Of a DNA stretch of 64,000 nt, positions 1 to 64,000 are shown piece after piece. Source of the DNA: a virus (lineage: Duplodnaviria > Heunggongvirae > Uroviricota > Caudoviricetes). Each line of letters begins with the position of its first letter. Within the stretch, counting starts at the first letter, position 1. The position numbers were made by a program, and so were the translations under genes. Under the pieces are notes generated by a model, which had not been told where the DNA came from, did not search any database, and was given only the letters and a program-made list of their open reading frames with translations. The DNA lies in IMG/VR virus record IMGVR_UViG_3300010218_000003, positions 2,124-66,123 of that record; one strand, written 5' to 3'.

Positions 1-783
1 GATGGGGAGGACGACAGCCTTGGCATCGTCGCGGAGCGCTATAAGGTCGTTCAGAACGAAGATCTTTTCGGCTTCGGTGACGGCATCCTCGCTGGTGGTG
101 GCACGTGGGAGACTGCCGGTTCTATCAAGGATGGTACGCAGGTCTTCGGATCTCTGCGTATCGGCCGTGAGGTGCTGGTGGGTGACGAGGATGTCACGAA
201 CATGTATCTCCTCGTGAACACCTCTCACGACGGTTCCCTTGCGGTACAGGCGAGCGTCACTCCGGTCCGTGTCGTGTGTCAGAACACCCTGAACTTCGCA
301 CTCCGTAACGGTGTGAAGCAGACGTTCAAGATGCGCCACACTCAGACCATCGAGGGTCGCATGGCTGCCGCGCGTGAGGCGCTGAACATCACCTTCGCGT
401 ACGCGGATGAGTTCGAGCGTGAGATGAACGAACTGTTCCGCACTCAGTGCACGAAGGATCAGTTCGATGAGCTGATCAGCACGGTCTACGGTGAGCGTCC
501 GGCCGAGAACGTCAAGGGTTCTCAGGTCAAGTGGGAGAACAAGCGTGACCTGCTGATGGGCATCTTCACCGACACGGGCGACGGTCCCAAGACCACTCAG
601 TCTCTGGCCGGTACCATGGCCGGTGCGCTGAATGCTCTGACGGAGCGTCTGGACTGGTACCGCATGCCCCGTAAGGGCGAGGTTGACAACCTGTTCGCGG
701 CTGCGAGTGGCTTCGACCCGGTTATCAACTCCGAGAAGAACAAGATCCGTAAGGCTGTCCTGAGCATGTCTCTGGCTGCCTGA
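1..783 (+). CDS. DUF932/TIGR03299-like phage-plasmid protein (5' partial; frame open from nt 1)
   Basis: frame 1 open from window start to TGA 781-783; NSHDGS-containing region; plus-strand codon usage. Confidence 0.6.
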   Translation, partial: DGEDDSLGIVAERYKVVQNEDLFGFGDGILAGGGTWETAGSIKDGTQVFGSLRIGREVLVGDEDVTNMYLLVNTSHDGSLAVQASVTPVRVVCQNTLNFALRNGVKQTFKMRHTQTIEGRMAAAREALNITFAYADEFEREMNELFRTQCTKDQFDELISTVYGERPAENVKGSQVKWENKRDLLMGIFTDTGDGPKTTQSLAGTMAGALNALTERLDWYRMPRKGEVDNLFAAASGFDPVINSEKNKIRKAVLSMSLAA

Positions 784-785
784 GT

Positions 786-816
786 CAACGGCCCCCGCTT
801 CGGCGGGGGCTTTTGG
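786..816 (+). terminator. rho-independent terminator
   Basis: GCCCCCGC-TTCG-GCGGGGGC hairpin followed by TTTT directly after stop codon. Confidence 0.7.
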
Positions 817-893
817 CCGCCCCGGTTATTTTGGCCCGGTGGTAGACATGTCCCTTGTACTCTGTTAGACTAGTATCAACGAAGGGACAGAAC

Positions 894-1097
894 ATGACTC
901 GCACTGTGACTGTGATCGTTCTCGAAGAGGGTATCCGAAGGGAGCTGGAGTTCACAGGCATCATGGACAATGGCATCGAGTTCGATGTCAAGACTGGCAC
1001 TCTCACTCTGTGGGAGGAGAAGGGAAAGCTTCTGAACTCCCGTTGGGTCGTGCCGTTCGTCTCGCACTACAACGTCACTGACGAATTGCAGTGGTGA
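894..1097 (+). CDS. hypothetical protein (68 aa)
   Basis: ATG at 894 with GAAGGGA RBS 7 nt upstream; inside longer listed ORF 855..1097. Confidence 0.45.
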   Translation: MTRTVTVIVLEEGIRRELEFTGIMDNGIEFDVKTGTLTLWEEKGKLLNSRWVVPFVSHYNVTDELQW

Positions 1098-1431
1098 TTG
1101 ACACAGAGCAATGACCTTGTTACACTATTGTAGTGAGGTCATAAGGTGTGTTCCTGGGTCCCCTGTCAGTCCATTCGGGCAAGGGGTTAAATAGCAGAAG
1201 GTCGGCTGCAACCCAGGGACCTTTCAATTTCTAACCGCCCCGGTTCATTGCTTACCCTAACTAACATGATGACTGTACATCTAGATTTTGATTTGTCCGT
1301 CATGTCCGATTTTTCGCCCTTTACGATAGGGGCCAAAATCCCCGGAAGATCTTGAAGCGCATTTACGAATGGGCCGAAATTCCCCGGATGATTTTCAATT
1401 TCAAATTCAAGACAGTTAGTTCGGTCTGTCT

Positions 1432-1605
1432 TATATAAGACATGAAACAAAGCCTCCCGTCTTTATTGGGAGGCTTCTTCTGTTTTACGATATAAGACAT
1501 AGGATACACAAGGATGATTGGCCGGTGGCATTAGGTGTCCTTGTACTATATAAGACATAGAGAACCAACCAATACTCCACCGGGTCAATTCTACATATAA
1601 GACAT
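1432..1605. repeat. four direct repeats (T)ATATAAGACAT(A)G spaced ~57 bp (iteron-like)
   Basis: copies at 1432, 1489, 1547, 1595; noncoding region. Confidence 0.7.
1449..1490 (+). terminator. hairpin plus T-rich tail (possible terminator)
   Basis: GCCTCCC-N9-GGGAGGC followed by TTCTTCTGTTTT. Confidence 0.45.
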
Positions 1606-2261
1606 AGCACAATCAATCTGTCTTGGCTGACTAAGCAGGCTGTATAGCCATGGCTGCATAATCTGGCTGTCTATCATGGCTGACTTACGAATTGAAGGCA
1701 AAATAGGCATGCATGGCTATGATTCTAAGGTTTATCTGGCATGCCCTTTACGAATGCATCAAAAAATGTGCAGAAATGCTGTGTTTTCGCAGGTTTTGGG
1801 CCGATTATTGCCAGTTTTCATAGGTTTTGGGGCTATTTTTGATTGTTTTAAGAGGCCGTCTGAGCCCTTGAATCGACATTTTATTAGGCTGGCTGCATAT
1901 GTTGGCTGTGAATCGAAGGCTGGAACCCCATTCTGACCTTAGAAATGAAGATATGGCTTACGATCTGCCTTCGATTTCCTGCACCATTACACACTAACTT
2001 TTCGTTAGTATCTCTATATCAAGATAATTACTAATCTCAGAAAGTTATCCACAGGTAAGCACACAGGTTGTGGATAACTATGTCTCGATGTCAAGATACT
2101 TTGATGATTCAAGCCTGCTACAGCACTGTTCATACGTCTTCTATCAAGGCTTCTGACGTGTCTACGTTCGCTTCTCGTAATGCTTTAATTGATTGGTGTC
2201 TCTGAGCACCATGTCTTTATTACAAAGGCATACAGAGGTTTCTGTCTGCTCTGTCTTATCT

Positions 2262-2300
2262 ATCTAGTCTTATATGGTTATGTCTTATGAGTCTTATATG
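2262..2300. repeat. three inverted copies (GTCTTATAT/GTCTTATGA) of the 1432-1605 repeat motif
   Basis: reverse complement of ATATAAGAC present 3x within 40 bp. Confidence 0.6.
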
Positions 2301-2330
2301 TATGAGGGAACTCTGACCACCGGGCTTTTT

Positions 2331-2389
2331 CTGACTAAAAATCCATCGAACTGATTCGTGACTAAAAAATCGGACTCTGACTAAAAATT
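2331..2389. repeat. three direct repeats (C/G)TGACTAAAAAT
   Basis: copies at 2331, 2358, 2377. Confidence 0.65.
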
Positions 2390-2402
2390 CAGCAAAACGG
2401 AA

Positions 2403-2428
2403 AAGGACTACCAAATCGGTAGTCCTCG
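2403..2428 (-). terminator. rho-independent terminator for minus-strand block
   Basis: GGACTACC-N5-GGTAGTCC hairpin followed by TTTT on minus strand, just past stop of ORF 2444..2722. Confidence 0.55.
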
Positions 2429-2443
2429 TCCTCATCCCAGTCG

Positions 2444-2722
2444 TCAGTCAAGACCACTTCTCCGAACCACATCTCTAAACCGGGAGGCATTACTAGTAGC
2501 ACTTCCATATAGCTCCTCGTCCTTACTCTCATTGAAAGAAGGATCAAATCGTGATGCCCACGCTAGCCAGTCTGTATTTTCCATTATGCAGCAGAGTACA
2601 CATTGCTTCTGTGGTCTAGTTGCAAGGGCTGCTCTTATATGGTCTGCTTCATGGTGTCTACCTGCTTTACGATGGACTTCCATACGCCGGGCCAAATATC
2701 GCCAGGCCATTTTCTCCAGCAT
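2444..2722 (-). CDS. hypothetical protein
   Basis: ORF track; adjacent to 2723..2959 in minus block. Confidence 0.45.
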   Translation of the reverse strand: MLEKMAWRYLARRMEVHRKAGRHHEADHIRAALATRPQKQCVLCCIMENTDWLAWASRFDPSFNESKDEELYGSATSNASRFRDVVRRSGLD

Positions 2723-2959
2723 TCATTCCCCTTGAAATGCTGAATCATCTAGATCTTCAATGCTCTCGTTGCCTGGCAATTCGTATTCGAACCGGCTACT
2801 CACATTCGCTTCATTGAAGGAGTCCTTGATGAACTCAGCTTTGAATTCGGATGAATGGCGGAAGACTACTTTGTCAACCTTAGTATCAAGGATGCACCAG
2901 TTGTAGCCTTCCACCACCCGGCCTCTTTTAAGAGGCTCCTTTACGATTGTATATCTCAT
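2723..2959 (-). CDS. hypothetical protein
   Basis: ORF track; tiles minus-strand block. Confidence 0.45.
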   Translation of the reverse strand: MRYTIVKEPLKRGRVVEGYNWCILDTKVDKVVFRHSSEFKAEFIKDSFNEANVSSRFEYELPGNESIEDLDDSAFQGE

Positions 2960-2994
2960 AATGTTCTTATGCTAGATCAGAACACATGGATTTG

Positions 2995-3429
2995 TCAATC
3001 AGTCTCTTCTGGTCCGCCGTTCAGACGCTCTAGATCCTTGCGAATTGCCTCGTTGCATTCTTCTGAATCACAGAAGTAACCGTGAAAGTCAATGTCAATT
3101 CTGTTTGTCAGCTTCCTGCACATGAAACATTCGCCAGGCTCATCGGAATGCATACCGCTTGGATCGTACCAGTAGGTTCCGTAACCATCGCGCATTGGGT
3201 ATTCATTGTGTCGAATGTCCACTGCCATGTCCTGTGCCTCTCTGAATGCATTGAAGGAATTAGCAGCGCTCTCCGCCACCGGGCCTAATTGTTGCATTCG
3301 CTGTCGTAGCTGTGAGAACTCACCAGCCACCCGTTCCCATTGTGCCTGAGCTAGCCGGAAGTCGTCCTCAGACAGATATCCAGCTAGCTCCCAATCACTC
3401 TCCCGCCAGCTTTGCACGGTTACCAGCAT
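2995..3429 (-). CDS. hypothetical Cys-rich protein
   Basis: ORF track 144 aa; CxxC...C..EEC motifs. Confidence 0.55.
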   Translation of the reverse strand: MLVTVQSWRESDWELAGYLSEDDFRLAQAQWERVAGEFSQLRQRMQQLGPVAESAANSFNAFREAQDMAVDIRHNEYPMRDGYGTYWYDPSGMHSDEPGECFMCRKLTNRIDIDFHGYFCDSEECNEAIRKDLERLNGGPEETD

Positions 3430-3892
3430 CCTCCAGGATCTTTAGAATCTCTGCAAGGGTACGGCGAGGATCGTTGTTCCAGTAAATGAAATTGTACTTC
3501 TGCGCATCGCCATTCTTCCGACGAACTTCATCGTGAAGCCACTGAGCGGCAATGTCGCCGTCTTCCTGATGGAAATAGCCCTTACGATAGAGCCACACCA
3601 TTGCGCCACGAAGACACAGCCTTCCTTCATCGTCCCGAAGAACTCCCTGTGCCCATCCCATCTTCCAGATGGCTGCACGCATTGCAAGAAGGATCTGTGA
3701 AGGAACGAGCTGTCCCTTCTTTCTCTTAATCTTACCGACCCGCACAGAGGCGATAGAAGCTGTGCCAGGATCACCCTTGCTCTTGTTACTCTTAGCAAGA
3801 TCCTTTGCATAGCCTTCGACAAGACCCTTGAATCTGTTTGAGATCTCACCATCAGTCATGCGAGCGAGATCAGTCATCAGTGCCATTAGCAC
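3395..3892 (-). CDS. hypothetical protein
   Basis: ORF track 165 aa. Confidence 0.55.
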   Translation of the reverse strand: MLMALMTDLARMTDGEISNRFKGLVEGYAKDLAKSNKSKGDPGTASIASVRVGKIKRKKGQLVPSQILLAMRAAIWKMGWAQGVLRDDEGRLCLRGAMVWLYRKGYFHQEDGDIAAQWLHDEVRRKNGDAQKYNFIYWNNDPRRTLAEILKILEDAGNRAKLAGE

Positions 3893-3895
3893 CTC

Positions 3896-4393
3896 TCAGA
3901 ATTTGATTGAATCCATCTCTGACCAGTAGTAGAAGCCTCTTAGTTCCATTAGTATAGAACCAAGGACATTACCACCCTTACCGTTACACCGGCCCCAGAA
4001 TGTATCTCCCCAGTCATTACCTTCGACTAGCAAAGCTGCACCTGTTGCCATGAGCTTAATCTTTAGATCCTCGTTCTGATCGAACTTAGCTCTTACGGTG
4101 TCTCTCATACAACGTACCTTGATTTGCTCCCACTTGTCAAGGTCAATGTCTACCTGCTTGCCAAGCTTCTTAGTCTCACCGGGCGTTTCACAATCAAGAA
4201 TAGCAGCGATGTATGCGTACTGCTCTTGCTGAGTGCCAGTCATCGCACGATACTTTGACGCCTGAAAGGCAGCTTCATTAGTCTTGAATGTCAGATTGCC
4301 CAGCTTTACGGGGGCTGAATAGAAATTGGAGAGGTAGTAATCCTCACCAACGAACTTCACGATTGGACTTGTTCTCACGTTCACGCCTCTCAC
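3896..4393 (-). CDS. NADAR/YbiA-like (DUF1768) protein
   Basis: 165 aa; GTG start; YbiA/NADAR-like motifs (EAAFQASKY..., GND/W..FWG). Confidence 0.55.
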   Translation of the reverse strand: MRGVNVRTSPIVKFVGEDYYLSNFYSAPVKLGNLTFKTNEAAFQASKYRAMTGTQQEQYAYIAAILDCETPGETKKLGKQVDIDLDKWEQIKVRCMRDTVRAKFDQNEDLKIKLMATGAALLVEGNDWGDTFWGRCNGKGGNVLGSILMELRGFYYWSEMDSIKF

Positions 4394-4770
4394 TGACTAC
4401 GTAGAACCACCTGCAAATAAAAAGAATTAGAAGGAGCCATACTATGACCCCTCCTATTAAAACAATTCTCATGCCATCATTCCGAAGAACCATGCAGCCC
4501 TGTGGGCTACACTACAGAAGAACAGTCGTCGCATCTTGTCACCGAATGTTTCGAAACAGATACTTTCGTCGCATTCCCCACCACACGCAGCACACGTCAT
4601 ATGATCATCCCCTTCGATCAGTAATGTGGCTTGTCAACTCATATGAGTAGTGACCGATGGCCACTCCGACAACGCCTAGAATCAAACCAATTACCTGTGC
4701 TATGTAAACGTTCATGGTTAAACGATACTCTCGTGCTGGTTATCTGTCAAGGTACGGCAAAGGCCGCTGA

Positions 4771-5073
4771 TTACTCAGCGGCCAGTTCCGTCCTTAGAGC
4801 TAGGATGGTACGGCCCTTTAGTTCTCGCGTAGGTTCGCCGTTGACGAATTCATAAATGCGCGGTACTGACATGACATCGTACGTAATCCTAATTGCCTCG
4901 GCCTCGTCAATGTCCACATAAACGACAGGATAGTCAAGCTCCTCGCTTAGTGCTATGACATGCGGCGCAAGTGCACGACAAGGCGCACACCACGCCGGGG
5001 CAGAGAAAACAACTAGTGCTCTTTCCTTTACCTGCTCCTCCAGATTTGGAAGAGAGGCAACATTAACTAGAAT
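4771..5073 (-). CDS. thioredoxin-like protein (no canonical start codon found)
   Basis: manual translation ...VVFSAPWCAPCRAL...; stop-to-stop frame 5076-4771; no in-frame ATG/GTG/TTG near 5' end. Confidence 0.5.
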   Translation of the reverse strand: MLVNVASLPNLEEQVKERALVVFSAPAWCAPCRALAPHVIALSEELDYPVVYVDIDEAEAIRITYDVMSVPRIYEFVNGEPTRELKGRTILALRTELAAE

Positions 5074-5076
5074 TGC

Positions 5077-5496
5077 TTACCTCCTCATTGCTCGGAATGA
5101 CGGAGCAAGGCGCTCAACAGCCTTAGCAATGTCTTCCGGATTTCCATTGACGTAAATGTTAACAGTCACATTCACATCGCCGGACTTCTCTTCGACAGAG
5201 TTGAACTCAGGATGCATCTCAAGAGGCTTCTTGTCCTGTAGTTTGTAGAACTTAACTCTGTCACCCCAGCCCTGTGAATTGTACTGCCCCTTGATGTATC
5301 GGTTGTAGTAAACTCCAACACTCAGGGCAGAATGCAGACGATTGAACTCGTCCTCACTCACACCGCTGTAAACCTGTACATCTCCACGATTGAAAAGAAC
5401 AGCAAGCTTCTGCTCGTCCTTATTGAAGTAGACACCCTCAATGACGCTGCTGTTTGCAGTGAAGTGACTGGTGTATGGGAACTCGTACTGATTCAT
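5077..5496 (-). CDS. hypothetical protein
   Basis: ORF track 139 aa. Confidence 0.55.
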   Translation of the reverse strand: MNQYEFPYTSHFTANSSVIEGVYFNKDEQKLAVLFNRGDVQVYSGVSEDEFNRLHSALSVGVYYNRYIKGQYNSQGWGDRVKFYKLQDKKPLEMHPEFNSVEEKSGDVNVTVNIYVNGNPEDIAKAVERLAPSFRAMRR

Positions 5497-5517
5497 TTAA
5501 TTCCTTCGTAGATGGCT

Positions 5518-5790
5518 TTACGGAGTCTGTTGATCAGCGTCCGCATTTTCTTCTTCAATTGTTCCATGATGAGCATAAACGTCTAGCTTGCCCTCCGCAT
5601 CCTTTACGACAATCAGACGACCAACGTAAACCCATGTACCCACCGGCTCATCCTTGAGTTTACCTTTGATCTTATCCAGAGTGTCTTCTAGATCGCGGAC
5701 TGTTGGCTTCTTAAGCCTTCCGTTTACTCTCCAGCGATACTGCTTTTCATCAAACAGCTTTCGCAATTCCTGAGCAAGTTCGATCACCAT
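5518..5790 (-). CDS. hypothetical protein
   Basis: ORF track 90 aa. Confidence 0.5.
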   Translation of the reverse strand: MVIELAQELRKLFDEKQYRWRVNGRLKKPTVRDLEDTLDKIKGKLKDEPVGTWVYVGRLIVVKDAEGKLDVYAHHGTIEEENADADQQTP

Positions 5791-5993
5791 TCACCATGTC
5801 TCTCAAGGTACATAGCGACAGCATCATGAAGTTGTGCTGATACGATGAACGCCTGCTTTGTGTAGTGATCTGGATCTTCGATCTGCTCTGTCAAAATGGA
5901 GAGGAGCAGTCCGAAACCCTTATTAAGACTGGCAATTGCCGCCTTGTCTGAGTCTAGAACTGCCCCTTCCACAGTAAGTCTGTATTCGTCCAT
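5784..5993 (-). CDS. hypothetical protein
   Basis: ORF track 69 aa. Confidence 0.45.
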   Translation of the reverse strand: MDEYRLTVEGAVLDSDKAAIASLNKGFGLLLSILTEQIEDPDHYTKQAFIVSAQLHDAVAMYLERHGEW

Positions 5994-6230
5994 GTCTTCC
6001 TTTCAACTACCTCTATAGTAGTTGATTAACTGACCACCGTCAAGCTGTTTAGTGGCCAGACAAACTTGTTCATGCCGTTTCCATCGGGCCTAGGGCTTAA
6101 TGGAGAAAGCCATACGAGGTCTTGTCCCCTCTTATTTAGAACCTTTGCCCTAAAGCCGTTCCATGGCCCCTCGTGGTACAACTCTACGGTGCTGTTGCCA
6201 TAGATGGTGTTGCCCGCCATGTCCTTCAAA

Positions 6231-6476
6231 TTACGCCCTCTTCTCGTGAAGGTGGAGATACTGAGTCGGAATGTAAACAATTCGCTGGTCATAGTCTGCT
6301 GGCCTGCTCTGCTCAATTGAAAGAAGAACTGTGCCATCAGGAAGAGGAACACTCATCACCATACAGATGACATTGTTCCACTTCTTAAGGTTGCGAGGTG
6401 CACCCTTAATCTTGACGTAATCGACCTTGTTTACAGGCTTGCCCTTGGGATCATTGAAGCTGAACTGTACAGCCAT
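6231..6476 (-). CDS. hypothetical protein
   Basis: ORF track 81 aa. Confidence 0.45.
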   Translation of the reverse strand: MAVQFSFNDPKGKPVNKVDYVKIKGAPRNLKKWNNVICMVMSVPLPDGTVLLSIEQSRPADYDQRIVYIPTQYLHLHEKRA

Positions 6477-6661
6477 TACTTCCTCTTCGCTCGCTTGGCG
6501 TCCTCACGGGACTTGGTCAGGTCTCTGATGAAATTGTCACAGTCAATGTCATCAACTGTGAATGAACTTAGCAATCTTCCCTTGAAGTAAAGTTCAATGG
6601 TGACGTGGCCTTCATTTCCCCACGCGAATCTATATTTGTCAAACCTCATTTGACCTCCCAT
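6476..6661 (-). CDS. hypothetical protein
   Basis: ORF track 61 aa; ATGA overlap with upstream gene. Confidence 0.45.
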   Translation of the reverse strand: MGGQMRFDKYRFAWGNEGHVTIELYFKGRLLSSFTVDDIDCDNFIRDLTKSREDAKRAKRK

Positions 6662-6667
6662 AGAAAG

Positions 6668-6747
6668 CTCCCCAGGTAGGATTCGAACCTACGTCGCTAA
6701 TCCTGATTCAAAGTCAGGCGGCCCCTGCCAAACAGAGCAACTGGGGA
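6668..6747 (-). tRNA. tRNA-Gln (anticodon TTG)
   Basis: acceptor TCCCCAG/CTGGGGA, anticodon loop CTTTGAA, T-arm GTAGG-TTCGAAT-CCTAC; fills intergenic gap. Confidence 0.75.
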
Positions 6748-6768
6748 ATAGCCCCGAAGGGCACTGGA

Positions 6769-7212
6769 TCAATCAGTCATCAGACTTTCAAGAGTCCAGA
6801 AGAACTCGTTGGAATCAATGTCAATTCCATCAGGCCGAGGTCCGTCGAGCTTAATCCGAACCTTGTCGTTGACGGGCTTACGAGTCGTACGACCAGTGAG
6901 ACCCTGCCACTTCTCAAGATAGGGGTTCTTGTGCAACTCTTCGTAAGTATTGACAATCATCACCCGCGTACCAACGGGCATTGATTCATTAACCTTTTCT
7001 GGTGTAGTGGCACCATCGATAACCATCTGAGTACGCTTCCAGAAGAACGGTGAACGCTTGAATCCATCAGGACGATCACTCTCAGGCTTCACCCAGACAT
7101 ACCCATTTCTGAATTCGTCAGGCTCAACGACTTCACATCGAATACCTGCCCATCCCGCTCCAGCGTCAGGATCGTTCTTGAGAATGACGATGCTACCAAC
7201 TTCGAGATTCAT
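6769..7212 (-). CDS. hypothetical protein
   Basis: ORF track 147 aa. Confidence 0.55.
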   Translation of the reverse strand: MNLEVGSIVILKNDPDAGAGWAGIRCEVVEPDEFRNGYVWVKPESDRPDGFKRSPFFWKRTQMVIDGATTPEKVNESMPVGTRVMIVNTYEELHKNPYLEKWQGLTGRTTRKPVNDKVRIKLDGPRPDGIDIDSNEFFWTLESLMTD

Positions 7213-7222
7213 TTTGCCTCCA

Positions 7223-7438
7223 TCAAGTGGCTTCGTTACAAGGATACTCTCTGCATCGCTCGATTGTCAACGTGCCCTGCGGATGCAGCAGCTCGTGAAA
7301 TTTCTGAGCAATGGAGAAGTCGAGACCGATCGCCTCTGCCCTCTGCCTTACATGTTCATCATACTCGCCGTCGCGTAGTGCGTCAAGGAAGCCTTCCTCG
7401 AATTCCTCTTCATCTACCCATACTTCGATGTAACCCAT
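7223..7438 (-). CDS. hypothetical protein
   Basis: ORF track 71 aa. Confidence 0.45.
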   Translation of the reverse strand: MGYIEVWVDEEEFEEGFLDALRDGEYDEHVRQRAEAIGLDFSIAQKFHELLHPQGTLTIERCREYPCNEAT

Positions 7439-7441
7439 TGA

Positions 7442-7633
7442 TCATCCGATCTCGTCTGTGAAGTCTAGTAGACTCCATCCCTTTACTTCAAGTGATTGCT
7501 TGTATTGCTTGCCATGATGCCCGCAGAACAGAAGAACAAGATCTTCCTTCTCTGCAATTACGAATGCTTGAGCGCCGCACTTATCGCAACGATCTTCTGT
7601 CTTATTCAGCGGACGTTCCGCAACTGTTTGCAT
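7442..7633 (-). CDS. hypothetical zinc-ribbon protein
   Basis: 63 aa; CDKC...CGHH. Confidence 0.45.
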   Translation of the reverse strand: MQTVAERPLNKTEDRCDKCGAQAFVIAEKEDLVLLFCGHHGKQYKQSLEVKGWSLLDFTDEIG

Positions 7634-7664
7634 AGTGCTCCTTACTTAGCACAACACCCCTAGC

Positions 7665-7967
7665 TTATGGGCCAGGGGGTTGATTGTTTTGTAGCTGCCT
7701 CATGGCTGCTTCTAGTTCACTCTTTACCTTGATGAAGTTGTCCATCAATTCGTAATACTTTCCACGCCACTTGTCTAGGTCGGCTTCAACATTGTTCAGC
7801 TCTTGCTTTAGACCCTGAATCTCGGTCCTTAGTTCACTTCTGAGCTGAGCGGCAGTATCGTCCCGAACCTTGCTACGACTGAGCCAGTGTTCGACAAACT
7901 TAAGTCCAACCCCACCCAGCACTGTACCAATCAAGGCAATCCAAGCCGTAGTAATCTCGGGCATCAT
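7665..7967 (-). CDS. membrane/coiled-coil protein
   Basis: 100 aa; N-terminal TM then coiled coil. Confidence 0.5.
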   Translation of the reverse strand: MMPEITTAWIALIGTVLGGVGLKFVEHWLSRSKVRDDTAAQLRSELRTEIQGLKQELNNVEADLDKWRGKYYELMDNFIKVKSELEAAMRQLQNNQPPGP

Positions 7968-8371
7968 CTCAGCAACCTTATCCTAAAGTATAGGAATGCC
8001 ACGATGAGCATAAGAGTAAGGCTGAATACCCATGTTAGAGGTACAAACCCAATTGTTAGCCATCTGAGCAATGTCATGAATCCATAGCTCAATGATGCCA
8101 TAAATAGACCAGTTGCCTCTAGTGTTCGCTTCGCTCTCTTAGCACCGGCCATAATAGCCAGCGCCGTTGAAGCATAGAAGGCACCAATAATCATTCTCAC
8201 GTAGGTTGAATCAATTGCCTGTCCCAAAGGTGTCGTGGCACTAGGCTGATACAACCAACTCATCGTATACAATCCGGAGACCAAAAGACCAACAGCTATT
8301 ATCACCTCGATAATCACGAGGGGATGGGCGTAAGCCTTGACTAGAACTGCTGATATCTTGGACATATGCAA
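7964..8371 (-). CDS. integral membrane protein
   Basis: 135 aa; several hydrophobic helices. Confidence 0.55.
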   Translation of the reverse strand: MHMSKISAVLVKAYAHPLVIIEVIIAVGLLVSGLYTMSWLYQPSATTPLGQAIDSTYVRMIIGAFYASTALAIMAGAKRAKRTLEATGLFMASLSYGFMTLLRWLTIGFVPLTWVFSLTLMLIVAFLYFRIRLLR

Positions 8372-8396
8372 ATTGTAATCATTGATGAGTTAAAAG

Positions 8397-8645
8397 TCAA
8401 TCAATCAAGTCTTCAACAGCTTCCGCAACTTCCTGTGCGAGCCAAATCTCAGTCTCAGTGAGTGTTGTCATTCTTTTAACTTGATACCTATTAATGTATA
8501 GGCGCAAAAATTGGGCCTTTTCAGCGGCACCAGAGATCTCTTCTGGAGTTGCTTCTGATCTTAGCACAAGCTTAATGGTGATCCAGATGCTCTTCGTAAG
8601 ATCCTTTATGCATTCTGCTGTTGAATACTCGTCATCAAAGTACAT
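8397..8645 (-). CDS. hypothetical protein
   Basis: ORF track 82 aa. Confidence 0.45.
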   Translation of the reverse strand: MYFDDEYSTAECIKDLTKSIWITIKLVLRSEATPEEISGAAEKAQFLRLYINRYQVKRMTTLTETEIWLAQEVAEAVEDLID

Positions 8646-8672
8646 TATCCTCCCGTCAAGGGGATTTTATTG

Positions 8673-8728
8673 CGGCCGGTAGGGATTCGAACCCCATAGT
8701 TCCCTAGTCTTGGCTAGTATACCCGGCC
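8673..8728 (-). ncRNA. minimal tRNA-like element (acceptor GGCCGG/CCGGCC + CTAG hairpin + T-arm, no anticodon arm)
   Basis: minus strand TGGGG-TTCGAAT-CCCTA T-arm; exactly fills 8646-8735 intergenic gap. Confidence 0.35.
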
Positions 8729-8735
8729 TGATGGC

Positions 8736-8966
8736 TTAATTCAAATGGTCCTCTGTGATGGCTCCACCGACGTAAAGCTCATTATCTAGCCATCTGCTTA
8801 CGTCGGTGCCTGAACGAGCCATCAGAATTATAAGCCACCTAGGCTCTCGTTCGTTTGCCGCACATTCGGAGCAAACCACGAAATCCATATCTGGATTCAG
8901 CCGTGACTTGTAATTCACCAGTGAATTTCTCTGCTTGTCACAGATCTGACAAACCAGTTCGCTCAC
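8736..8966 (-). CDS. zinc-ribbon protein
   Basis: 76 aa; CQIC...CSEC. Confidence 0.45.
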   Translation of the reverse strand: MSELVCQICDKQRNSLVNYKSRLNPDMDFVVCSECAANEREPRWLIILMARSGTDVSRWLDNELYVGGAITEDHLN

Positions 8967-9101
8967 TCCTCTTCATATCCAATCTCTCCAATGACCTCAA
9001 GGTCATCGTTTTCGAAATACTCGTTGAACTCAATTCCGCCTACAGAATACTGAACCTTACACATATAGCTGTGTACCTCAGTGATTATTCCGTAGACACC
9101 T

Positions 9102-9440
9102 TCACTGACTACCAGAACCACTTGGCTTTCCCGGTGCATCATGGACCTCCAAAATACAGTTTACACCAAGAGAACGGATCTTTTTAATCAGGTCGCTGAT
9201 CTGCTCGGTGATCAACATCCTGTTATGTTCAGAAAGGTGATCGAAGGTACTGCTGTAGGCTCTCAGAGCGAAGTTAGGAACGTCATGCTGCGTTGCAGGG
9301 TATTGAACAAGGTCACATGTGAATCCTGTGCCAGGCTCAAACCTGAATTCCCTGAACGCCTTTCTGGCGTTGTCTATGGCCATGAGTGCAAAGGCGTTCT
9401 CTACACTCATTCGCTCAGCCTCTCCTTGATTCTTTCCCAT
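9102..9440 (-). CDS. hypothetical protein
   Basis: ORF track 112 aa. Confidence 0.45.
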   Translation of the reverse strand: MGKNQGEAERMSVENAFALMAIDNARKAFREFRFEPGTGFTCDLVQYPATQHDVPNFALRAYSSTFDHLSEHNRMLITEQISDLIKKIRSLGVNCILEVHDAPGKPSGSGSQ

Positions 9441-9718
9441 GTTTCCGGAGTCTTGTGAGCATTGCGATACTTATCTACTCTAGCAGCGTTCCAATAAACG
9501 CCGCCCCAAACTCCGAAGCCTGAGTTCTCCTTGGCTGCCATTGCGCATTGCTTCATGACTGGACAGCGAAGGCACATTTCATCTACGTATCGGGCAGAGA
9601 TTTTATCCTCTTCGTAAGTCTCGAAGAAGAAGGAAGTGGGAAGACCACGACATAGAGCCAAGTCTTCCCACTGTACTTCATCCGGACTTATGCCCCTCTG
9701 TTCAAGAATTCCGGACAT
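9407..9718 (-). CDS. whiB: WhiB-like transcription factor (start uncertain, 9718-9805)
   Basis: 4 Cys (C...CLRC...C) and G(F)GVWGG motif typical of WhiB family. Confidence 0.6.
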   Translation of the reverse strand: MSGILEQRGISPDEVQWEDLALCRGLPTSFFFETYEEDKISARYVDEMCLRCPVMKQCAMAAKENSGFGVWGGVYWNAARVDKYRNAHKTPETWERIKERLSE

Positions 9719-9941
9719 TGCGAGAAGGTACCCTCCACTTCCCATCATTGTCCACCGCGATGCGAGTCTCAAAACCCCAGTTGCCATTACGGTAAGCGCC
9801 TTCACGCTTGTTCCAACCGAGATTCTTACGACTCTTGCGGAAGAATACTAGTGTCCAGCCTTCCCATCGAACGTCGTTGCTTAGCTTGCGCTGCTCGGTG
9901 ACGAACGTATCGGCTGAATTGTAATCCAGAACAACAGACAT
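9702..9941 (-). CDS. hypothetical protein
   Basis: ORF track 79 aa. Confidence 0.4.
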   Translation of the reverse strand: MSVVLDYNSADTFVTEQRKLSNDVRWEGWTLVFFRKSRKNLGWNKREGAYRNGNWGFETRIAVDNDGKWRVPSRNVRNS

Positions 9942-10032
9942 GTTTTTCCTTAGATAGTGCTTATTTGTTTGTAAGATACAAAAGAACAGGAAGGAAATAT
10001 TCCCTCCTGTTCAATTGTACTACAAAGTCTGA

Positions 10033-10383
10033 TTACTTGCTTGATCTACGAGTAGAGGTAGAATCTGACTTCTGCTCTGCCTTCTTATCAGTTGCCTGAT
10101 CAGTGGTAACAACTCCACCACCGGTTAGTTCGTCGTCCTTTACAGAGCGACGGAATGCAGCGTCTTCAAACTTCCAACCTGCCTCACGAGCACGACGAGC
10201 CGCTAGGGTCTCAACGTCTGGGCGAGATTCGTAGTTCTTTAGAGCCTCTTCGTAGTCAACGTATGCGGAGTCCTTAACTCCAGCTTCCTCAGCACGCTTT
10301 GCATCCTCGTCCGCTAGTGGGTCAAGGTGTGGTGCAACAACGTCCTGTGAAGACTTGTACTGGTAATCCTTGTTATCTGCCAT
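10033..10383 (-). CDS. hypothetical acidic protein
   Basis: ORF track 116 aa. Confidence 0.5.
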   Translation of the reverse strand: MADNKDYQYKSSQDVVAPHLDPLADEDAKRAEEAGVKDSAYVDYEEALKNYESRPDVETLAARRAREAGWKFEDAAFRRSVKDDELTGGGVVTTDQATDKKAEQKSDSTSTRRSSK

Positions 10384-10469
10384 TATTTACTTTCACCTCC
10401 TTGTCTTCAAGTCTGCGCATTCTTGAAGAATTCTCTAAAAGAATAGCACAGACTTGTTTATAAGGCGGA

Positions 10470-11240
10470 TCAAGATGGCAACTCGTTGACCTTACCGGTA
10501 GCAGTCTGAACAGACAGGTTGTCAGTGTCAAGAACACAGTAGTTGTAGAACATGCCATTCATCTCAAGGCCGTAAACGCTAGCGTCTCCGAGCTGATGGG
10601 CGAATGGGTAATTCTCCATCCACGTGTGATAGTGACCATGAAACCAAAGTGTAGGCCGAACAACTCGACCAACCCTGTCCATAAGCTGACGATGAGCCGT
10701 TGAATCCGGATCATCCTTCAACCGGAAACCGAATGGAGCGTAAGTCGGACAGTCATGAGTCAGAAGAATATCAGACTGATTACCTTGAATCTCAAGACTC
10801 TTAACCACTCGCTCCGGAACAGCCTCCTGCTTCCACCAAGTCTTACCGAGTGTACGCCGATTCTTGTCAATTGAAACGGCACCACCAACAGCCTGGAACC
10901 ACCTGTCATCAAATCGCCACCGGTTAACTCGACCAGTATAACGAATGTGACTACGGATGATTGTCAAACCATTGTAAGTCTTAGGGTTGTTCTTCTCCAA
11001 CCAATCGAGCCGGTCCCAATTCTCGTGGTTACCAGCAACGAAATAAACCTTGATTCCGTACTTCCGGCACTCCTCATTCAGAGCGTCAAGGTAGTTGAAG
11101 CCGTCCGCCTCATGCTCCCAGTAACCGAAGTCACCAACCTGCATGATCTTACGAGCGCCCATGGCATCCGCACGTCGGACAGTTTTACGAGCATGCATTG
11201 TATCCCCATGCCAGTCACCAGCGATCATGATCTTAGCCAT
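10470..11240 (-). CDS. calcineurin-like metallophosphoesterase
   Basis: GDWHG, GDFG, GNHE motifs. Confidence 0.8.
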   Translation of the reverse strand: MAKIMIAGDWHGDTMHARKTVRRADAMGARKIMQVGDFGYWEHEADGFNYLDALNEECRKYGIKVYFVAGNHENWDRLDWLEKNNPKTYNGLTIIRSHIRYTGRVNRWRFDDRWFQAVGGAVSIDKNRRTLGKTWWKQEAVPERVVKSLEIQGNQSDILLTHDCPTYAPFGFRLKDDPDSTAHRQLMDRVGRVVRPTLWFHGHYHTWMENYPFAHQLGDASVYGLEMNGMFYNYCVLDTDNLSVQTATGKVNELPS

Positions 11241-11293
11241 GTCGTTCCCTTCGTCGTTGTTAGTACAACATTAACACAGTGCTGATCACTTCG

Positions 11294-11662
11294 TCAACAT
11301 GTGTAGATGACACGCTTGATGCCAGCAAGCTGGATTGCCCTGTCACAGGCTTCACAGGGCTTTGAGAAAACGGCTTGGCCGTCCTTGTTGCGTGCGATAT
11401 AAATAATTGCTCCAGCGGCCTTCTTGCACCGGGCAATGGCCATTGCTTCGGCATGCACAGAGCAGAAACGCTCAATGTGCTCATCACTGACGTTGTTAGG
11501 ATCGTTCTTCAACGTGTTCCAGCCTCGGGACAGAACCCTACCAGACCTAACAATCACAGCTCCATGCTTCTGCTTCATGTTAGAATTGGCAGACAACTCC
11601 ATCGCCAGAGACAGGAATGACCGGTCCTTCTTAGAAAGACCGGTCGATTCTCCGTTAGCCAT
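11294..11662 (-). CDS. dCMP/cytidine deaminase (start moved to MANGES to relieve overlap)
   Basis: HAEAMAI and PCEAC zinc-binding motifs; ATGGCTAA coupling with upstream small ORF. Confidence 0.8.
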   Translation of the reverse strand: MANGESTGLSKKDRSFLSLAMELSANSNMKQKHGAVIVRSGRVLSRGWNTLKNDPNNVSDEHIERFCSVHAEAMAIARCKKAAGAIIYIARNKDGQAVFSKPCEACDRAIQLAGIKRVIYTC

Positions 11663-11822
11663 TGCGCTCCCACTCACCAGCGTAATACCTGTCAAGTGTT
11701 TCAGGGTGTCCATTGCTGTCTACGATGACGAACTTGCCACCCTCAACCTTTGCAACAATTGCCGTACGACCAGTTTCCCGGTGCTTAATCGGCATGTCTC
11801 GCTTTAGCTCACTGTATCTCAT
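11655..11822 (-). CDS. hypothetical small protein (55 aa)
   Basis: manual ORF MRYSELKRDMPIKH...; translationally coupled to deaminase. Confidence 0.4.
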   Translation of the reverse strand: MRYSELKRDMPIKHRETGRTAIVAKVEGGKFVIVDSNGHPETLDRYYAGEWERNG

Positions 11823-11851
11823 CAATTTCCTTTACGAATCTTTGCTCTGCC

Positions 11852-12064
11852 TCATTCAGCGCAATCATCAGTGCCACATTGCTCAGCACTCCGATTGCTA
11901 TCAAGATGGTCAGCAGCAGAACGACCCGTGATCTCATAGATGATTCTTTCTGCATTGCATTGTGGGCAGAGATTCTTGTCATAACCATTATAGGTGCGAA
12001 GGTGGCCGGTTAGCTTATTCCGACCACACTTACACTTACCTAAGTTCCGCTGCCTCGTCCTCAC
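11852..12064 (-). CDS. zinc-finger protein
   Basis: 70 aa; CKC...CPQC. Confidence 0.45.
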   Translation of the reverse strand: MRTRQRNLGKCKCGRNKLTGHLRTYNGYDKNLCPQCNAERIIYEITGRSAADHLDSNRSAEQCGTDDCAE

Positions 12065-12299
12065 TCAATTCCTCAAGGTAGTCAGGATCGTTCTTCAACT
12101 CACCGTACCCGTCAATATCGTACTTGACAAGCAGGTTGAAGTAAGCAGACTCATCTACTGTATCCCAGTCGCCATCTCTGATGGTTCGATACAGCTTCTC
12201 GATGACTTCCTTGCGCTTGTCTTCTGGGACATACTCTAGCATGAGGTCTAGAGGACCGTCAAAGAACTCTGTTCCACCGGCCCATCCCATTACCAGCAC
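12036..12299 (-). CDS. hypothetical protein
   Basis: ORF track 87 aa. Confidence 0.45.
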   Translation of the reverse strand: MLVMGWAGGTEFFDGPLDLMLEYVPEDKRKEVIEKLYRTIRDGDWDTVDESAYFNLLVKYDIDGYGELKNDPDYLEELSEDEAAELR

Positions 12300-12580
12300 A
12301 CCTCAATCAGATACTTGCCAGAAGGAAGAACCTCTCGCTTGACAAGTTCACCAACGATGTTACGTGCGGAAGCGTATCGCATCCCTTCGGCATCTTCGGT
12401 GCCATCTTCACCAAGACCATCAAGATCAGGATGAATCACGTGAGCAGTGTCATTGCTGCATTCCTCCGCAGCAACAAAATCCCATGGGGTGCCGAATTCC
12501 TTTTCGACAAGCTCATTGAGATCGAATGCGTCCATCGTGTAATAGACTTCGCGCTTCGGGTTAAACATTGTCACCACCAA
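12290..12580 (-). CDS. hypothetical acidic protein (paralog of 12571..12954)
   Basis: 96 aa; shared C-terminal GKY.I.V.W motif. Confidence 0.5.
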   Translation of the reverse strand: MVVTMFNPKREVYYTMDAFDLNELVEKEFGTPWDFVAAEECSNDTAHVIHPDLDGLGEDGTEDAEGMRYASARNIVGELVKREVLPSGKYLIEVCW

Positions 12581-12954
12581 ACGATAATGCGGTACTTGCC
12601 CGCAGGAATGTGACCTTCATGACAAAGCCAGTTCAGCATCAGTTCAGCGCCAGGATCAGCATACTCTTCCCGAGGCATTCCCTCAGCCTTGAACTTCTCG
12701 ATCAAAGCCTTGGCCTGATCGTAGGTATGCCCTTCGTCCATCCAAAGAGCGTTTACCTCTTCACCTTCATCATTGAGACCATCGTACACCTCTCCGCCAT
12801 TGACGTCAAAGTCATGGTAGGTGTCCTGAGCAGGGAAGCCCATAGCGGCTCCACCTTCCCACTTCTGGCCGTAAAGATTCCGAATGAACTCTTCCATGTC
12901 GATGTAATGCCACTCAAGACGAGTAACCTCTTCGGGGAGAACGCTATGAATCAC
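12571..12954 (-). CDS. hypothetical acidic protein
   Basis: 127 aa. Confidence 0.5.
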   Translation of the reverse strand: MIHSVLPEEVTRLEWHYIDMEEFIRNLYGQKWEGGAAMGFPAQDTYHDFDVNGGEVYDGLNDEGEEVNALWMDEGHTYDQAKALIEKFKAEGMPREEYADPGAELMLNWLCHEGHIPAGKYRIIVWW

Positions 12955-13157
12955 TTCTTATCCTTTGGTAGATTCGGGTCCTTCATAATCTTGCTTACTT
13001 CTAGAAGTTCCTTCTCGCCGCGCTTTGTTCTTCCCTTGGCATGCAGGAGTAGCGCTAGCAATAGGGCTTCACCAGTGTGGACATTGCCACTCTTGTCATA
13101 CATGTAAGCCCGGTCCATCACACGATTGCCAGGCTTAATCCACTTCTTTTGACTCAT
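12951..13157 (-). CDS. hypothetical protein
   Basis: 68 aa. Confidence 0.45.
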   Translation of the reverse strand: MSQKKWIKPGNRVMDRAYMYDKSGNVHTGEALLLALLLHAKGRTKRGEKELLEVSKIMKDPNLPKDKK

Positions 13158-13272
13158 ATAGTCCCAACTCCTCAGTAATTTCTACAAGGAGACAGGGAGC
13201 ACAGACGCCATCTTCCATGTAGTCGTCTTCACTGTAGTGCGGTCCACAACGAGTGCATACGGTATAGAACAT
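13136..13272 (-). CDS. small zinc-ribbon protein (45 aa)
   Basis: manual ORF MFYTVCTRCGPH...CAPC; TGATG overlap with upstream gene. Confidence 0.35.
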
Positions 13273-13616
13273 CAGCCCTCCGTGTCTTGCTCTGTCTTGT
13301 AAGAATCATACAGGGCTTGAGCGTCCTGTGTCAACCCCTCCTTGTCCATCAAATGACCAATGCCCTTCGCTAGAGCGTTCAGCTTCTCGTTCGTTGCATC
13401 TTCAAAGCGCTGCTGTGTGTTTTGCAGCAATGCAACAAGCAGGAAGGTGATGATAGTTGTCAGGGTATTGATTATTAGCTGCCAGGTGTCAATGTTTCCT
13501 ACTATGAAGAAACTTGGTACCCACAGCAAAACGATAAGAACGCAGGCAGCAAAGAAGGCCGCATGAGAAACCACACGGCCTATCTTGTCTGCGAACTTAT
13601 TGAACCATGCATTCAT
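13272..13616 (-). CDS. membrane protein (start trimmed to MNAWFNK to avoid tRNA)
   Basis: hydrophobic segments; listed ORF 13272..13718 would overlap tRNA-Ser. Confidence 0.5.
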   Translation of the reverse strand: MNAWFNKFADKIGRVVSHAAFFAACVLIVLLWVPSFFIVGNIDTWQLIINTLTTIITFLLVALLQNTQQRFEDATNEKLNALAKGIGHLMDKEGLTQDAQALYDSYKTEQDTEG

Positions 13617-13633
13617 GATTCCAGTATAACACG

Positions 13634-13724
13634 CGGAAGTGACAGGATTCGAACCTGCGGAGCTACTTAATTCGCTCACATCATTAGCAGTGATGCGCCT
13701 TAAACCGGACTCAGCCACACTTCC
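13634..13724 (-). tRNA. tRNA-Ser (anticodon GCT), long variable arm
   Basis: acceptor GGAAGTG/CACTTCC, loop CTGCTAA, T-arm GCAGG-TTCGAAT-CCTGT. Confidence 0.85.
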
Positions 13725-13730
13725 AATGTC

Positions 13731-13958
13731 TCACTTAAGAGACTGACGCAGGCTTTCTTCCATTGATGTAATGAAGGACTGCGTATCCTTTTCCTTATTC
13801 GTGGGCACGAACACCCCACGACGCTCAACAAACTTGCCATTCTTGGTTACGATGATGCCCCAAGTTTTGCCGTCACGACCCATGAAAAGCGGATCTCCGT
13901 CAGCAGACTCAAGTGACCATTCGTAACCACTCGGTGCCTTACCTATTGTATATGCCAT
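13731..13958 (-). CDS. hypothetical protein (start at MAYTIG)
   Basis: ORF track trimmed to avoid tRNA overlap. Confidence 0.45.
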   Translation of the reverse strand: MAYTIGKAPSGYEWSLESADGDPLFMGRDGKTWGIIVTKNGKFVERRGVFVPTNKEKDTQSFITSMEESLRQSLK

Positions 13959-13959
13959 G

Positions 13960-14033
13960 TAGCCCTGATGGGAGTCGAACCCACATTGACGCGGTGTTTG
14001 AGACCGCCGCATATACCATTCTGCTACAGGGCC
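13960..14033 (-). tRNA. tRNA with anticodon CAA (Leu codon UUG) but short variable arm (class I)
   Basis: acceptor GGCCCTG/CAGGGCT, anticodon stem GCGGT/ACCGC, loop CTCAAAC, T-arm GTGGG-TTCGACT-CCCAT, A73. Confidence 0.65.
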
Positions 14034-14054
14034 AGGGCCTTTCGGCCTTACTTC

Positions 14055-14273
14055 TTAGTCATCAATATACTTGAGATCGCTTACGTTGTCAACACAGGCG
14101 TCCTCACCCCAGATCTTGCCAGAAGCAATACACTTCTGAGCAGTCTGACTCTTGAGATAATCACTGTAGTTGACGCTGAATCCGACTGCCGCAAACAATG
14201 CAATGAACACTGATGCGACAATGAGAGCGACCTTTACGTCATTCTTATCCATCACCACTCTCCAGTGGTGCAC
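14055..14273 (-). CDS. membrane protein
   Basis: 72 aa; TM helix. Confidence 0.45.
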   Translation of the reverse strand: MHHWRVVMDKNDVKVALIVASVFIALFAAVGFSVNYSDYLKSQTAQKCIASGKIWGEDACVDNVSDLKYIDD

Positions 14274-14446
14274 ATCTTGTTGATGCGCTCATTCAGTGCA
14301 TCCATTTGCTCAATGGTTGCATTTGGATTCTGTGAAGAAAACCAAATCATTTCCTTTGCTGACTTCTCGATCCACTCATATGGAGCATCAGGGTGAACAA
14401 GGGCGATGCTTGCCGCAGCAATATCAATGAGACTAGGCATTTGCAA
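14252..14446 (-). CDS. hypothetical protein
   Basis: 64 aa. Confidence 0.4.
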   Translation of the reverse strand: MQMPSLIDIAAASIALVHPDAPYEWIEKSAKEMIWFSSQNPNATIEQMDALNERINKMCTTGEW

Positions 14447-14918
14447 TCCAATCTACTCGCTTTTGGTGAACGGCACAAACAAGGACTCTACCTCGCGCCG
14501 GTCGTCGGTAACGTGTTCCAGCCGTATGACCAGTAGGACAAACAGCCTTCCACTTAGGCGTAGCAGGCTTATAGTTTTCACAGGTATTACCCGTGCAACC
14601 AATCTCAATTGCCTTAGCTCGCCAAACTGCATTGTGACCATGCCCCGGCCCAACCAGAGCGTGTGCAATTTCATGTCTGATTACGTTGTCTACCTGAGAC
14701 TCAGTGAGATTCGGAGTGCAGGTCTTTGACAGCTTAATCATCTTCTGAACGTGGTAAGTGGTTCCGTATGTCTTCACCATACGATTCCACCCAAATTCCC
14801 ACCCTCGTGCGAGCAGGCCATAATCCCACATTAGATCGCGCGCAAGGCGCTCGGCTCGAATGAGATTCACTTGAAACCCTTCGGTCGATGGAGTACCCAC
14901 TAAGAGAATTGAACTCAT
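14433..14918 (-). CDS. SprT-like zinc metalloprotease domain protein
   Basis: HEIAH (HExxH) motif; 161 aa. Confidence 0.65.
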   Translation of the reverse strand: MSSILLVGTPSTEGFQVNLIRAERLARDLMWDYGLLARGWEFGWNRMVKTYGTTYHVQKMIKLSKTCTPNLTESQVDNVIRHEIAHALVGPGHGHNAVWRAKAIEIGCTGNTCENYKPATPKWKAVCPTGHTAGTRYRRPARGRVLVCAVHQKRVDWIANA

Positions 14919-14964
14919 GTCTCCTGCGTGTCGAGCAGGCGCTCTACCATTGAGCTAAGCGGGC
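14894..14964 (-). tRNA. degenerate tRNA-like sequence (possible pseudo-tRNA, anticodon region GAC?)
   Basis: D-arm GCTC/GAGC and T-loop TTCAATT but C33 and mismatched T-stem; overlaps SprT start. Confidence 0.25.
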
Positions 14965-14990
14965 TGGAGGAGTGTTGCCACTCCCATTGT

Positions 14991-15212
14991 TTAAACCGTC
15001 AGACGCTTCTTTACGCCGTTGTAGAGAACCTTCCAGTCCTCTTCTGTCTTGACCTGACCTCGTTGCTCTTCAAACAAGGAGATATAGGCTTCGGCAGCCT
15101 TTCGCTGAGCCATATCAGCCTTACGAGCAACAAGCAAAAGCTCGATGACATCAAGAGTCATACTGCCAAGCTTCTTGCCAGTGTCAATGAGCTTCTTAAA
15201 TTCCTGATCCAT
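14991..15212 (-). CDS. hypothetical protein
   Basis: 73 aa. Confidence 0.45.
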   Translation of the reverse strand: MDQEFKKLIDTGKKLGSMTLDVIELLLVARKADMAQRKAAEAYISLFEEQRGQVKTEEDWKVLYNGVKKRLTV

Positions 15213-15334
15213 GTGAACCTTTCAGAGAGTCCATCGTCCGGGTGCCTTTGCCACTCGCATCATTGCCCATACAAAGACACCGAAACCTGCGAGTCCGATT
15301 GAACCGAGAACAATCAGAACTATTACCCACCAGC

Positions 15335-15538
15335 TCATTTAACCTCCCGATTAGGCGGATCGTAGGCCACGATCTTCTTTGTTGGAATCTTTACCCAGTC
15401 ATACTTACCATCAAAATCTAGTGTGACAGATTTTCTGGTAAGCAACACCACTCTACCATACTTGTTTTTGTAGTTTATTGGCCCGATCCAATGATCTTCT
15501 ACAACCATTGCCCAGCCGCCTACTCTTAGATATGCCAC
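15335..15538 (-). CDS. hypothetical protein
   Basis: 67 aa. Confidence 0.45.
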   Translation of the reverse strand: MAYLRVGGWAMVVEDHWIGPINYKNKYGRVVLLTRKSVTLDFDGKYDWVKIPTKKIVAYDPPNREVK

Positions 15539-15539
15539 G

Positions 15540-15621
15540 TACGCCCACCGGGAGTCGAACCCGGACGCTCATTCGAGCCTAGAGTCTCAGTCTAGTGTGT
15601 CTGCCATTCCACCATGGGCGC
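15540..15621 (-). tRNA. tRNA-Leu (anticodon GAG), long variable arm
   Basis: acceptor GCGCCCA/TGGGCGT, loop CTGAGAC, T-arm CCGGG-TTCGACT-CCCGG. Confidence 0.85.
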
Positions 15622-15647
15622 AATGCTCACCGAAGTGAGCCAGGATT

Positions 15648-15782
15648 TTACTCCTGAATTTCTTTCTGTGAAGCATTCACTCGCTTACCGTTGAGCTGTT
15701 CGATAGTGTAGTTAACCTTTCCGAACACCTCACTCTTAGCGATTACCTTGCCAAGCATCTTGGTCTTCTTCACGGTAACCAT
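15648..15782 (-). CDS. small KOW-like protein (44 aa)
   Basis: manual ORF MVTVKKTKMLGKVIAK... Confidence 0.35.
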   Translation of the reverse strand: MVTVKKTKMLGKVIAKSEVFGKVNYTIEQLNGKRVNASQKEIQE

Positions 15783-15792
15783 GTCACCGAGT

Positions 15793-15978
15793 TTAGCCAA
15801 CCTTTTTCACATCCTCTGGGTTACAGTATACATCTCCACCCTCGTTCAAGTCAACAAGCAACTTGCCGTGAGCAGTGACGAATGAAACCTTACCTCTTTT
15901 ACCGTCGAGCTTACCGCGAGTAAACTCGACCCTATCACCCTTTTTATACATCAGTCGAAGGTAAATCCTGTAGAGCAT
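15793..15978 (-). CDS. small KOW-like protein
   Basis: 61 aa; KKGDRVEF..GK.GKV motif. Confidence 0.5.
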   Translation of the reverse strand: MLYRIYLRLMYKKGDRVEFTRGKLDGKRGKVSFVTAHGKLLVDLNEGGDVYCNPEDVKKVG

Positions 15979-16349
15979 TCCTTGATGATGCGGTCTTCCA
16001 GCTCTTGGAGCTGCTTACCAGTCAGATAACTCTTCGGACGCTTGTCCGTGATCTGGCCATTGTAGTAGTAATAGATTTGATTGGCGCGAGTTCCGTGCTT
16101 GGTGTACGGAATCTTGTTGATTCGCGTCTTCTTGACAAACACGTACTCCATATACACGTATCCATCTGGATTGGTGCCGATATAATGTGACTTATACCTG
16201 TCAGCAATCTCCATGCGTACGTAATATGGAGTGTTTAGCTTGCACCGATTGCATGCCCACCGAAGTGCTTCAACTTCAAGCTTGCGACCGGCGCGTGAAG
16301 TGGCGCTAAGCGGATTACCAACGCCACTAAGGAAGTTCATGATTCCCAT
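15951..16349 (-). CDS. hypothetical protein
   Basis: 132 aa. Confidence 0.5.
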   Translation of the reverse strand: MGIMNFLSGVGNPLSATSRAGRKLEVEALRWACNRCKLNTPYYVRMEIADRYKSHYIGTNPDGYVYMEYVFVKKTRINKIPYTKHGTRANQIYYYYNGQITDKRPKSYLTGKQLQELEDRIIKECSTGFTFD

Positions 16350-16353
16350 TTAA

Positions 16354-16728
16354 TCAGTCCTCGTCAAAGAGTTCCTGGCCGTCCTTGACACAAACCCACT
16401 CGTTGTCGTGGCTCTTGTGACTCTTGGAATGGCCCTTCTTGTTCTTCTTAGACTTCTTGTCCTTGTTCTTGCCACCGCCGAAAAGGCTTCCGAGACCAGA
16501 AGACTTCTTACCAGACTTCTTAGACTTTGAAGGCTTTGACTTTCCAGCAACAAAAGCCATCGGAGCCATGCTCAGATCTTCGAAGTCATCCTCTCGCATG
16601 ACCTTGCCGTGAGCCTTGTCACACCGGCTCTGGAAGTCAGAAGGAGCAGTGTCCTTACAACCAACCAGACCGAAGGCAAGACCCCCGACGACAACGGATG
16701 AGACAGCGATGTTAGTCAGCTTGTTCAT
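16354..16728 (-). CDS. lipoprotein with Lys-rich tail
   Basis: signal peptide + lipobox LVGC. Confidence 0.55.
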   Translation of the reverse strand: MNKLTNIAVSSVVVGGLAFGLVGCKDTAPSDFQSRCDKAHGKVMREDDFEDLSMAPMAFVAGKSKPSKSKKSGKKSSGLGSLFGGGKNKDKKSKKNKKGHSKSHKSHDNEWVCVKDGQELFDED

Positions 16729-16769
16729 TTCGACCCTTCGTCGTTGTTGTTGGTACTACTCTATCGTGC

Positions 16770-17003
16770 TCAGTCTGTGCTGTCAAGGTACTCGAACTCG
16801 GGACCATCAAGGTACCGAGGGAACATGTGCTCCCTGACGTACTTCTCAAGATACACGTTCAGCCAAGCTTGCGCAAGAGCTTCGCTCTTAAAGCCAGACT
16901 TAATAGTCTCTTGACCGTTGTACATAACGCCGATGACTCGCCACTCTGTCATGCTTGCGCGCCATGCGACGATGTTTGCAAACTTTTCTGGATTGGGCAA
17001 CAT
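16770..17003 (-). CDS. hypothetical protein
   Basis: 77 aa. Confidence 0.45.
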   Translation of the reverse strand: MLPNPEKFANIVAWRASMTEWRVIGVMYNGQETIKSGFKSEALAQAWLNVYLEKYVREHMFPRYLDGPEFEYLDSTD

Positions 17004-17191
17004 CAGTTCACCGTCACTTGAATGTCAGATCCTACTACGATCCACCAGAGCCATATCCATCCAGCAGACCATGCCAATGCAATTATTCTTTGCACCGGGG
17101 TCATCTCTGCCGGGATAAAATTTATTGCAATTCCCATGAGCGCCAGCCAGCCAAACAACAGCGTGACTGTGATCATTCCTATGATTTCCAT
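17003..17191 (-). CDS. small membrane protein
   Basis: 62 aa, two TM. Confidence 0.45.
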   Translation of the reverse strand: MEIIGMITVTLLFGWLALMGIAINFIPAEMTPVQRIIALAWSAGWIWLWWIVVGSDIQVTVN

Positions 17192-17202
17192 ACTTCTCCA
17201 AA

Positions 17203-17231
17203 CAGAAGAAGGGGGCCGAAGCCCCCTTCTA
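17203..17231 (-). terminator. hairpin terminator after PNKP gene
   Basis: GAAGGGGGC-CGAA-GCCCCCTTC followed by T-rich run on minus strand. Confidence 0.5.
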
Positions 17232-18122
17232 TCAGAAGTTTCCGGGTGCTACCTGGAAACAGTCTATGCCCATCGCACGCCACATGTCAACAACCTGCTG
17301 ACGATCATCGTACACAGCCACAACATCGTAGATGCCACGAATGTGCTCATCGAACAGCTCTTGCTTGACGATGGAATCCTTGCGCATGTCCCCCTCAGAA
17401 CGCATGTGCAATTCTGAGAAAGGAATGTCGTACAGCTCCAGCCAAGCGATTGTTTCATTACGACATGAGCCGTCTCGTCCGCTCATAACGATGATCTTGT
17501 ATCCTGCCTTCGCGTGAGCCTGGGCAGTCAGAACAACCTGTCGTCGCGGATCATCGTCGCCAACACCCTTCCAGTAGAAAGGATCACGCTCATTCATCTC
17601 AGCAAGGGTTCCGTCGATGTCAAAGAGGTAAACCTTCTCTGCACCTTCGGGACGCTCGTAAGGATGAACAGCCGTGACACTCGTGTGGAAATCAGTGAAG
17701 ATTCCACTAGACTTCATGGACTGATGCATCTTACGAATGACAGACTCAGGGACGTCTCGACCACCGAGCGCAGCACGCACAGTGTTTCGCTGAATTGCCG
17801 TCTCTAGAGAAACGTCAAACTGCTTAACTGAAACACTAGCTCCGTGACGCTGGCCGATCTTAACGAATTCCTTGATGTACTTGTGTCGGATGTTCGTGTC
17901 ATCTACGACCACGGAGTAGCCCTTTGACAGAGCGCCATCGACCATTCCGTGCTCAATTCGAGTAACAAGCTCCTCGTCTACTCCGGTCTCCCGGCCAAAG
18001 AGCTGCATACGAATGTCGTCACGATTGACTCGAACACCATTCGGGTTTTCCTTGAGCCAAACATCATGCGCCCAAGTGCTCTTACCACAACCGGGAATTC
18101 CCCGGAGAATCAGAAGCTGCAT
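17232..18122 (-). CDS. pnkp: polynucleotide 5'-kinase/3'-phosphatase (T4 Pnk-like)
   Basis: N-terminal P-loop GIPGCGKST; C-terminal HAD phosphatase DIDGTLAE. Confidence 0.85.
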   Translation of the reverse strand: MQLLILRGIPGCGKSTWAHDVWLKENPNGVRVNRDDIRMQLFGRETGVDEELVTRIEHGMVDGALSKGYSVVVDDTNIRHKYIKEFVKIGQRHGASVSVKQFDVSLETAIQRNTVRAALGGRDVPESVIRKMHQSMKSSGIFTDFHTSVTAVHPYERPEGAEKVYLFDIDGTLAEMNERDPFYWKGVGDDDPRRQVVLTAQAHAKAGYKIIVMSGRDGSCRNETIAWLELYDIPFSELHMRSEGDMRKDSIVKQELFDEHIRGIYDVVAVYDDRQQVVDMWRAMGIDCFQVAPGNF

Positions 18123-18307
18123 TACTTGCCTTTCTGTTCCTTCTTGTAAGCTCGTCGGTTCTTCCAGTCTTCGATAAGACCCATCTTAGGCGGTCCGTCG
18201 ATGTCTGTCAACCCCTCGACCAAGCCCCATAGTAGAGCGAAGCAGCCGATCAAGAAACCTAGCACCAGACCGGCCACTACACCTATTCCAATTCCTATCC
18301 AGATCAT
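18122..18307 (-). CDS. small membrane protein
   Basis: 61 aa. Confidence 0.45.
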   Translation of the reverse strand: MIWIGIGIGVVAGLVLGFLIGCFALLWGLVEGLTDIDGPPKMGLIEDWKNRRAYKKEQKGK

Positions 18308-18388
18308 TACTTACCTTGGTTGTTTGGATGCCATGGACATGTAGGCTGATGATTGGGGAACGGAGTTCCACAATCCATGCAGAGGAAA

Positions 18389-18670
18389 TCACTCACCTAG
18401 CATCGCCTCAAATCTGTCTTGGCAAGACTGGCATAGACCTGAAATCTTATACTCTCGCTTTGACAGCTCGTCTCGGAAATCATTCTCTGAAACTGACTGT
18501 CCGCATCCTATTGGAAGTCCAGCAAGACTTACACACTTACCCTTGGCAACTGCTGCTTGCGCCTTCTTTCGCGCCTCGTTCATCCGATCCAGAATCCTAG
18601 AACAAAGAACACTACGGCATAAATAACTGGATGCTTTGCAACAAACTCTGTCACTCTGCTCCTTCACCAA
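18389..18670 (-). CDS. hypothetical Cys-rich protein
   Basis: 93 aa. Confidence 0.4.
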   Translation of the reverse strand: MVKEQSDRVCCKASSYLCRSVLCSRILDRMNEARKKAQAAVAKGKCVSLAGLPIGCGQSVSENDFRDELSKREYKISGLCQSCQDRFEAMLGE

Positions 18671-18944
18671 ATGCGGCCATATTGCCGATTAGGGTTTCTG
18701 TAGGATTGTTGTAGTGATTATACTTACGCCGGGCCGTTTCGATATCAGCAGCAAAACTCATGGCTCGATATCCATTGGCAGCGTTTGGAATTTCTTCCTT
18801 AGTCTCCTGAATCATTCGGAGACTTCTCTGTGCACGTTCAAGATCTTCTGTCATCATCAGGTACAGCCGGGCACGCTTCTTACAAAGGTGCCCGGCCAAT
18901 GACCTACGACGAGGATCTTTACGCCACTCCTCGTTAGCCTGCAT
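18651..18944 (-). CDS. hypothetical protein
   Basis: 97 aa. Confidence 0.45.
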   Translation of the reverse strand: MQANEEWRKDPRRRSLAGHLCKKRARLYLMMTEDLERAQRSLRMIQETKEEIPNAANGYRAMSFAADIETARRKYNHYNNPTETLIGNMAAFGEGAE

Positions 18945-20028
18945 TGGTAGGGTGTACGTCCTCTCGCTTGGCCTCCGGCTTGATCTGCTTCCAGATTAGC
19001 TCACTGATGCTGTCCCCGTCAAGCAGGTTGAACATGTGGCTTCTGTACAGATCGATTCGGTTTGCAGCCATAGCGAAGTCACGACGACCCTCACGAGTAG
19101 CAGGATCGAAGCCCTCGGGCATTGAAGAAAGAAGGTTGTGGAAGATCCCACGCACCTCAATCTCAATTCGCTCGTACTCCTCCAGAAGCTTCCCACCAAC
19201 ATCCTTCACAAAACTATGGAACTCGTCAGGCAGAGCCTCACAAATCTCCAAGATTGTGTAACCTTCGGTGAGCTGCTTCCATACAGAGCGCTCAGACAGC
19301 ATAGAGATCATGCGGTGCAGCTCGACGTAATCTGCCTGCTTGATCTTAACCATCTTGTTGCCAGATCGAACTACGAAACCCTCTGCGTTCTTACGGTACT
19401 GCGCGTGTGCAGCCTCACGCAATGACTTGTAATTGAAAACCTCCGTCACCGGCCCGTCCCAATTAACAATTGCCTGAGACTCCAGAGGGCCACAGACGTA
19501 CCCATGCTCCTTGTGAACTGCACCCAAGAGAATAAGGTCATCCATTGAACCGTAGTCCAGAACGATCCTGTTCTCAGGGTAAACAATCTCAAAGATGAAT
19601 GTGTAGTCTGAGACGAACTGAATGTGGCTGTAACGCTCGTTAAGAACACGAGTTGCGTGAATCGCCTGATCTGACATGAATGAACCGCGAGTCGCAATCG
19701 CCAACTGACCACCGTAGGAGTACAGGACTCCCATTGATCCATCCTTCTTGTCCGTAACCTCAACCGGAGCATCCCAGTCAAGCTGTGCAGACTGAGAGTC
19801 ACCCAAATTGAAGAACTTCATGAAAGGACGAGCAATCAGGTTGCCATCAAAGTCAACGATTGTACCGCGACAGTTAAGAGTGCACTCGTTCCACTTTCCA
19901 GCGAACTGAGTCTTCTCTGAGTAGTTAAGAATCTTTAGGGGCAGGACCGGATGAGTTTGCGCCCGGACATAGCCCTCTGAGATCATCTCGTCAAGAAGCT
20001 CCTGTGAGAAGATCTTGGTGAACTGCAT
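18934..20028 (-). CDS. RNA ligase, T4 Rnl1-like (tRNA repair)
   Basis: CRGTIVDFDG...ARPFMKFFNL and KKDGS motif I match T4 gp63/Rnl1 N-terminal region. Confidence 0.85.
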   Translation of the reverse strand: MQFTKIFSQELLDEMISEGYVRAQTHPVLPLKILNYSEKTQFAGKWNECTLNCRGTIVDFDGNLIARPFMKFFNLGDSQSAQLDWDAPVEVTDKKDGSMGVLYSYGGQLAIATRGSFMSDQAIHATRVLNERYSHIQFVSDYTFIFEIVYPENRIVLDYGSMDDLILLGAVHKEHGYVCGPLESQAIVNWDGPVTEVFNYKSLREAAHAQYRKNAEGFVVRSGNKMVKIKQADYVELHRMISMLSERSVWKQLTEGYTILEICEALPDEFHSFVKDVGGKLLEEYERIEIEVRGIFHNLLSSMPEGFDPATREGRRDFAMAANRIDLYRSHMFNLLDGDSISELIWKQIKPEAKREDVHPTNAG

Positions 20029-20040
20029 CGGTCCTCCAAA

Positions 20041-20256
20041 TTACATGTTGTTAATTGCGTTGGTCGCTTCCTTAATTGAAAGGAAGTCATGAGAGCTGAT
20101 CTGAATCTTACCATCAGTCTCTCTGATCAGTCGAGAATACCCATATGCATCTCGCCAGATCTCAATGTCATTGATGGTGTTTACCCGAACTGCTTTCTTC
20201 TTCTTGAAGTATTCCACAGCTTCGGGAGCTGCGTCAAGCCAGTACCACATCATCAC
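20041..20256 (-). CDS. hypothetical protein
   Basis: 71 aa. Confidence 0.45.
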   Translation of the reverse strand: MMMWYWLDAAPEAVEYFKKKKAVRVNTINDIEIWRDAYGYSRLIRETDGKIQISSHDFLSIKEATNAINNM

Positions 20257-20513
20257 AATCCCAATCGATTAGCAAGGCGCTGACTCTTCATCCCGCCTCG
20301 CGGACCATTGATCCATACAGAAGCAAAATCGGCCGGAACAAGAGTTCTGCCGATGCGCTTCTCAACGTGCTCAATACAGAGCATACCCTTGTGCCCAAGT
20401 CCTGTCAAGGACCAGACCTCGTTGATCAGAAAGAAGTGTTCGCCAATCTTGCCAGTGTCAATACCACAGTCAAGACAGAGCCACTTGCTTCGGCTGTTCT
20501 TGTTACCGGCCAA
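20253..20513 (-). CDS. zinc-binding protein
   Basis: 86 aa; CLDC...C.EH. Confidence 0.45.
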   Translation of the reverse strand: MAGNKNSRSKWLCLDCGIDTGKIGEHFFLINEVWSLTGLGHKGMLCIEHVEKRIGRTLVPADFASVWINGPRGGMKSQRLANRLGL

Positions 20514-20515
20514 TT

Positions 20516-20701
20516 TTATCCACTCACCTTGATGACAAAGATCTTCAATGGAAGATCAGGATTGTCGGCCTTTGCTCGTTCCAGATATGGAACCAGAGTC
20601 TTATGATCAGGCCAGAATGGTTGGTTAGTGTACTTGCCTGTGTAGCAGTTTTTGATAGCTTCTGCTTGGTCACAGGCAATCGCGTACATCTTGAGTTGCA
20701 T
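20516..20701 (-). CDS. hypothetical protein
   Basis: 61 aa. Confidence 0.4.
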   Translation of the reverse strand: MQLKMYAIACDQAEAIKNCYTGKYTNQPFWPDHKTLVPYLERAKADNPDLPLKIFVIKVSG

Positions 20702-20997
20702 CAGTTACCCCAGTTGTAGTCGTCCTCCCACTTTCGCTCAACGAAGTCGAAGTCGTCTCGAACAATGGGGAAGTAGAATTCCTTGCTGCACTTGAGACAC
20801 TTGTAACCGTGACGCCAGGTGTACTTGTTGTACAGAGCGAGAGTGTGCTTACGACCCTCCTTGCCCTTGCACCACTTACGAGTGTTCTTCTTCTTAGCCT
20901 TGCCAACCTTGTCACGCTCGACAAAGTTACGAGCGCTGCGACGAGTCGCCTTGCTCATGTTCCACTTGTCGGTGCCGCGTTCCTTGATGGTAGCCAT
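20701..20997 (-). CDS. hypothetical basic protein
   Basis: 98 aa. Confidence 0.45.
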   Translation of the reverse strand: MATIKERGTDKWNMSKATRRSARNFVERDKVGKAKKKNTRKWCKGKEGRKHTLALYNKYTWRHGYKCLKCSKEFYFPIVRDDFDFVERKWEDDYNWGN

Positions 20998-21048
20998 ACA
21001 TCACATCCTAGTTGTAGTGTAGCAGCTTGTCAAGCTACTTAACCAGGG

Positions 21049-21258
21049 TCATACTTCTGACAACTCAATGTCGATTTCAACTCCGTAGATGATATATGCA
21101 CCCTTGAACATGATGTTGTACTCTTCTGCACTTTCAAGGGTTTCCCACAGCTTAGCCTCAAACGGGTCACCAGTCAAGTACGGGTAGCCACCGGAAGCCT
21201 TGTCAAGAGCAACGAACTTGCCCTGATCCCTGTCCTGGAGAATAAATCCGTGCTTCAT
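21049..21258 (-). CDS. hypothetical protein
   Basis: 69 aa. Confidence 0.45.
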   Translation of the reverse strand: MKHGFILQDRDQGKFVALDKASGGYPYLTGDPFEAKLWETLESAEEYNIMFKGAYIIYGVEIDIELSEV

Positions 21259-21268
21259 TTTGTGCCTC

Positions 21269-21613
21269 TCATTTGAAGTTCTTGCCGGACCAAGGAAGCT
21301 TCAACCCATCTCCTCGACGCCGGGGCACTACGTGCATGTGCAGATGAAAGACGCTTTGAGTAGCAATCTTCCCAGCGGAGGTAATGAGGTTTGATTCCTC
21401 GTTGATGGTACTAGCATAGTATGAAGCGGCTGCTGCTGTCAAGCCAGTTACAGTTGGATCTTCACGGTAGTCCATCACATGCACCTTTGGGACAATTAGA
21501 GTATGTCCAGGCGTCACCGGCTCCAGAGGCTTAAAAGCAATTACGTGTTCCCACTCCTGAACCATTTGGACAGGTGCTTCGCCTCGTACGATCTTGCAGA
21601 AAATGCAATCCAT
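21269..21613 (-). CDS. HIT (histidine triad) family protein
   Basis: HLHMHVVP histidine-triad motif. Confidence 0.8.
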   Translation of the reverse strand: MDCIFCKIVRGEAPVQMVQEWEHVIAFKPLEPVTPGHTLIVPKVHVMDYREDPTVTGLTAAAASYYASTINEESNLITSAGKIATQSVFHLHMHVVPRRRGDGLKLPWSGKNFK

Positions 21614-21630
21614 TGTGATCCTTAATTGGG

Positions 21631-21680
21631 TGCCAGGGGCAGGAATCGAACCTGCAACCTTTCTTCTCTGTCATCCTAGC
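21631..21680 (-). ncRNA. minimal tRNA-like element / tRNA fragment (T-arm + acceptor only)
   Basis: GCAGG-TTCGATT-CCTGC T-arm, CCCTGGC-A 3' end; no D/anticodon arms. Confidence 0.3.
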
Positions 21681-21810
21681 AGCGCTACTAAGAGGTGTCA
21701 AGACATCGTGCACAATGAGATGACACTATAGAGGAGACTGTTATTACCAAATAACTTCCCCGGCATGCGACAGCCAGCTTAACATTACATCAAGCTGGCT
21801 GTCAAGGTGT

Positions 21811-22251
21811 TTAGCCTTCTACTACTGGACCAGATGGCTCATCTGGTGTTGGCTCGCTTGGCTGCTCTGGCTGCGCGATAGAGTTTAGACGTGCAGTTTC
21901 TGCACTGATCTCATCGGCTGCACTTGATGCATTAGCTAGAGCGGCATCTGTGGCCGCCTGAGCGTCCGCTAGAGCCTGGTTCTGAGCAACGTCCTCAGCA
22001 TCTTCTGCTGCTGCAAGGTCTGCTGCTGCCTGACGCTCTGTTGCTAGGGCATCCTGTGCCTCTCTAACGGCATCCGTAAGTGGTCCAACAAGTGCGTCGA
22101 CACGTGCACTGACACCGCTTACTGCCTCACGGAGGTTTGCAACCTCTGCTGTTAGGTCTGCCATTTGTTCCTCCAATCCCTGCTGGCCTACTCGGATTTC
22201 CGTCAGAAGGTCAGAGAGATATTGGTAGCCCAAATGTTCTACAAAATCCAT
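21811..22251 (-). CDS. Ala-rich coiled-coil protein
   Basis: 146 aa. Confidence 0.5.
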   Translation of the reverse strand: MDFVEHLGYQYLSDLLTEIRVGQQGLEEQMADLTAEVANLREAVSGVSARVDALVGPLTDAVREAQDALATERQAAADLAAAEDAEDVAQNQALADAQAATDAALANASSAADEISAETARLNSIAQPEQPSEPTPDEPSGPVVEG

Positions 22252-22328
22252 ATTTCAATCCTCCTGCCTCTGATGAATTAGGCAGTATCAGTATATCAGG
22301 AGGATTGTTATGAAGTCTAATTGACTTG

Positions 22329-22398
22329 CTGTCACAGTTGGATTCGAACCAACAACATCCTTGGCCTAGGATTGCTTTGCCAATTAAGCTACGTGACA
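22329..22398 (-). tRNA. tRNA-like with non-standard 6-nt anticodon loop (AGGCCA)
   Basis: acceptor TGTCACG/TGTGACA, D-arm GCTT/AAGC, perfect ATCCT/AGGAT stem, T-arm GTTGG-TTCGAAT-CCAAC. Confidence 0.5.
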
Positions 22399-22407
22399 TA
22401 GGGCCTT

Positions 22408-22653
22408 TCAGCCCGTTACGATTTCAAGGTAGAGTCTATTGAACATCTGCTTGAATTGGTTATCACTACATGTACCGTCTAGACCGTCAATTGCTTCCAT
22501 CACCGCCGCGCGTTTTGTGTCCTCTAGAACGAGCCTAGCAACACCGTGACGAAGGCGGAAATAGAATGGCTCCCCGTTGTACAGGAAGCCATCTACAATT
22601 ACCGGACAGGCGTAGCAGGAGTAATCCCAACTCTTGACAACCCTGTCAAACAT
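22408..22653 (-). CDS. hypothetical protein
   Basis: 81 aa. Confidence 0.45.
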   Translation of the reverse strand: MFDRVVKSWDYSCYACPVIVDGFLYNGEPFYFRLRHGVARLVLEDTKRAAVMEAIDGLDGTCSDNQFKQMFNRLYLEIVTG

Positions 22654-22659
22654 CTTACC

Positions 22660-22878
22660 TCACTTAGAGAAGCGCTCCTTAGCGAACGTCTCGAAGTCCT
22701 TCTTGGTGCCAGTGAAGTCCTCGAAGTTACGCTTTGAGCCGTGGACTCGGTAGTTGGTCTTACGACCGACCTTGCTGGTCTCAACGAGACCCTTCCAAAC
22801 ACCAGCGACGTAAAGGTTGAAGAAGTTGTCACGGTCGGTGGAACGAAGCTCAAGAGCCTTGACACGCTTAGCCATTTT
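22660..22878 (-). CDS. hypothetical basic protein (start at MAKRVK)
   Basis: trimmed to avoid overlap. Confidence 0.4.
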   Translation of the reverse strand, partial: KMAKRVKALELRSTDRDNFFNLYVAGVWKGLVETSKVGRKTNYRVHGSKRNFEDFTGTKKDFETFAKERFSK

Positions 22879-22885
22879 GGGCCTT

Positions 22886-23290
22886 TCAGTAAAGTGAATG
22901 AGAAGCACGGACAGTAATCTTGTCTTCGTGCTTGCGGAAGAATGCACGACTCTTTGGGTCATGCGGCATAACTACAGGGCTTGGAGCAAACTTCCTGACG
23001 TGGAAGATCAGACGGCTTCCATAGCCCATGTTCCTGAACTTCACCCTAGTGTAATACTGAGTGATGAAGTTGTCACCAGAGTTGTTTGGATATGCGAGAC
23101 ACCAAGCAATAAGCATCTCTGTCTCAGCGTCTTTGATCATTACCACTCGGGCCTGCTTTGGAAAAGCCTTCTTTGCCCAGGGAAGATCATACATCATACA
23201 GCCATCGTAGCGGAAGTTCAGAGACTTACACTGACTGTACTCTTTTTGTGTGAGATTACGCACCAGCTTGGTAACTGTTTTGGTACGCAT
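22886..23290 (-). CDS. possible GNAT acetyltransferase
   Basis: 134 aa; GYGSRL-like motif. Confidence 0.4.
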   Translation of the reverse strand: MRTKTVTKLVRNLTQKEYSQCKSLNFRYDGCMMYDLPWAKKAFPKQARVVMIKDAETEMLIAWCLAYPNNSGDNFITQYYTRVKFRNMGYGSRLIFHVRKFAPSPVVMPHDPKSRAFFRKHEDKITVRASHSLY

Positions 23291-23341
23291 GTTAGTCCTT
23301 ACGTTGCTCGATCTTGCGGATGGTGTCCATCCACTTCTTCA

Positions 23342-23566
23342 TCAGGCTATCATAGTCCAGAGCCATGTGGCAAGCTCCCAGAGTCCATAAGCTGCACCGC
23401 CAAAAGCGGCAATTACAATCAGAAGCGGAAGAAATACACATCCGCCAACTACAATTCCCTTGGCAAGCGGACCTTCGTCACCGTAGCCGTTCTCAAAAGC
23501 TGAACCAACTCGGTATCCTAGGGACACGTCCTTGCGCGTTGCGGGAAGTCTCATCCAGTTCGGCAT
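23342..23566 (-). CDS. small membrane protein
   Basis: 74 aa. Confidence 0.45.
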   Translation of the reverse strand: MPNWMRLPATRKDVSLGYRVGSAFENGYGDEGPLAKGIVVGGCVFLPLLIVIAAFGGAAYGLWELATWLWTMIA

Positions 23567-23575
23567 GTTTACATC

Positions 23576-23890
23576 CTAGTACCAGTTGGGAGCGTTGTCA
23601 ACAACCATTTGCTCAAGCCAGTCGGGTAGATCAGGGCGAAGATAACTGTGAATAGAAACAGACTCTCGCTGCTTCATTCCAGCCTTCATTCTGTAACCTG
23701 ACACACTTACAGTGTAGTGAGGTCCAGGGTTCTTGTCAAGACCAACTGCAACGATTCCATAGGTGTAGCTGATCTGGACCCTAGTAACCTTGAGAGTCAC
23801 AGGACCAGTCTTCATACGCTTCTGGATCGTTCGAGCGTCTTGCTCTGTCAGTTGGAAGTCTACCATAGTAGACCGCGCTGTCAACCTCAT
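23576..23890 (-). CDS. hypothetical protein (start trimmed)
   Basis: ORF 23576..23965 trimmed to MRLTARS. Confidence 0.4.
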   Translation of the reverse strand: MRLTARSTMVDFQLTEQDARTIQKRMKTGPVTLKVTRVQISYTYGIVAVGLDKNPGPHYTVSVSGYRMKAGMKQRESVSIHSYLRPDLPDWLEQMVVDNAPNWY

Positions 23891-23903
23891 GTTGATCCTT
23901 AAG

Positions 23904-23945
23904 TGGAGATGGCGGGAGTCGAACCCGCGTCCTGATGCTTCAAAC
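23904..23945 (-). ncRNA. tRNA 3'-fragment-like element (T-arm + acceptor 3' strand)
   Basis: GCGGG-TTCGACT-CCCGC then CATCTCC-A; no 5' partner found. Confidence 0.25.
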
Positions 23946-24201
23946 AGTAGTCTATACACAGCCATGTGTCAAGCAGGTAAAGCATGTGTTTATCCCCACC
24001 GGGCCAAACATTCGCAACTTTCTGTTCCTAGGCAGTTGCCGCCCGGCCATCACGCCGCTAGGGCGTAGGCAGATGCAACGTTAGAGTTGGCATTTATAGG
24101 TTTGAGGCTTTTTAAAGACATCTCCTCAATGTCTGGCTGCAAACTAAAGTCATCCACCCCAGTCGAAACCAAGGCATCCCCTAGGCCCCGAAGGGCTGTT
24201 C

Positions 24202-24402
24202 TTACTTTCCGTGCTCTGTCTTGACGTGAGTATTCATTAGACCATGAACACGGACGTGCTCTTTGTCCCACTGCTTCTCTGTGTAGCACCTCTTGCTGAC
24301 AATCATATGTCCGCAAACTCGGCAGTGCACTGAGAAGTCACCAGGCCACTTCTCAATAGCCTTCTCAAAAGCCCTGTCTATGAGACCCATATCACTTCCC
24401 AT
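24202..24402 (-). CDS. zinc-finger protein
   Basis: 66 aa; C..C...H..H. Confidence 0.45.
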   Translation of the reverse strand: MGSDMGLIDRAFEKAIEKWPGDFSVHCRVCGHMIVSKRCYTEKQWDKEHVRVHGLMNTHVKTEHGK

Positions 24403-24787
24403 ACTTCGTTAGGAAGTTCTGAAATGATGTTACTACAAGAGGCTCCGGTGTGTCAAGACTTCCATCGTACTCAGGATACAGACTCATAGTCTGATCATGG
24501 AGGTCTGCTACCCAAAGCTTATGCTCATTGTCACCAATGAAGTTGAAGGTTAGTCCTCCACCTAGCTCTGATTCAGCCTCCATACCACCGGCTTCCATGA
24601 GACTCTGGACAAAGATTCTCTGTCCATATGCATTATCATCCCATCGCCCCTTGGCGTTGTCAAGAGACTTTGCGATTGATGCAGTGATACCAGGGAAACC
24701 CCAATGTGAGTAAACCCACAGAATCCCAAGCTTCTCATTGTCATGATAGTCACGCATCATCACGCCAACATTGGTACGATCGCCCAT
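24392..24787 (-). CDS. hypothetical protein
   Basis: 131 aa. Confidence 0.5.
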   Translation of the reverse strand: MGDRTNVGVMMRDYHDNEKLGILWVYSHWGFPGITASIAKSLDNAKGRWDDNAYGQRIFVQSLMEAGGMEAESELGGGLTFNFIGDNEHKLWVADLHDQTMSLYPEYDGSLDTPEPLVVTSFQNFLTKYGK

Positions 24788-24790
24788 TGT

Positions 24791-25348
24791 TTACCTTTCG
24801 CCGTAAGCGTCTAGATAGTTATATGCTACTTGATTCCACAGTGCATCCGCAAGGGCATTGTGCTCACTGCCTTCTTGCTCAGGCAGTGGAGGTCTTCCCT
24901 CGTTATGCCAACGCTGCTTGATGTCCATCGTATACATTGGCATGCCATCTGGCAAGTCAATCATGCGGCCAAAGAGTTGGCTCACAACTACGTGGTCATA
25001 GGCTCCATAGTATGCCCACAGCTCTGGCTTGTCAAACTCATGTGCCTCGTCGTAGTCCAGCACAAAATCTCTCCACAATCCAGCAATCGCTTCGTTGGGC
25101 AGAACCCTAGCGTAGTCAGGATGCTGAGTGTCCCAGGAGAGGCTTCCAGTGCCGTTCTGCTTAACTGGCAAATGACTGATGACGTTCTCCCTCAGCCACT
25201 TATTTTCATTTGCTCTATTGAGCACGTATAGGTTGTTGGTGATCAAGTACAGCCGTTCACCATCTTCTCTCACTGCGCCTAGACTGATGAACCTAACAGG
25301 CTCCTCCGGTCCAGTCTCATAGAACTCAGTGTCGTAAAAGATCTTCAA
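24791..25348 (-). CDS. DEDDh 3'-5' exonuclease (DnaQ/RNase T-like)
   Basis: Exo I YDTEF and Exo III HNALADA motifs. Confidence 0.7.
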   Translation of the reverse strand: MKIFYDTEFYETGPEEPVRFISLGAVREDGERLYLITNNLYVLNRANENKWLRENVISHLPVKQNGTGSLSWDTQHPDYARVLPNEAIAGLWRDFVLDYDEAHEFDKPELWAYYGAYDHVVVSQLFGRMIDLPDGMPMYTMDIKQRWHNEGRPPLPEQEGSEHNALADALWNQVAYNYLDAYGER

Positions 25349-25495
25349 TCTTGTTCCTCATCTTTCCAGACTCCACACCTACGGCATTGATCACCATAGT
25401 AGAAGTCATGTTGTTTATATTCTCTTCCGTGGAAGATGCAAGGAGTCTTTGTTGTCTTTCCTCCCTCTGTCTCCCACCGCTCTATTTCACACATG

Positions 25496-25885
25496 TTAAA
25501 TCACCTTCGCCACGCTGCGATTGTGAGTCCTAAATGCATGACAGTTAGCACAGACAACCTCACACTTGGCGATCTCCTTTTCTAGATCTGCCCACGCGCC
25601 ACCCTTGGCGCGATGTGCGATATTGAATTCCTTGTCTCCAAGGTGGTCAAAGTGCATCACGTAATACGGATACTGAATGCCACAATCAGCACAAGGCTTT
25701 TCCTTCGCCGCCCGAACTCTGTCTCTGATTTGCTCGCTATGCTTGCGAGCCTTGTCCTTGTAATACTGCTTGTTCTTCTGGTAATGCTCTCTCGTATATG
25801 CATTGTGGCACGGCTTGCATCGAGAACTTCTCTTTGGAAATGATTCAATCGCAAGCTCATTCTTGCATTCGCTACATGTCTTCAT
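25496..25885 (-). CDS. HNH endonuclease
   Basis: HFDH...N...CANCH motif. Confidence 0.8.
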   Translation of the reverse strand: MKTCSECKNELAIESFPKRSSRCKPCHNAYTREHYQKNKQYYKDKARKHSEQIRDRVRAAKEKPCADCGIQYPYYVMHFDHLGDKEFNIAHRAKGGAWADLEKEIAKCEVVCANCHAFRTHNRSVAKVI

Positions 25886-25938
25886 AACATAATAATATCC
25901 CCTACGAAGTTATTTTACAACTTCGTAGGGGATTACTG

Positions 25939-26011
25939 TCTCTCTACCCAGACTCGAACTGAGAATTCTACTTTCGTAGAGTAGCGGTTTATCCAATTAG
26001 CCTATAGAGAG
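25939..26011 (-). tRNA. tRNA-Arg (anticodon ACG)
   Basis: acceptor CTCTCTA/TAGAGAG, stem CTACT/AGTAG, loop CTACGAA. Confidence 0.8.
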
Positions 26012-26140
26012 ATAGAAGGCTTACACCTTCTTCTTGCGTGAGTTCCACCAAGCCAAAGCAAGTGGTAGGTATGGCTTAGCCTTTAGATATAGGGCCTTTA
26101 GCCGAAGCTTGAGCGTCTTCATCTAAACACATCCTTTCAG

Positions 26141-26212
26141 ATCCCCCAGTCAGAATCGAACTGACGATAGTATCTTACCAAGATACCGTGTTACCACTAG
26201 CACTATGGGGGC
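26141..26212 (-). tRNA. tRNA-Thr (anticodon GGT)
   Basis: loop TTGGTAA, D-arm GTGC/CAC, T-arm GTCAG-TTCGATT-CTGAC. Confidence 0.8.
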
Positions 26213-26304
26213 ATAAAGGCCGTTCACCTGCAACTGGCTACTAGACCGTCCTGATTCACCAGCGGTTGGTTCGGTTGCATTCTCCCCAACATGATTCCTC
26301 ATTG

Positions 26305-26379
26305 AGCCGGATATCGGTTTCGAACCGATCACCTGCTGTTTACAAGACAGCCGCTCTACACCAAATGAGCTAATCCGGC
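26305..26379 (-). tRNA. tRNA-Thr (anticodon TGT)
   Basis: acceptor GCCGGAT/ATCCGGC, D GCTC/GAGC, loop CTTGTAA. Confidence 0.85.
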
Positions 26380-26476
26380 AGAGGCACTGGAGGGAATTGA
26401 ACCCTCTAAATCGAGTAGTTTTGCAGACTACCGGCAGGAGCCATCTGCAACAGCGCCATTAACTACATTACAGTAG

Positions 26477-26731
26477 TCAGTCTTCGTTGTCAAGTTGATT
26501 GACAAGGTTGAAGATAAGCTGACCAGTTTCTCCAGCATTGAGAACGCCAATGCCTCTGTTGTATTCACCAGTGGCACGAACTACAAAGTCATCAGTGATG
26601 ACAATAAGTTCTGCGAATCCATCGTGATAGTGAAGTTCAAAGGGCTGCTTCAAGGGATTGAAGCTGTCTCCGATATAACCAACTACTGTGAATGGACCGT
26701 TGCCCTCAATGTATTCAAAACCGATCTGCAT
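26477..26731 (-). CDS. hypothetical protein
   Basis: 84 aa. Confidence 0.45.
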   Translation of the reverse strand: MQIGFEYIEGNGPFTVVGYIGDSFNPLKQPFELHYHDGFAELIVITDDFVVRATGEYNRGIGVLNAGETGQLIFNLVNQLDNED

Positions 26732-26732
26732 C

Positions 26733-27065
26733 TTATGCTCCAGGAATGATATCTTTATTTTCAGGGCAGTAGGCTGCTATTGATGCGCCTACGTAGTAAG
26801 ATGTATCGCTAGCTGTGAACTTTAGCGCCGGGCGAGTTCTGCTTACTACAACAAGGAAATTGCGCTCCTCGTCGGCAGTATTGCAGACTTGCTTGGCATT
26901 ATCAACAAGCTTCTGATCAGACATATCTCTGGTGGCTGTGATCTCTTGCCTCACAGTCTGTACAAATGCTTTGTCTCTTGTAGAGAGTTCTGTCTTCTCG
27001 TGACTACATCCTACTACAGTCAGTAGCATTAGTGCAAGACTACTTGTTACCCTTCTTCTTCGCAT
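26733..27065 (-). CDS. lipoprotein
   Basis: signal peptide + lipobox VVGCS. Confidence 0.55.
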   Translation of the reverse strand: MRRRRVTSSLALMLLTVVGCSHEKTELSTRDKAFVQTVRQEITATRDMSDQKLVDNAKQVCNTADEERNFLVVVSRTRPALKFTASDTSYYVGASIAAYCPENKDIIPGA

Positions 27066-27417
27066 TCTTCTTGGCTTCCTTCTTGATGCTCTTTAGGGCA
27101 TCCTCGTATTTGTCATAAATAGCGAGGGTTCCTTCTGCCCATTCTGCTACAGCATCACGAAGTTCCTTGACCTTCTTGCGCCGGGCGTTTAGATCCTTCT
27201 GGCGCTCATTGATCTCGTCTAGAGCCGTGGTTCCGAAGTAAAGGTATCGAAGATCGAACTCTAGATAAGCCTTGTTTGAACAGTCTGAAATTGTGAACTG
27301 AGTGTTCACAACGATTTTGCGATCATCCTGAGTGAACTCAGTAGCAAACTTGTACCAACCGTCATCACGGCTGTCTACGGGATTGAGGAAACCCTGCTTG
27401 CCCCACTTGTCTTCCAT
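27040..27417 (-). CDS. hypothetical Lys-rich protein
   Basis: 125 aa. Confidence 0.5.
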   Translation of the reverse strand: MEDKWGKQGFLNPVDSRDDGWYKFATEFTQDDRKIVVNTQFTISDCSNKAYLEFDLRYLYFGTTALDEINERQKDLNARRKKVKELRDAVAEWAEGTLAIYDKYEDALKSIKKEAKKNAKKKGNK

Positions 27418-27447
27418 GATTTTCCAATGTTAGAGGGACGTGTAGAG

Positions 27448-27520
27448 GGTGACGTACGGGAGTCGAACCCGCCAAACCTTGGGTCACAACCAAGTGCCTT
27501 AACCGCTCGGCTTACGTCAC
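27448..27520 (-). tRNA. tRNA-His (anticodon GTG)
   Basis: acceptor GTGACGT/ACGTCAC, loop TTGTGAC. Confidence 0.85.
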
Positions 27521-27522
27521 AG

Positions 27523-27594
27523 TGCATGTAGGAGGATTCGAACCTCCGAGGTAGGGCTTTACAGGCCCGCCTAGCTTGTCCCTGGCTTACATGC
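27523..27594 (-). tRNA. tRNA-Tyr (anticodon GTA), short variable arm
   Basis: acceptor GCATGTA/TACATGC, loop CTGTAAA, T-arm GGAGG-TTCGAAT-CCTCC. Confidence 0.75.
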
Positions 27595-27614
27595 ATAGGC
27601 CCGAAGGCCGTTTA

Positions 27615-27806
27615 TCAAACATTCTCGAAAAGGCAAGCGTGCCACTTGCCCCTAATCTTGTGAGCCTTAAAGACGTAGTTCTTTCTCTTGAAAGCTGTAA
27701 GCTCTCTACCCTTCATATTGCTACGAAGTTTGACACAGATTGCCCAAGCGTGTTCTTCGTCTCTAGCCTCGCCAAGATCCTTGACGAAGCGCTGTGGCAT
27801 TGTCAC
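27615..27806 (-). CDS. hypothetical protein
   Basis: 63 aa. Confidence 0.45.
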   Translation of the reverse strand: MTMPQRFVKDLGEARDEEHAWAICVKLRSNMKGRELTAFKRKNYVFKAHKIRGKWHACLFENV

Positions 27807-28009
27807 CTCACTTCTTTGCAGTCTTGCCTGTCTTAACAGGCTTACCGGTCATGATCTTGCGCGCGCGCTCTTTGCGCTGTTCGGCATTCTCTCGAATGCC
27901 ATCGGGGCGACTCATTGGTCCTGGCATTTGCACCTCCTTCTACTTTTTACGGTAGAAGGAGTTTAGTCGTATCGCATCGGTATGATGCTTCCTTTCACTA
28001 TCACGTGGG

Positions 28010-28076
28010 GGCGGACCCTGATTCGAACAGGAATACGAGATTATGAGCCTCGCGTGATACCGTTTCACTAATCCGC
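28010..28076 (-). tRNA. compact tRNA with CAT anticodon (Met/Ile2-type), paralog of next
   Basis: D-arm GTGA-AACGGTA-TCAC, stem CGAGG/TCTCG, loop CTCATAA; short T-stem. Confidence 0.55.
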
Positions 28077-28081
28077 TTTGT

Positions 28082-28151
28082 AGCTCAGCCGGGACTCGAA
28101 CCCGAAATACTTCGTTATGAGCGAAGCGTGATAGCCGTTTCACTACCGAGC
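28082..28151 (-). tRNA. compact tRNA with CAT anticodon (Met/Ile2-type)
   Basis: D-arm GTGA-AACGGCTA-TCAC, perfect stem CTTCG/CGAAG, loop CTCATAA. Confidence 0.6.
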
Positions 28152-28210
28152 CATTGCCCTTTCGGGCTTCTGTAGTAATTACTCTACAGGATCAAGCAGC
28201 GCTTGTCAAA

Positions 28211-29005
28211 TCAGACGACCAGACCAGCCTGACGCATTGCATCAATCGCTGACGGAACTTCCTCCGTCATGGCCTTGTTGAAATCGTCATCGCTGACACG
28301 AGAAGCGTTACGGATGTGCTGAGCGTCGGTGTTGTCGAAGAGACGACGACCAGGCTCGTGCTTCTCAAGATCGTCAAGGTACTCAACGAACCTCTTGCCC
28401 TGCGGGTCATCACCAACAAGGACAATCTTGATGAAGATCGGATACTCGCTCATTTCAGCAATCAGGTTGATTACTGCCTGCTGATCGTTCGGTGCACCAT
28501 CGGTGACAATGAACAGATAAACAGGGTTGTCGGCACCCTTAGCAACCTCGAAAGCCTCTCGGAGACCAGCCGCAAGGTCAGTGCCTCCCCAGCAGCCCCA
28601 AGTAGATGCACAGCCCATGACATTGGTAAGGTCGATCTCACCATGCCACTGGAAGCCATTAGCGAAACCACCGACAGGAGCCATACCGTCAGCATCTACA
28701 CCGGCCGTCCATGCAAGGACTCGCTCGGTGATGGTCTGAACAGTTCCATTGGCGAACAGGTAATCCATTGAGTAGGACTCGTCCACCAGGCCGATTACGT
28801 CGAATCGATTTGCTACGCCAGCTTCCTTCTGGAGCTTAACAGCGCTGTCAACCTTCTTCTCGAAGCTCACACCATTCTGCTTGATCAGACTGACATTCGC
28901 AGCAGGCTGACCAGAAACGATCGGCGTAAGCGTTACAGTCTTCTTGGCTGAAAGGTTCTGAGCCGGAACGAAGGTCGGCTTAATCTTACGGGAAAGGAAT
29001 CCCAT
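28211..29005 (-). CDS. von Willebrand factor A (vWA) domain protein
   Basis: MIDAS DESYSM plus downstream T and D residues. Confidence 0.8.
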   Translation of the reverse strand: MGFLSRKIKPTFVPAQNLSAKKTVTLTPIVSGQPAANVSLIKQNGVSFEKKVDSAVKLQKEAGVANRFDVIGLVDESYSMDYLFANGTVQTITERVLAWTAGVDADGMAPVGGFANGFQWHGEIDLTNVMGCASTWGCWGGTDLAAGLREAFEVAKGADNPVYLFIVTDGAPNDQQAVINLIAEMSEYPIFIKIVLVGDDPQGKRFVEYLDDLEKHEPGRRLFDNTDAQHIRNASRVSDDDFNKAMTEEVPSAIDAMRQAGLVV

Positions 29006-29227
29006 GGTGCTCCTTGAATAGGAATTTGATATTAGAAAGCGGGGAACTTGTTAGTCGTCGTTCCTCTATGAGGTTAGCATACTCAACGTTCCCCGCTTGT
29101 GTCAACAGGACTGGTCAGCCACTCGCATCCCACCGGCTTGTTTCATCCGCCTAAGCCTTGTCCGCTGTGTCCTGTTAACAGTATGACATGCCAGTCTGGC
29201 TATGTCAATAACCTCTTGGAGAGGTTG

Positions 29228-29300
29228 CCCCTCTGGAGGGATTCGAACCCCCAACCAACGACTTCGAAGACCGCTGCGCTATCCGTTGCGCCACAGAGGG
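29228..29300 (-). tRNA. tRNA, probable Arg (anticodon TCG), weak anticodon stem
   Basis: acceptor CCCTCTG/CAGAGGG, D GCGC/GCGC, loop CTTCGAA. Confidence 0.55.
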
Positions 29301-29308
29301 ATAAGGCA

Positions 29309-29467
29309 TTACGCCTTTTTCAAATGATTTTCGTGAACGTAGAATGTTCCAGAGTTTGTTCTTACAATGTAGGTCTTGCCTCCAGGAGACTTCCCTTCAA
29401 CTATGCCCGACTTACCTTTGTTCGGACCTTCGGTTATCTTCACTATATCATTCGTTTTATATGCCAC
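29309..29467 (-). CDS. small KOW-like protein (52 aa, GTG start)
   Basis: manual ORF (M)AYKTNDIVKITEGPNKGKSGIVEG...; ends 2 nt from tRNA-Lys. Confidence 0.4.
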   Translation of the reverse strand: MAYKTNDIVKITEGPNKGKSGIVEGKSPGGKTYIVRTNSGTFYVHENHLKKA

Positions 29468-29468
29468 G

Positions 29469-29543
29469 TGATTCCTCTCGGACTCGAACCGAGGACCACA
29501 ACAGATTAAAAGTCTGGTGCTCTACCAACTGAGCTAAGGAATC
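29469..29543 (-). tRNA. tRNA-Lys (anticodon TTT)
   Basis: acceptor GATTCCT/AGGAATC, D GCTC/GAGC, loop CTTTTAA. Confidence 0.85.
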
Positions 29544-29551
29544 ATGGGGCC

Positions 29552-29722
29552 TCAGCCACCGAACTGGCGCTTGAGTTCCCTGTTACGAAATTGCATCTTG
29601 CCGTATCCGTCAACATCAACATTTACATGCGTATCGTTGACGATCTCGACAACCTTTCCACTGTACTTGTTATCGTTGGACTTTACCTTGTCCCCGATTT
29701 TCCATACCTTGTTGTTAGCCAT
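29552..29722 (-). CDS. small KOW-like protein (start at MANNKVW)
   Basis: GGGGAG RBS; KIGDKVKS..GKVVEI motif. Confidence 0.5.
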   Translation of the reverse strand: MANNKVWKIGDKVKSNDNKYSGKVVEIVNDTHVNVDVDGYGKMQFRNRELKRQFGG

Positions 29723-29906
29723 AGCTCCCCAGAGTATTGAATAAATGTTGGCTGGTGGTCTCATCCCTTGTGCCTACTACAATCGCCACACTGTAGCGGT
29801 ACTCCCACCTGGCGGCCCTTCCCTTGTCTGCGCCGCTTCTATGCCGGACTAGCTTACACAGGCTTCTGGGCTAGTCGTGGGGCGTGTGCTTGCCTGCTTC
29901 CAAACG

Positions 29907-29980
29907 TGATCCAGGTGAGACTCGAACTCACATTCACAAGGGTTAAGAGCCCATTGCACAGCCAATTGTGCGACTGGATC
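29907..29980 (-). tRNA. tRNA-Lys (anticodon CTT)
   Basis: acceptor GATCCAG/CTGGATC, D GCAC/GTGC, loop CTCTTAA. Confidence 0.8.
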
Positions 29981-30052
29981 ATAAGAGAGGGCTAGACAGC
30001 AGGGTTTTATTATGTACCCTCGCCTTTTCCACTCAATTACACCATGTTGTTT

Positions 30053-30106
30053 CACCAGAGGGAATCGAACCCCAACATGATTGAGCAAGTTTGCAACCTT
30101 GCTTTG
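30053..30106 (-). ncRNA. truncated tRNA-Cys-like element (GCAAG/CTTGC stem, 8-nt loop GTTGCAAA, T-arm; no D-arm/acceptor pairing)
   Basis: TGGGG-TTCGATT-CCCTC T-arm; abuts tRNA-Lys. Confidence 0.3.
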
Positions 30107-30179
30107 TACTCCGACACGGACTCGAACCGTGGACCTGATGATTAAGAGTCAACTGCTCTACCAACTGAGCTACCGGAGC
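30107..30179 (-). tRNA. tRNA-Lys (anticodon CTT), second copy
   Basis: acceptor GCTCCGG/TCGGAGT (2 GU), D GCTC/GAGC, loop CTCTTAA. Confidence 0.75.
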
Positions 30180-30441
30180 TTGTGTAACCTCACCAATGAG
30201 TGCCAACTTCATCAGCGGTTACTCCTATTAGGCTAGGCTTGAGGCTTAGCGCATAGCGCGTCAGTTCCTCCATAAAAGCTAGGTCGGGGTGACTAACCCT
30301 TCGCCGCATAAGAACCATGCTAGCACATGTAGTCTGTTCTTTGCAAGGGGTATACACGGGCTATTACCTTGCACCCAATATCAGCCTGCTAGAGCTGACC
30401 CGCATGGTTACTATCACCTCTGTGAAGAACCATTAAAAGAG

Positions 30442-30514
30442 TGGAGAAGATGGGACTCGAACCCACAACCTTCTGCATGCCATGCAGATGCTCTTCCAAT
30501 TGAGCTACAACCCC
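30442..30514 (-). tRNA. tRNA-Ala (anticodon GGC), G3-U70 present, two U-U mismatches in acceptor
   Basis: D GCTC-AATTGGAA-GAGC, stem TCTGC/GCAGA, loop ATGGCAT. Confidence 0.65.
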
Positions 30515-30757
30515 AGGGCCTTTCGGCCTTACTTCGCTTCCCATTCTGTGATCTCAGCGTACTTGAACTTCTCTCCGCTGTCAACAAACTTCTTGGCTTT
30601 CTCTTCGGTTGAAAAGACTTCCAAGATTTCTTCGCCACAGCAGCAGATGTCCGTCGTTACGATCCAGACCTTCATTTGACCTCCAGTGTAGTGTACTCCA
30701 AGACGCTCACTGTCGATCTGTTAACTACTCTACCCTCACCGGGCCGATCTGTCAACG

Positions 30758-30829
30758 TGTCCCCACCCGGATTCGAACCGGGATTAGTTGCTTAGGAGGC
30801 AACCGTTCTGTCCATTAAACTATGGAGAC
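30758..30829 (-). tRNA. tRNA-Arg (anticodon CCT)
   Basis: acceptor GTCTCCA/TGGGGAC, loop CTCCTAA, T-arm CCCGG-TTCGAAT-CCGGG. Confidence 0.85.
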
Positions 30830-30848
30830 TAGGCCCGAAGGCCGATGA

Positions 30849-31238
30849 TCAGCCTCGCACCTGACGGCGCTCGACCACACCAAACTTACGATTCCCTGAA
30901 ACCTTCTCGATCTTGATTCCAGTTGAAGAGATGAATGAGATCTGATACACATTCTTCTCAATCGGGTCCTTCTTGCACTCAGACACCTGACCAAGAACAG
31001 TCATGTCACCAGGACGAAGGGCAGATGCCTTCTTGTCGCCAGGCTTCATAGGCTTATTCTTCATGTCCTTGCCCTGAGCGTAAAGATACTTTACACCGGC
31101 TCGGAATGCAGGGTAGCCCTTTTCCTTGGAAAACTTCCAGGCAGCCTCAGCGGCTACGCGCTTCCAAGACTTGCCAGCAGCGACCTCAGCCTCAGCTTCG
31201 CCCGCAATTTCCTTGGCAATGTCGTCTTCGATGCTCAA
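30849..31238 (-). CDS. hypothetical protein with KOW-like C-terminus
   Basis: 129 aa. Confidence 0.5.
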   Translation of the reverse strand: MSIEDDIAKEIAGEAEAEVAAGKSWKRVAAEAAWKFSKEKGYPAFRAGVKYLYAQGKDMKNKPMKPGDKKASALRPGDMTVLGQVSECKKDPIEKNVYQISFISSTGIKIEKVSGNRKFGVVERRQVRG

Positions 31239-31241
31239 TTT

Positions 31242-31445
31242 TTATCCTTTGTTAGTCCGAACGATCTTATACTTTTTAATGTAAACGTTCTCGCTCTGTT
31301 CTGCAATCGTTAGCTGAACAGTGTTGTTAGTCCATAGTAGCTGATTGGCGACGATCCGTCCATATGATGTTACGTCACCAGGCTTTAGATTCTTAGCAAA
31401 CTTAAGCATGCACGGCTCCTTTAATTGTGTACTAAAGGATACCAT
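31242..31445 (-). CDS. small KOW-like protein
   Basis: 67 aa; LKPGDVTSYGRIV. Confidence 0.45.
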   Translation of the reverse strand: MVSFSTQLKEPCMLKFAKNLKPGDVTSYGRIVANQLLWTNNTVQLTIAEQSENVYIKKYKIVRTNKG

Positions 31446-31518
31446 ACTTTCTGCTTGCTCGCTTAGTTACTACTGTACTAGAGGCAAGGAGTGGTGTCAA
31501 CATCTCTCACACCGGGCC

Positions 31519-31553
31519 TCTAACTGCCAAAAGCCGCCCCGAGGGGCGGCATG
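31519..31553 (-). terminator. rho-independent terminator after SPFH gene
   Basis: GCCGCCCC-GA-GGGGCGGC hairpin followed by TTTT on minus strand. Confidence 0.65.
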
Positions 31554-31556
31554 ACA

Positions 31557-32429
31557 TTACTTGTTGGTGACGGTGAACGGAACGCCCAGGTTGCCACAGC
31601 CGAAGCCAGCGGCAGGAGCCGGACCGTTCTTCTTGACATCCCACTTATCCATGACAGTCAGGCACTTATCTGCCAGACCACCTTCGGAAAGGTTACCAGC
31701 CTTCTGCTTGATCTTAAGCGTCTCAGCATCGATCTTTGCACGCTCTTGCTCAGCCTTTGCGCGCTCAATATCGTTGTTAGCCTGGACGATCTTGTCTAGA
31801 GAAGACTGAGTACGGTCGTCAAGCTTGATATCCTTAATGCTGATGGAGTCGATCTTAATTCCATCGTCAGTAAGGGTCGCAGCCAGATCTGCTTCTACCT
31901 CACGAGTGATCTCACGAACATTCTCACGAGCCTCATTCGGAGTGTAACCAGTAAGCACAGCTCGGAAGGAATCCTTCACTGAGGAACGTACAAGCTGCTC
32001 CTGAACATTGTCAAAAGTCTTGTACTTGTTCCAGAGCTTACCAGCAGAATCCTCGTCAATCTTCCAACGAGGAGTCGCAAAGACAACACCACGACCGCCG
32101 CCCTTAAAGGTAACAGGTGCTCCATCGGACCACTTCTCGCCATCAAGGTCAAGGTACTGAATACGGGTGGTAAAGTCTTCGTGCTCTGTCCACGGAGCCG
32201 TTAGCTGGAAGCCACTGTGAAGTGTTCCCTGGTATCGGTTAAATGAAGTCTGGATACCAACGCTACGACTATCAACGCTAGTGATGGACCAAATCAATGA
32301 TACAGCACCTAGCACCGCTACGCCACCAACAGCTACTAGTACACCTAGCTTATCCCTAGTGAAGAGGAATGTTCCTACACCGCCGAGGATAACAACCATC
32401 ATGATGATGGCGAATACCAGATATGCCAT
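31557..32429 (-). CDS. SPFH/band-7 (prohibitin/HflK-like) membrane protein
   Basis: N-terminal TM segment + SPFH-like core + coiled-coil tail; 290 aa. Confidence 0.7.
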   Translation of the reverse strand: MAYLVFAIIMMVVILGGVGTFLFTRDKLGVLVAVGGVAVLGAVSLIWSITSVDSRSVGIQTSFNRYQGTLHSGFQLTAPWTEHEDFTTRIQYLDLDGEKWSDGAPVTFKGGGRGVVFATPRWKIDEDSAGKLWNKYKTFDNVQEQLVRSSVKDSFRAVLTGYTPNEARENVREITREVEADLAATLTDDGIKIDSISIKDIKLDDRTQSSLDKIVQANNDIERAKAEQERAKIDAETLKIKQKAGNLSEGGLADKCLTVMDKWDVKKNGPAPAAGFGCGNLGVPFTVTNK

Positions 32430-32457
32430 TTGTTTCCTTTGTTAGCCATTGTTGGAG

Positions 32458-32530
32458 CTGACCTAACAGGACTCGAACCTGTACCAGATTGGGTAACAAC
32501 CAACCGCTCTGCCAATTAAGCTATAGGCCA
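32458..32530 (-). tRNA. tRNA-Asn (anticodon GTT)
   Basis: acceptor TGGCCTA/TAGGTCA, D GCTT/GAGC, loop TTGTTAC. Confidence 0.75.
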
Positions 32531-32730
32531 TAGTCGGATGCAGCACTCCCTCTTTGAGCGAGGTCTCTTGCTCTAAGCTGTCCGTCAGCTTTTTAACTCT
32601 TGCACGACCACCTTCAACGGCTTCCTCTTAGGTGGGTATGGCCGCTAAGCCATTCTTCATCTCCGCTCCCAAGATTTAAAAAGCCGTAAAACCAAGGGTA
32701 CACGAGAGAATCTACGTGCTGTGAGTTAAG

Positions 32731-32898
32731 TCAGTCAGGAATAACGATATACTGTGGCTTCTGGAGAGCCCACTGGCCTCCGTCAATCTTAAACCAAACC
32801 CAGATTTCGTTATTCGCCACTACAGCCTCTTCACGATAGAGGCCCTTCCAGGTGGGAACACCTTCGATGTTGAGAAGCCAAGCTTCGATCTCGTTCAT
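32731..32898 (-). CDS. hypothetical small protein (55 aa)
   Basis: manual ORF MNEIEAWLLNIEGVPTW... Confidence 0.35.
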   Translation of the reverse strand: MNEIEAWLLNIEGVPTWKGLYREEAVVANNEIWVWFKIDGGQWALQKPQYIVIPD

Positions 32899-33065
32899 GT
32901 TTCCATCCTAGTGTCTGATAGCTAGTGTGTCAAGTGGTTGGCCGGTGCAGGGCTTGTCTCCCTGTTTCGCATCTACTCTCACGTAAGCCTGTTCTAGAAT
33001 ACTTACGCTACCATCCATGCATATCCTTGCCCAGAGTAGCTATCTCTCCAAGCTTTGGCGGCCAG

Positions 33066-33141
33066 CTCCGGTGGCAGGAATCGAACCTGCTGGGTGACGA
33101 GTTAACAGCTCGTTGCAACTGCCAAAAGTTGCCCCACCGGA
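33066..33141 (-). tRNA. tRNA-Asn (anticodon GTT), second copy
   Basis: acceptor TCCGGTG/CACCGGA, perfect stem ACGAG/CTCGT, loop CTGTTAA. Confidence 0.85.
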
Positions 33142-33163
33142 ATAGCCCTTACGGGCGTTGTAC

Positions 33164-33382
33164 TTATGGTAGCAGAAGATCAGTCACGAAGTCAATCACT
33201 CCGTCGATGATGCCACCAACAGAATCTCCGCTTGACTTGCCCCTGCTTGTAGTACCTACTCTAGCAGATCGGCAGCTCTTACACAAGGCCCTCGCGTTGC
33301 CGGTCGTTCCGAAATCACTGTTAGGCTTGTCCTTCTTACAGCCCAGGCAGTTCTTCTTCATATCGTTGGTCCATTCCAACAT
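33164..33382 (-). CDS. small Cys-rich protein
   Basis: 72 aa. Confidence 0.4.
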   Translation of the reverse strand: MLEWTNDMKKNCLGCKKDKPNSDFGTTGNARALCKSCRSARVGTTSRGKSSGDSVGGIIDGVIDFVTDLLLP

Positions 33383-33926
33383 AGGTTAGATCACCAGGAG
33401 TGACCTTCTGAGGTAGTCTACCATCTTCAAACAGATGCACGCCAGCTCTCTTGTAAACTTCATCTGCTAGCTGGGAACAGATCATGTGCTTAGTAGAAGC
33501 AACATAGTCTTCCAGACGCTTCCACTTGACACCGAATCTCTCCAGAGAAAGAGCAACGTAGTCAAGGAAGCTGTAAGGCGTTCCTACGAGCTGTCTAGCT
33601 TCCTCTACGATACGTGCTCGCTGCTCTGCTGTCAACTTGATGTCGAGGTAGGCAGCTAGAGGGCTACCATACTTGGTAGTTCCTTCATACTTAGACAGAG
33701 GACTGATGATCGCTCCGCCTGGCATGGCTTCGATGACTTCGTTGTTGTCCAATACGACAAACACGTGGGTGTATCGGCTTGCGTCTCTAATGATAAATTG
33801 ACCTAGACCTACTAGGACTCCTGTGAGACCACCAATACGAGTGAGCCCAATGTCACCGGGCCTTGGTGTGTACTTCTTTGGTGTAGTCATACAAACTATT
33901 GTAACATAAAAAGAAACCCTATCCAC
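33336..33926 (-). CDS. possible permuted papain-fold peptidase (YiiX/C92-like)
   Basis: 196 aa; conserved GDIG...H.F and C-S-QL segment; weak. Confidence 0.45.
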   Translation of the reverse strand: MDRVSFYVTIVCMTTPKKYTPRPGDIGLTRIGGLTGVLVGLGQFIIRDASRYTHVFVVLDNNEVIEAMPGGAIISPLSKYEGTTKYGSPLAAYLDIKLTAEQRARIVEEARQLVGTPYSFLDYVALSLERFGVKWKRLEDYVASTKHMICSQLADEVYKRAGVHLFEDGRLPQKVTPGDLTYVGMDQRYEEELPGL

Positions 33927-33946
33927 AAGGGATAGGGTGGTTTATG

Positions 33947-34021
33947 TACTCCAGGTCGGATTTGAACCGACATCCACACGGATTAAGAGTCCGTTGCACG
34001 ACCAGATTGTGCGACTGGAGC
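33947..34021 (-). tRNA. tRNA-Lys (anticodon CTT), third copy
   Basis: acceptor GCTCCAG/CTGGAGT, D GCAC/GTGC, perfect stem ACGGA/TCCGT, loop CTCTTAA. Confidence 0.8.
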
Positions 34022-34178
34022 AAGTGCTGGTCCCTAACCCTCGGGCAAAGGATACGATGGGGTTCGTATCGGCCAGCCAATTCTATTACAGAATCCAAAT
34101 AATGAGTAGTACGATGAGTACCACAGCTAGAACAGTTCCTAGTGGATACATTTTACCACCTCCTGCGCAGGAAGTTGT

Positions 34179-34250
34179 GGACAATAGGGGACTCGAACCC
34201 CTCCTATCTGCTTGCAAAACAGACGTGCTTCCACTAACACTAATCGCCCA
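34179..34250 (-). tRNA. tRNA-Ala (anticodon TGC), G3-U70
   Basis: acceptor GGGCGAT/ATTGTCC, loop TTTGCAA, T-arm AGGGG-TTCGAGT-CCCCT. Confidence 0.85.
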
Positions 34251-34570
34251 TTGGCCTTTCAGCCATCAGCCTCTGTGATCCTGCATGTTTCACAGCTTGG
34301 CATTGGTACTACTGTACCAGGTCCAACCTCTACTGTCAACTCTGTAGTTGCTGGTTCTGGACAGAATGTACACTTGAGTAAGAACTCTACATCTTGAACC
34401 ATGTTAGAGATCGTATTGAAATCAAGACTCAAGGATCTCAACTTCTACATCTTTAACATCTAGTCCGCAGAACTCTCCAACATCAAATGCATCGCGGACT
34501 GCTTCTCTTGCATCTGACTCATCGGGTGCTTCCACTGTAACCAATAGGCTTACAGCTACTTCGTATGTAT

Positions 34571-34756
34571 TCATGGCTCCATTGTATCACCATCTAGGTC
34601 GGCGTCAATCTCCGCCGCCTTCATGTGTACATAGAGATCATAGTTGTATTCACGAAGAACATCCCAATTGATCTTTATCAGAGCTTCGCCATTTGACTCT
34701 ACGCCATGATGCTCAATGACACCGGCTAGAAACAGCTCAGTCATCGTTACAGGCAT
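34571..34756 (-). CDS. hypothetical protein
   Basis: 61 aa. Confidence 0.4.
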   Translation of the reverse strand: MPVTMTELFLAGVIEHHGVESNGEALIKINWDVLREYNYDLYVHMKAAEIDADLDGDTMEP

Positions 34757-34776
34757 GCTGCCTCCAATGTAGAAAG

Positions 34777-34849
34777 TACCCCGGACAGGAATCGAACCTG
34801 CCTATAACTGTTTAGAAGACAGCCGCGTTATCCACTACGCTACCGGGGC
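34777..34849 (-). tRNA. tRNA-Arg (anticodon TCT)
   Basis: acceptor GCCCCGG/CCGGGGT, D GCGT/ACGC, loop CTTCTAA. Confidence 0.85.
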
Positions 34850-34854
34850 AAGAG

Positions 34855-34925
34855 TCCCGCAGACGAGAATCGAACTCGCGCCACAACCTTGGCAAGGTCG
34901 CATGATACCATTTCACCACTGCGGA
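34855..34925 (-). tRNA. tRNA-Gly (anticodon GCC)
   Basis: acceptor TCCGCAG/CTGCGGG, loop TTGCCAA, T-arm GCGAG-TTCGATT-CTCGT. Confidence 0.8.
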
Positions 34926-34956
34926 TTGCTGAATAAGCCTATGCGCCATACACTAA

Positions 34957-35060
34957 CCCGGGAAACACGGAATCGAACCGTTCCTGACTTATTCATTGTG
35001 GTCCCTGACGGTATCGCACCGACCTCTAAAGCTTTTCAGGCTATCGCTAATCTATCTCAG
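34957..35060 (-). ncRNA. unassigned structured element with tRNA T-arm (AACGG-TTCGATT-CCGTG) and long hairpins
   Basis: no foldable acceptor/D arms; lies in 1-kb noncoding tRNA region. Confidence 0.25.
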
Positions 35061-35209
35061 CTAAAGGACCAAGCACGGTTTAATTATGAGGAAAACCGTG
35101 AAAGACTCTCACCTTATTGGTAGACGGACCTAGCTAGGCACCTTTCCCGAATGCCCTTCGGGCCTGCGCAAGCCCTAGGGGACCTACATCGGATCGTCAT
35201 CTCAGGCTA

Positions 35210-35290
35210 GCGGAGCGACGGGATTCGAACCCGCAACTGCTACTCTGTTACCTACTAACAGCGTAAGTGCTGCTTTCGGCATTGCATTTC
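35210..35290 (-). ncRNA. tRNA-like element with aberrant body (6-bp CTGTTA/TAACAG hairpin, 5-nt loop)
   Basis: GCGGG-TTCGAAT-CCCGT T-arm and CGCTCCG 3' end, no 5' acceptor partner. Confidence 0.25.
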
Positions 35291-35371
35291 GCCGTTTGAC
35301 CTATTAAACTACACCCCTCATATCAGGAGCGACCTGATATGCATTTGACGGCATCGCGTTTACCATCAAAG

Positions 35372-35452
35372 TAGGCCCGGTGAGACTCGAACTCACAATC
35401 CTTTCGGCACCAGTTCCTAAGACTGGCGTGTATACCATTCCACCACGAGCCC
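35372..35452 (-). tRNA. tRNA-Leu (anticodon TAG), long variable arm
   Basis: acceptor GGGCTCG/CGGGCCT, perfect stem CCAGT/ACTGG, loop CTTAGGA. Confidence 0.85.
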
Positions 35453-35464
35453 ATCAATTATACG

Positions 35465-35538
35465 TACGCCCGGTCGGATTCGAACCGACACTACCAAGGG
35501 TCTAAGCCTTGTGCCTCCTGCCGTTGGGCTACGAGCGC
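35465..35538 (-). tRNA. tRNA with anticodon TAG (Leu codon CUA) but short variable arm (class I)
   Basis: acceptor GCGCTCG/CGGGCGT, perfect stem CAAGG/CCTTG, loop CTTAGAC, A73. Confidence 0.7.
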
Positions 35539-35559
35539 ATACGATGAATATATCATCTG

Positions 35560-35640
35560 TGGATCTGGTGGGAGTCGAACCCACTATCCGTTACCGTTCC
35601 ATTGTCGGCTTTCAGTAACGTCACACCTGTCAGACCCAAA
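35560..35640 (-). ncRNA. tRNA-like element with aberrant body (CGTTAC/GTAACG long hairpin)
   Basis: GTGGG-TTCGACT-CCCAC T-arm; no acceptor pairing. Confidence 0.25.
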
Positions 35641-35745
35641 TTTGACGGAGAGTCCGGCTTCGACCCCGGCATAAGGTTGGTGAGACCTTGATGTAAAACG
35701 TTCCTACTGAGTGACCAACTTTTCGGAACTCTTAACTCTCCTGCG

Positions 35746-35818
35746 TACGGGTGAGAGGACTCGAACCTCCGATTACCTGCTTGTAAGGCAGGAGCCTTTG
35801 CCGCTAGACGACACCCGC
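35746..35818 (-). tRNA. tRNA-Val (anticodon TAC)
   Basis: acceptor GCGGGTG/CACCCGT, stem CCTGC/GCAGG, loop CTTACAA. Confidence 0.85.
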
Positions 35819-35894
35819 ATAATGGCACTTTCAGACGCACTAGTAACGCCTTGATAGTATTTAACTTGCGCATCAGACAGGACCACTTTATACG

Positions 35895-35969
35895 TACCCC
35901 GTGTCGGATTCGAACCGACGTTCACACGGATTGAAAGTCCGGTATCCTAAACCACTAGACCAACGGGGC
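35895..35969 (-). tRNA. tRNA-Glu (anticodon TTC)
   Basis: acceptor GCCCCGT/ACGGGGT, D GTCT-AGTGGTTTAGG, loop CTTTCAA. Confidence 0.85.
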
Positions 35970-35986
35970 ATTGCCCTTACGGGCTG

Positions 35987-36226
35987 TCAGATTGACTGAC
36001 CAGAATCCCAGCGTTCACCATCACACATGAAGTAATCAGAGTGATCGCCGTGAATTTCTTCTGCGAACGGATCAGGACCCCAAGTCTGTATGCCATCGCA
36101 TACCATGCTGTAGTCTTCCCGTTCGTATCCCCAAGCCTTGCTCTTGTAAGGCGGAATATCGTACTTTCCGCAGAACTGGCACTGCTCGTCTTCTGTGTAC
36201 AGTTTGCTGTACTTATCGTAATTCAT
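35987..36226 (-). CDS. hypothetical Cys-rich protein (start at MNYDKYS)
   Basis: ORF track trimmed. Confidence 0.45.
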   Translation of the reverse strand: MNYDKYSKLYTEDEQCQFCGKYDIPPYKSKAWGYEREDYSMVCDGIQTWGPDPFAEEIHGDHSDYFMCDGERWDSGQSI

Positions 36227-36268
36227 CGTACCTCCTCGTGTCAACATCTCTTGTGACTTCGTGAGGAT

Positions 36269-36520
36269 TTACTCTGGCTTACTTGTACTACTGTAGCTTG
36301 GTTGAACTATTCTGTCAAGTGGCTTCCTGCACTCAGGGCCACCGGGCGCGTTTACCCATTCCATGTTCTTACCAACACAAGCTTTCATCTTGCTTGTTTC
36401 ATTGCCCTCAGCGATACATCCCATTAACAGTACGCTTGCTAGTAGTGCGCCTATAATTCCACTAAGAATGGCCACTACTAATCTTGCTTCTATCTGGGTT
36501 GGTATCTTTGGTGCTGGCAC
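36269..36520 (-). CDS. small membrane protein
   Basis: 83 aa. Confidence 0.45.
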   Translation of the reverse strand: MPAPKIPTQIEARLVVAILSGIIGALLASVLLMGCIAEGNETSKMKACVGKNMEWVNAPGGPECRKPLDRIVQPSYSSTSKPE

Positions 36521-36521
36521 G

Positions 36522-36597
36522 TACCCCGAACGGGATTTGAACCCGTGATTTCCAGATTGAGAGTCTGGCGGATTGGACCGGACTATCCTACCGGGGC
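36522..36597 (-). tRNA. tRNA-Glu (anticodon CTC)
   Basis: acceptor GCCCCGG/TCGGGGT, D GGAT/ATCC, perfect stem CCAGA/TCTGG, loop CTCTCAA, T-loop TTCAAAT. Confidence 0.8.
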
Positions 36598-36660
36598 ATG
36601 AACGGATTTAGCGCTCCGTTCTGCGCTGTATAGCTAGTCTATCTGAACTGACCTAACCTG

Positions 36661-36966
36661 TCAAGCTGGAGGCCAAGGATTCTCAGGAACAACTGATGGA
36701 TCTTGCCCAAGAGTTCTTCCCAGGATACTTGGTGCAACATTTCCATCGACTGATCCTGGATGGTATTCACCAATCTTGTTTGTACCAGCGTCAAGGAATA
36801 TTTCAGCCTCAAACGTTTCTGTTGGAATATCTCCAGGAAGAGTTTCGTATTCAGGAGTTTCGTCTAGGGGCAAAGCAAACTGGATACGAATATTCTTTGT
36901 GTCAGAATCGTAATAGAACTCTGAGATTTTATAGAAAGTCATTTTCACCTCTCTTTCATTAGCCAT
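36661..36966 (-). CDS. hypothetical protein
   Basis: 101 aa. Confidence 0.5.
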   Translation of the reverse strand: MANEREVKMTFYKISEFYYDSDTKNIRIQFALPLDETPEYETLPGDIPTETFEAEIFLDAGTNKIGEYHPGSVDGNVAPSILGRTLGQDPSVVPENPWPPA

Positions 36967-36995
36967 TATATATGACTAATGATTATGAAAGAGGC

Positions 36996-37181
36996 TTAGT
37001 CACTTTCGACAGTTAGATAGAAGATCTTTCTCTTCTCGTCGTCGTCAGTCACGGTAACCTTCAAGGTTTCGCCGTCATGACTTGCTGATACATAACACTC
37101 TAGACCATCGTTCCAGTCCCCGTCAACATGGCTGGTCAGAACATCTAGGATGCGTTCAGCGTCGATCTTGTCAATTGACAT
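36996..37181 (-). CDS. hypothetical protein
   Basis: 61 aa. Confidence 0.4.
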   Translation of the reverse strand: MSIDKIDAERILDVLTSHVDGDWNDGLECYVSASHDGETLKVTVTDDDEKRKIFYLTVESD

Positions 37182-37189
37182 GTAACTCC

Positions 37190-37729
37190 TCAGTAGCCGC
37201 AGTCGTAGAAGCTTACCTCAAAACCTTCCGGTGTGGCAACAACTTCTGCCGGGTCACCAAATGTCCTATTCATCCAGACATCATGGCGACCACCTTCAAC
37301 ACAACCTGCGAAGTTTGATAGTAGCTCATTGATCTCAGTCGTGTCAACCCCGCCAACCTTGTAGATCTTAGGCTGGTCCCAGTCGATCTGACCGTTTTCC
37401 TTGCGAGGATACTCATACATATCATACTCGCTTAGCCAGACTTCGTCACCATCTTCATAGTGATCACGCTCTGTCTCAAGACCTTCATCACCTAGCTCAA
37501 GGTCAGTTAGACAGACTTCTGGTGAATGACCATCAAAAGTACATGGCTCACCGTCGTTAAAGCCTGGTGTGTACTGAGTCCATCGTACAGCCTTCACACG
37601 AGGATGTGCAAGTAGTGCATCCATTGCGTCAATAAAGAGCTGTGTATTTGCCTGTTCCACCATAGAGGTATTCTCAGGACGATCTCCTGTCACCGGGCGT
37701 CCGGTGAACTTATCTGTTCTATCGCTCAC
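37190..37729 (-). CDS. hypothetical acidic protein
   Basis: 179 aa. Confidence 0.55.
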   Translation of the reverse strand: MSDRTDKFTGRPVTGDRPENTSMVEQANTQLFIDAMDALLAHPRVKAVRWTQYTPGFNDGEPCTFDGHSPEVCLTDLELGDEGLETERDHYEDGDEVWLSEYDMYEYPRKENGQIDWDQPKIYKVGGVDTTEINELLSNFAGCVEGGRHDVWMNRTFGDPAEVVATPEGFEVSFYDCGY

Positions 37730-38118
37730 TTAGCATCCTTAACTACGTTGTTTAGAACGTCCTCGCGTCCTAGAAACTTCTTGATCTTTCCGCCCATCCA
37801 GGTCTTCAAAGTCATGCACTCCAGCCAGTCAGCAAGGCTAGGGATACGCCCTAGATCCTCGAAAACGTGCTGCTCTGCAATTTCCCTAACAGGAACCTGA
37901 TGGGAGCCCATGCCGTTTTTCTTCATTACTGTGAGGGTCGGTCCAAAGACTCGTTCAGCTTCCCAACATCCTTCTGTGTGATGACGCAAAGCGCGGTGAC
38001 GAGCGTCACCAAAATGAGCCTTTGATCCATCAATCCACTCATGGATGTGAAGATAATCTTCTGGCTTTCCACCCCACTTTCGTGAGCTGCTTACAGCATG
38101 AAACCAGCTATTAGACAT
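37726..38118 (-). CDS. hypothetical protein
   Basis: 130 aa. Confidence 0.55.
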   Translation of the reverse strand: MSNSWFHAVSSSRKWGGKPEDYLHIHEWIDGSKAHFGDARHRALRHHTEGCWEAERVFGPTLTVMKKNGMGSHQVPVREIAEQHVFEDLGRIPSLADWLECMTLKTWMGGKIKKFLGREDVLNNVVKDAK

Positions 38119-38357
38119 CAGTCCTCCAGCTTATAGAACTTTCGGTATTGCCACGGAGTGGCTACCGTTCTTCTACCGTACTTTGATTTGGGTCCGTTGT
38201 CAACACGAACTGAAATGACTCCGGAGTCCTGGCTGATCTTAACTATTGTTCCTGAGTCTAGCATGCCTCCCTTGGAGTTTCCTCCTTGAGGCCGCGCGAA
38301 AATGACACGATCGCCCACATTAAGTGGACGACCAGTCATGTCAGTAAACGTTTGCAT
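38118..38357 (-). CDS. small KOW-like protein
   Basis: 79 aa; NVGDRVIF...GTIVKI. Confidence 0.5.
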   Translation of the reverse strand: MQTFTDMTGRPLNVGDRVIFARPQGGNSKGGMLDSGTIVKISQDSGVISVRVDNGPKSKYGRRTVATPWQYRKFYKLED

Positions 38358-38658
38358 ATCCTCTGTTTACGACCTTTGAAATTGTAGTTGCTGATACACC
38401 ATATTGACTTGCTATCTCGGTGTAAGGAGTATTCCATTCTGCAAGAAGCCTGACCTCAGTTACCTGAGCATCTGTTAGCTTCCTTAGCTGAACTGTCTTT
38501 GAGCGAAGCTCTCGACCCTCGTTAAAGTCGTTCTTTTTCCGTCTGGCCATCGAGAGCCTGCAATCACGACACCACTTGTAGAACTTGGCAGGATTAGTGA
38601 TCTGTCTGCCAAACTCATCAAGTTCCTTGTCCTTACCGCAGATTGGGCATTCCTTCAT
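38341..38658 (-). CDS. zinc-ribbon + helix-turn-helix DNA-binding protein
   Basis: CPICGK...CRDC; C-terminal HTH YGVSATTISKVV. Confidence 0.55.
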   Translation of the reverse strand: MKECPICGKDKELDEFGRQITNPAKFYKWCRDCRLSMARRKKNDFNEGRELRSKTVQLRKLTDAQVTEVRLLAEWNTPYTEIASQYGVSATTISKVVNRGYANVY

Positions 38659-39004
38659 TTGGCACCTTTACTACGATTGCTGACCATTCATCTCCGTCCC
38701 ACTCTACATCAAGACCAAGGCTTCTGGCAACCTCTGCGAACTTCTCGCCGCCGCCGTTTCCATGGTAAATGTAGATGTGAGGCACAGGAGATCGGCTGTC
38801 TGCATAGACAACTGAATCTCCATCAAACCGAAGCCGAGAACCCTGACCAGCGTATGTGTAAACATACGGATCGTTATTGGATTGCATTCCCAGCTTTTCC
38901 TTGTTGATGCAGCCTCTGCAACACTCAACAACCTGCATCTTGGCAGTTACGCCAACCTTGCGAGTATTGCTGAAAGCCTTCTTGAAACTCTGTTCAAATG
39001 TCAC
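38633..39004 (-). CDS. hypothetical protein
   Basis: 123 aa. Confidence 0.5.
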   Translation of the reverse strand: MTFEQSFKKAFSNTRKVGVTAKMQVVECCRGCINKEKLGMQSNNDPYVYTYAGQGSRLRFDGDSVVYADSRSPVPHIYIYHGNGGGEKFAEVARSLGLDVEWDGDEWSAIVVKVPNEGMPNLR

Positions 39005-39213
39005 TTAAGCCTCCGCTTAGTGCTTTCTACCGCTGACTCGAATCGCTCCATAGAAGGAGTGTCACCAAAAACCTCAAAGAAGTGAGACTTCTTGATAATT
39101 CCTGTCGTTGTGCGCTTGCTCACTCGAAGCTGATACTTGATCGCAAGCATGGCGACTTCATCAGCAAGCTTCATGGAACCAGAGAATCGATACGTACGAG
39201 TCTCGTAATTCAT
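39001..39213 (-). CDS. hypothetical protein
   Basis: 70 aa. Confidence 0.45.
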   Translation of the reverse strand: MNYETRTYRFSGSMKLADEVAMLAIKYQLRVSKRTTTGIIKKSHFFEVFGDTPSMERFESAVESTKRRLK

Positions 39214-39395
39214 TGCTCCCCCAGTTTAGAGTAGAGTTCTTTGATGTAGGGACACATATGCCCTACGTTGACATTGTACTTAGTCTTACAATGACCACAA
39301 GTAGACTCTTTGATCGCCGGGCGCTCCTTGACAGATCTATTGAAGATCATGCGGAACAGGCTGGAGAGCGTTACTCCTGGCTCGTCCTCGTTCAT
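39210..39395 (-). CDS. small zinc-binding protein
   Basis: 61 aa; CGHC...H.C. Confidence 0.4.
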   Translation of the reverse strand: MNEDEPGVTLSSLFRMIFNRSVKERPAIKESTCGHCKTKYNVNVGHMCPYIKELYSKLGEQ

Positions 39396-39579
39396 GTCTC
39401 TAAGCTATCGCATCCTGCCGAGTCTGTCAACGTATGAAGTTGACGTACACCAGAATGATGAGAGTGGCAGAAGCAATAACCATCTGGAACAGGCTCGTCA
39501 CAGTCCTTACAAGTTCTGCCTTGGATCTTGCAAGCTTTAGTTCTTTTCTTTCTTCTTTACTTATCATCTATCTAGTATA

Positions 39580-39606
39580 GCAAAAAACCCCTCCGAAGAG
39601 GGGTTC
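39580..39606 (-). terminator. rho-independent terminator after rsr
   Basis: AACCCCTC-TTCG-GAGGGGTT hairpin followed by TTTTTT on minus strand. Confidence 0.7.
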
Positions 39607-39610
39607 TTGC

Positions 39611-41239
39611 TCAGATTCGACCTGCGGAGAAGTTGGCTAGGACACGTGGAGCGTTGCTATCAAAGCCAACGAAGTCCATCATTCCACTATCGCTTGGGTC
39701 AGCAATAGTGAATGGCGTTGAAGCGACTCCTAGAACAGCAAGTCGTGCATCAATACCCATGTCCTTACGGTACTTCTTTAGAGCCTGGAATGGGTGAATC
39801 TTGCCAGCCCACGTCTCGTTATCAGTGATAACGACGAAGGTGTCAACCTCAATTCCATTCTCAAGAGCCCACGTCATTGGCAGTGAGCAGTCTGTACCGC
39901 CCCAGTTTACTGAACGCATTGCACTCATTGCCTGAGCAAGAGAGCTGCGACCAGTAATCTTTAGTTCGGTCATACCGCTGTCACGCCAGTTGTACCCCAC
40001 GCTGGAGAAGCCGCGAAGAATGTGAGCTGGCTCTGTACGCGCAATGGTCATCGCCATAGCACCAGCAACTTGTGCACAGCTTAGGTCGAGACCCATAGCC
40101 ATAGCACTCATTGATCCGGAACAGTCGATGGCTAGCATCGTCCTCTTACCGGCTGGCTCAATGGTCTTGAATGACTTGTGGAACGCCTCATCGATTGCAT
40201 CGACAATAACGGCCTCAGTCTCCCAGTTCTTTACACGTCCGCCGTAGTAGTTCTTTCGATCCACCTGGCCTTCTGCGTAAACAACAGCAGCGTTGAGGAA
40301 GTTAATTGGGTGCAGTCGAGACTGACGAATCAACTGTTCATTCGTTAGCTGACCAGCGAAGCTTGCAGCAAACTGCATGTCCTTGAAAGCACCAATACGC
40401 GCGAGGCGAGTGATGTTTCGAACAGCAGCCTGACCACGAAGCTGACCATTAGCGAAGAGCCGCTTCCAGACACTAGCATCCGTGAGGAACTGTGTTGGAA
40501 TTGTCTCCCAAGAAAGCATCTCGTAATCCCGCAGAACTGCGTGAACAGCCTCTACGGACTCCGCCTTCTGCATAAGCTTGAAGCCCTCGATAACCCGAAG
40601 GTCATCTACAGCGTCATGCTCCTTGCCTAGGACGAAATCAGCAACAGACGTGTTAACGTTCTGTGGGTGAGCCTTTCGCATTACGTCTCGCAGCGTCCAG
40701 GTGTTTCCACCGAACTTACGTGAACGATACTTGACTGCCTGGTAAGCGAGCTTATCAGCGTCCTTATCGAACCAGCTAGCTACGATCTCACGCTTTGCGC
40801 GACCCCATCCGCCAAGCTCGTTAAGATAGTTAACTACCTCGTAGAGGTGAGTAGCAGTCCTAACGACCTTGTTGAATACAGCCTTGACCGCCTGCTTATC
40901 CTTGCCGTTGACAATGACAGAGGCTAGAGCGAACAGGGCTGGACTCTGCTTATACGCACGACCATTGACAGATACATCAACGATTGTGTTCAGTACAGAG
41001 GCTTCGTCACGAGCAATGAACTCATTGAGGAAGCTTACGTTGCTCTGGGTGTGGTTAACCTCAGATACGTAATACGTTCCTCCGTCAGTTCCCAGAATCA
41101 GGAAGCGCTCAAGGCGAGACTGATCAGAAACCTGGAAGACGAATCCACCAGCGTTGTTCTTGACCTGCCCGTCCTTAGCCTTCATGGACTGAGAAGTCTT
41201 GTTGGTTGCCTTTGCGGCATTAGTTAGTGCGTTGGACAT
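39611..41239 (-). CDS. rsr: Ro60/Rsr ortholog (TROVE domain + C-terminal vWA/MIDAS)
   Basis: 542 aa; N-terminal TROVE-like region; C-terminal DCSGSMS MIDAS, same TROVE+vWA architecture as Ro60. Confidence 0.75.
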   Translation of the reverse strand: MSNALTNAAKATNKTSQSMKAKDGQVKNNAGGFVFQVSDQSRLERFLILGTDGGTYYVSEVNHTQSNVSFLNEFIARDEASVLNTIVDVSVNGRAYKQSPALFALASVIVNGKDKQAVKAVFNKVVRTATHLYEVVNYLNELGGWGRAKREIVASWFDKDADKLAYQAVKYRSRKFGGNTWTLRDVMRKAHPQNVNTSVADFVLGKEHDAVDDLRVIEGFKLMQKAESVEAVHAVLRDYEMLSWETIPTQFLTDASVWKRLFANGQLRGQAAVRNITRLARIGAFKDMQFAASFAGQLTNEQLIRQSRLHPINFLNAAVVYAEGQVDRKNYYGGRVKNWETEAVIVDAIDEAFHKSFKTIEPAGKRTMLAIDCSGSMSAMAMGLDLSCAQVAGAMAMTIARTEPAHILRGFSSVGYNWRDSGMTELKITGRSSLAQAMSAMRSVNWGGTDCSLPMTWALENGIEVDTFVVITDNETWAGKIHPFQALKKYRKDMGIDARLAVLGVASTPFTIADPSDSGMMDFVGFDSNAPRVLANFSAGRI

Positions 41240-41275
41240 TTCTTTCCTTTCCGGCCCTTTTAGGGCATTTAATTC

Positions 41276-41611
41276 TTAGAGAGTCTTTACGTCATTCCAC
41301 TCAACAGTGGTAACGACCTTCTCTACTCGTTCTAGCAGATAGACATCATCGTCTTCGTACATATTCTCTTGCATCTCTGTCTTACCGCTATCCCAGCGTA
41401 CTCCGACAAAGACACCTTCGTCAACCTCAACGATGTCTAGCATGTGATCCATCCAGCGAGAAGTAGCCTCTTCGACTGTCTCTACATGCTTTAGCTTGAA
41501 CTCATCTTCACCGAGTTCTTCGTTGATTTCATCAACGATATCTTCTGCCCAATAGCTCTGACCAGATGACCACAGCTCCTTGAAACGTGCAATGCGCGCT
41601 TCGGTGTCCAA
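41276..41611 (-). CDS. hypothetical acidic protein
   Basis: 111 aa. Confidence 0.5.
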   Translation of the reverse strand: MDTEARIARFKELWSSGQSYWAEDIVDEINEELGEDEFKLKHVETVEEATSRWMDHMLDIVEVDEGVFVGVRWDSGKTEMQENMYEDDDVYLLERVEKVVTTVEWNDVKTL

Positions 41612-41639
41612 CCTTTGATCCTTTCGTAGACATGAAAAG

Positions 41640-41712
41640 ATCGGGCAAGTTGGTAGGAATCGACCTTATATTTGCAGTGTAAGATAACCGATTCCATTCG
41701 GCCCGATATAAA
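41640..41712 (-). ncRNA. structured element A: nested stems ATCGGGC/GCCCGAT and GGAATCG/CGATTCC, 26-nt apical loop; carries GGGCCGAATGG...CGGTTATC core
   Basis: perfect 7-bp outer and inner stems on minus strand; member of 4-copy family. Confidence 0.35.
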
Positions 41713-41759
41713 GTTGTATGGGTAAGTTGTTGACATCGACCGTAAACCTAGCGCCAAAG

Positions 41760-41830
41760 CAATCCACGGATTCGAACCGTGTTTCGGTCTGTTTCATAGA
41801 CAGATAACCGATAGTCATTCGACCCAAAAG
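41760..41830 (-). ncRNA. tRNA-like element B: GGGTCGAATG core, D-loop-like CGGTTATC, GTCT-ATGAAAC-AGAC hairpin, perfect T-arm CACGG-TTCGAAT-CCGTG, no acceptor pairing
   Basis: immediately 3' of tRNA-Asp on minus strand. Confidence 0.35.
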
Positions 41831-41901
41831 TCCCGACGAAGGGAATCGAACCCTCGATAATACGCTGACAACGTATCGTGTTTCCATTACACTACGCCGG
41901 G
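41831..41901 (-). tRNA. tRNA-Asp (anticodon GTC)
   Basis: acceptor CCCGGCG/CGTCGGG, D GTGT/ACAC, perfect stem ATACG/CGTAT, loop TTGTCAG. Confidence 0.85.
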
Positions 41902-41920
41902 CTAGCCCCGAAGGGCAATA

Positions 41921-42145
41921 TTAGTTCTTGAGCTTCCTCTGAATTTCAGCCTCAGAAATAGGCTTTGAACTGCTCACTGAGAGCTTAGTGCCTCGCGGCA
42001 CGCCGTAATACTGAGACTTTGATTCGAATTCCTTCTTTGCAAACTTCTCTGCTGCTGAGGCGGAAGATGCAACATAAAGATTGGCGAACTCGTGTGTCTT
42101 GTTGCCGACCTTATATGATCCAAGAACCTCAAATGTCTTTGCCAT
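41921..42145 (-). CDS. hypothetical protein
   Basis: 74 aa. Confidence 0.45.
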   Translation of the reverse strand: MAKTFEVLGSYKVGNKTHEFANLYVASSASAAEKFAKKEFESKSQYYGVPRGTKLSVSSSKPISEAEIQRKLKN

Positions 42146-42375
42146 CAGGCTCCTTCTGTCGCCTTTAGATTACGAAGATTCTTATAACCGTCCTGCGGAC
42201 GCTCTCTGATCATTTCCTTGAAGAACTTGTAAGCCTGCCTCAAAGCATCAGCCTTATCCTTTGCAAGGAAGCTCATGTTGAAGTTCAGAACGACATACTT
42301 CTTGTTATTGCGAGCATCACGAGCATCGTACTTTCCCGTGACATTCCAATTGGGCTTCTTGCCAGCTAGAGACAT
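42145..42375 (-). CDS. hypothetical basic protein
   Basis: 76 aa. Confidence 0.45.
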   Translation of the reverse strand: MSLAGKKPNWNVTGKYDARDARNNKKYVVLNFNMSFLAKDKADALRQAYKFFKEMIRERPQDGYKNLRNLKATEGA

Positions 42376-42566
42376 TACTCTACCACGATCTCCATAAAGT
42401 CGGGACGAGCTAGTTCCTTTAGCTCAGCGGCAAATTCCTCAGACGCCAGTTCATGTGTCCAAACTGGACGACCAGCAAGCTCCTCAATATACTCATGCAT
42501 ATCTGAGAAGTCACCGACAAGGATTCCAGTAAACACTGCTACGATAGCAGCTTCGCGCTTGGTCAT
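42375..42566 (-). CDS. hypothetical protein
   Basis: 63 aa. Confidence 0.4.
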   Translation of the reverse strand: MTKREAAIVAVFTGILVGDFSDMHEYIEELAGRPVWTHELASEEFAAELKELARPDFMEIVVE

Positions 42567-42597
42567 TAAACCTCGCTATTATCTTGTTGTTTTGAAG

Positions 42598-42674
42598 CGA
42601 CCCCTACGGGAATCGAACCCGCCTGATGTCTGCCTTGACAGGGCAGTGACCACAACCTAGCAGTCCCAGAGGCC
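42598..42674 (-). tRNA. tRNA-Asp (anticodon GTC), second copy
   Basis: acceptor GGCCTCT/AGGGGTC (GU pairs), perfect stem CTGCC/GGCAG, loop CTGTCAA. Confidence 0.7.
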
Positions 42675-42739
42675 AAACGGTGGCGGGCCGATTCGGATTT
42701 TGTAACCCTTACGACTGACCACCTATAACTACAGTAGCA

Positions 42740-42904
42740 TCAAGGTGAGGGCTTGTCAAACGGCCCGTACTCTCGTACTTCACCGTCCTCGAACTCAACC
42801 GTTACACCTTCTGCAAATGCTTCACGGATCTTTTCTTGTTCTTCTTCCCACTGTGCCATACCCTTGTCAACCATGTCAAGGAAGGCACCAAAGCCAGTGA
42901 ACAT
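42740..42904 (-). CDS. hypothetical acidic protein (54 aa)
   Basis: manual ORF MFTGFGAFLDMVDKGMAQWEEEQEK... Confidence 0.35.
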   Translation of the reverse strand: MFTGFGAFLDMVDKGMAQWEEEQEKIREAFAEGVTVEFEDGEVREYGPFDKPSP

Positions 42905-42912
42905 CTTAATCC

Positions 42913-43164
42913 TTAAGATCCAACTGGTGCTGACTGATAGCCTGCCCAGTAATCGTCATCTTCTAGCCATACTACACGAGTGTTGCCGTTGTGTCCATGA
43001 ATCGCTTCCAGAGTCTCAATGTCTGGATACAAGGCGACTGATGTCCACTGAGACAACCATGACATGGCACACTGCCCGTTGTCAAATTCTACGCCCTGAG
43101 CGACGATGCCTGTACCGCTGACTCCTGATGAGTCGATGTCTCTATGTAGTTCGAACAGTCTCAT
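42913..43164 (-). CDS. hypothetical protein
   Basis: 83 aa. Confidence 0.5.
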   Translation of the reverse strand: MRLFELHRDIDSSGVSGTGIVAQGVEFDNGQCAMSWLSQWTSVALYPDIETLEAIHGHNGNTRVVWLEDDDYWAGYQSAPVGS

Positions 43165-43350
43165 ATATACTATCCTATATTATTATCTAGTATCGATTTC
43201 CAAACCGATTTCACTTACTCTTTTTCTTTTCTCTTCCCAGTATAATTTACCTTAACAGGTCTCTGTCGTTCTGTCAACTCCCTCCTTGTATCCTTTAGAT
43301 ATATGGAGAACCGCAAAGACGTAACCCCTCCGCACCGGGCCGCCGCGCCC

Positions 43351-43490
43351 GTGACAAATGAAAAAAGTGTCACGTGACAGAGTGACACCGTGACATTCTT
43401 CAATGCGTGACAACGTGACAGAGGCCGTGACAGAAGTGTCACTGTCACCATGACATGTCACCTCGATGTCATGACAGTCGTGACATGACA
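43351..43490. repeat. dense array of GTGACA/TGTCAC hexamers (at least 8 direct + 3 inverted in 140 bp), several at 8-bp spacing
   Basis: copies at 43351,43374,43382,43390,43407,43415,43427,43480 and inverted at 43437,43443,43456. Confidence 0.75.
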
Positions 43491-43500
43491 AAAGCCACCC

Positions 43501-43893
43501 TCAGATGTAGAGGATGGCTAGTGTATTGATAGCAATATGAATAGTGTTGTCAGCGATGATCATCAGCCACGTGGTAAGCCACACTGGTGCGTCATCTCTG
43601 TACCCCGTCTTGCTACCTTCGGCCCAGGAGTACCTAAACTCGCGCGGAGCCAATTGGTTTTTTGCCCAGACTACATGACGAGCCAGGCGATAATGGTCAA
43701 TTACGATATGCGTTCCGATGATGACTAGCAAGGCTAGCCATGACTGCGTGACAAAAAGAAATGGAGCACCATATGTCACTCCGTGAAGAATGGCCGGTGC
43801 CCATCTCTTTGTCTTCAATTGAGCCATCCAATCCGTCTGGATTAGATAGTCACCAACAAAGTGCAGTAGAACGCCGATGAGTACGGCATTCAC
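43501..43893 (-). CDS. integral membrane protein
   Basis: 130 aa, multiple TM. Confidence 0.55.
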   Translation of the reverse strand: MNAVLIGVLLHFVGDYLIQTDWMAQLKTKRWAPAILHGVTYGAPFLFVTQSWLALLVIIGTHIVIDHYRLARHVVWAKNQLAPREFRYSWAEGSKTGYRDDAPVWLTTWLMIIADNTIHIAINTLAILYI

Positions 43894-44078
43894 TTCTTCT
43901 TACGTCGTTCCTTTCCCTGCCATAGTTCAACCTGCTCCCAACGCTGAATGTCAGTCCAGCACTGGCACTTTCGAGGATTCTCGGTCTGACAGATTGAACA
44001 CCAGAACTCGATCTTGTTCTTTTCAAGGAACTCGATGAAGTCCTTCTTGTTATTTCCCTTTGGGAATTCCTTAGCCAT
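43890..44078 (-). CDS. zinc-binding protein
   Basis: 62 aa; CSIC...C.C. Confidence 0.45.
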   Translation of the reverse strand: MAKEFPKGNNKKDFIEFLEKNKIEFWCSICQTENPRKCQCWTDIQRWEQVELWQGKERRKKK

Positions 44079-44226
44079 TCCTGTCCTTTGGTGGAAGTGA
44101 TGGTAGAAACCTCTTGCAGTCGTAGCAATAGGCTCTGTTGAATCCGGCTGCTATAATCTCGTCTCCGTAGATCTTTCTTACATTGACGTGATAGCAGTCC
44201 TTCTGCTTCTTTCCTTTTCCTAGCAT
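44071..44226 (-). CDS. small Cys-rich protein (51 aa)
   Basis: manual ORF MLGKGKKQKDCYH...; ATGGCTAA coupling to downstream gene. Confidence 0.4.
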   Translation of the reverse strand: MLGKGKKQKDCYHVNVRKIYGDEIIAAGFNRAYCYDCKRFLPSLPPKDRNG

Positions 44227-44378
44227 ACTGCTCCTATGAAAAAGTCCGGCACATTACGCGCCGGACAATTGGTATGCAGGTGGCCCTACCTAAAAGGTTT
44301 TCTCAGCCATCGCCTAGGTTCAGTCTATATGGCCACTCAGACTCATCCATCATAAGCTATCGTTTCAAGACCTGCAAG

Positions 44379-44466
44379 CGGAGGCGGAGAGATTCGAACT
44401 CTCGCGGCGTATCCCTACACCGTAGGCCGTTCAAAGACCTTCCACACTGCCAACGTTAACGCCTCC
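44379..44466 (-). tRNA. tRNA-Ser (anticodon TGA), long variable arm
   Basis: acceptor GGAGGCG/CGCCTCC, loop TTTGAAC, T-arm GAGAG-TTCGAAT-CTCTC. Confidence 0.85.
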
Positions 44467-44475
44467 ATAAAGCTG

Positions 44476-44700
44476 TCAGCTATCACTGACAACTTCAAGA
44501 TCAGTTTCATTGAAGCCACCCATGACACCAAAGATCTTGTCATTGAGTGATCTGTCGAAGAACTTGATCTCATATTCTCCAGCACCAGCTATCTTGAGCA
44601 TTCTGCTGCGAAGATGAACGGTGCCTTCCTTCCCATAATACTCAGGAAGGATCTTTGGGTTTCCGTGCTTTACCTTTACCCTAGTTCCACACAGTATCAT
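44476..44700 (-). CDS. small KOW-like protein
   Basis: 74 aa; GTRVKVKHG...GKEGTV. Confidence 0.5.
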   Translation of the reverse strand: MILCGTRVKVKHGNPKILPEYYGKEGTVHLRSRMLKIAGAGEYEIKFFDRSLNDKIFGVMGGFNETDLEVVSDS

Positions 44701-44711
44701 TTTACCTCCAG

Positions 44712-44796
44712 CGGAGAGCCCCAGGATCGAACTGGGCCGGGCTGCAACACCCTTAGCGCCTTTCCAAGACGCCCGCTAACCAATCGCTTACTCTCC
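44712..44796 (-). tRNA. tRNA-Ser (anticodon GGA), long variable arm
   Basis: acceptor GGAGAGT/GCTCTCC, stem GCGTC/GGCGC, loop TTGGAAA, T-arm CCCAG-TTCGATC-CTGGG. Confidence 0.8.
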
Positions 44797-44824
44797 AATA
44801 GCCTGAGTGTATCAGGCCCCGTGC

Positions 44825-45004
44825 TTACTTGTCAAGCTTGATCTGCTTAAGAACGACAAGCATAACCTGTCCCTCCCAAGCGCCTTCCTTCATCAGAACC
44901 TTGACAAGAGTAGGATTAGTTCCGAGTTCCCAGATCTCACCCTTCTTCTTGTCAGAGCCAACAATGACCTTGGTGCCGACTTCCAGCTTATCCTTGTTGT
45001 CCAT
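44825..45004 (-). CDS. small KOW-like protein (59 aa)
   Basis: manual ORF MDNKDKLEVGTKVIVGSDKKKGEI... Confidence 0.45.
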   Translation of the reverse strand: MDNKDKLEVGTKVIVGSDKKKGEIWELGTNPTLVKVLMKEGAWEGQVMLVVLKQIKLDK

Positions 45005-45023
45005 TTTGCCTCCAAATAGGGAG

Positions 45024-45097
45024 TGCTCCCAGTCGGACTCGAACCGACACTTTAAACGGGTTTAAGCCGTTCGCCTCTGCCTTTGGGCCACAGGAGC
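45024..45097 (-). tRNA. tRNA with anticodon TAA (Leu codon UUA) but short variable arm (class I)
   Basis: acceptor GCTCCTG/TGGGAGC, perfect stem AACGG/CCGTT, loop CTTAAAC, T-arm GTCGG-TTCGAGT-CCGAC, A73. Confidence 0.7.
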
Positions 45098-45105
45098 TTA
45101 GGCCA

Positions 45106-45279
45106 TCAGGCCCTTTGAACCATTTCATCACTCACACCATACAGCGGTGTTCCTTCTCTTTCAAGGATGACAATCTTGTGATCGCCGCCCACAAGAGTAA
45201 CCTTGCCATACTTGTTCTTGTAGGAACCACGAGTAACCTTTACCCGAGTCCCCACGGGAAATAGCTTTGAAAGAGCCAT
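45106..45279 (-). CDS. small KOW-like protein (57 aa)
   Basis: manual ORF MALSKLFPVGTRVKVTRGSYKNKYGKVTLV... Confidence 0.45.
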   Translation of the reverse strand: MALSKLFPVGTRVKVTRGSYKNKYGKVTLVGGDHKIVILEREGTPLYGVSDEMVQRA

Positions 45280-45305
45280 TTCGATCCCTTCGGTTGATTA
45301 CAAAG

Positions 45306-45379
45306 TACGCCTGGCAGGATTTGAACCCGCTTTCTCCAGTTTATAAGACTGGCGCATCAACCACATATGCTACAGGCGC
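45306..45379 (-). tRNA. tRNA-Ile (anticodon TAT, AUA-reading)
   Basis: acceptor GCGCCTG/CAGGCGT, D GCAT/ATGC, perfect stem CCAGT/ACTGG, loop CTTATAA, T-loop TTCAAAT. Confidence 0.8.
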
Positions 45380-45427
45380 TCGGTCCGAAGACCTTTAGCT
45401 ACAGCTTACAACGTGTCAGTCTGTCTG

Positions 45428-45643
45428 TCAACCGCTGACGCTGTTGAAGATACTGACGATGGCGTCCCATGCACCGTTGAACAGGTTAAAAACGCTGTCT
45501 ACGGTTTGCGGGAATAGCTTGGCGACAATGAGTCCACCGAGAATTCCCCAAATTAGATCTGGCCACTGCCTACCCTTCTTCTTCACTAGATAGAGAGTGA
45601 CCAGAACCCAAAGGAACACCGGGCCAACCATCAACATTTCCAT
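45428..45643 (-). CDS. small membrane protein
   Basis: 71 aa. Confidence 0.45.
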   Translation of the reverse strand: MEMLMVGPVFLWVLVTLYLVKKKGRQWPDLIWGILGGLIVAKLFPQTVDSVFNLFNGAWDAIVSIFNSVSG

Positions 45644-47454
45644 TACTGCTCCAGTTGCTTCTCGATGTTCTTCCTAAAGTAACCGGCAACCTTGTACTTA
45701 GAGCCTTCCCATACTCGGCTCTCCCGACCGGTGTTACCTAGAATCTCATGTAGCTGACGAGCTGTCAAGATGTGTCCGTAGCCTCGGAGTTCCTTGGTCA
45801 AGATGCTAGCTGGCAGCCAGTCATGTTCATCAAAGTTCTCAAAGATGTCCAGAACGTCTTCGAGCAGTCTTCTGTCTGTTACATCTGTGACTGTTATATC
45901 TAGATAGGTATCCTTATCTAGTTCAACAATCCCTTCACCGGCTCGTTCATCACCGATTTCAATTGCCTCTTCTGGATCAATTGGGAATGCCTTGTATAGA
46001 TATGGCTCTCTTGAGCCACCACCCATAATGTAGCACTTACCTGCGTCCTCTGGATCTTCTCCAGATGCAGGGTGAAGCTTATCTGGCCTCCAGCCTTGGC
46101 TGAGCGCTCCCTCTCCAAATACCAAAGGAACGTCGGCGTGACGTGAGGCGAACATTACCTTAATTGATACGGCGTCTGCAATAGCTGCTCCAAGCTGATC
46201 CTTGGTTGCCTGCTGTGCAGCTAGAATGACTGTGATTGCTGACTTTCTACCATTACGGATGATGTCAACAGCCAACTCCTTGCACTTCTTGTTTAGCTGA
46301 ATGAACTCGTCAATGAAGATTACTAGCGCTGGATGCTCTCTGGTTGGCTGCCAGTTATCACCCATACGTAGCTTGGTTAGCTTCTTTGCACGAATCTTAG
46401 TGTACTCCAGAGCCTCGGTTAGCATTTCTTCAATTTCAGCTTCTGTTCTACCTCTACGTGCAACGGCATCACCAAATACTTCAAGACCATTTCCACCGGG
46501 ATCAATGTCCCAAGTTACACAGTCACGACAGCTAGTAGTGATGTCTGCTAGTGTTCTCATGAACATAGACTTACCACCACCAGGCGCGGCGATAATGACT
46601 GCGTGATTTCTCAATAGAGACATCTCAAGGAACTGTCCGTCCATTCGCTGAGCAACCCTGTACTTGTTCTTAATTGAACGAGAAAGAGGCTCTACTCTTC
46701 CCTGTCCAGTCATATCAGCAAATGGGTCAGACTGCATAAGACGAATGATTACTTCGGCTCTGAAACGAGTGGCTGCTACAAGCATTCCATCAGCAGGAAG
46801 TCTCATCAAAGTTTCCATATCCTTGGTCTTAGCCATTACATCATCAGGCGTTCCCTTACGAAGAATGACTGGGAATTCCCAACCCCAATTGTATCGAGTT
46901 GGTTCAAGGATAGTCCTCGGTGTGATTCCTTCTGCTAGCAATGCTCTGCGAAGACACTCTGTTGCTTCTTCTCTATTACGAGCATCAGCAATTGGGAATG
47001 GAGCCATAGCGTCCTCTTCCTGATCTTCTGCTTCCTCACCAAAGATGTAAGTCTTGTTAGTTACTCCTACTATGGCAAAGAGGATCAAGAGGCTTACTGC
47101 CACCGCGCCAAACGTCACGGCTCCGAATGAACTAGTGAGCCATGCTGTGACGGCTAGAGAGGCCGCTACGCAAATGAAGAATCTCTTCCTGCGTGGTTGT
47201 GCGTGCGTCTGTTGTTCCATTCGCAGCTTGCGAGCCTTCTCATGATTGCCTTCGTGTCGAGCCTTAGCAATCTCAATCTTATAGTCTGCAACAGTCAACC
47301 AGTCAACGAGATTCTTCATACTTAGGCGTGCCCCTCCTGAGACATGCTTAAGCGCTCCCTGACTGGAAAGCCTAAAAGACCTAGAGCTAAGCTCTAGGTC
47401 TGAGTCAGGGATTTTCACAAGTTCTTTTGAATGCTTCTTGTCGAAATCCACCAT
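45643..47454 (-). CDS. P-loop DNA-translocase-like ATPase (FtsK/HerA/TraG superfamily) with N-terminal TM segment
   Basis: Walker A AAPGGGKSMFMRT, Walker B VIFIDEF; 603 aa. Confidence 0.65.
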   Translation of the reverse strand: MVDFDKKHSKELVKIPDSDLELSSRSFRLSSQGALKHVSGGARLSMKNLVDWLTVADYKIEIAKARHEGNHEKARKLRMEQQTHAQPRRKRFFICVAASLAVTAWLTSSFGAVTFGAVAVSLLILFAIVGVTNKTYIFGEEAEDQEEDAMAPFPIADARNREEATECLRRALLAEGITPRTILEPTRYNWGWEFPVILRKGTPDDVMAKTKDMETLMRLPADGMLVAATRFRAEVIIRLMQSDPFADMTGQGRVEPLSRSIKNKYRVAQRMDGQFLEMSLLRNHAVIIAAPGGGKSMFMRTLADITTSCRDCVTWDIDPGGNGLEVFGDAVARRGRTEAEIEEMLTEALEYTKIRAKKLTKLRMGDNWQPTREHPALVIFIDEFIQLNKKCKELAVDIIRNGRKSAITVILAAQQATKDQLGAAIADAVSIKVMFASRHADVPLVFGEGALSQGWRPDKLHPASGEDPEDAGKCYIMGGGSREPYLYKAFPIDPEEAIEIGDERAGEGIVELDKDTYLDITVTDVTDRRLLEDVLDIFENFDEHDWLPASILTKELRGYGHILTARQLHEILGNTGRESRVWEGSKYKVAGYFRKNIEKQLEQ

Positions 47455-47493
47455 GATTTAGTTTTTCTGCTATTGTCTCTCCAAGGAGACCAG

Positions 47494-47570
47494 TTGGGAC
47501 GGTGGGAGTTGAACCCACATGTGACCACTTAACCTTTCAACTGTTTATCAGACAGAGGGTATACGCCCCA
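47494..47570 (-). ncRNA. D-arm-less tRNA-like element (anticodon-like loop CTGATAA = GAT, 20-nt extra region)
   Basis: acceptor TGGGGCG/CGTCCCA, T-arm GTGGG-TTCAACT-CCCAC; no D-arm. Confidence 0.3.
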
Positions 47571-47579
47571 GTGGTGGGA

Positions 47580-48101
47580 TCATATCCACCGGCCGACCTC
47601 ATCAATTAGAGCGTCGAACACGGCATCATACTTTCCCGCGTCTCCGACAGATGCATTGATAATGATCTTATCCATTGCATCCAATCGAGGATTGAACTTT
47701 CCAAACTCCAAAGTGTGACCAAGGTTCAGCAGCAATCGCACTGCGTGCTTCTTCTGCTTTACTCCATCACCCTTAGCGAAGTTAAGGGCAGTTCTTACGT
47801 ACACATCCTTCATCTTGGCGCGGTTCACTCGATATTGAGTCCGGAATTCGTGGATCTTATCGATCTCAGCGACCGGCGTCCATAGCGCTTCAAGTGCTTG
47901 AGGTACGCAATCATCAACCATCTTCATAAATGTTGACATATCAACCGTCGTCTTGTCAACACCATTCGCAATGGTTTGCTTAATGTTTCGCTTACGCTTC
48001 GTGCGATTGGTTGCAATTACTTCGTAAATGTCCTTATCGCTGCCTGCGTGAGCGAGGCCATACAGATGGCTTCCGTGGATAGTCCTAAGAAGTACCGTCA
48101 T
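47580..48101 (-). CDS. nucleotidyltransferase-fold (Pol beta-like NTase) protein
   Basis: hGSxxYGxxxxxSDxDh motif: IHGSHLYGLAHAGSDKDIY. Confidence 0.55.
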   Translation of the reverse strand: MTVLLRTIHGSHLYGLAHAGSDKDIYEVIATNRTKRKRNIKQTIANGVDKTTVDMSTFMKMVDDCVPQALEALWTPVAEIDKIHEFRTQYRVNRAKMKDVYVRTALNFAKGDGVKQKKHAVRLLLNLGHTLEFGKFNPRLDAMDKIIINASVGDAGKYDAVFDALIDEVGRWI

Positions 48102-48194
48102 AATAAGTCCTTTAGGTATAAGGCGGGAACGGAGAGTGTGTAGTCCTTAATGTCATCCTACCACACACAATCTAAGATGACTTGTATCTACCGA

Positions 48195-48262
48195 GCGAAC
48201 CCAGCGATAGGAATCGAACCTATTATCCATTGAGTGATAACCGTTACCCATTCGACCCAAAT
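48195..48262 (-). ncRNA. tRNA-like element C: GGGTCGAATG core, GGGT-AACGGTTA-TCAC D-arm-like, T-arm ATAGG-TTCGATT-CCTAT, no anticodon arm
   Basis: immediately 3' of tRNA-Pro on minus strand. Confidence 0.35.
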
Positions 48263-48264
48263 TG

Positions 48265-48339
48265 TCGGGATGACAGGATTCGAACCTGCGACTTCACCGC
48301 CCCAAACGGCGCGCTCTGACCAAGCTGAGCTACATCCCG
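48265..48339 (-). tRNA. tRNA-Pro (anticodon TGG)
   Basis: acceptor CGGGATG/CATCCCG, D GCTC/GAGC, loop TTTGGGG. Confidence 0.85.
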
Positions 48340-48362
48340 ATAGACTGCTTTTGCAGTCCGAG

Positions 48363-48434
48363 TCTGGCACCCCGGAATCGAACCGGGTTTCTTACGCTTC
48401 CAAAGCGAATGGATTACCATCTTCCCCGTGCCAG
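48363..48434 (-). tRNA. tRNA-Pro-like (anticodon TGG), second copy, weaker D/anticodon stems
   Basis: acceptor CTGGCAC/GTGCCAG, loop TTTGGAA, T-arm CCCGG-TTCGATT-CCGGG. Confidence 0.65.
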
Positions 48435-48657
48435 ATAGCAGCGTTGTCGCTGCGTTGTACTTAATACTAACAGACCCCGTAGCGTCTGTCAAGCTGAACC
48501 TTTTGGCCTTCTGCGACTAGGTGCACATCCCAATCCATCAAGATTCTTGTGCTTGTTGCAGACCATTACAGTCTTGTTGTAGTACCTAATTCGATGAATT
48601 GGCTTGTTGCTGCATCGCTGAAACCAGCAGGTATCTCCTGGTCCAGACAGCGCCATC

Positions 48658-49104
48658 TCAATCCTTAGATAGTCCCTTAAGCTCCGCTAGCCTGTTCTCA
48701 AGATCCTTGATAGTGGCTTGAAGCTCTGCCTTCTTCTGTGCTCTGTACTTCTCTTCTACAGTATCGTTGACTGGAAGCACTTTGTCAAGGTCTGGGATGT
48801 CGTAGACGATCTTACCTTGTACCTTGACAACCTTACCGTTTCTTACCCAAGCCTTCCACAGATCACCGGGCTCCTCGCCTTCTCCACTTAGCGCAAAGAG
48901 GACGTTCGGCCAATCCTTTGACAGACTTGCCATGTCGCTTTCCCAGTCGTACCACTTCATCGTATCATAGTTGCCGTTGAGCAGTCTAGACAGATTCAGA
49001 TCGTAGCTTCCAGGGATGGTGACAGTATCAGCAGCGTTGATGAGATCCTTAGCTCTTTCACTGTCTCTTATGATCTCTAATTCAAATCGAGTGTAGTATC
49101 CCAT
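48658..49104 (-). CDS. hypothetical protein (start trimmed to MGYYTRF)
   Basis: ORF 48658..49170 trimmed to avoid HNH gene. Confidence 0.45.
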   Translation of the reverse strand: MGYYTRFELEIIRDSERAKDLINAADTVTIPGSYDLNLSRLLNGNYDTMKWYDWESDMASLSKDWPNVLFALSGEGEEPGDLWKAWVRNGKVVKVQGKIVYDIPDLDKVLPVNDTVEEKYRAQKKAELQATIKDLENRLAELKGLSKD

Positions 49105-49111
49105 ATTGCTC

Positions 49112-49498
49112 CTAAACTTCCTCAGCAAACTCACTCGGGAAGAGGAAGTATGCTTCCTTATAGTACCCAAATTGAGCAGACGTTCTCTTTGCGTGACAAT
49201 TGGCGCATAGAACTCTACACTTCTCTATCTCTTCTTTGATTCTTTCAATGGAGAGTCCGTCAGCAACCAGTCTGTTGATGTTTGCAGACTTGTCACTGGG
49301 ATCGAGATGATCAAATTCTAGGCATCTAATGTCTCCCTCGCCACATGGGCAAGAGTTATTTCTTAGATATCTAACTATAAAAAGTTGATTCCTGGCTACT
49401 CGCTGCATCTTTGAAGCAGCATACTTAGCTTTGTTGGCTTCGTAATACTTCTTCTTTGCAGCCTTAGCTCTTTCGTCATTTGGATCTGTATATGCCAT
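49112..49498 (-). CDS. HNH endonuclease
   Basis: CPCGE...EFDH...N...CANCH. Confidence 0.8.
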   Translation of the reverse strand: MAYTDPNDERAKAAKKKYYEANKAKYAASKMQRVARNQLFIVRYLRNNSCPCGEGDIRCLEFDHLDPSDKSANINRLVADGLSIERIKEEIEKCRVLCANCHAKRTSAQFGYYKEAYFLFPSEFAEEV

Positions 49499-49553
49499 AT
49501 GGCAATTGTAAAGGGATACAAACCTTATGTCAAGTTTTGTATCCCTTTATGAG

Positions 49554-49624
49554 CATGTCCTGTAGGAGTTGAACCCACGCTTGAAGGGTTGGAGCCTTCC
49601 GTGCTACCGTAACACTTAGGACAT
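49554..49624 (-). tRNA. tRNA-Trp (anticodon CCA)
   Basis: acceptor ATGTCCT/AGGACAT, D GTGT/GCAC, loop CTCCAAC, T-loop TTCAACT. Confidence 0.8.
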
Positions 49625-49855
49625 ATAGTTGCTTGGGCGTGACCCCTTTGAATTCAAACAATGGACGGCGTAAGCGCCTAACCCAGGGAGATCCATTGTT
49701 CTATTCTGGCCTGCAACTAGGCCACAAATTGTCGGTCCGAGGAGGTTTTACCCATCGCTTCCCGCATATTTCCCTTCGCCATTCCTCACTTTTACCATGG
49801 TTATTATGTGAGTTCCGGTTCCGTTATATCCGCCGATATCGTAAAGTCGGACCAG

Positions 49856-49927
49856 CTCCCCAACCTAGATTCGAACTAGGAATTACAGATTCAGAGTCTG
49901 TTGTGTTGCCAGTTACACCAAAGGGGA
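49856..49927 (-). tRNA. tRNA-Gln (anticodon CTG), acceptor with two U-U mismatches
   Basis: D GTGT/ACAC perfect, stem ACAGA/TCTGT perfect, loop CTCTGAA, T-arm CCTAG-TTCGAAT-CTAGG. Confidence 0.6.
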
Positions 49928-50059
49928 ATGTGTTACCCTGCCAGTTAAAGAGCCTGGCGCTCTCATAACATATCCGGGTCAGATACCGAGATGCATTCTA
50001 GACTACATCTCGCCGGTAGCATATCACAAAAGATGACAGAGGCGAATCCGGGTCTTTGG

Positions 50060-50130
50060 AGCGGATGAGGAGAATCGAACTCCCGTCGTCTGCTTGGAAG
50101 GCAGGGGTTTTACCATTAAACTACATCCGC
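50060..50130 (-). tRNA. tRNA-Gly (anticodon TCC)
   Basis: acceptor GCGGATG/CATCCGC, D GTTT/AAAC, loop CTTCCAA. Confidence 0.85.
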
Positions 50131-50140
50131 ATATGTGGAT

Positions 50141-50225
50141 AAGTGTTGGGAGTCGGGTGGCCAATTTAATGACCTTTCTATTTCCAATGTAAGATAACCG
50201 ACCGAGCCCTTCGACCCACATTTAC
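50141..50225 (-). ncRNA. element D of GGGTCGAA(G/T)G...CGGTTATC family (degenerate T-arm)
   Basis: immediately 5' of tRNA-Gly on minus strand; shares core with A, B, C. Confidence 0.3.
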
Positions 50226-50237
50226 TACTTTAGCAGC

Positions 50238-50858
50238 TTAGTCTTCGTCTGTCAAGCCAGAGGCTGTTGCCCTGTCCTGATCAGTAAATTCTGCTGCCTT
50301 ACCCTCACGGTAGTTGGTGACGTACATGTCCATGGTAGCACCCATGCCACGCACACCAGCAGGACTAGCCGCAAAGGTCAAACTTGAAGCTGTTGGAATA
50401 CCCATCTGAGCACCAGTTGCAATTGCATCCTGGTTAGCGGCAAGGAAGATGAACTCGTAGCCCAACTCCCTTGACTCGCTAATCAGCTTGTTAACTGTAT
50501 CTAGCTTCCACTCCTGAGAGACATTCTCAAGACCATCGGTGAGAATAACGACGAGTCGCTTATCCACCGGCATATGATCCATCGTCTGCCTGAATTCTGT
50601 CACAGACTTGCCGATTGCGTCAAGCAGTGCAGTCATTCCGCGAGGAACAATCTTAATCTCAGGAGCGTTTTCTAGAGCAACTGGACCAAATAGGTCTTCT
50701 ACTTCACCATCGAACTGAACGACCTTGATTCCACATCGTCCCTCAACAGCCTTCTGCTTGTCAAGGAAGTCATTCAGCGCTTGCTCCGCTTCCATCTGGA
50801 TACTAGACATGCTACCAGATCGATCAACGATGAGCAACATTGCTGTAGTAGTAGACAT
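50238..50858 (-). CDS. von Willebrand factor A (vWA) domain protein
   Basis: MIDAS DRSGSM; 206 aa. Confidence 0.75.
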   Translation of the reverse strand: MSTTTAMLLIVDRSGSMSSIQMEAEQALNDFLDKQKAVEGRCGIKVVQFDGEVEDLFGPVALENAPEIKIVPRGMTALLDAIGKSVTEFRQTMDHMPVDKRLVVILTDGLENVSQEWKLDTVNKLISESRELGYEFIFLAANQDAIATGAQMGIPTASSLTFAASPAGVRGMGATMDMYVTNYREGKAAEFTDQDRATASGLTDED

Positions 50859-50867
50859 TTAATCCTT

Positions 50868-51395
50868 TCACGCCGGGTCTATCCCCGGCTCACCGCCATT
50901 AAAGACGTACTTACTTGCTGGTTGTCTTTGAATGATACCAGACATGCAGCACCAGCACCACCAGATGCCTTCGTGCGTACACTCGTTTGGCTTCATCTTA
51001 GACCACTGAGGGTATGTTGGTGGCATAGGACCACTTCCACACTGCTCACACTCTTCATCTGGACCGAGCAGTCTACCAGACTGACAACGTTCACAAACTA
51101 CTGGGCGAGCTGCACGCTTAACAGCGCGATCAACCCTCTGCTTCTTTTGTACCACAGGAAGCGTACCGTCGTCAAGCGGGATCTTGTCTCCCTTGGCAGC
51201 GTTACACTTTTGGTGCATGAGAACTAGGTTAGTTAGCTCCCACGTTCCACCAGCACTCAATGGTAACCAGTGGTCAATAGTAGCAGGCTTCTCCTTAGTG
51301 AATGGTAACCCACAATCGGGGTGACGACATAGGTTACCATCACGCACTAGGAGAGTCTTGACAATTTCCTTACGGTTCTGCTTTAAAGCAGGCAT
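50868..51395 (-). CDS. HNH endonuclease
   Basis: CRHPDCG...DHWLP...N...HQKCN. Confidence 0.75.
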   Translation of the reverse strand: MPALKQNRKEIVKTLLVRDGNLCRHPDCGLPFTKEKPATIDHWLPLSAGGTWELTNLVLMHQKCNAAKGDKIPLDDGTLPVVQKKQRVDRAVKRAARPVVCERCQSGRLLGPDEECEQCGSGPMPPTYPQWSKMKPNECTHEGIWWCWCCMSGIIQRQPASKYVFNGGEPGIDPA

Positions 51396-51409
51396 GGCAT
51401 GACCTTCCT

Positions 51410-53233
51410 CTAGATAATTTCTAGCTTCGTGAGATATTCCTGAATGTCATCAGGCATCTCACGCCTCTCACGAGGAGCTATAATCACATTATCACGTTCT
51501 CGCTGACTGTCAACCTCTTCCTGACGAGCCTGAATCTCTGCACGTCGAAGAGTCTGATACGTCTGAACCTCAATAACAGCATTTTCTTCACGAGGCGTAT
51601 ATGTGATCGCATTATGCACCGCACCACAAGTTGCGTCAGCCAAGTCCTTTGATCCGGTTCTTGGGTGATCAACCTTGTCGTTCGGCATGATTCTCAACTG
51701 TAGCAGCTCTCTGCGAAGAACACCAGCATCAGGACCAATGAGTCTTTGATCATATACTACCCAGCTCAAGTCCTCGTAATGCTTCTTTGCTACAGACAAA
51801 ACCTCTGAATTGATTCCGACTCCTCGCAGATACTTCATCTGGTCATTAGAGTTCCATCGGTCAAAGGTTACAAGCCTTAGATCAAATCCTCTTCGCTTCA
51901 ATCCTACAATATACTCTCGGACATCAGCAAAGTCAATGTCTTGTCCTGGCTTTGGTGTCCACCATCTTACAGCATCAACTACGACGAAGGGAAGAACTTC
52001 GTTCAATTGTCCACCGATTTTCTTCTGGACAAACTTCTCCACATGTGCTAGCGCTACTGCACAACGGTCATGCTTCTGCGCAAGGTCAACATGGACATAG
52101 TATCGAACGCCTTCCTTCGCCACGAAATCAGGGCTGTATGTTCCATCTTCATCAATTGGATTTGGACGACAGAATGCCGCTTCAACCTTCTCCTTATCCT
52201 TGAAGAAGGCGTCAATTGCGTCAGGTGGCATACATGCAAATCGAGACAATGCATCAACAGGGTCAGTAAAGAAGGCTGTGGTAAAGTCCTCAATCTTACG
52301 TGTTGGATTTACTTCCCATGTAGGACGCTTCAATGCGTACACACGTGGGATATTGTAAGAAATGATGTGGTCTTCTTCCCACCTGATGCTGAACTTATTC
52401 TCTTCGATTTCATCTGGGAGATCAGGGTCAAGCTTGAAAGTATGACTTCTCTCAATCACCTGCTTTTCTGCAACGACTGCTTCGTATCTCTGTGAGATAA
52501 AGTCGTTCTTGAAACGAGGGAATGATAGAAGAACTACCTTACCTTCTGCTGGGAATCGAGAGTCCACTGATGCTCGATACATCTTATAGACAGCATCGGC
52601 AGTCTTGGCCTGTTCGTTACCTGATGTTGAGTCTAGTGCAAAACCAGAGATCTCGTCAAGGACGCAATAGATCAGGTTATAACCCTCCCAGGCTTCACGC
52701 TCTGAGTGGCCTGAGTACACGTTCACGTTTTTATCAAATGCGATGTGGCCAGCCTTAGTCGTGAACTTTCCTACAAACCAGGGAGAGCCATCGATACGGC
52801 TCTTGAAGCCCTTGAAGAAGACGTTGTTGGCCTGTGCTGCGTTGATAGCAATATTTAGAATGTCAATGGAGTCTCCAGCAGGCTTGCCGAAATACTTAGC
52901 TGGATTACGTAGACATAGCAAAAGGTACACGATATATGCACAGGCGATAGTTGACGTGAAGTCCTTACCGCTACCCTTACCAAGACAGGCAATGACTTCG
53001 TTACAAGTCTCCTGCCATCTCTGCCGGGCCTTATGCACCTCGTAAATGTTGTAAAGAGTGCTCTCCTTATAGATCTGACTGGAGGCACGAATTAGCTGAT
53101 ACTGATATTCGGACAGATGAGGCATTCCCAAGTAGTCGGGACTCTGAACGAAAGTCTCAATATCAACGGGAATCTCTTCAAAGTCCTCGTCAGAGAGAGC
53201 GTTGAAAAACTCAGTAAAGTCTGTTGACATCAA
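51410..53233 (-). CDS. terL: terminase large subunit
   Basis: 607 aa; ATPase N-domain and nuclease C-domain organisation; adjacent to small-subunit-like HTH protein. Confidence 0.65.
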   Translation of the reverse strand: MMSTDFTEFFNALSDEDFEEIPVDIETFVQSPDYLGMPHLSEYQYQLIRASSQIYKESTLYNIYEVHKARQRWQETCNEVIACLGKGSGKDFTSTIACAYIVYLLLCLRNPAKYFGKPAGDSIDILNIAINAAQANNVFFKGFKSRIDGSPWFVGKFTTKAGHIAFDKNVNVYSGHSEREAWEGYNLIYCVLDEISGFALDSTSGNEQAKTADAVYKMYRASVDSRFPAEGKVVLLSFPRFKNDFISQRYEAVVAEKQVIERSHTFKLDPDLPDEIEENKFSIRWEEDHIISYNIPRVYALKRPTWEVNPTRKIEDFTTAFFTDPVDALSRFACMPPDAIDAFFKDKEKVEAAFCRPNPIDEDGTYSPDFVAKEGVRYYVHVDLAQKHDRCAVALAHVEKFVQKKIGGQLNEVLPFVVVDAVRWWTPKPGQDIDFADVREYIVGLKRRGFDLRLVTFDRWNSNDQMKYLRGVGINSEVLSVAKKHYEDLSWVVYDQRLIGPDAGVLRRELLQLRIMPNDKVDHPRTGSKDLADATCGAVHNAITYTPREENAVIEVQTYQTLRRAEIQARQEEVDSQRERDNVIIAPRERREMPDDIQEYLTKLEII

Positions 53234-53291
53234 AAAATCCTATATCCTTTCATATGGAATAGTATATCATGAAAGGATATAGGATTATTGA

Positions 53292-53816
53292 TCAGGGGAC
53301 GACAATAGTTTCTGTCTTGCCCGTTACGCTGGAAAGCCTTCGAGCAACCTCTACCTTGCAGTGCGGGCAGTCGGAGGTTACTTCACGTAGAATTCCGATA
53401 AGGATCTCGTGCTTCTTCTCCATCTCGATTACTTCATCACCAATTTGCTGGTTATCGAGAAGTCCTGCCTTCTGCAAGAGGTCAACCCTCTTACCTTCAA
53501 CATCTGCGAGAGCCTTTAGAACAGTGGCCTTTAGCTTGAAGTCGTTATTCAAGTCAGCCTGTTCCATTGTTTCCCACAACTCACGAATGATCATATTGTA
53601 ATGCTCATCCATTGAGGTCAATGCCTCAGTCGCCCGTGCTTGAATAGTCTTATTGTTTTGGGCGACTACGCGCCACTCTTCAATATATTCAAGCACCTCG
53701 GCGCGCTTAAGCCCAGTGATCTTGGCAATCTGAGTAGGATTGTCGCCCTTAAGATATGCAGTAACGACATCATTCATTCGCTCAATTCTGTCGATCTGCT
53801 CTAATTCTTTAGGCAA
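53292..53816 (-). CDS. terS: terminase small subunit-like HTH protein
   Basis: N-terminal HTH NPTQIAKITGLKRAEVLEYI; 174 aa; directly upstream of large terminase. Confidence 0.5.
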   Translation of the reverse strand: MPKELEQIDRIERMNDVVTAYLKGDNPTQIAKITGLKRAEVLEYIEEWRVVAQNNKTIQARATEALTSMDEHYNMIIRELWETMEQADLNNDFKLKATVLKALADVEGKRVDLLQKAGLLDNQQIGDEVIEMEKKHEILIGILREVTSDCPHCKVEVARRLSSVTGKTETIVVP

Positions 53817-54129
53817 CCTTTCTCCTTCTGCGTGAACGCTTAGGCTTTACCAGTCCCTTTAGCCGCTCCACATAGAAAGACTTCCATTCTCCTGTGTCCG
53901 CATTGATGCAGTCAATCCAGGTCTTTCCAGTCTTTACGTTTGTGGCAATGCATCGAAACTTATAAGTGCCTCGCGTGTTCTTAAACTTGATGAGTGCCTT
54001 TGGCAGAATCACTTCCCCATCAAGCTCGAATTCAAACGCGGGAACGATATGATCAATTCCAAGGTAGGCTTGCTGCCACCATGCGTCAGGGTTCTTTACC
54101 TTGGAACGTCTTCTAGTAGGTGTTCCCAT
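53809..54129 (-). CDS. hypothetical basic protein
   Basis: 106 aa. Confidence 0.5.
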   Translation of the reverse strand: MGTPTRRRSKVKNPDAWWQQAYLGIDHIVPAFEFELDGEVILPKALIKFKNTRGTYKFRCIATNVKTGKTWIDCINADTGEWKSFYVERLKGLVKPKRSRRRRKVA

Positions 54130-54150
54130 ATCTCCTCGCTTTCAAGATTA

Positions 54151-54774
54151 TTATAGCAGACCATTGCCGAAACGGCGCATGTACTGCTTCTCTGCTTCTG
54201 CGTATAGTTCCTGAATCTCTTCGATGAGCCATTCTACTCGCTCATCTGGTGATACATCTGGAACTGTCAGATAGGGAACATTCAGCATTTCTAGAGCCTG
54301 AATTACATAGTCGTCAATACGTACACGATATGCTTCATCTGGATCTCTTACACCATCCTCTTCCACCGCCCAATATACTGGGAAGTAAAGAACGAAGTGA
54401 TATGACTGCATGTGCATTTCTGTAAGCCTTCGAGTGACGTTCTCGATCAATGCACCATCTTCCCAGACGTGCTCATTCTGGTAATAGGTGTATGCGAGTG
54501 AGTCAATCAGAGTTCTGTCAGAGATGAGTCCCTGCTTATACAGAGTGTTTTGTGGGCTGGTCATGGTTTCCCACTCATCAACCATTCTGAGAACTGGAAC
54601 AAGGATCTGACTTAGCTCTGTGGCTTCCCTGTTGATGGGATAGCCGTATTCCTTGATCTGCCTAGCTGTTGATGGAACAAGGACGAAATCCTTGAACGCC
54701 GGGCTGTTTACCATGGCCTGAGCCATTGATGTTTTTCCAGTGCCATGAGCACCAGTCATTCCGATCTTAATCAC
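54151..54774 (-). CDS. P-loop NTPase (AAA_28/NadR-kinase-like)
   Basis: Walker A GMTGAHGTGKTS. Confidence 0.6.
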   Translation of the reverse strand: MIKIGMTGAHGTGKTSMAQAMVNSPAFKDFVLVPSTARQIKEYGYPINREATELSQILVPVLRMVDEWETMTSPQNTLYKQGLISDRTLIDSLAYTYYQNEHVWEDGALIENVTRRLTEMHMQSYHFVLYFPVYWAVEEDGVRDPDEAYRVRIDDYVIQALEMLNVPYLTVPDVSPDERVEWLIEEIQELYAEAEKQYMRRFGNGLL

Positions 54775-55562
54775 TTGTTGTTTTCCACCACAATCATTCG
54801 TAGTTCCTTCAAGCCTAGCAGGCCGTCTAGATCCAGCTCCCTGGCTGTACCATCGTACTCTATCAGGCTTACCTTACCACTGTCAACAAGCTTCTCACCG
54901 AATGACTTATCGTATCGACTGATATCCCATTCCATGAATAGAACCATTGACCTCTGTCGCCAGCACCACTTCATTCCTTCGAAGATCTCTGGCTCCGCGC
55001 CCTCTGCATCAATCTTTACATAAATTGTGCCATCATAATCACGAGGAATAGGAACTGCACTGTCGAAGCTCTGAACGTACATATGCTGCATTGTGTAATT
55101 TCCACTAGCGCCATACATGTTGGCTCCGCCAGAATGACCTTCTGGAATATAAAGGACTCGTTCTACTGGCTCCCAGCTATTGCCAAGAGCCACGTGACCC
55201 TGATACACCTTTACATCATTCAGTCTCTTGGCATGGAAAAGATTCATCCATAGATCTTGGTTTGGTTCATATGCCATTACATTGCATCCGTGCTTGGCAG
55301 CCCACAAGGAGTAGTAGCCTAGATTAGCACCAACATCTACGAATACTGATCCTGGTTCCACTCTTTGAGAAATATAAGCTGTAACCCATGATTCCCAATA
55401 GCACCGGCCCGCTGCGAAATGCGGAGTCATCGCATAGTCATCATCTTCGGCATACATCCAGAAGCTATCTAGCATCCAGTATCTAGTGCCAAAGTCATCT
55501 GTTTCACTCTTTGCGCCGCGCTCTCCAGCACGTTCGACTTCTTGACGAGAGTTATATCTCAT
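54771..55562 (-). CDS. FkbM-family SAM-dependent methyltransferase (start at MRYNSRQ after AGGAGG RBS)
   Basis: VFVDVGANLGYYS SAM-binding motif; AGGAGG 5 nt upstream of ATG 55562. Confidence 0.7.
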   Translation of the reverse strand: MRYNSRQEVERAGERGAKSETDDFGTRYWMLDSFWMYAEDDDYAMTPHFAAGRCYWESWVTAYISQRVEPGSVFVDVGANLGYYSLWAAKHGCNVMAYEPNQDLWMNLFHAKRLNDVKVYQGHVALGNSWEPVERVLYIPEGHSGGANMYGASGNYTMQHMYVQSFDSAVPIPRDYDGTIYVKIDAEGAEPEIFEGMKWCWRQRSMVLFMEWDISRYDKSFGEKLVDSGKVSLIEYDGTARELDLDGLLGLKELRMIVVENNK

Positions 55563-55684
55563 CGGCTCCTCCTGATTGGAATATTGTGATATTTGAGCCA
55601 CCGAGCGATTGTCTTTTCAGTAACTCCGCAAATCTCTGCAATTTGAAGCGCAGTCTTTGTTCGATATCTTTCCTGCAACCACAC
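55559..55684 (-). CDS. small helix-turn-helix protein (about 41 aa, GTG/TTG start)
   Basis: manual frame ...TALQIAEICGVTEKTIARWLKYHNIPI...; ATGA overlap with methyltransferase start. Confidence 0.35.
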   Translation of the reverse strand: MWLQERYRTKTALQIAEICGVTEKTIARWLKYHNIPIRRSR

Positions 55685-55700
55685 CTTGCTTTCATATAGC

Positions 55701-56207
55701 TTAGCCAAGCTTCGTCACCTCCCTCATTAGAGGGTCAATGATAATTCCTGGCTTTCCCTTGCGGGATGCATACTTAACGCAATTGTACGTTCCGCCAGTT
55801 CTTCCAGCTTCCAATACTGCCAGATAGGCATCAGCGTTGTCAACCATGAATCGGTTTCGCTCATCATACACCCACGCTCCAGGGTAGCTGTCATAGTTGG
55901 TAACATTGACAACCTCATCTGCGTAGTGAAGCGCTCGACCGTAGTCATATTCATCTGCTCTACGAGGCTTGTGGCCCCTCCACGGCTTTGCAGCAATGAA
56001 AGGGATACCTAGACCCCAAGAGATTTTAGCCAATAGGAGATCAGCTCCAGAGGCCATGCCGACATAAACAAGAGAGGCCCCCATATCAATGAGGGCCTTC
56101 TCCATTTGGCCAGCAATCCAGTCACGGTCCCTCAGATCTCGATGTCCAGTTCCCGCTACTATCATGTCAGCTCCTTCTAGTTTTATTCTGCACTGCCCAC
56201 CAGCCAA
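55701..56207 (-). CDS. SLOG/DprA-like Rossmann-fold protein
   Basis: 168 aa; GTGHRD...SGADLLLA...GGT motifs; weak assignment. Confidence 0.4.
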   Translation of the reverse strand: MAGGQCRIKLEGADMIVAGTGHRDLRDRDWIAGQMEKALIDMGASLVYVGMASGADLLLAKISWGLGIPFIAAKPWRGHKPRRADEYDYGRALHYADEVVNVTNYDSYPGAWVYDERNRFMVDNADAYLAVLEAGRTGGTYNCVKYASRKGKPGIIIDPLMREVTKLG

Positions 56208-56742
56208 TTCCTAGTGAGTCAGCTACGTTATCGCTTTCTAGCTCGATGCCAAATTTATCCTTGGCAAAGGTGATGGTTCGCTGCTTCCTGATCAGTCTGC
56301 CCTTATTCTGATACCAGCTTGCAGACTTCCCAGGGAACTCAGCCTTGATTGCATCCTTCTCAGCTTTAGTCAGAATCTTGTTTCCAATAAATGACTGCCA
56401 GCTCATAGGAGGAACTTCAATAACCTTCGCTCCATTCTTGAGCAGAGCTGCGATTACTGCACCAAACACATAGGCCATCTTAATAGCCACTGATGTGCTT
56501 CGAACCATAATCGCCGCTTCGATTGCTACAAAGTCGGGAGTGAATTCTTCGAATAGTGCTAAAGTCTTTACGTGAGCGTCATAAGTTCTCTCAAAAACTG
56601 TTGAACCGGTGAAGTTAACCTCTCCACATCTGTAGAAGTTTTCTCCGTCGAAGATTGTAAATGCAATAGACTTAGTTGAGCAGTCGATACCCATTACCTT
56701 CTGAGCCTTCGTCTTGTGAAGGTCAGAAAGAGGCACTACCAA
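56167..56742 (-). CDS. RuvC-like Holliday junction resolvase
   Basis: MGIDCSTKSIAF N-terminal catalytic Asp motif. Confidence 0.6.
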   Translation of the reverse strand: MVVPLSDLHKTKAQKVMGIDCSTKSIAFTIFDGENFYRCGEVNFTGSTVFERTYDAHVKTLALFEEFTPDFVAIEAAIMVRSTSVAIKMAYVFGAVIAALLKNGAKVIEVPPMSWQSFIGNKILTKAEKDAIKAEFPGKSASWYQNKGRLIRKQRTITFAKDKFGIELESDNVADSLGIGWWAVQNKTRRS

Positions 56743-57004
56743 TCAACTCCAAAAGTTCGGCTCTCTCATCCCGCCGATTCTTTCCCTGGCAACTCTCGCA
56801 CTTCTCTGAACTGTTATATCGGGAAAGAACTGTCGGGCACGCTGAACATGTTCGCACTTTTCCTCGCTTGCGATCACGTCTTGCGTAGTATTTTTCCATA
56901 ATTCGTGCGTTGGTCGCCTTACGGCAACATGCTGAACTACAAAACTTCTGATTATGAGTCTTGGGTTCAAACATGTTGCCGCACTCTCCATAGGCGCAAA
57001 TCAA
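56723..57004 (-). CDS. zinc-finger protein
   Basis: 93 aa; multiple CxxC. Confidence 0.45.
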   Translation of the reverse strand: MICAYGECGNMFEPKTHNQKFCSSACCRKATNARIMEKYYARRDRKRGKVRTCSACPTVLSRYNSSEKCESCQGKNRRDERAELLELIGSASF

Positions 57005-57787
57005 TTACTTCTTCACCTCCAATGGTGCCTTAGTAATGTCGCCCTCTGGAGATTCGTTCCAACACAGATTGAATAGCGCGCATGACTTGCATGCCTTATT
57101 CTTCTGACTGAATGGACGCTTAGGAAGCGTTTCCTCTTCCCACAGCTTTCGAACTTCGTTCATCCAGTTGAAGATGTAGTCCGTATATTCGGCATTCGCT
57201 TCGTCCATGATAACAGGGACAAGGAATAGCTCCTGCGTGTTCTTGTTCTCGTAGAGAAGGAATCCCTCATCAAGACCGAGTACGCGCATATAAATAAGGA
57301 CCTGAACCTTGTGGTAATCGATAGGCGTTCCAGTTGTCTCACGATGAATGTAAGACTCCTGTCGAGTTGTCTTAAACTCTCCGACTACACGCTTTCCCTC
57401 AAAGTTCACGATAACATCAACAAATCCCCTGATTGGGGGATTATGATGTGTGATTTCACGCTCTGCTTCTTCCAGCACTCCAGCGTCAGCAAATAGCTTT
57501 TCAATTCTATCGTGAGCTGCTGTGCCATTAGCCATATTGGCGACACTGAGTCCGTCGAAGGTATTCTCAAATTCTCCACCTGTAAAGGCTAGGTACCAAT
57601 ACCTTGGACAAGTACCGGCACCATAGCCTACAGAAGATGGAGAAAAGGAAACCTTCTTGGAATACTTACTCTTCGGCCGTGAGTTGACATAAGCCTGCTC
57701 AACAACAGAAAGAAACTTCTTAGTGTCGAAAGACAGCTTCTTTCCTAGCCGTACTGTTTTAATTAGTCCTGTAGACATAGTATCCAT
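57005..57787 (-). CDS. PD-(D/E)XK nuclease with C-terminal Cys cluster (Cas4/RecB-like exonuclease)
   Basis: GFVDVIV...EFK nuclease motifs; CKSCALFNLC. Confidence 0.55.
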   Translation of the reverse strand: MDTMSTGLIKTVRLGKKLSFDTKKFLSVVEQAYVNSRPKSKYSKKVSFSPSSVGYGAGTCPRYWYLAFTGGEFENTFDGLSVANMANGTAAHDRIEKLFADAGVLEEAEREITHHNPPIRGFVDVIVNFEGKRVVGEFKTTRQESYIHRETTGTPIDYHKVQVLIYMRVLGLDEGFLLYENKNTQELFLVPVIMDEANAEYTDYIFNWMNEVRKLWEEETLPKRPFSQKNKACKSCALFNLCWNESPEGDITKAPLEVKK

Positions 57788-57810
57788 TTCTCTTAACGAA
57801 TATCATTGTA

Positions 57811-58155
57811 TCATACTTGAGTCTTGAATGAATACTTCAAGGACTGAACAACCTTATCCAGTTCGGCTGCGGCTGTGTAGTAAATGTTCTTCTTCATTCC
57901 ATTGGTTGTTCCACCACGATCCTTCTTGATTGTTGAATAAATCGTAGCCATCATGGCGAACTTAGCTGCATATGCTTGTAGCTGAATAATGAGTTGCTGT
58001 GCTGCCACCGGGTTTTTTACGTCCGGCTTCATCATTAGCTTGATCACATAATGAAGCGCTCTGTCGAGATCTTCGTCGTCCATGAATTCGTGAACTTCTT
58101 GGAATTCTGAAATCCTTGAAATGAGGACGAGAGGATTTTCCTCAGTCGTCATCAA
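57811..58155 (-). CDS. hypothetical protein
   Basis: 114 aa. Confidence 0.5.
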   Translation of the reverse strand: MMTTEENPLVLISRISEFQEVHEFMDDEDLDRALHYVIKLMMKPDVKNPVAAQQLIIQLQAYAAKFAMMATIYSTIKKDRGGTTNGMKKNIYYTAAAELDKVVQSLKYSFKTQV

Positions 58156-58324
58156 CTACCTCCAAATATGTCTCTGGCCATGTATCAGATGACCATGTAT
58201 CCCAGAAGTCTTCCTCCTCCCATTCCTCATGTGGTTCAGCCATCATTTCACGATAGCGCTCCGCAACATAATCAGGAATGTCATATTCGAAGACTTGTTC
58301 AGGAACTCTGATTATCAGCTTCAT
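58142..58324 (-). CDS. hypothetical acidic protein
   Basis: 60 aa. Confidence 0.4.
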   Translation of the reverse strand: MKLIIRVPEQVFEYDIPDYVAERYREMMAEPHEEWEEEDFWDTWSSDTWPETYLEVVDDD

Positions 58325-58511
58325 CTGATTCCTTTACTAGATCCATACTGAATGGTTCGGTATTGGTTTCACCGAAAGCATTTGCAAGGAGTTGACGGGC
58401 CTCTGCATATCCCACCGGGCCTCCCTGTTCTGCTCCATCTTCAAACTTCTCGTAGACCATCCATCCGCCGTTATCACGACGAATGAACTCAAGCCTCATT
58501 AGTTTCGCCAT
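58299..58511 (-). CDS. hypothetical protein
   Basis: 70 aa. Confidence 0.4.
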   Translation of the reverse strand: MAKLMRLEFIRRDNGGWMVYEKFEDGAEQGGPVGYAEARQLLANAFGETNTEPFSMDLVKESDEADNQSS

Positions 58512-58809
58512 ACTTTTCCTCCCAGGCTTCTAGCATCTCGTGGAACATATTGTCTCCAATAACCCACACTCGGGTCTTCGCATCGCCAGCTCCTAGAACC
58601 AGCTTTAGTGCCGGTACCATCCTACCAGATCGGAAGGCGTCCGTGCAAACCTTCCCCCAGACATCCTTAGAGACACTAAAGGAATTAGCATACTCCTTGA
58701 TGTCATAGCAGAATGGACCTAGCTTCGCGTCACCCTTTTGAATCTTTCCACGGCCGGAATTCTTTTGAGCCTTTCCGCCGTCTCTCTTAATTTCATTTAG
58801 TTCAGTCAT
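58489..58809 (-). CDS. hypothetical protein
   Basis: 106 aa. Confidence 0.5.
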   Translation of the reverse strand: MTELNEIKRDGGKAQKNSGRGKIQKGDAKLGPFCYDIKEYANSFSVSKDVWGKVCTDAFRSGRMVPALKLVLGAGDAKTRVWVIGDNMFHEMLEAWEEKYGETNEA

Positions 58810-59021
58810 TACGCTCCTAGATTAAAGTTCTCAATCAAGGACTTATGCCCTTCGGAGCAGAGCCAGCCGAGAATCTTATCGACTGGCAAATACTCCGCTT
58901 CGTCAACTACTTCACCACAGGTCATACAGGAGAAGCTTCCATCAATTAGGATTCCTGGTTGAACTGGCTTCTCCTGCGCCGGGGTTTCTTCGAAAGGGTT
59001 ATACACTTTCCACCTCCCCAA
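58809..59021 (-). CDS. zinc-ribbon protein
   Basis: 70 aa; CMTC...C.EGH. Confidence 0.45.
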   Translation of the reverse strand: MGRWKVYNPFEETPAQEKPVQPGILIDGSFSCMTCGEVVDEAEYLPVDKILGWLCSEGHKSLIENFNLGA

Positions 59022-60003
59022 TCAGCTTGGTGGATAGCTCCTCGCTTGCACGTAGAACAGCCGTGAATCCAGCCTTACCGTTTTCCTTAATGTCCTGGTA
59101 GTACAACCAGTTGCCCTTCTTTTCTACAATTCCCAGAGCGATAGCCAAATCGATTGCCTCGCCAAGATTGTCGATCCCGATGAATGAACCATCGTAGAAT
59201 AGGTTGTAACTGCCAGTCTTGTTGGGAGGGCCAAGCTTATTCTTGTCAATACTCCAAGTGACTTCTCGTCCGATAGGCTCCTTTAGGATCATGTCTCCAT
59301 TGAAGACCTCTCCCTGAATCTGATCGGCTTCACGAGCGGATGACCACAGCTTAATGACTGTAGAACTAAAGAAGTCAACAGCGTGACCACCAGTAGCCTG
59401 ATGCATTGCGCCATAAGTTGTAATCTTGTTACGAACCTGTGAAATTAGTAGTAGAGCCGTGTTCTTGTTGGCGTAGTTAAGCATCTTTACACCATTTGCA
59501 AGTTCACGAGCCTCTGAACCAATCTGCTTAGTTCCGCTTAGATCCTTTAGTTCGTCACCCTTCTTGTCCTTCTCAAAGTATGCAGATGACAGAAGTGCTG
59601 AGATTGAGTCTACGGTTACTACGTCAATGCCAGCCTTCATAAACTCGACACCGGCTCCAACCATATCTTCAATCGTCTTAACGTCTGTGTAGATAAGCTT
59701 TCTTGTATCGACTCCCAGTCTTTCAGCCCATGATGGATCAAAGGACTGCTCTGAGTCAATGAACGCTACCTTCTTACCGGCTGCCTGCGCAAGACCTAGT
59801 GTTCCTAGACAGAACGTTGACTTACCGGCTGATTTGCTTCCCCAGATTAGGGTTTGACGGCCATAGCCGATGCCTCCACGCAATGCAGCATTAAGTCCGG
59901 TGCTTGGGGTCGGCTGCTTTTGAAGAATTACTTCTGAGCCCATCTTCGCCCTTGCTAGCACCTTCGGGCTTAGCTTTGCCAGGATCTCCTCTTCGATTTC
60001 CAT
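58999..60003 (-). CDS. RecA-superfamily ATPase/recombinase
   Basis: Walker A GSKSAGKST; RecA-like core; 334 aa. Confidence 0.65.
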   Translation of the reverse strand: MEIEEEILAKLSPKVLARAKMGSEVILQKQPTPSTGLNAALRGGIGYGRQTLIWGSKSAGKSTFCLGTLGLAQAAGKKVAFIDSEQSFDPSWAERLGVDTRKLIYTDVKTIEDMVGAGVEFMKAGIDVVTVDSISALLSSAYFEKDKKGDELKDLSGTKQIGSEARELANGVKMLNYANKNTALLLISQVRNKITTYGAMHQATGGHAVDFFSSTVIKLWSSAREADQIQGEVFNGDMILKEPIGREVTWSIDKNKLGPPNKTGSYNLFYDGSFIGIDNLGEAIDLAIALGIVEKKGNWLYYQDIKENGKAGFTAVLRASEELSTKLIGEVESV

Positions 60004-60191
60004 ATTCTCTTAGGTTCCATTCCTCTTCAAGTTTTTGTGCCATTGCCTTTATTTTCTTATCGCGGCAGGCGGCCAACCGCTTAATGATAAACAAAATTTC
60101 CTCCGGGTCATCGCCTCGGAATACCAATAGGTGTTCTTCTTCGACTCCCCGGAGGAAATATGCTTCTGTGCTCATGGAGCAAGTATATCAG

Positions 60192-60551
60192 TTATCGGTT
60201 GTCTCCGCTACCTGAGATAACCCCACGAGCCTGCCGAGACTTTAGCTTCTGTAGATTCTGCTTTGCGATCAGCTCCAGTGGATAACCCAGCTCATTGGCC
60301 AGATTAGCAACATACCAGAGAACGTCTCCAAGCTCAGCGGCTAAAGCCTGAGCCTTTTCAGCAGTTACTACGCCATTCTCATCTCGGATGGACTTCTTAA
60401 ATCCATTGGCGATTTCACCAGCTTCACCCACAAGGCCAAGTACGGTGTAACCAATAGCCTCTGTAGTGGCTTCGCCATGCCCAGGATAGATGCCAGTTTC
60501 AGCAGCAGCCATCTGGTAATCAGTCATTGACAGGTCGTTCATCGTTTCCAA
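60192..60551 (-). CDS. mazG: MazG-like nucleotide pyrophosphohydrolase
   Basis: GLVGEAGEI and ELGDVLWYV motifs. Confidence 0.8.
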   Translation of the reverse strand: METMNDLSMTDYQMAAAETGIYPGHGEATTEAIGYTVLGLVGEAGEIANGFKKSIRDENGVVTAEKAQALAAELGDVLWYVANLANELGYPLELIAKQNLQKLKSRQARGVISGSGDNR

Positions 60552-60717
60552 TCAGGTGAAATGTGAATTCCTTCTTAAGTGGGTCGTGACTCAGACCCAC
60601 TGAATAACGTGTGCGATCATTGACCGCTCTTTCAAGCTCCTCTGCGGTGATTACGATATCACCCTTTGAGAGGAGCAGAAGGCGGAGAAGATCCTCCGCC
60701 TTTACTGCCTCTTCCAT
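60520..60717 (-). CDS. hypothetical protein
   Basis: 65 aa. Confidence 0.4.
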   Translation of the reverse strand: MEEAVKAEDLLRLLLLSKGDIVITAEELERAVNDRTRYSVGLSHDPLKKEFTFHLIGNDERPVND

Positions 60718-60724
60718 TTTACTC

Positions 60725-63700
60725 CTAGAGAATGTTGTCGTAGAAGAATGAGCCTTCTTGGGTTTGCTTCAATACAGGGTCGATCACTGCACCAGGCTTA
60801 CACTTGCCATAAGCCTTGTGGAATGTAGTCGGAAAGGCCATCACAGGAAGCAGAGCCTTATCAGAGTCTGCAAGGATAGTGTAAGCCATCATCTTCCCTG
60901 CCTTTGTCTTGTATGGCATGAAGCTCAGAACCTTGTACATTCCCGGAGGAATATCGCTATAGTCCTTAGCATACAGATACTCGACAAATGGTGTGTCGAT
61001 CTTGCCGATCAACTCATCCATCGTAGCATACCTGTGGACTCGGTTGTCAGATACCAGGATAGCATACATCTGGCCTGCTTCGATAGGAGTTTCCTTATCG
61101 GTGAACACACCAGCCGTACCTGTTTCGTCAACCATTTCCACCCGCGCCCATCCCTCACCTCTTCGAACATCCTTGACCATTGCCAGGACTGCAAAGGCTC
61201 CAGTGCCAGAATACTCGTCCAAGGTTCTGAACTGATTCATGACCCTAGGAATGACCTTCTGAGTTCCGAACGCCGGAATCATTAGATATTCATAGAAGTT
61301 GTCACGCTCATGTCCGGTACGTGGATTGTCATCAAATGCTGCACCACCAATAGCGTTCAATGCGGTGAGCACTCGAACTGTTAGTCCACTGCCCTTCTCG
61401 TTAACCTTGTCGTAAAGCTCCTTGTAGTTGGCGTACGGAGCGTGCTCCAGAAGCCTCTTACCCGTGTTTCCACGAATGTACTTTACGTTGGTGATACCGA
61501 ACCTGATTGCGTTTTCTTCAATGCTGAACTCCTCCTTAGAAGCGTTCACGTGAGGAAGAAGGATCTTGATCCCCAGACGCTTAGCCTCGATGAGATAGTC
61601 AGTCAGCTTTGAAGTCTTCTTACTTGTGTCCTTTTCGTTCCTGAGCAGAGCGCACATGAACTCCAGAGGATAATGCTTCTTCAACCAAGCAGTCCAGTAC
61701 GTGATCATAGAGTATACAACCGCGTGGGACTTGTTGAATGAGTAACCTGCGTGCTGCTCGAAGTCGTGCCATAGCTTTTCAGCTACAGCTCGGTGAACCT
61801 TCGTGCTGGCTCCCTCAATAAACCTGTCCTTGTACTGCTCGAATTCCTTTGCGTCTCGCTTCTTACCGATGATCTTACGAACCTTGTTTGCCTCTGTCAT
61901 TGACATTCCGGCAAGCTCAGTCATCGCAAGCATGACCTGCTCCTGATAAATGATGAGACCAAGAGTTTCCTCTGTGTGTCTCTTCATAATGAAGTGGTCA
62001 TACTCAACCTTCTCCTTGCCCTTCTTCCTAGCCTTATAGCTAACACCAACAGTGTTAAGAGGACCAGGACGGGCGATAGAGGTACCAATGACTAGATCGT
62101 TGAATTCACTAGCACCGGCCTCAAGAATCCACTTGGTGAAGGTATTTCCCTCCGCCTGGAATACACCAAGAGTGTAACCATCTGCAAGCATCTGGTATAC
62201 GCTACGGTCTTCCAGATTGATCTGATGAAGATCAATATCCTTACCAGTACGATCCTTGATCATCGCAAGGGCGTCATCGATAACAGTCAGAGTCTTTAGA
62301 CCAAGGGCGTCAAGCTTGATAAGCCCAATGTCCGCCGCCTCATTCATGTCATAAGCGACAATAGGAAGTCGTGGTGCATTTGCGTCGTTGGGGTCCTTAG
62401 CCGTCTCGATTGGAGCGTAGCGAGCAATTTCTTCCTTCGCTACTACGATACCGGCAGGGTGCTTACCCATTGACTGAATACGACCACTGAGGTGATGAGC
62501 AAGCTCAAGAACCTCTGGATACTTCTCGGTGAACTTCTTTCCCTTATCAGACTTGCCAAAGAGATCGAAGAACAGGTCAGGCTTATCAGCAGGTGCATCT
62601 ACATCCTTAGTAGCAGAGTTGACCTCTCCCACCGGGACTCGGAATACACGAGCAGCAGCCTTTACGGCAGCCTTACCCTGGAACTTGTTAATCGTAGCAA
62701 TCTCAGCCACGTGCTTATACTGACGACGAAGATACTGCTTGACCTTATCACGATCACGGTCAGCAAAGTCAACGTCGATGTCAGGCCAGTCATCACGGCC
62801 GATGTCGATAAATCGGAAAAACAGCAGGCCCCACTTGATCGGATCTACTTCTGTAATTCCCAGTGAGTAGCACACAAGGCTTCCAGCAGCAGAACCACGG
62901 CCAGGACCGACACGAATACCCTGATCCTTGGCCCACTTGATCATGTTGCCTACAATGATGAAGTAGACAGAGAAGTCCTTCTGCTTGATGATGCTTAGTT
63001 CTTCTTCTAGACGAGCAACGTATTCAGCGTTCCCATCAAGACCAAGATTCTTTAGACCAGCACGAGCCTTCTTTTCGAGAAGTGCCTGTGGGTCTTCGTT
63101 CTTAGGCTTAGGAAGAAGGTCAAGACCAGCGTGATATGGATAGTCACCGATCATATCTGCAACGAGATTCGTATTGGTGATGATATCAGTTCGGTCAATA
63201 CCCTGCTCAAGGAACGCGTTGCGCTGTTCCTCGGCAGACCGGAGATAAATTTCAATCTCCTGGAACGTCATAGTCCTGTTTGGATAGAGGTAATTAAACC
63301 TCTCCATGATTTCCATCTTCTGAGACTTAGCCATGTTGAACTCGCCATCCTTGATGCTCTTAGGATTGGTGGAGAGGATCAACATTGCTTCTTCAATCCA
63401 CAGGTCTTCTTTACGAGCATAGTGACAGTCACTCGTTACCACCGGGCGAATACTGAGAGAATCTGCAATGTGCAGAAGTCCCTGATTCATTTCCAGCGGA
63501 TTGTGAGCCTGCACCTCGATGAAGAATCGCTCACCGAAAATGTCCTTGAATCGCTGAGCAATCTTAATAGCCTTTTCGGCATTGCCAGCTTCAAGAGCCT
63601 TGCAGATGAGTCCATTCAGGCATCCGGAAAGAACGATCAGCCCGTCATTGTGCTCCTCAAGAACCTCCATGTCAATACGTGGCTTGTAGTAATATCCTTC

Positions 63701-64000
63701 GCGCCACGCAATTTCATTAATGGTCTGTAGGGTCTTGAGTCCAGTCTCATTCTGAGAAAGGATGATGAGGTGATTGTAGACGCTGGTACCGTCTGTCCTC
63801 TTGTTCTTGGCAGTCTTATCGAAGCGACCAGTCTCAGAGATATAAGCCTCTACACCAAGAATGGGCACAATGCCTGCATCCTTAGCTGCCCGCTGAAAGT
63901 CTCGATGCCCTGCCAGTGTTCCGTGGTTAGTCTGAGAAAGATGTGTCATTCCCAGCTCCTTGGCCCGAGCCATGTACTCATCGGGGGAATTCAATCCATC
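60725..64000 (-). CDS. dnaE: DNA polymerase III alpha subunit (DnaE-type), N-terminus runs past window end
   Basis: PHP domain LGMTHLSQTNHG...GVEAYI near the window edge; >1089 aa; frame open to window end. Confidence 0.85.
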   Translation of the reverse strand, partial: DGLNSPDEYMARAKELGMTHLSQTNHGTLAGHRDFQRAAKDAGIVPILGVEAYISETGRFDKTAKNKRTDGTSVYNHLIILSQNETGLKTLQTINEIAWREGYYYKPRIDMEVLEEHNDGLIVLSGCLNGLICKALEAGNAEKAIKIAQRFKDIFGERFFIEVQAHNPLEMNQGLLHIADSLSIRPVVTSDCHYARKEDLWIEEAMLILSTNPKSIKDGEFNMAKSQKMEIMERFNYLYPNRTMTFQEIEIYLRSAEEQRNAFLEQGIDRTDIITNTNLVADMIGDYPYHAGLDLLPKPKNEDPQALLEKKARAGLKNLGLDGNAEYVARLEEELSIIKQKDFSVYFIIVGNMIKWAKDQGIRVGPGRGSAAGSLVCYSLGITEVDPIKWGLLFFRFIDIGRDDWPDIDVDFADRDRDKVKQYLRRQYKHVAEIATINKFQGKAAVKAAARVFRVPVGEVNSATKDVDAPADKPDLFFDLFGKSDKGKKFTEKYPEVLELAHHLSGRIQSMGKHPAGIVVAKEEIARYAPIETAKDPNDANAPRLPIVAYDMNEAADIGLIKLDALGLKTLTVIDDALAMIKDRTGKDIDLHQINLEDRSVYQMLADGYTLGVFQAEGNTFTKWILEAGASEFNDLVIGTSIARPGPLNTVGVSYKARKKGKEKVEYDHFIMKRHTEETLGLIIYQEQVMLAMTELAGMSMTEANKVRKIIGKKRDAKEFEQYKDRFIEGASTKVHRAVAEKLWHDFEQHAGYSFNKSHAVVYSMITYWTAWLKKHYPLEFMCALLRNEKDTSKKTSKLTDYLIEAKRLGIKILLPHVNASKEEFSIEENAIRFGITNVKYIRGNTGKRLLEHAPYANYKELYDKVNEKGSGLTVRVLTALNAIGGAAFDDNPRTGHERDNFYEYLMIPAFGTQKVIPRVMNQFRTLDEYSGTGAFAVLAMVKDVRRGEGWARVEMVDETGTAGVFTDKETPIEAGQMYAILVSDNRVHRYATMDELIGKIDTPFVEYLYAKDYSDIPPGMYKVLSFMPYKTKAGKMMAYTILADSDKALLPVMAFPTTFHKAYGKCKPGAVIDPVLKQTQEGSFFYDNIL

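Follow-up and report, generated by a model that had tools for sequence, protein, structure and literature searches.

A conserved GTGACA array in BE-group Streptomyces phages, a predicted docking site for a DUF2637 membrane protein

A dense cluster of GTGACA hexamers in the genome of a Streptomyces phage is a real, conserved, non-coding DNA element. With somewhat better than even confidence, it is read here as a predicted binding-site cluster for the C-terminal domain of a phage DUF2637 membrane protein, which would tether the DNA. The cluster lies in a 335-bp gap between two genes of the window, the 64,000-nucleotide stretch of an IMG/VR virus record that was analysed as a whole. The window belongs to a phage of cluster BE2 (Karimacvirus), Samistivirus being cluster BE1, and it is reverse-complemented relative to the GenBank records, which is why its genes lie on the minus strand. 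Its closest relative is LukeCage, with 96% identity across the intergenic region. Genomes of the BE group are about 131-134 kb long, with terminal repeats of roughly 11 kb, about 40 tRNAs and one tmRNA. The BE phages are lytic and presumed virulent (PMC10690885).

The array is exceptional within the window in both copy number and density. Twelve exact copies of GTGACA/TGTCAC fall within 43351-43491, compared with about 0.09 (0.088) expected from the remainder of the 64 kb window (Poisson P ~4e-22), which bears out the enrichment over background that the sequence-only reading of this region had proposed to check. That reading had counted eight direct and three inverted copies. The eight direct copies are all present, with plus-strand starts at 43351, 43374, 43382, 43390, 43407, 43415, 43427 and 43480, but the inverted copies number four, with minus-strand starts at 43368, 43437, 43443 and 43456; the exact 8-bp spacing that it reported (43374/43382/43390 and 43407/43415) is there as well. 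Adding the degenerate forms ATGACA/TGTCAT gives 16 TGACA/TGTCA cores in 139 bp, at a mean spacing of 8.9 bp. The cores point 11 one way and 5 the other, their spacing is irregular (5-17 bp), and their extended consensus is CGTGACA. Two palindromes are contained in the array, TGTCACGTGACA at 43368-43379 and TGACATGTCA at 43451-43460. Elsewhere in the 64 kb window no 150-bp stretch holds more than two hexamers, which leaves the array as the sole cluster of its kind, and no other 6-mer there reaches at least six copies per 150 bp. The array and the features around it are listed in Table 1.

Table 1. Features of the array locus in window coordinates
Feature	Position	Strand	Basis or remark
GTGACA array, 16 cores	43351-43491	no strand	motif counts; motif conservation; second array in relatives
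DUF3307 membrane protein gene, upstream neighbour of the array	43501-43893	-	gene list, Pfam
Intrinsic terminator hairpin (AGCCATCCTC...GAGGGTGGCT, then TTTTG)	43493-43519	-	10-pair stem
G+C-rich spacer, array to promoter region	43318-43350	no strand	conserved
Putative sigma-70/HrdB-type promoter	43249-43277	-	hexamer conservation
AT-rich 5' leader	43165-43248	-	polypurine run GGGAAGAGAAAAGAAAAAGAG and palindrome 43192-43209
83-aa gene, phrog_7499, first after the promoter	42913-43164	-	kept in Jay2Jay
FtsK/TraB-like DNA translocase gene	45643-47454	-	2.1 kb upstream of the array

Relatives of the phage conserve the motif and break the reading frame. In an alignment of five BE2 phages the motif copies are invariant and the intervening spacers variable, and the indels among BE2 relatives in the array region measure 1, 2, 5 and 11 nt, none of them a multiple of three. 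The longest stop-free stretch shifts in frame and length between relatives, with a frame switch between the window and BoomerJR, and no reading frame conserved among the relatives was found at the array. A minority of related GenBank records annotate a 'hypothetical protein' in the gap; one such CDS, BoomerJR gp123, resembles the window ORF at its ends only, the middle being in a different frame. These deposited annotations, and inverted motifs that could form hairpins, would be the case for a gene product, whether a small protein (43215-43451 or 43252-43491) or a structured small RNA. The drifting frame and length, the non-triplet indels, the lack of any Rfam match at the array (window and region searched) and the occurrence of the same array inside unrelated coding sequences make such a product extremely improbable, and the array, located between a terminator and a promoter, is probably poorly transcribed. 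The two ORFs had already been suspected of being repeat artefacts, and the non-triplet indels and unconserved frame identify them as such. Motif-level conservation across the whole phage group, combined with broken frames, likewise agrees with the earlier view of a DNA-level, non-coding array of a protein-binding type.

Along the gene (minus) strand the locus runs from the DUF3307 gene through the terminator, the array, the G+C-rich spacer, the promoter and the AT-rich leader to the 83-aa gene, and both flanking genes are those that the sequence-only reading had named. DUF3307 is the only Pfam match among the array's neighbour genes. The terminator hairpin, kept in all relatives, ends the DUF3307 gene and borders the array upstream on the gene strand. 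On the minus strand, the putative promoter consists of TTGACA (43277-43272), a 17-nt spacer and TAAGGT (43254-43249); its hexamers are identical between BE1 and BE2 and its spacer has diverged, with TTGACA-17-TACGGT in Jay2Jay. A consensus promoter scanner gave no call at 43249-43277, and the assignment is therefore based on the conservation of the hexamers. We infer that this promoter drives the 83-aa gene and the genes downstream. The AT-rich stretch that had been taken for promoter-like is instead the 5' leader, in which both arms of the palindrome co-vary among relatives. A polypurine tract is found downstream of the arrays and reflects the general purine richness of coding strands; it was dropped as a shared array feature for that reason.

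The array follows a terminator and immediately precedes a conserved promoter, a position in which it could be an operator or upstream regulatory array; a phage regulator bound there would repress, activate or silence the TTGACA-17-TAAGGT promoter. Arrays of short direct and inverted repeats are known from ribbon-helix-helix regulators, among them omega and MetJ. However, the array lies 74-214 bp upstream of the -35 element and overlaps neither hexamer, and in phages of the Jay2Jay type the promoter is intact while the array sits about 1 kb upstream inside a gene. Because of these distances, the operator option raised in the sequence-only reading is unlikely. It is made still more improbable by the absence of an RHH/HTH gene adjacent to the array, by the number of sites (16 to 45, excessive for an operator) and by the fact that the motif's larger array is found not at a promoter but within the 3' half of a gene.

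All BE phages examined keep the array at this locus, which settles the question of conservation in related phages that had been raised from the single sequence. The BE1 array, at the equivalent place, mixes GGACA with GTGACA, and among BE1 as among BE2 phages the motifs are kept and the spacers differ. By BLAST, the array seemed to be absent from a BE1 subgroup (Jay2Jay, Samisti12 and others). In Jay2Jay the gap is filled by a gene for a 650-aa PhoD-like hydrolase, with the promoter and the downstream gene retained. The hydrolase gene contains 20 copies of KGACA/TGTCM within 270 bp, spread over every codon phase and both orientations; this stretch and the AT-rich promoter region are about 1 kb apart. 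Synonymous codon resampling and permutation gave an expectation of 4.2-4.7 +/- 1.8 copies, with 4.4 +/- 1.8 for resampling; none of the 5000 shuffles reached 20, the maximum being 11. This excess over the shuffles argues that the Jay2Jay array is selected at the DNA level, and its location inside the hydrolase gene indicates that adjacency to the promoter is not required. In phages of the Jay2Jay type the array is written into an unrelated hydrolase gene by codon choice.

The same motif occurs a second time in BE genomes, within a gene. A scan of the CeilingFan record (positions 1-100,000) found one other cluster, at 14153-14565, with 30 TGACA cores, mostly as TGTCACG on the record's plus strand. 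It spans the 3' half of gene 33 and extends past the stop codon; this gene encodes a DUF2637 protein (phrog_10376, function not annotated). The second array is larger than the window-type array, lies about 64 kb from it and is present in every BE relative examined for it. The DUF2637-gene array of LukeCage, StarPlatinum, Yaboi and Wofford contains 22-26 copies of GTGACA, that of Mildred21 and Jay2Jay about 40 KGACA copies, and two more distant metagenomic phages also bear arrays there. In CeilingFan, 73-76% of the copies in both arrays share one orientation on the genome plus strand. Motif make-up differs between the lineages, BE2 arrays having TGACA only and no GGACA (6/6) and BE1 arrays TGACA and GGACA at about 1:1 (7/7), and within each lineage the distal array and the DUF2637-gene array share the same mixture. 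Such co-variation suggests a single reader for both arrays, so that whatever reads one would also read the other. At the level of sequence, the element is under DNA-level selection, including where it falls in a coding region, and each BE relative examined for it has a pair of arrays with co-varying motif make-up.

The candidate DUF2637 gene is not encoded within the 64 kb window, so its link to the window array rests on relatives that are 90-96% identical. A scan of the genome collection for relatives of its CeilingFan product, gp33, returned one locus only. The sequence-only reading had put forward the Zn-ribbon/HTH protein encoded at 38341-38658 as a partner, a proposal that found no support, since the motif tracks the DUF2637 gene outside the window. 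That protein has a Zn-ribbon, a weak HTH and no link to the motif; its Cys pattern is loosely SpdA2-like, and phmmer finds no similarity. No partition NTPase of the ParA/ParM type is annotated in CeilingFan 1-100 kb or found among the array's neighbours, and that part of CeilingFan has a single ParB-related annotation, for a 'ParB-like nuclease domain' protein of the terminal repeat. Resemblance of the motif to ParB/parS sites or DnaA boxes was rejected by eye, as the motifs do not fit.

Homologues of gp33 extend beyond the BE phages, to satellites, integrated elements and plasmids. MulchRoom and MiniFlayer are satellites of BE phages that have their own capsid and terminase and no replication genes (PMC10690885). 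The 'membrane protein' shared by the two is a gp33 homologue, and its gene with the array is one of only two non-structural genes that they have in common. The array again occupies the 3' half of the gene, with 25 copies of CGACA in MulchRoom and 21 of TGCGA in MiniFlayer. Helper-type arrays are absent from the satellites, and satellite and helper differ in motif, as they should if each element encodes its own reader. On Streptomyces chromosomes, homologues with about 50% identity sit in integrated MulchRoom-like elements with the order integrase, HTH regulator, Lsr2, DUF2637, terminase, portal, scaffold and capsid, and these elements bear GGACA/AGACA or GAGACA arrays. A viral contig of 35% G+C has an AAGACA array in its DUF2637-homologue gene.

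Plasmids carry the combination as well. In pNO33, 27 copies of GGCACA (0.9 expected) lie in and after the DUF2637 gene, with three direct and three inverted copies in intergenic DNA, and another plasmid has 33 copies of CGCTCA against 0.7 expected; the plasmid homologue L166 has no clear array. One plasmid places the DUF2637 gene between a GntR regulator gene and an FtsK/SpoIIIE-like (TraB-like) gene, an arrangement that is the classic Streptomyces transfer layout. Two other 'plasmids' with a DUF2637 homologue are phage-like. All four embedded arrays that were tested exceed synonymous-codon shuffles. DUF2637-gene arrays were seen in five BE2 phages, two BE1 phages, two metagenomic phages, two satellites, five integrated or viral elements and two plasmids; judged from these sequences, most of the DUF2637 homologues examined carry their own array with its own motif.

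The candidate reader, CeilingFan gp33 (StarPlatinum gp32), has a predicted architecture compatible with membrane anchoring and DNA binding. An AlphaFold model based on 40 homologues contains four long hydrophobic helices and further helices to residue 179, then a disordered linker at residues 185-239 (pLDDT <50) that is encoded by the array, and finally a C-terminal three-helix domain (pLDDT ~88), which is again three helices when modelled alone. The C-terminal domain has no Pfam match and no significant Foldseek match (best E 3.6), and its nearest, non-significant Foldseek neighbours are HTH or winged-helix DNA binders, namely MuA I-beta, Rex, small terminase, SETMAR and CENP-B. In every lineage with a GACA motif core the last helix reads T-[IVL]-N-K-x-x-S-R. 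The residues preceding it are P-A/V/M-N with T/G-GACA, K/I-G with A/G-GACA and R-S with CGACA, and MiniFlayer, whose motif is TGCGA, has a different last helix. This correspondence of helix and motif is qualitative, and common descent confounds it in part, but it fits a reader-and-site pair. Literature searches found no description of DUF2637 function or of this array and no characterised membrane-anchored, sequence-specific array binder; the pairing of DUF2637 membrane proteins with site arrays is, to judge from those searches, previously undescribed.

In the proposed mechanism, the DUF2637 protein would combine four predicted membrane helices, a disordered linker of about 60-70 residues and a small DNA-binding-type (HTH-like) domain, with the C-terminal domain as the presumed reader. 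The array in its own gene would be the 'home' array and the window array a second, distal docking site. Many membrane-anchored copies on flexible linkers could occupy the 16 sites, one per roughly 9 bp, and the occupied sites would pin that stretch of phage DNA to the cytoplasmic membrane. The window array would accordingly be a cis-acting DNA-handling site of a centromere or clt type; among the options of the sequence-only reading, centromere-like iterons or an origin, tethering is the best reading of that general kind. Tethering through binding, and any purpose it serves, are proposals, and two candidate purposes suggest themselves. Replication might be organised at the membrane, a purpose that overlaps with an origin and would account for the module's retention in satellites that have no replication genes. 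Alternatively, by analogy with TraB/Spd, the DNA might be presented to the FtsK/TraB-like translocase encoded 2.1 kb upstream. The translocase has an N-terminal membrane segment, an ATPase domain and a C-terminal winged-helix-like tail, and it is 24% identical to pIJ101 Tra over 257 aa (E 3e-6); its functional link to the array is presumptive, and it is listed in Table 1 as context.

The strongest rival to tethering is a classical replication origin, which is unlikely. The arrays would then be iterons for an initiator that opens nearby DNA. This initiator could be the DUF2637 protein, organising the replisome from the membrane, or a soluble protein, for example the HTH protein whose gene lies upstream of that for the DnaB-like helicase. 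Each array would be an origin, or one an origin and the other an enhancer (cf. SPP1 oriL/oriR and P4 ori/crr). Such a role would suit the iteron-like architecture, the position of one array inside the presumed binder's gene (cf. lambda ori in gene O) and the AT-rich stretch, here the promoter leader, 90-190 bp from the window array. It would also suit the satellites, both of which retain the gene-plus-array module without replication genes, with specificities that differ from the helper's as in incompatible replicons. An IMG/VR scan for triple CGTGACA gave more than 120 unrelated matches, a number to be expected because iterons of any sequence are common; the main and commonest class sits within the replication protein O gene of lambdoid coliphages, where this short motif acts as origin iterons, and no BE genes co-occurred with the matches.

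Several observations nevertheless weigh against an origin. The spacing of the cores is irregular (5-17 bp), their orientations are mixed and helical phasing is absent. No known initiator domain was found in gp33 or in the array-neighbour genes, and in Jay2Jay about 1 kb separates the array from the AT-rich promoter region. Conjugative-type plasmids, presumably with replicons of their own, carry the module too, and one of them has the DUF2637 gene beside the GntR regulator and TraB-like genes. Cumulative GC skew stays monotonic across 43.4 kb, which is a weak test where transcription of the genome runs one way. The satellites are without a helper-type array, so the helper's reader cannot fire them, which counts against an origin; because they carry a module of their own, looking for helper-type arrays in satellites is an uninformative test of one.

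Direct reading of the array by the FtsK/TraB-like translocase was considered as well. The array would then be a clt-like site from which the translocase pumps phage DNA across septa; its gene is close by, its product is a pIJ101 Tra homologue with a winged-helix-like tail, some motif copies are spaced at 8 bp, and the repeats that TraB reads in clt are direct and 8 bp long (PMC4447253). However, satellites and integrated elements have arrays and no translocase gene, with motifs that differ from the helper's. The motif goes with the DUF2637 gene rather than the translocase gene, as elements lacking a translocase show, and this makes direct reading improbable; the mixed orientations and only partly conserved 8-bp register weigh in the same direction. 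Similarity between gp33 and pIJ101 SpdB was not detected.

The motif might also be a half-site of sps (CGTCACGTGACG), in which case the array would be an sps-like site for an SpdA-type or host protein. The 10 bp at the centre of sps recur at window positions 43369-43378 (GTCACGTGAC), its half-site agrees with the consensus CGTGAC, and sps, like the arrays here, lies within coding DNA, which specifies SRDD/E at that point (PMC4170104). Yet the copy at 43368-43379 agrees with sps at 10 of 12 positions, KentuckyRacer and BoomerJR lack the full palindrome, half of the BE1 copies are GGACA, and phmmer yielded no SpdA homologue from the window or from CeilingFan 1-100 kb (best E 0.64). The 6-7-mer is also present in unrelated coliphage origin iterons, so a match of such a short motif is not diagnostic. 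The resemblance to sps, striking as it is, is probably a short-motif coincidence, and an sps-like role very unlikely.

On these results, what was an anonymous 335-bp gap becomes a defined cis-element for which a candidate partner can be named. More broadly, site arrays accompany the DUF2637 (phrog_10376) family in phages, satellites and plasmids of Streptomyces. The arrays are an example of a DNA signal overprinted on coding sequence, in the linker of the presumed binder's gene and, in Jay2Jay, in a folded hydrolase domain. They also bear on how MulchRoom and MiniFlayer, which have no replication genes, exploit their helpers, each with a private specificity. A bolder and distinctly speculative possibility is that Streptomyces mobile DNA shares an undescribed tethering module, which together with a TraB-like translocase moves or positions phage genomes in hyphae. 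Such a module would cover lytic BE phages, capsid-forming satellites, integrated elements, phage-plasmids and conjugative plasmids, and the linker-coding DNA of DUF2637 genes would double as an array of the protein's own predicted sites. If true, this would amount to a conjugation-like spread of lytic phage DNA in compartmented hyphae, with the satellites' private versions of the module letting them ride the same machinery. Should the module prove to be an origin organiser or a DNA-spreading device, it would give access to a so far untouched field of Streptomyces phage biology.

Comparison with known systems shows which features of the arrays are familiar and which are distinctive. Like lambda ori in gene O, the lambdoid O arrays and P4 ori-crr, the phage arrays are clustered short repeats, with sites inside the gene of the presumed binder, one lambdoid O-gene class using the very CGTGACA of the window array, and as with P4 crr and SPP1 oriR there is a second site at a distance. 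In contrast to the lambda, lambdoid and P4 origins, the presumed binder is an integral membrane protein without an initiator domain, and the arrays have 16-45 sites at irregular spacing and in mixed orientation that fill a disordered-linker coding region. The phi29 protein p16.7 has an N-terminal membrane anchor and a small C-terminal helical DNA-binding domain and holds phage DNA at the membrane, but its DNA binding is not sequence-specific and it lacks cognate arrays; gp33 has a similar layout and no sequence relationship to it. Centromere arrays (pSM19035 omega heptads, ParR/parC, ParG) consist of packed 6-8-bp units in both orientations that are read by small DNA-binding modules. Here, unlike in those systems, the presumed reader is membrane-anchored, a partition ATPase or actin-like partner is not seen among the CeilingFan annotations (100 kb examined), and the phage is lytic (PMC10690885).

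The closest parallels by host are found in Streptomyces conjugation. The SpdA/sps system resembles the phage arrays in host genus, mobile-element setting and a shared GTCAC/GTGAC core, and in both a site embedded in coding DNA shapes the protein, giving SRDD/E in sps and SRDK, RDK and VT in the phage arrays (PMC4170104). The sps site, however, is a 12-bp palindrome in 1-3 copies read by the small soluble SpdA (PMC4170104), whereas the phage element is a half-site array of 16-45 copies with a lineage-variable motif, and an SpdA homologue was not found. In TraB/clt with the Spd proteins (PMC4447253), the TRS are direct 8-mers read by the translocase itself, whereas the phage motif follows the DUF2637 gene. 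The likeness lies in DNA handling by a machine at the membrane and in a cis-acting repeat locus; the phage, too, encodes a TraB-like translocase near its array, and phage-borne Spd-like membrane proteins have been suggested to spread phage DNA (PMC4447253).

The palindrome ATCGATTTCCAAACCGAT, which lies in the AT-rich 5' leader between the promoter and the 83-aa gene, is replaced in relatives by other palindromes at the matching position (ATCGATACCCGTATCGAT, ATCGATTTGAAGATCGAT, AACCGGTTTCTAACCGGTT and AGAACTGATTCTAAATCAGTTCT), and the two arms vary in concert. Such replacement with covarying arms points to a hairpin in the RNA or, alternatively, to a dimer-binding site whose sequence is lineage-specific. 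The array itself also contains a palindrome, TGTCACGTGACA, which on the minus strand gives a hairpin resembling a terminator, with a run of T residues after it. This hairpin is probably incidental, because the palindrome is missing from the related phages KentuckyRacer and BoomerJR.

In one BE1 subgroup, the gap is filled by a gene for a PhoD-like hydrolase. Within this gene in Jay2Jay, the KGACA array shares its DNA with the coding sequence of the folded N-terminal domain of the hydrolase, and gene 121 is a strong case of overlapping constraints on one DNA.

Features in the window and in related elements
Feature	Sequence	Position	Strand	Remark
Ro/TROVE protein gene	window	39611-41239		
tRNA-Asp(gtc)	window	41830-41901		canonical copy
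"tRNA-Asp(gtc)"	window	42597-42674	-	78 nt; ARAGORN call; annotated in relatives too
Palindrome ATCGATTTCCAAACCGAT	window	43192-43209		5' leader
Terminator-like hairpin and T-run, from palindrome TGTCACGTGACA	window	43366-43389	-	within array
PhoD-like "hydrolase" gene	L014 (Jay2Jay)	499-2451		gene 121; 650 aa
ACAGTGTCTGTCCT x4	L015 (MiniFlayer)	12337-12410		within gene 13
GGCACA, direct x3 then inverted x3	L167 (pNO33)	2203-2275		intergenic

Beyond the array, the 78-nt RNA did not reach the threshold of the Rfam tRNA model, and its best match was tRNA-Sec at a sub-threshold 25.4 bits. Its predicted fold is a cloverleaf with an additional hairpin upstream (z = -0.76). Since this unusual copy lies approximately 1.4 kb upstream of the Ro/TROVE gene, its RNA may serve Ro as a partner resembling a tRNA or a Y RNA. 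At the start of the window, positive GC skew is restricted to positions 1-2000, the rest being negative; from its position, this segment is expected to mark the inner boundary of the right terminal repeat, with a flip of gene direction.

Repeats are also found in other mobile elements. In the satellite MiniFlayer, the ACAGTGTCTGTCCT copies lie inside a 368-aa hypothetical gene and constitute a second repeat set, distinct from the first, which could be a replication site of MiniFlayer itself. Several Streptomyces chromosomes (L141, L142 and L144) harbour integrated, capsid-forming satellites like MulchRoom, which adjoin a glutamine synthetase gene and have a common gene order of integrase, HTH_31, DUF6879, Lsr2, DUF2637 and terminase. 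In plasmid pNO33, the direct and inverted GGCACA copies directly follow the DUF2637 gene, and the motif totals 27 copies in 2 kb, some of them within the next gene, which encodes an alanine-zipper coiled-coil protein.
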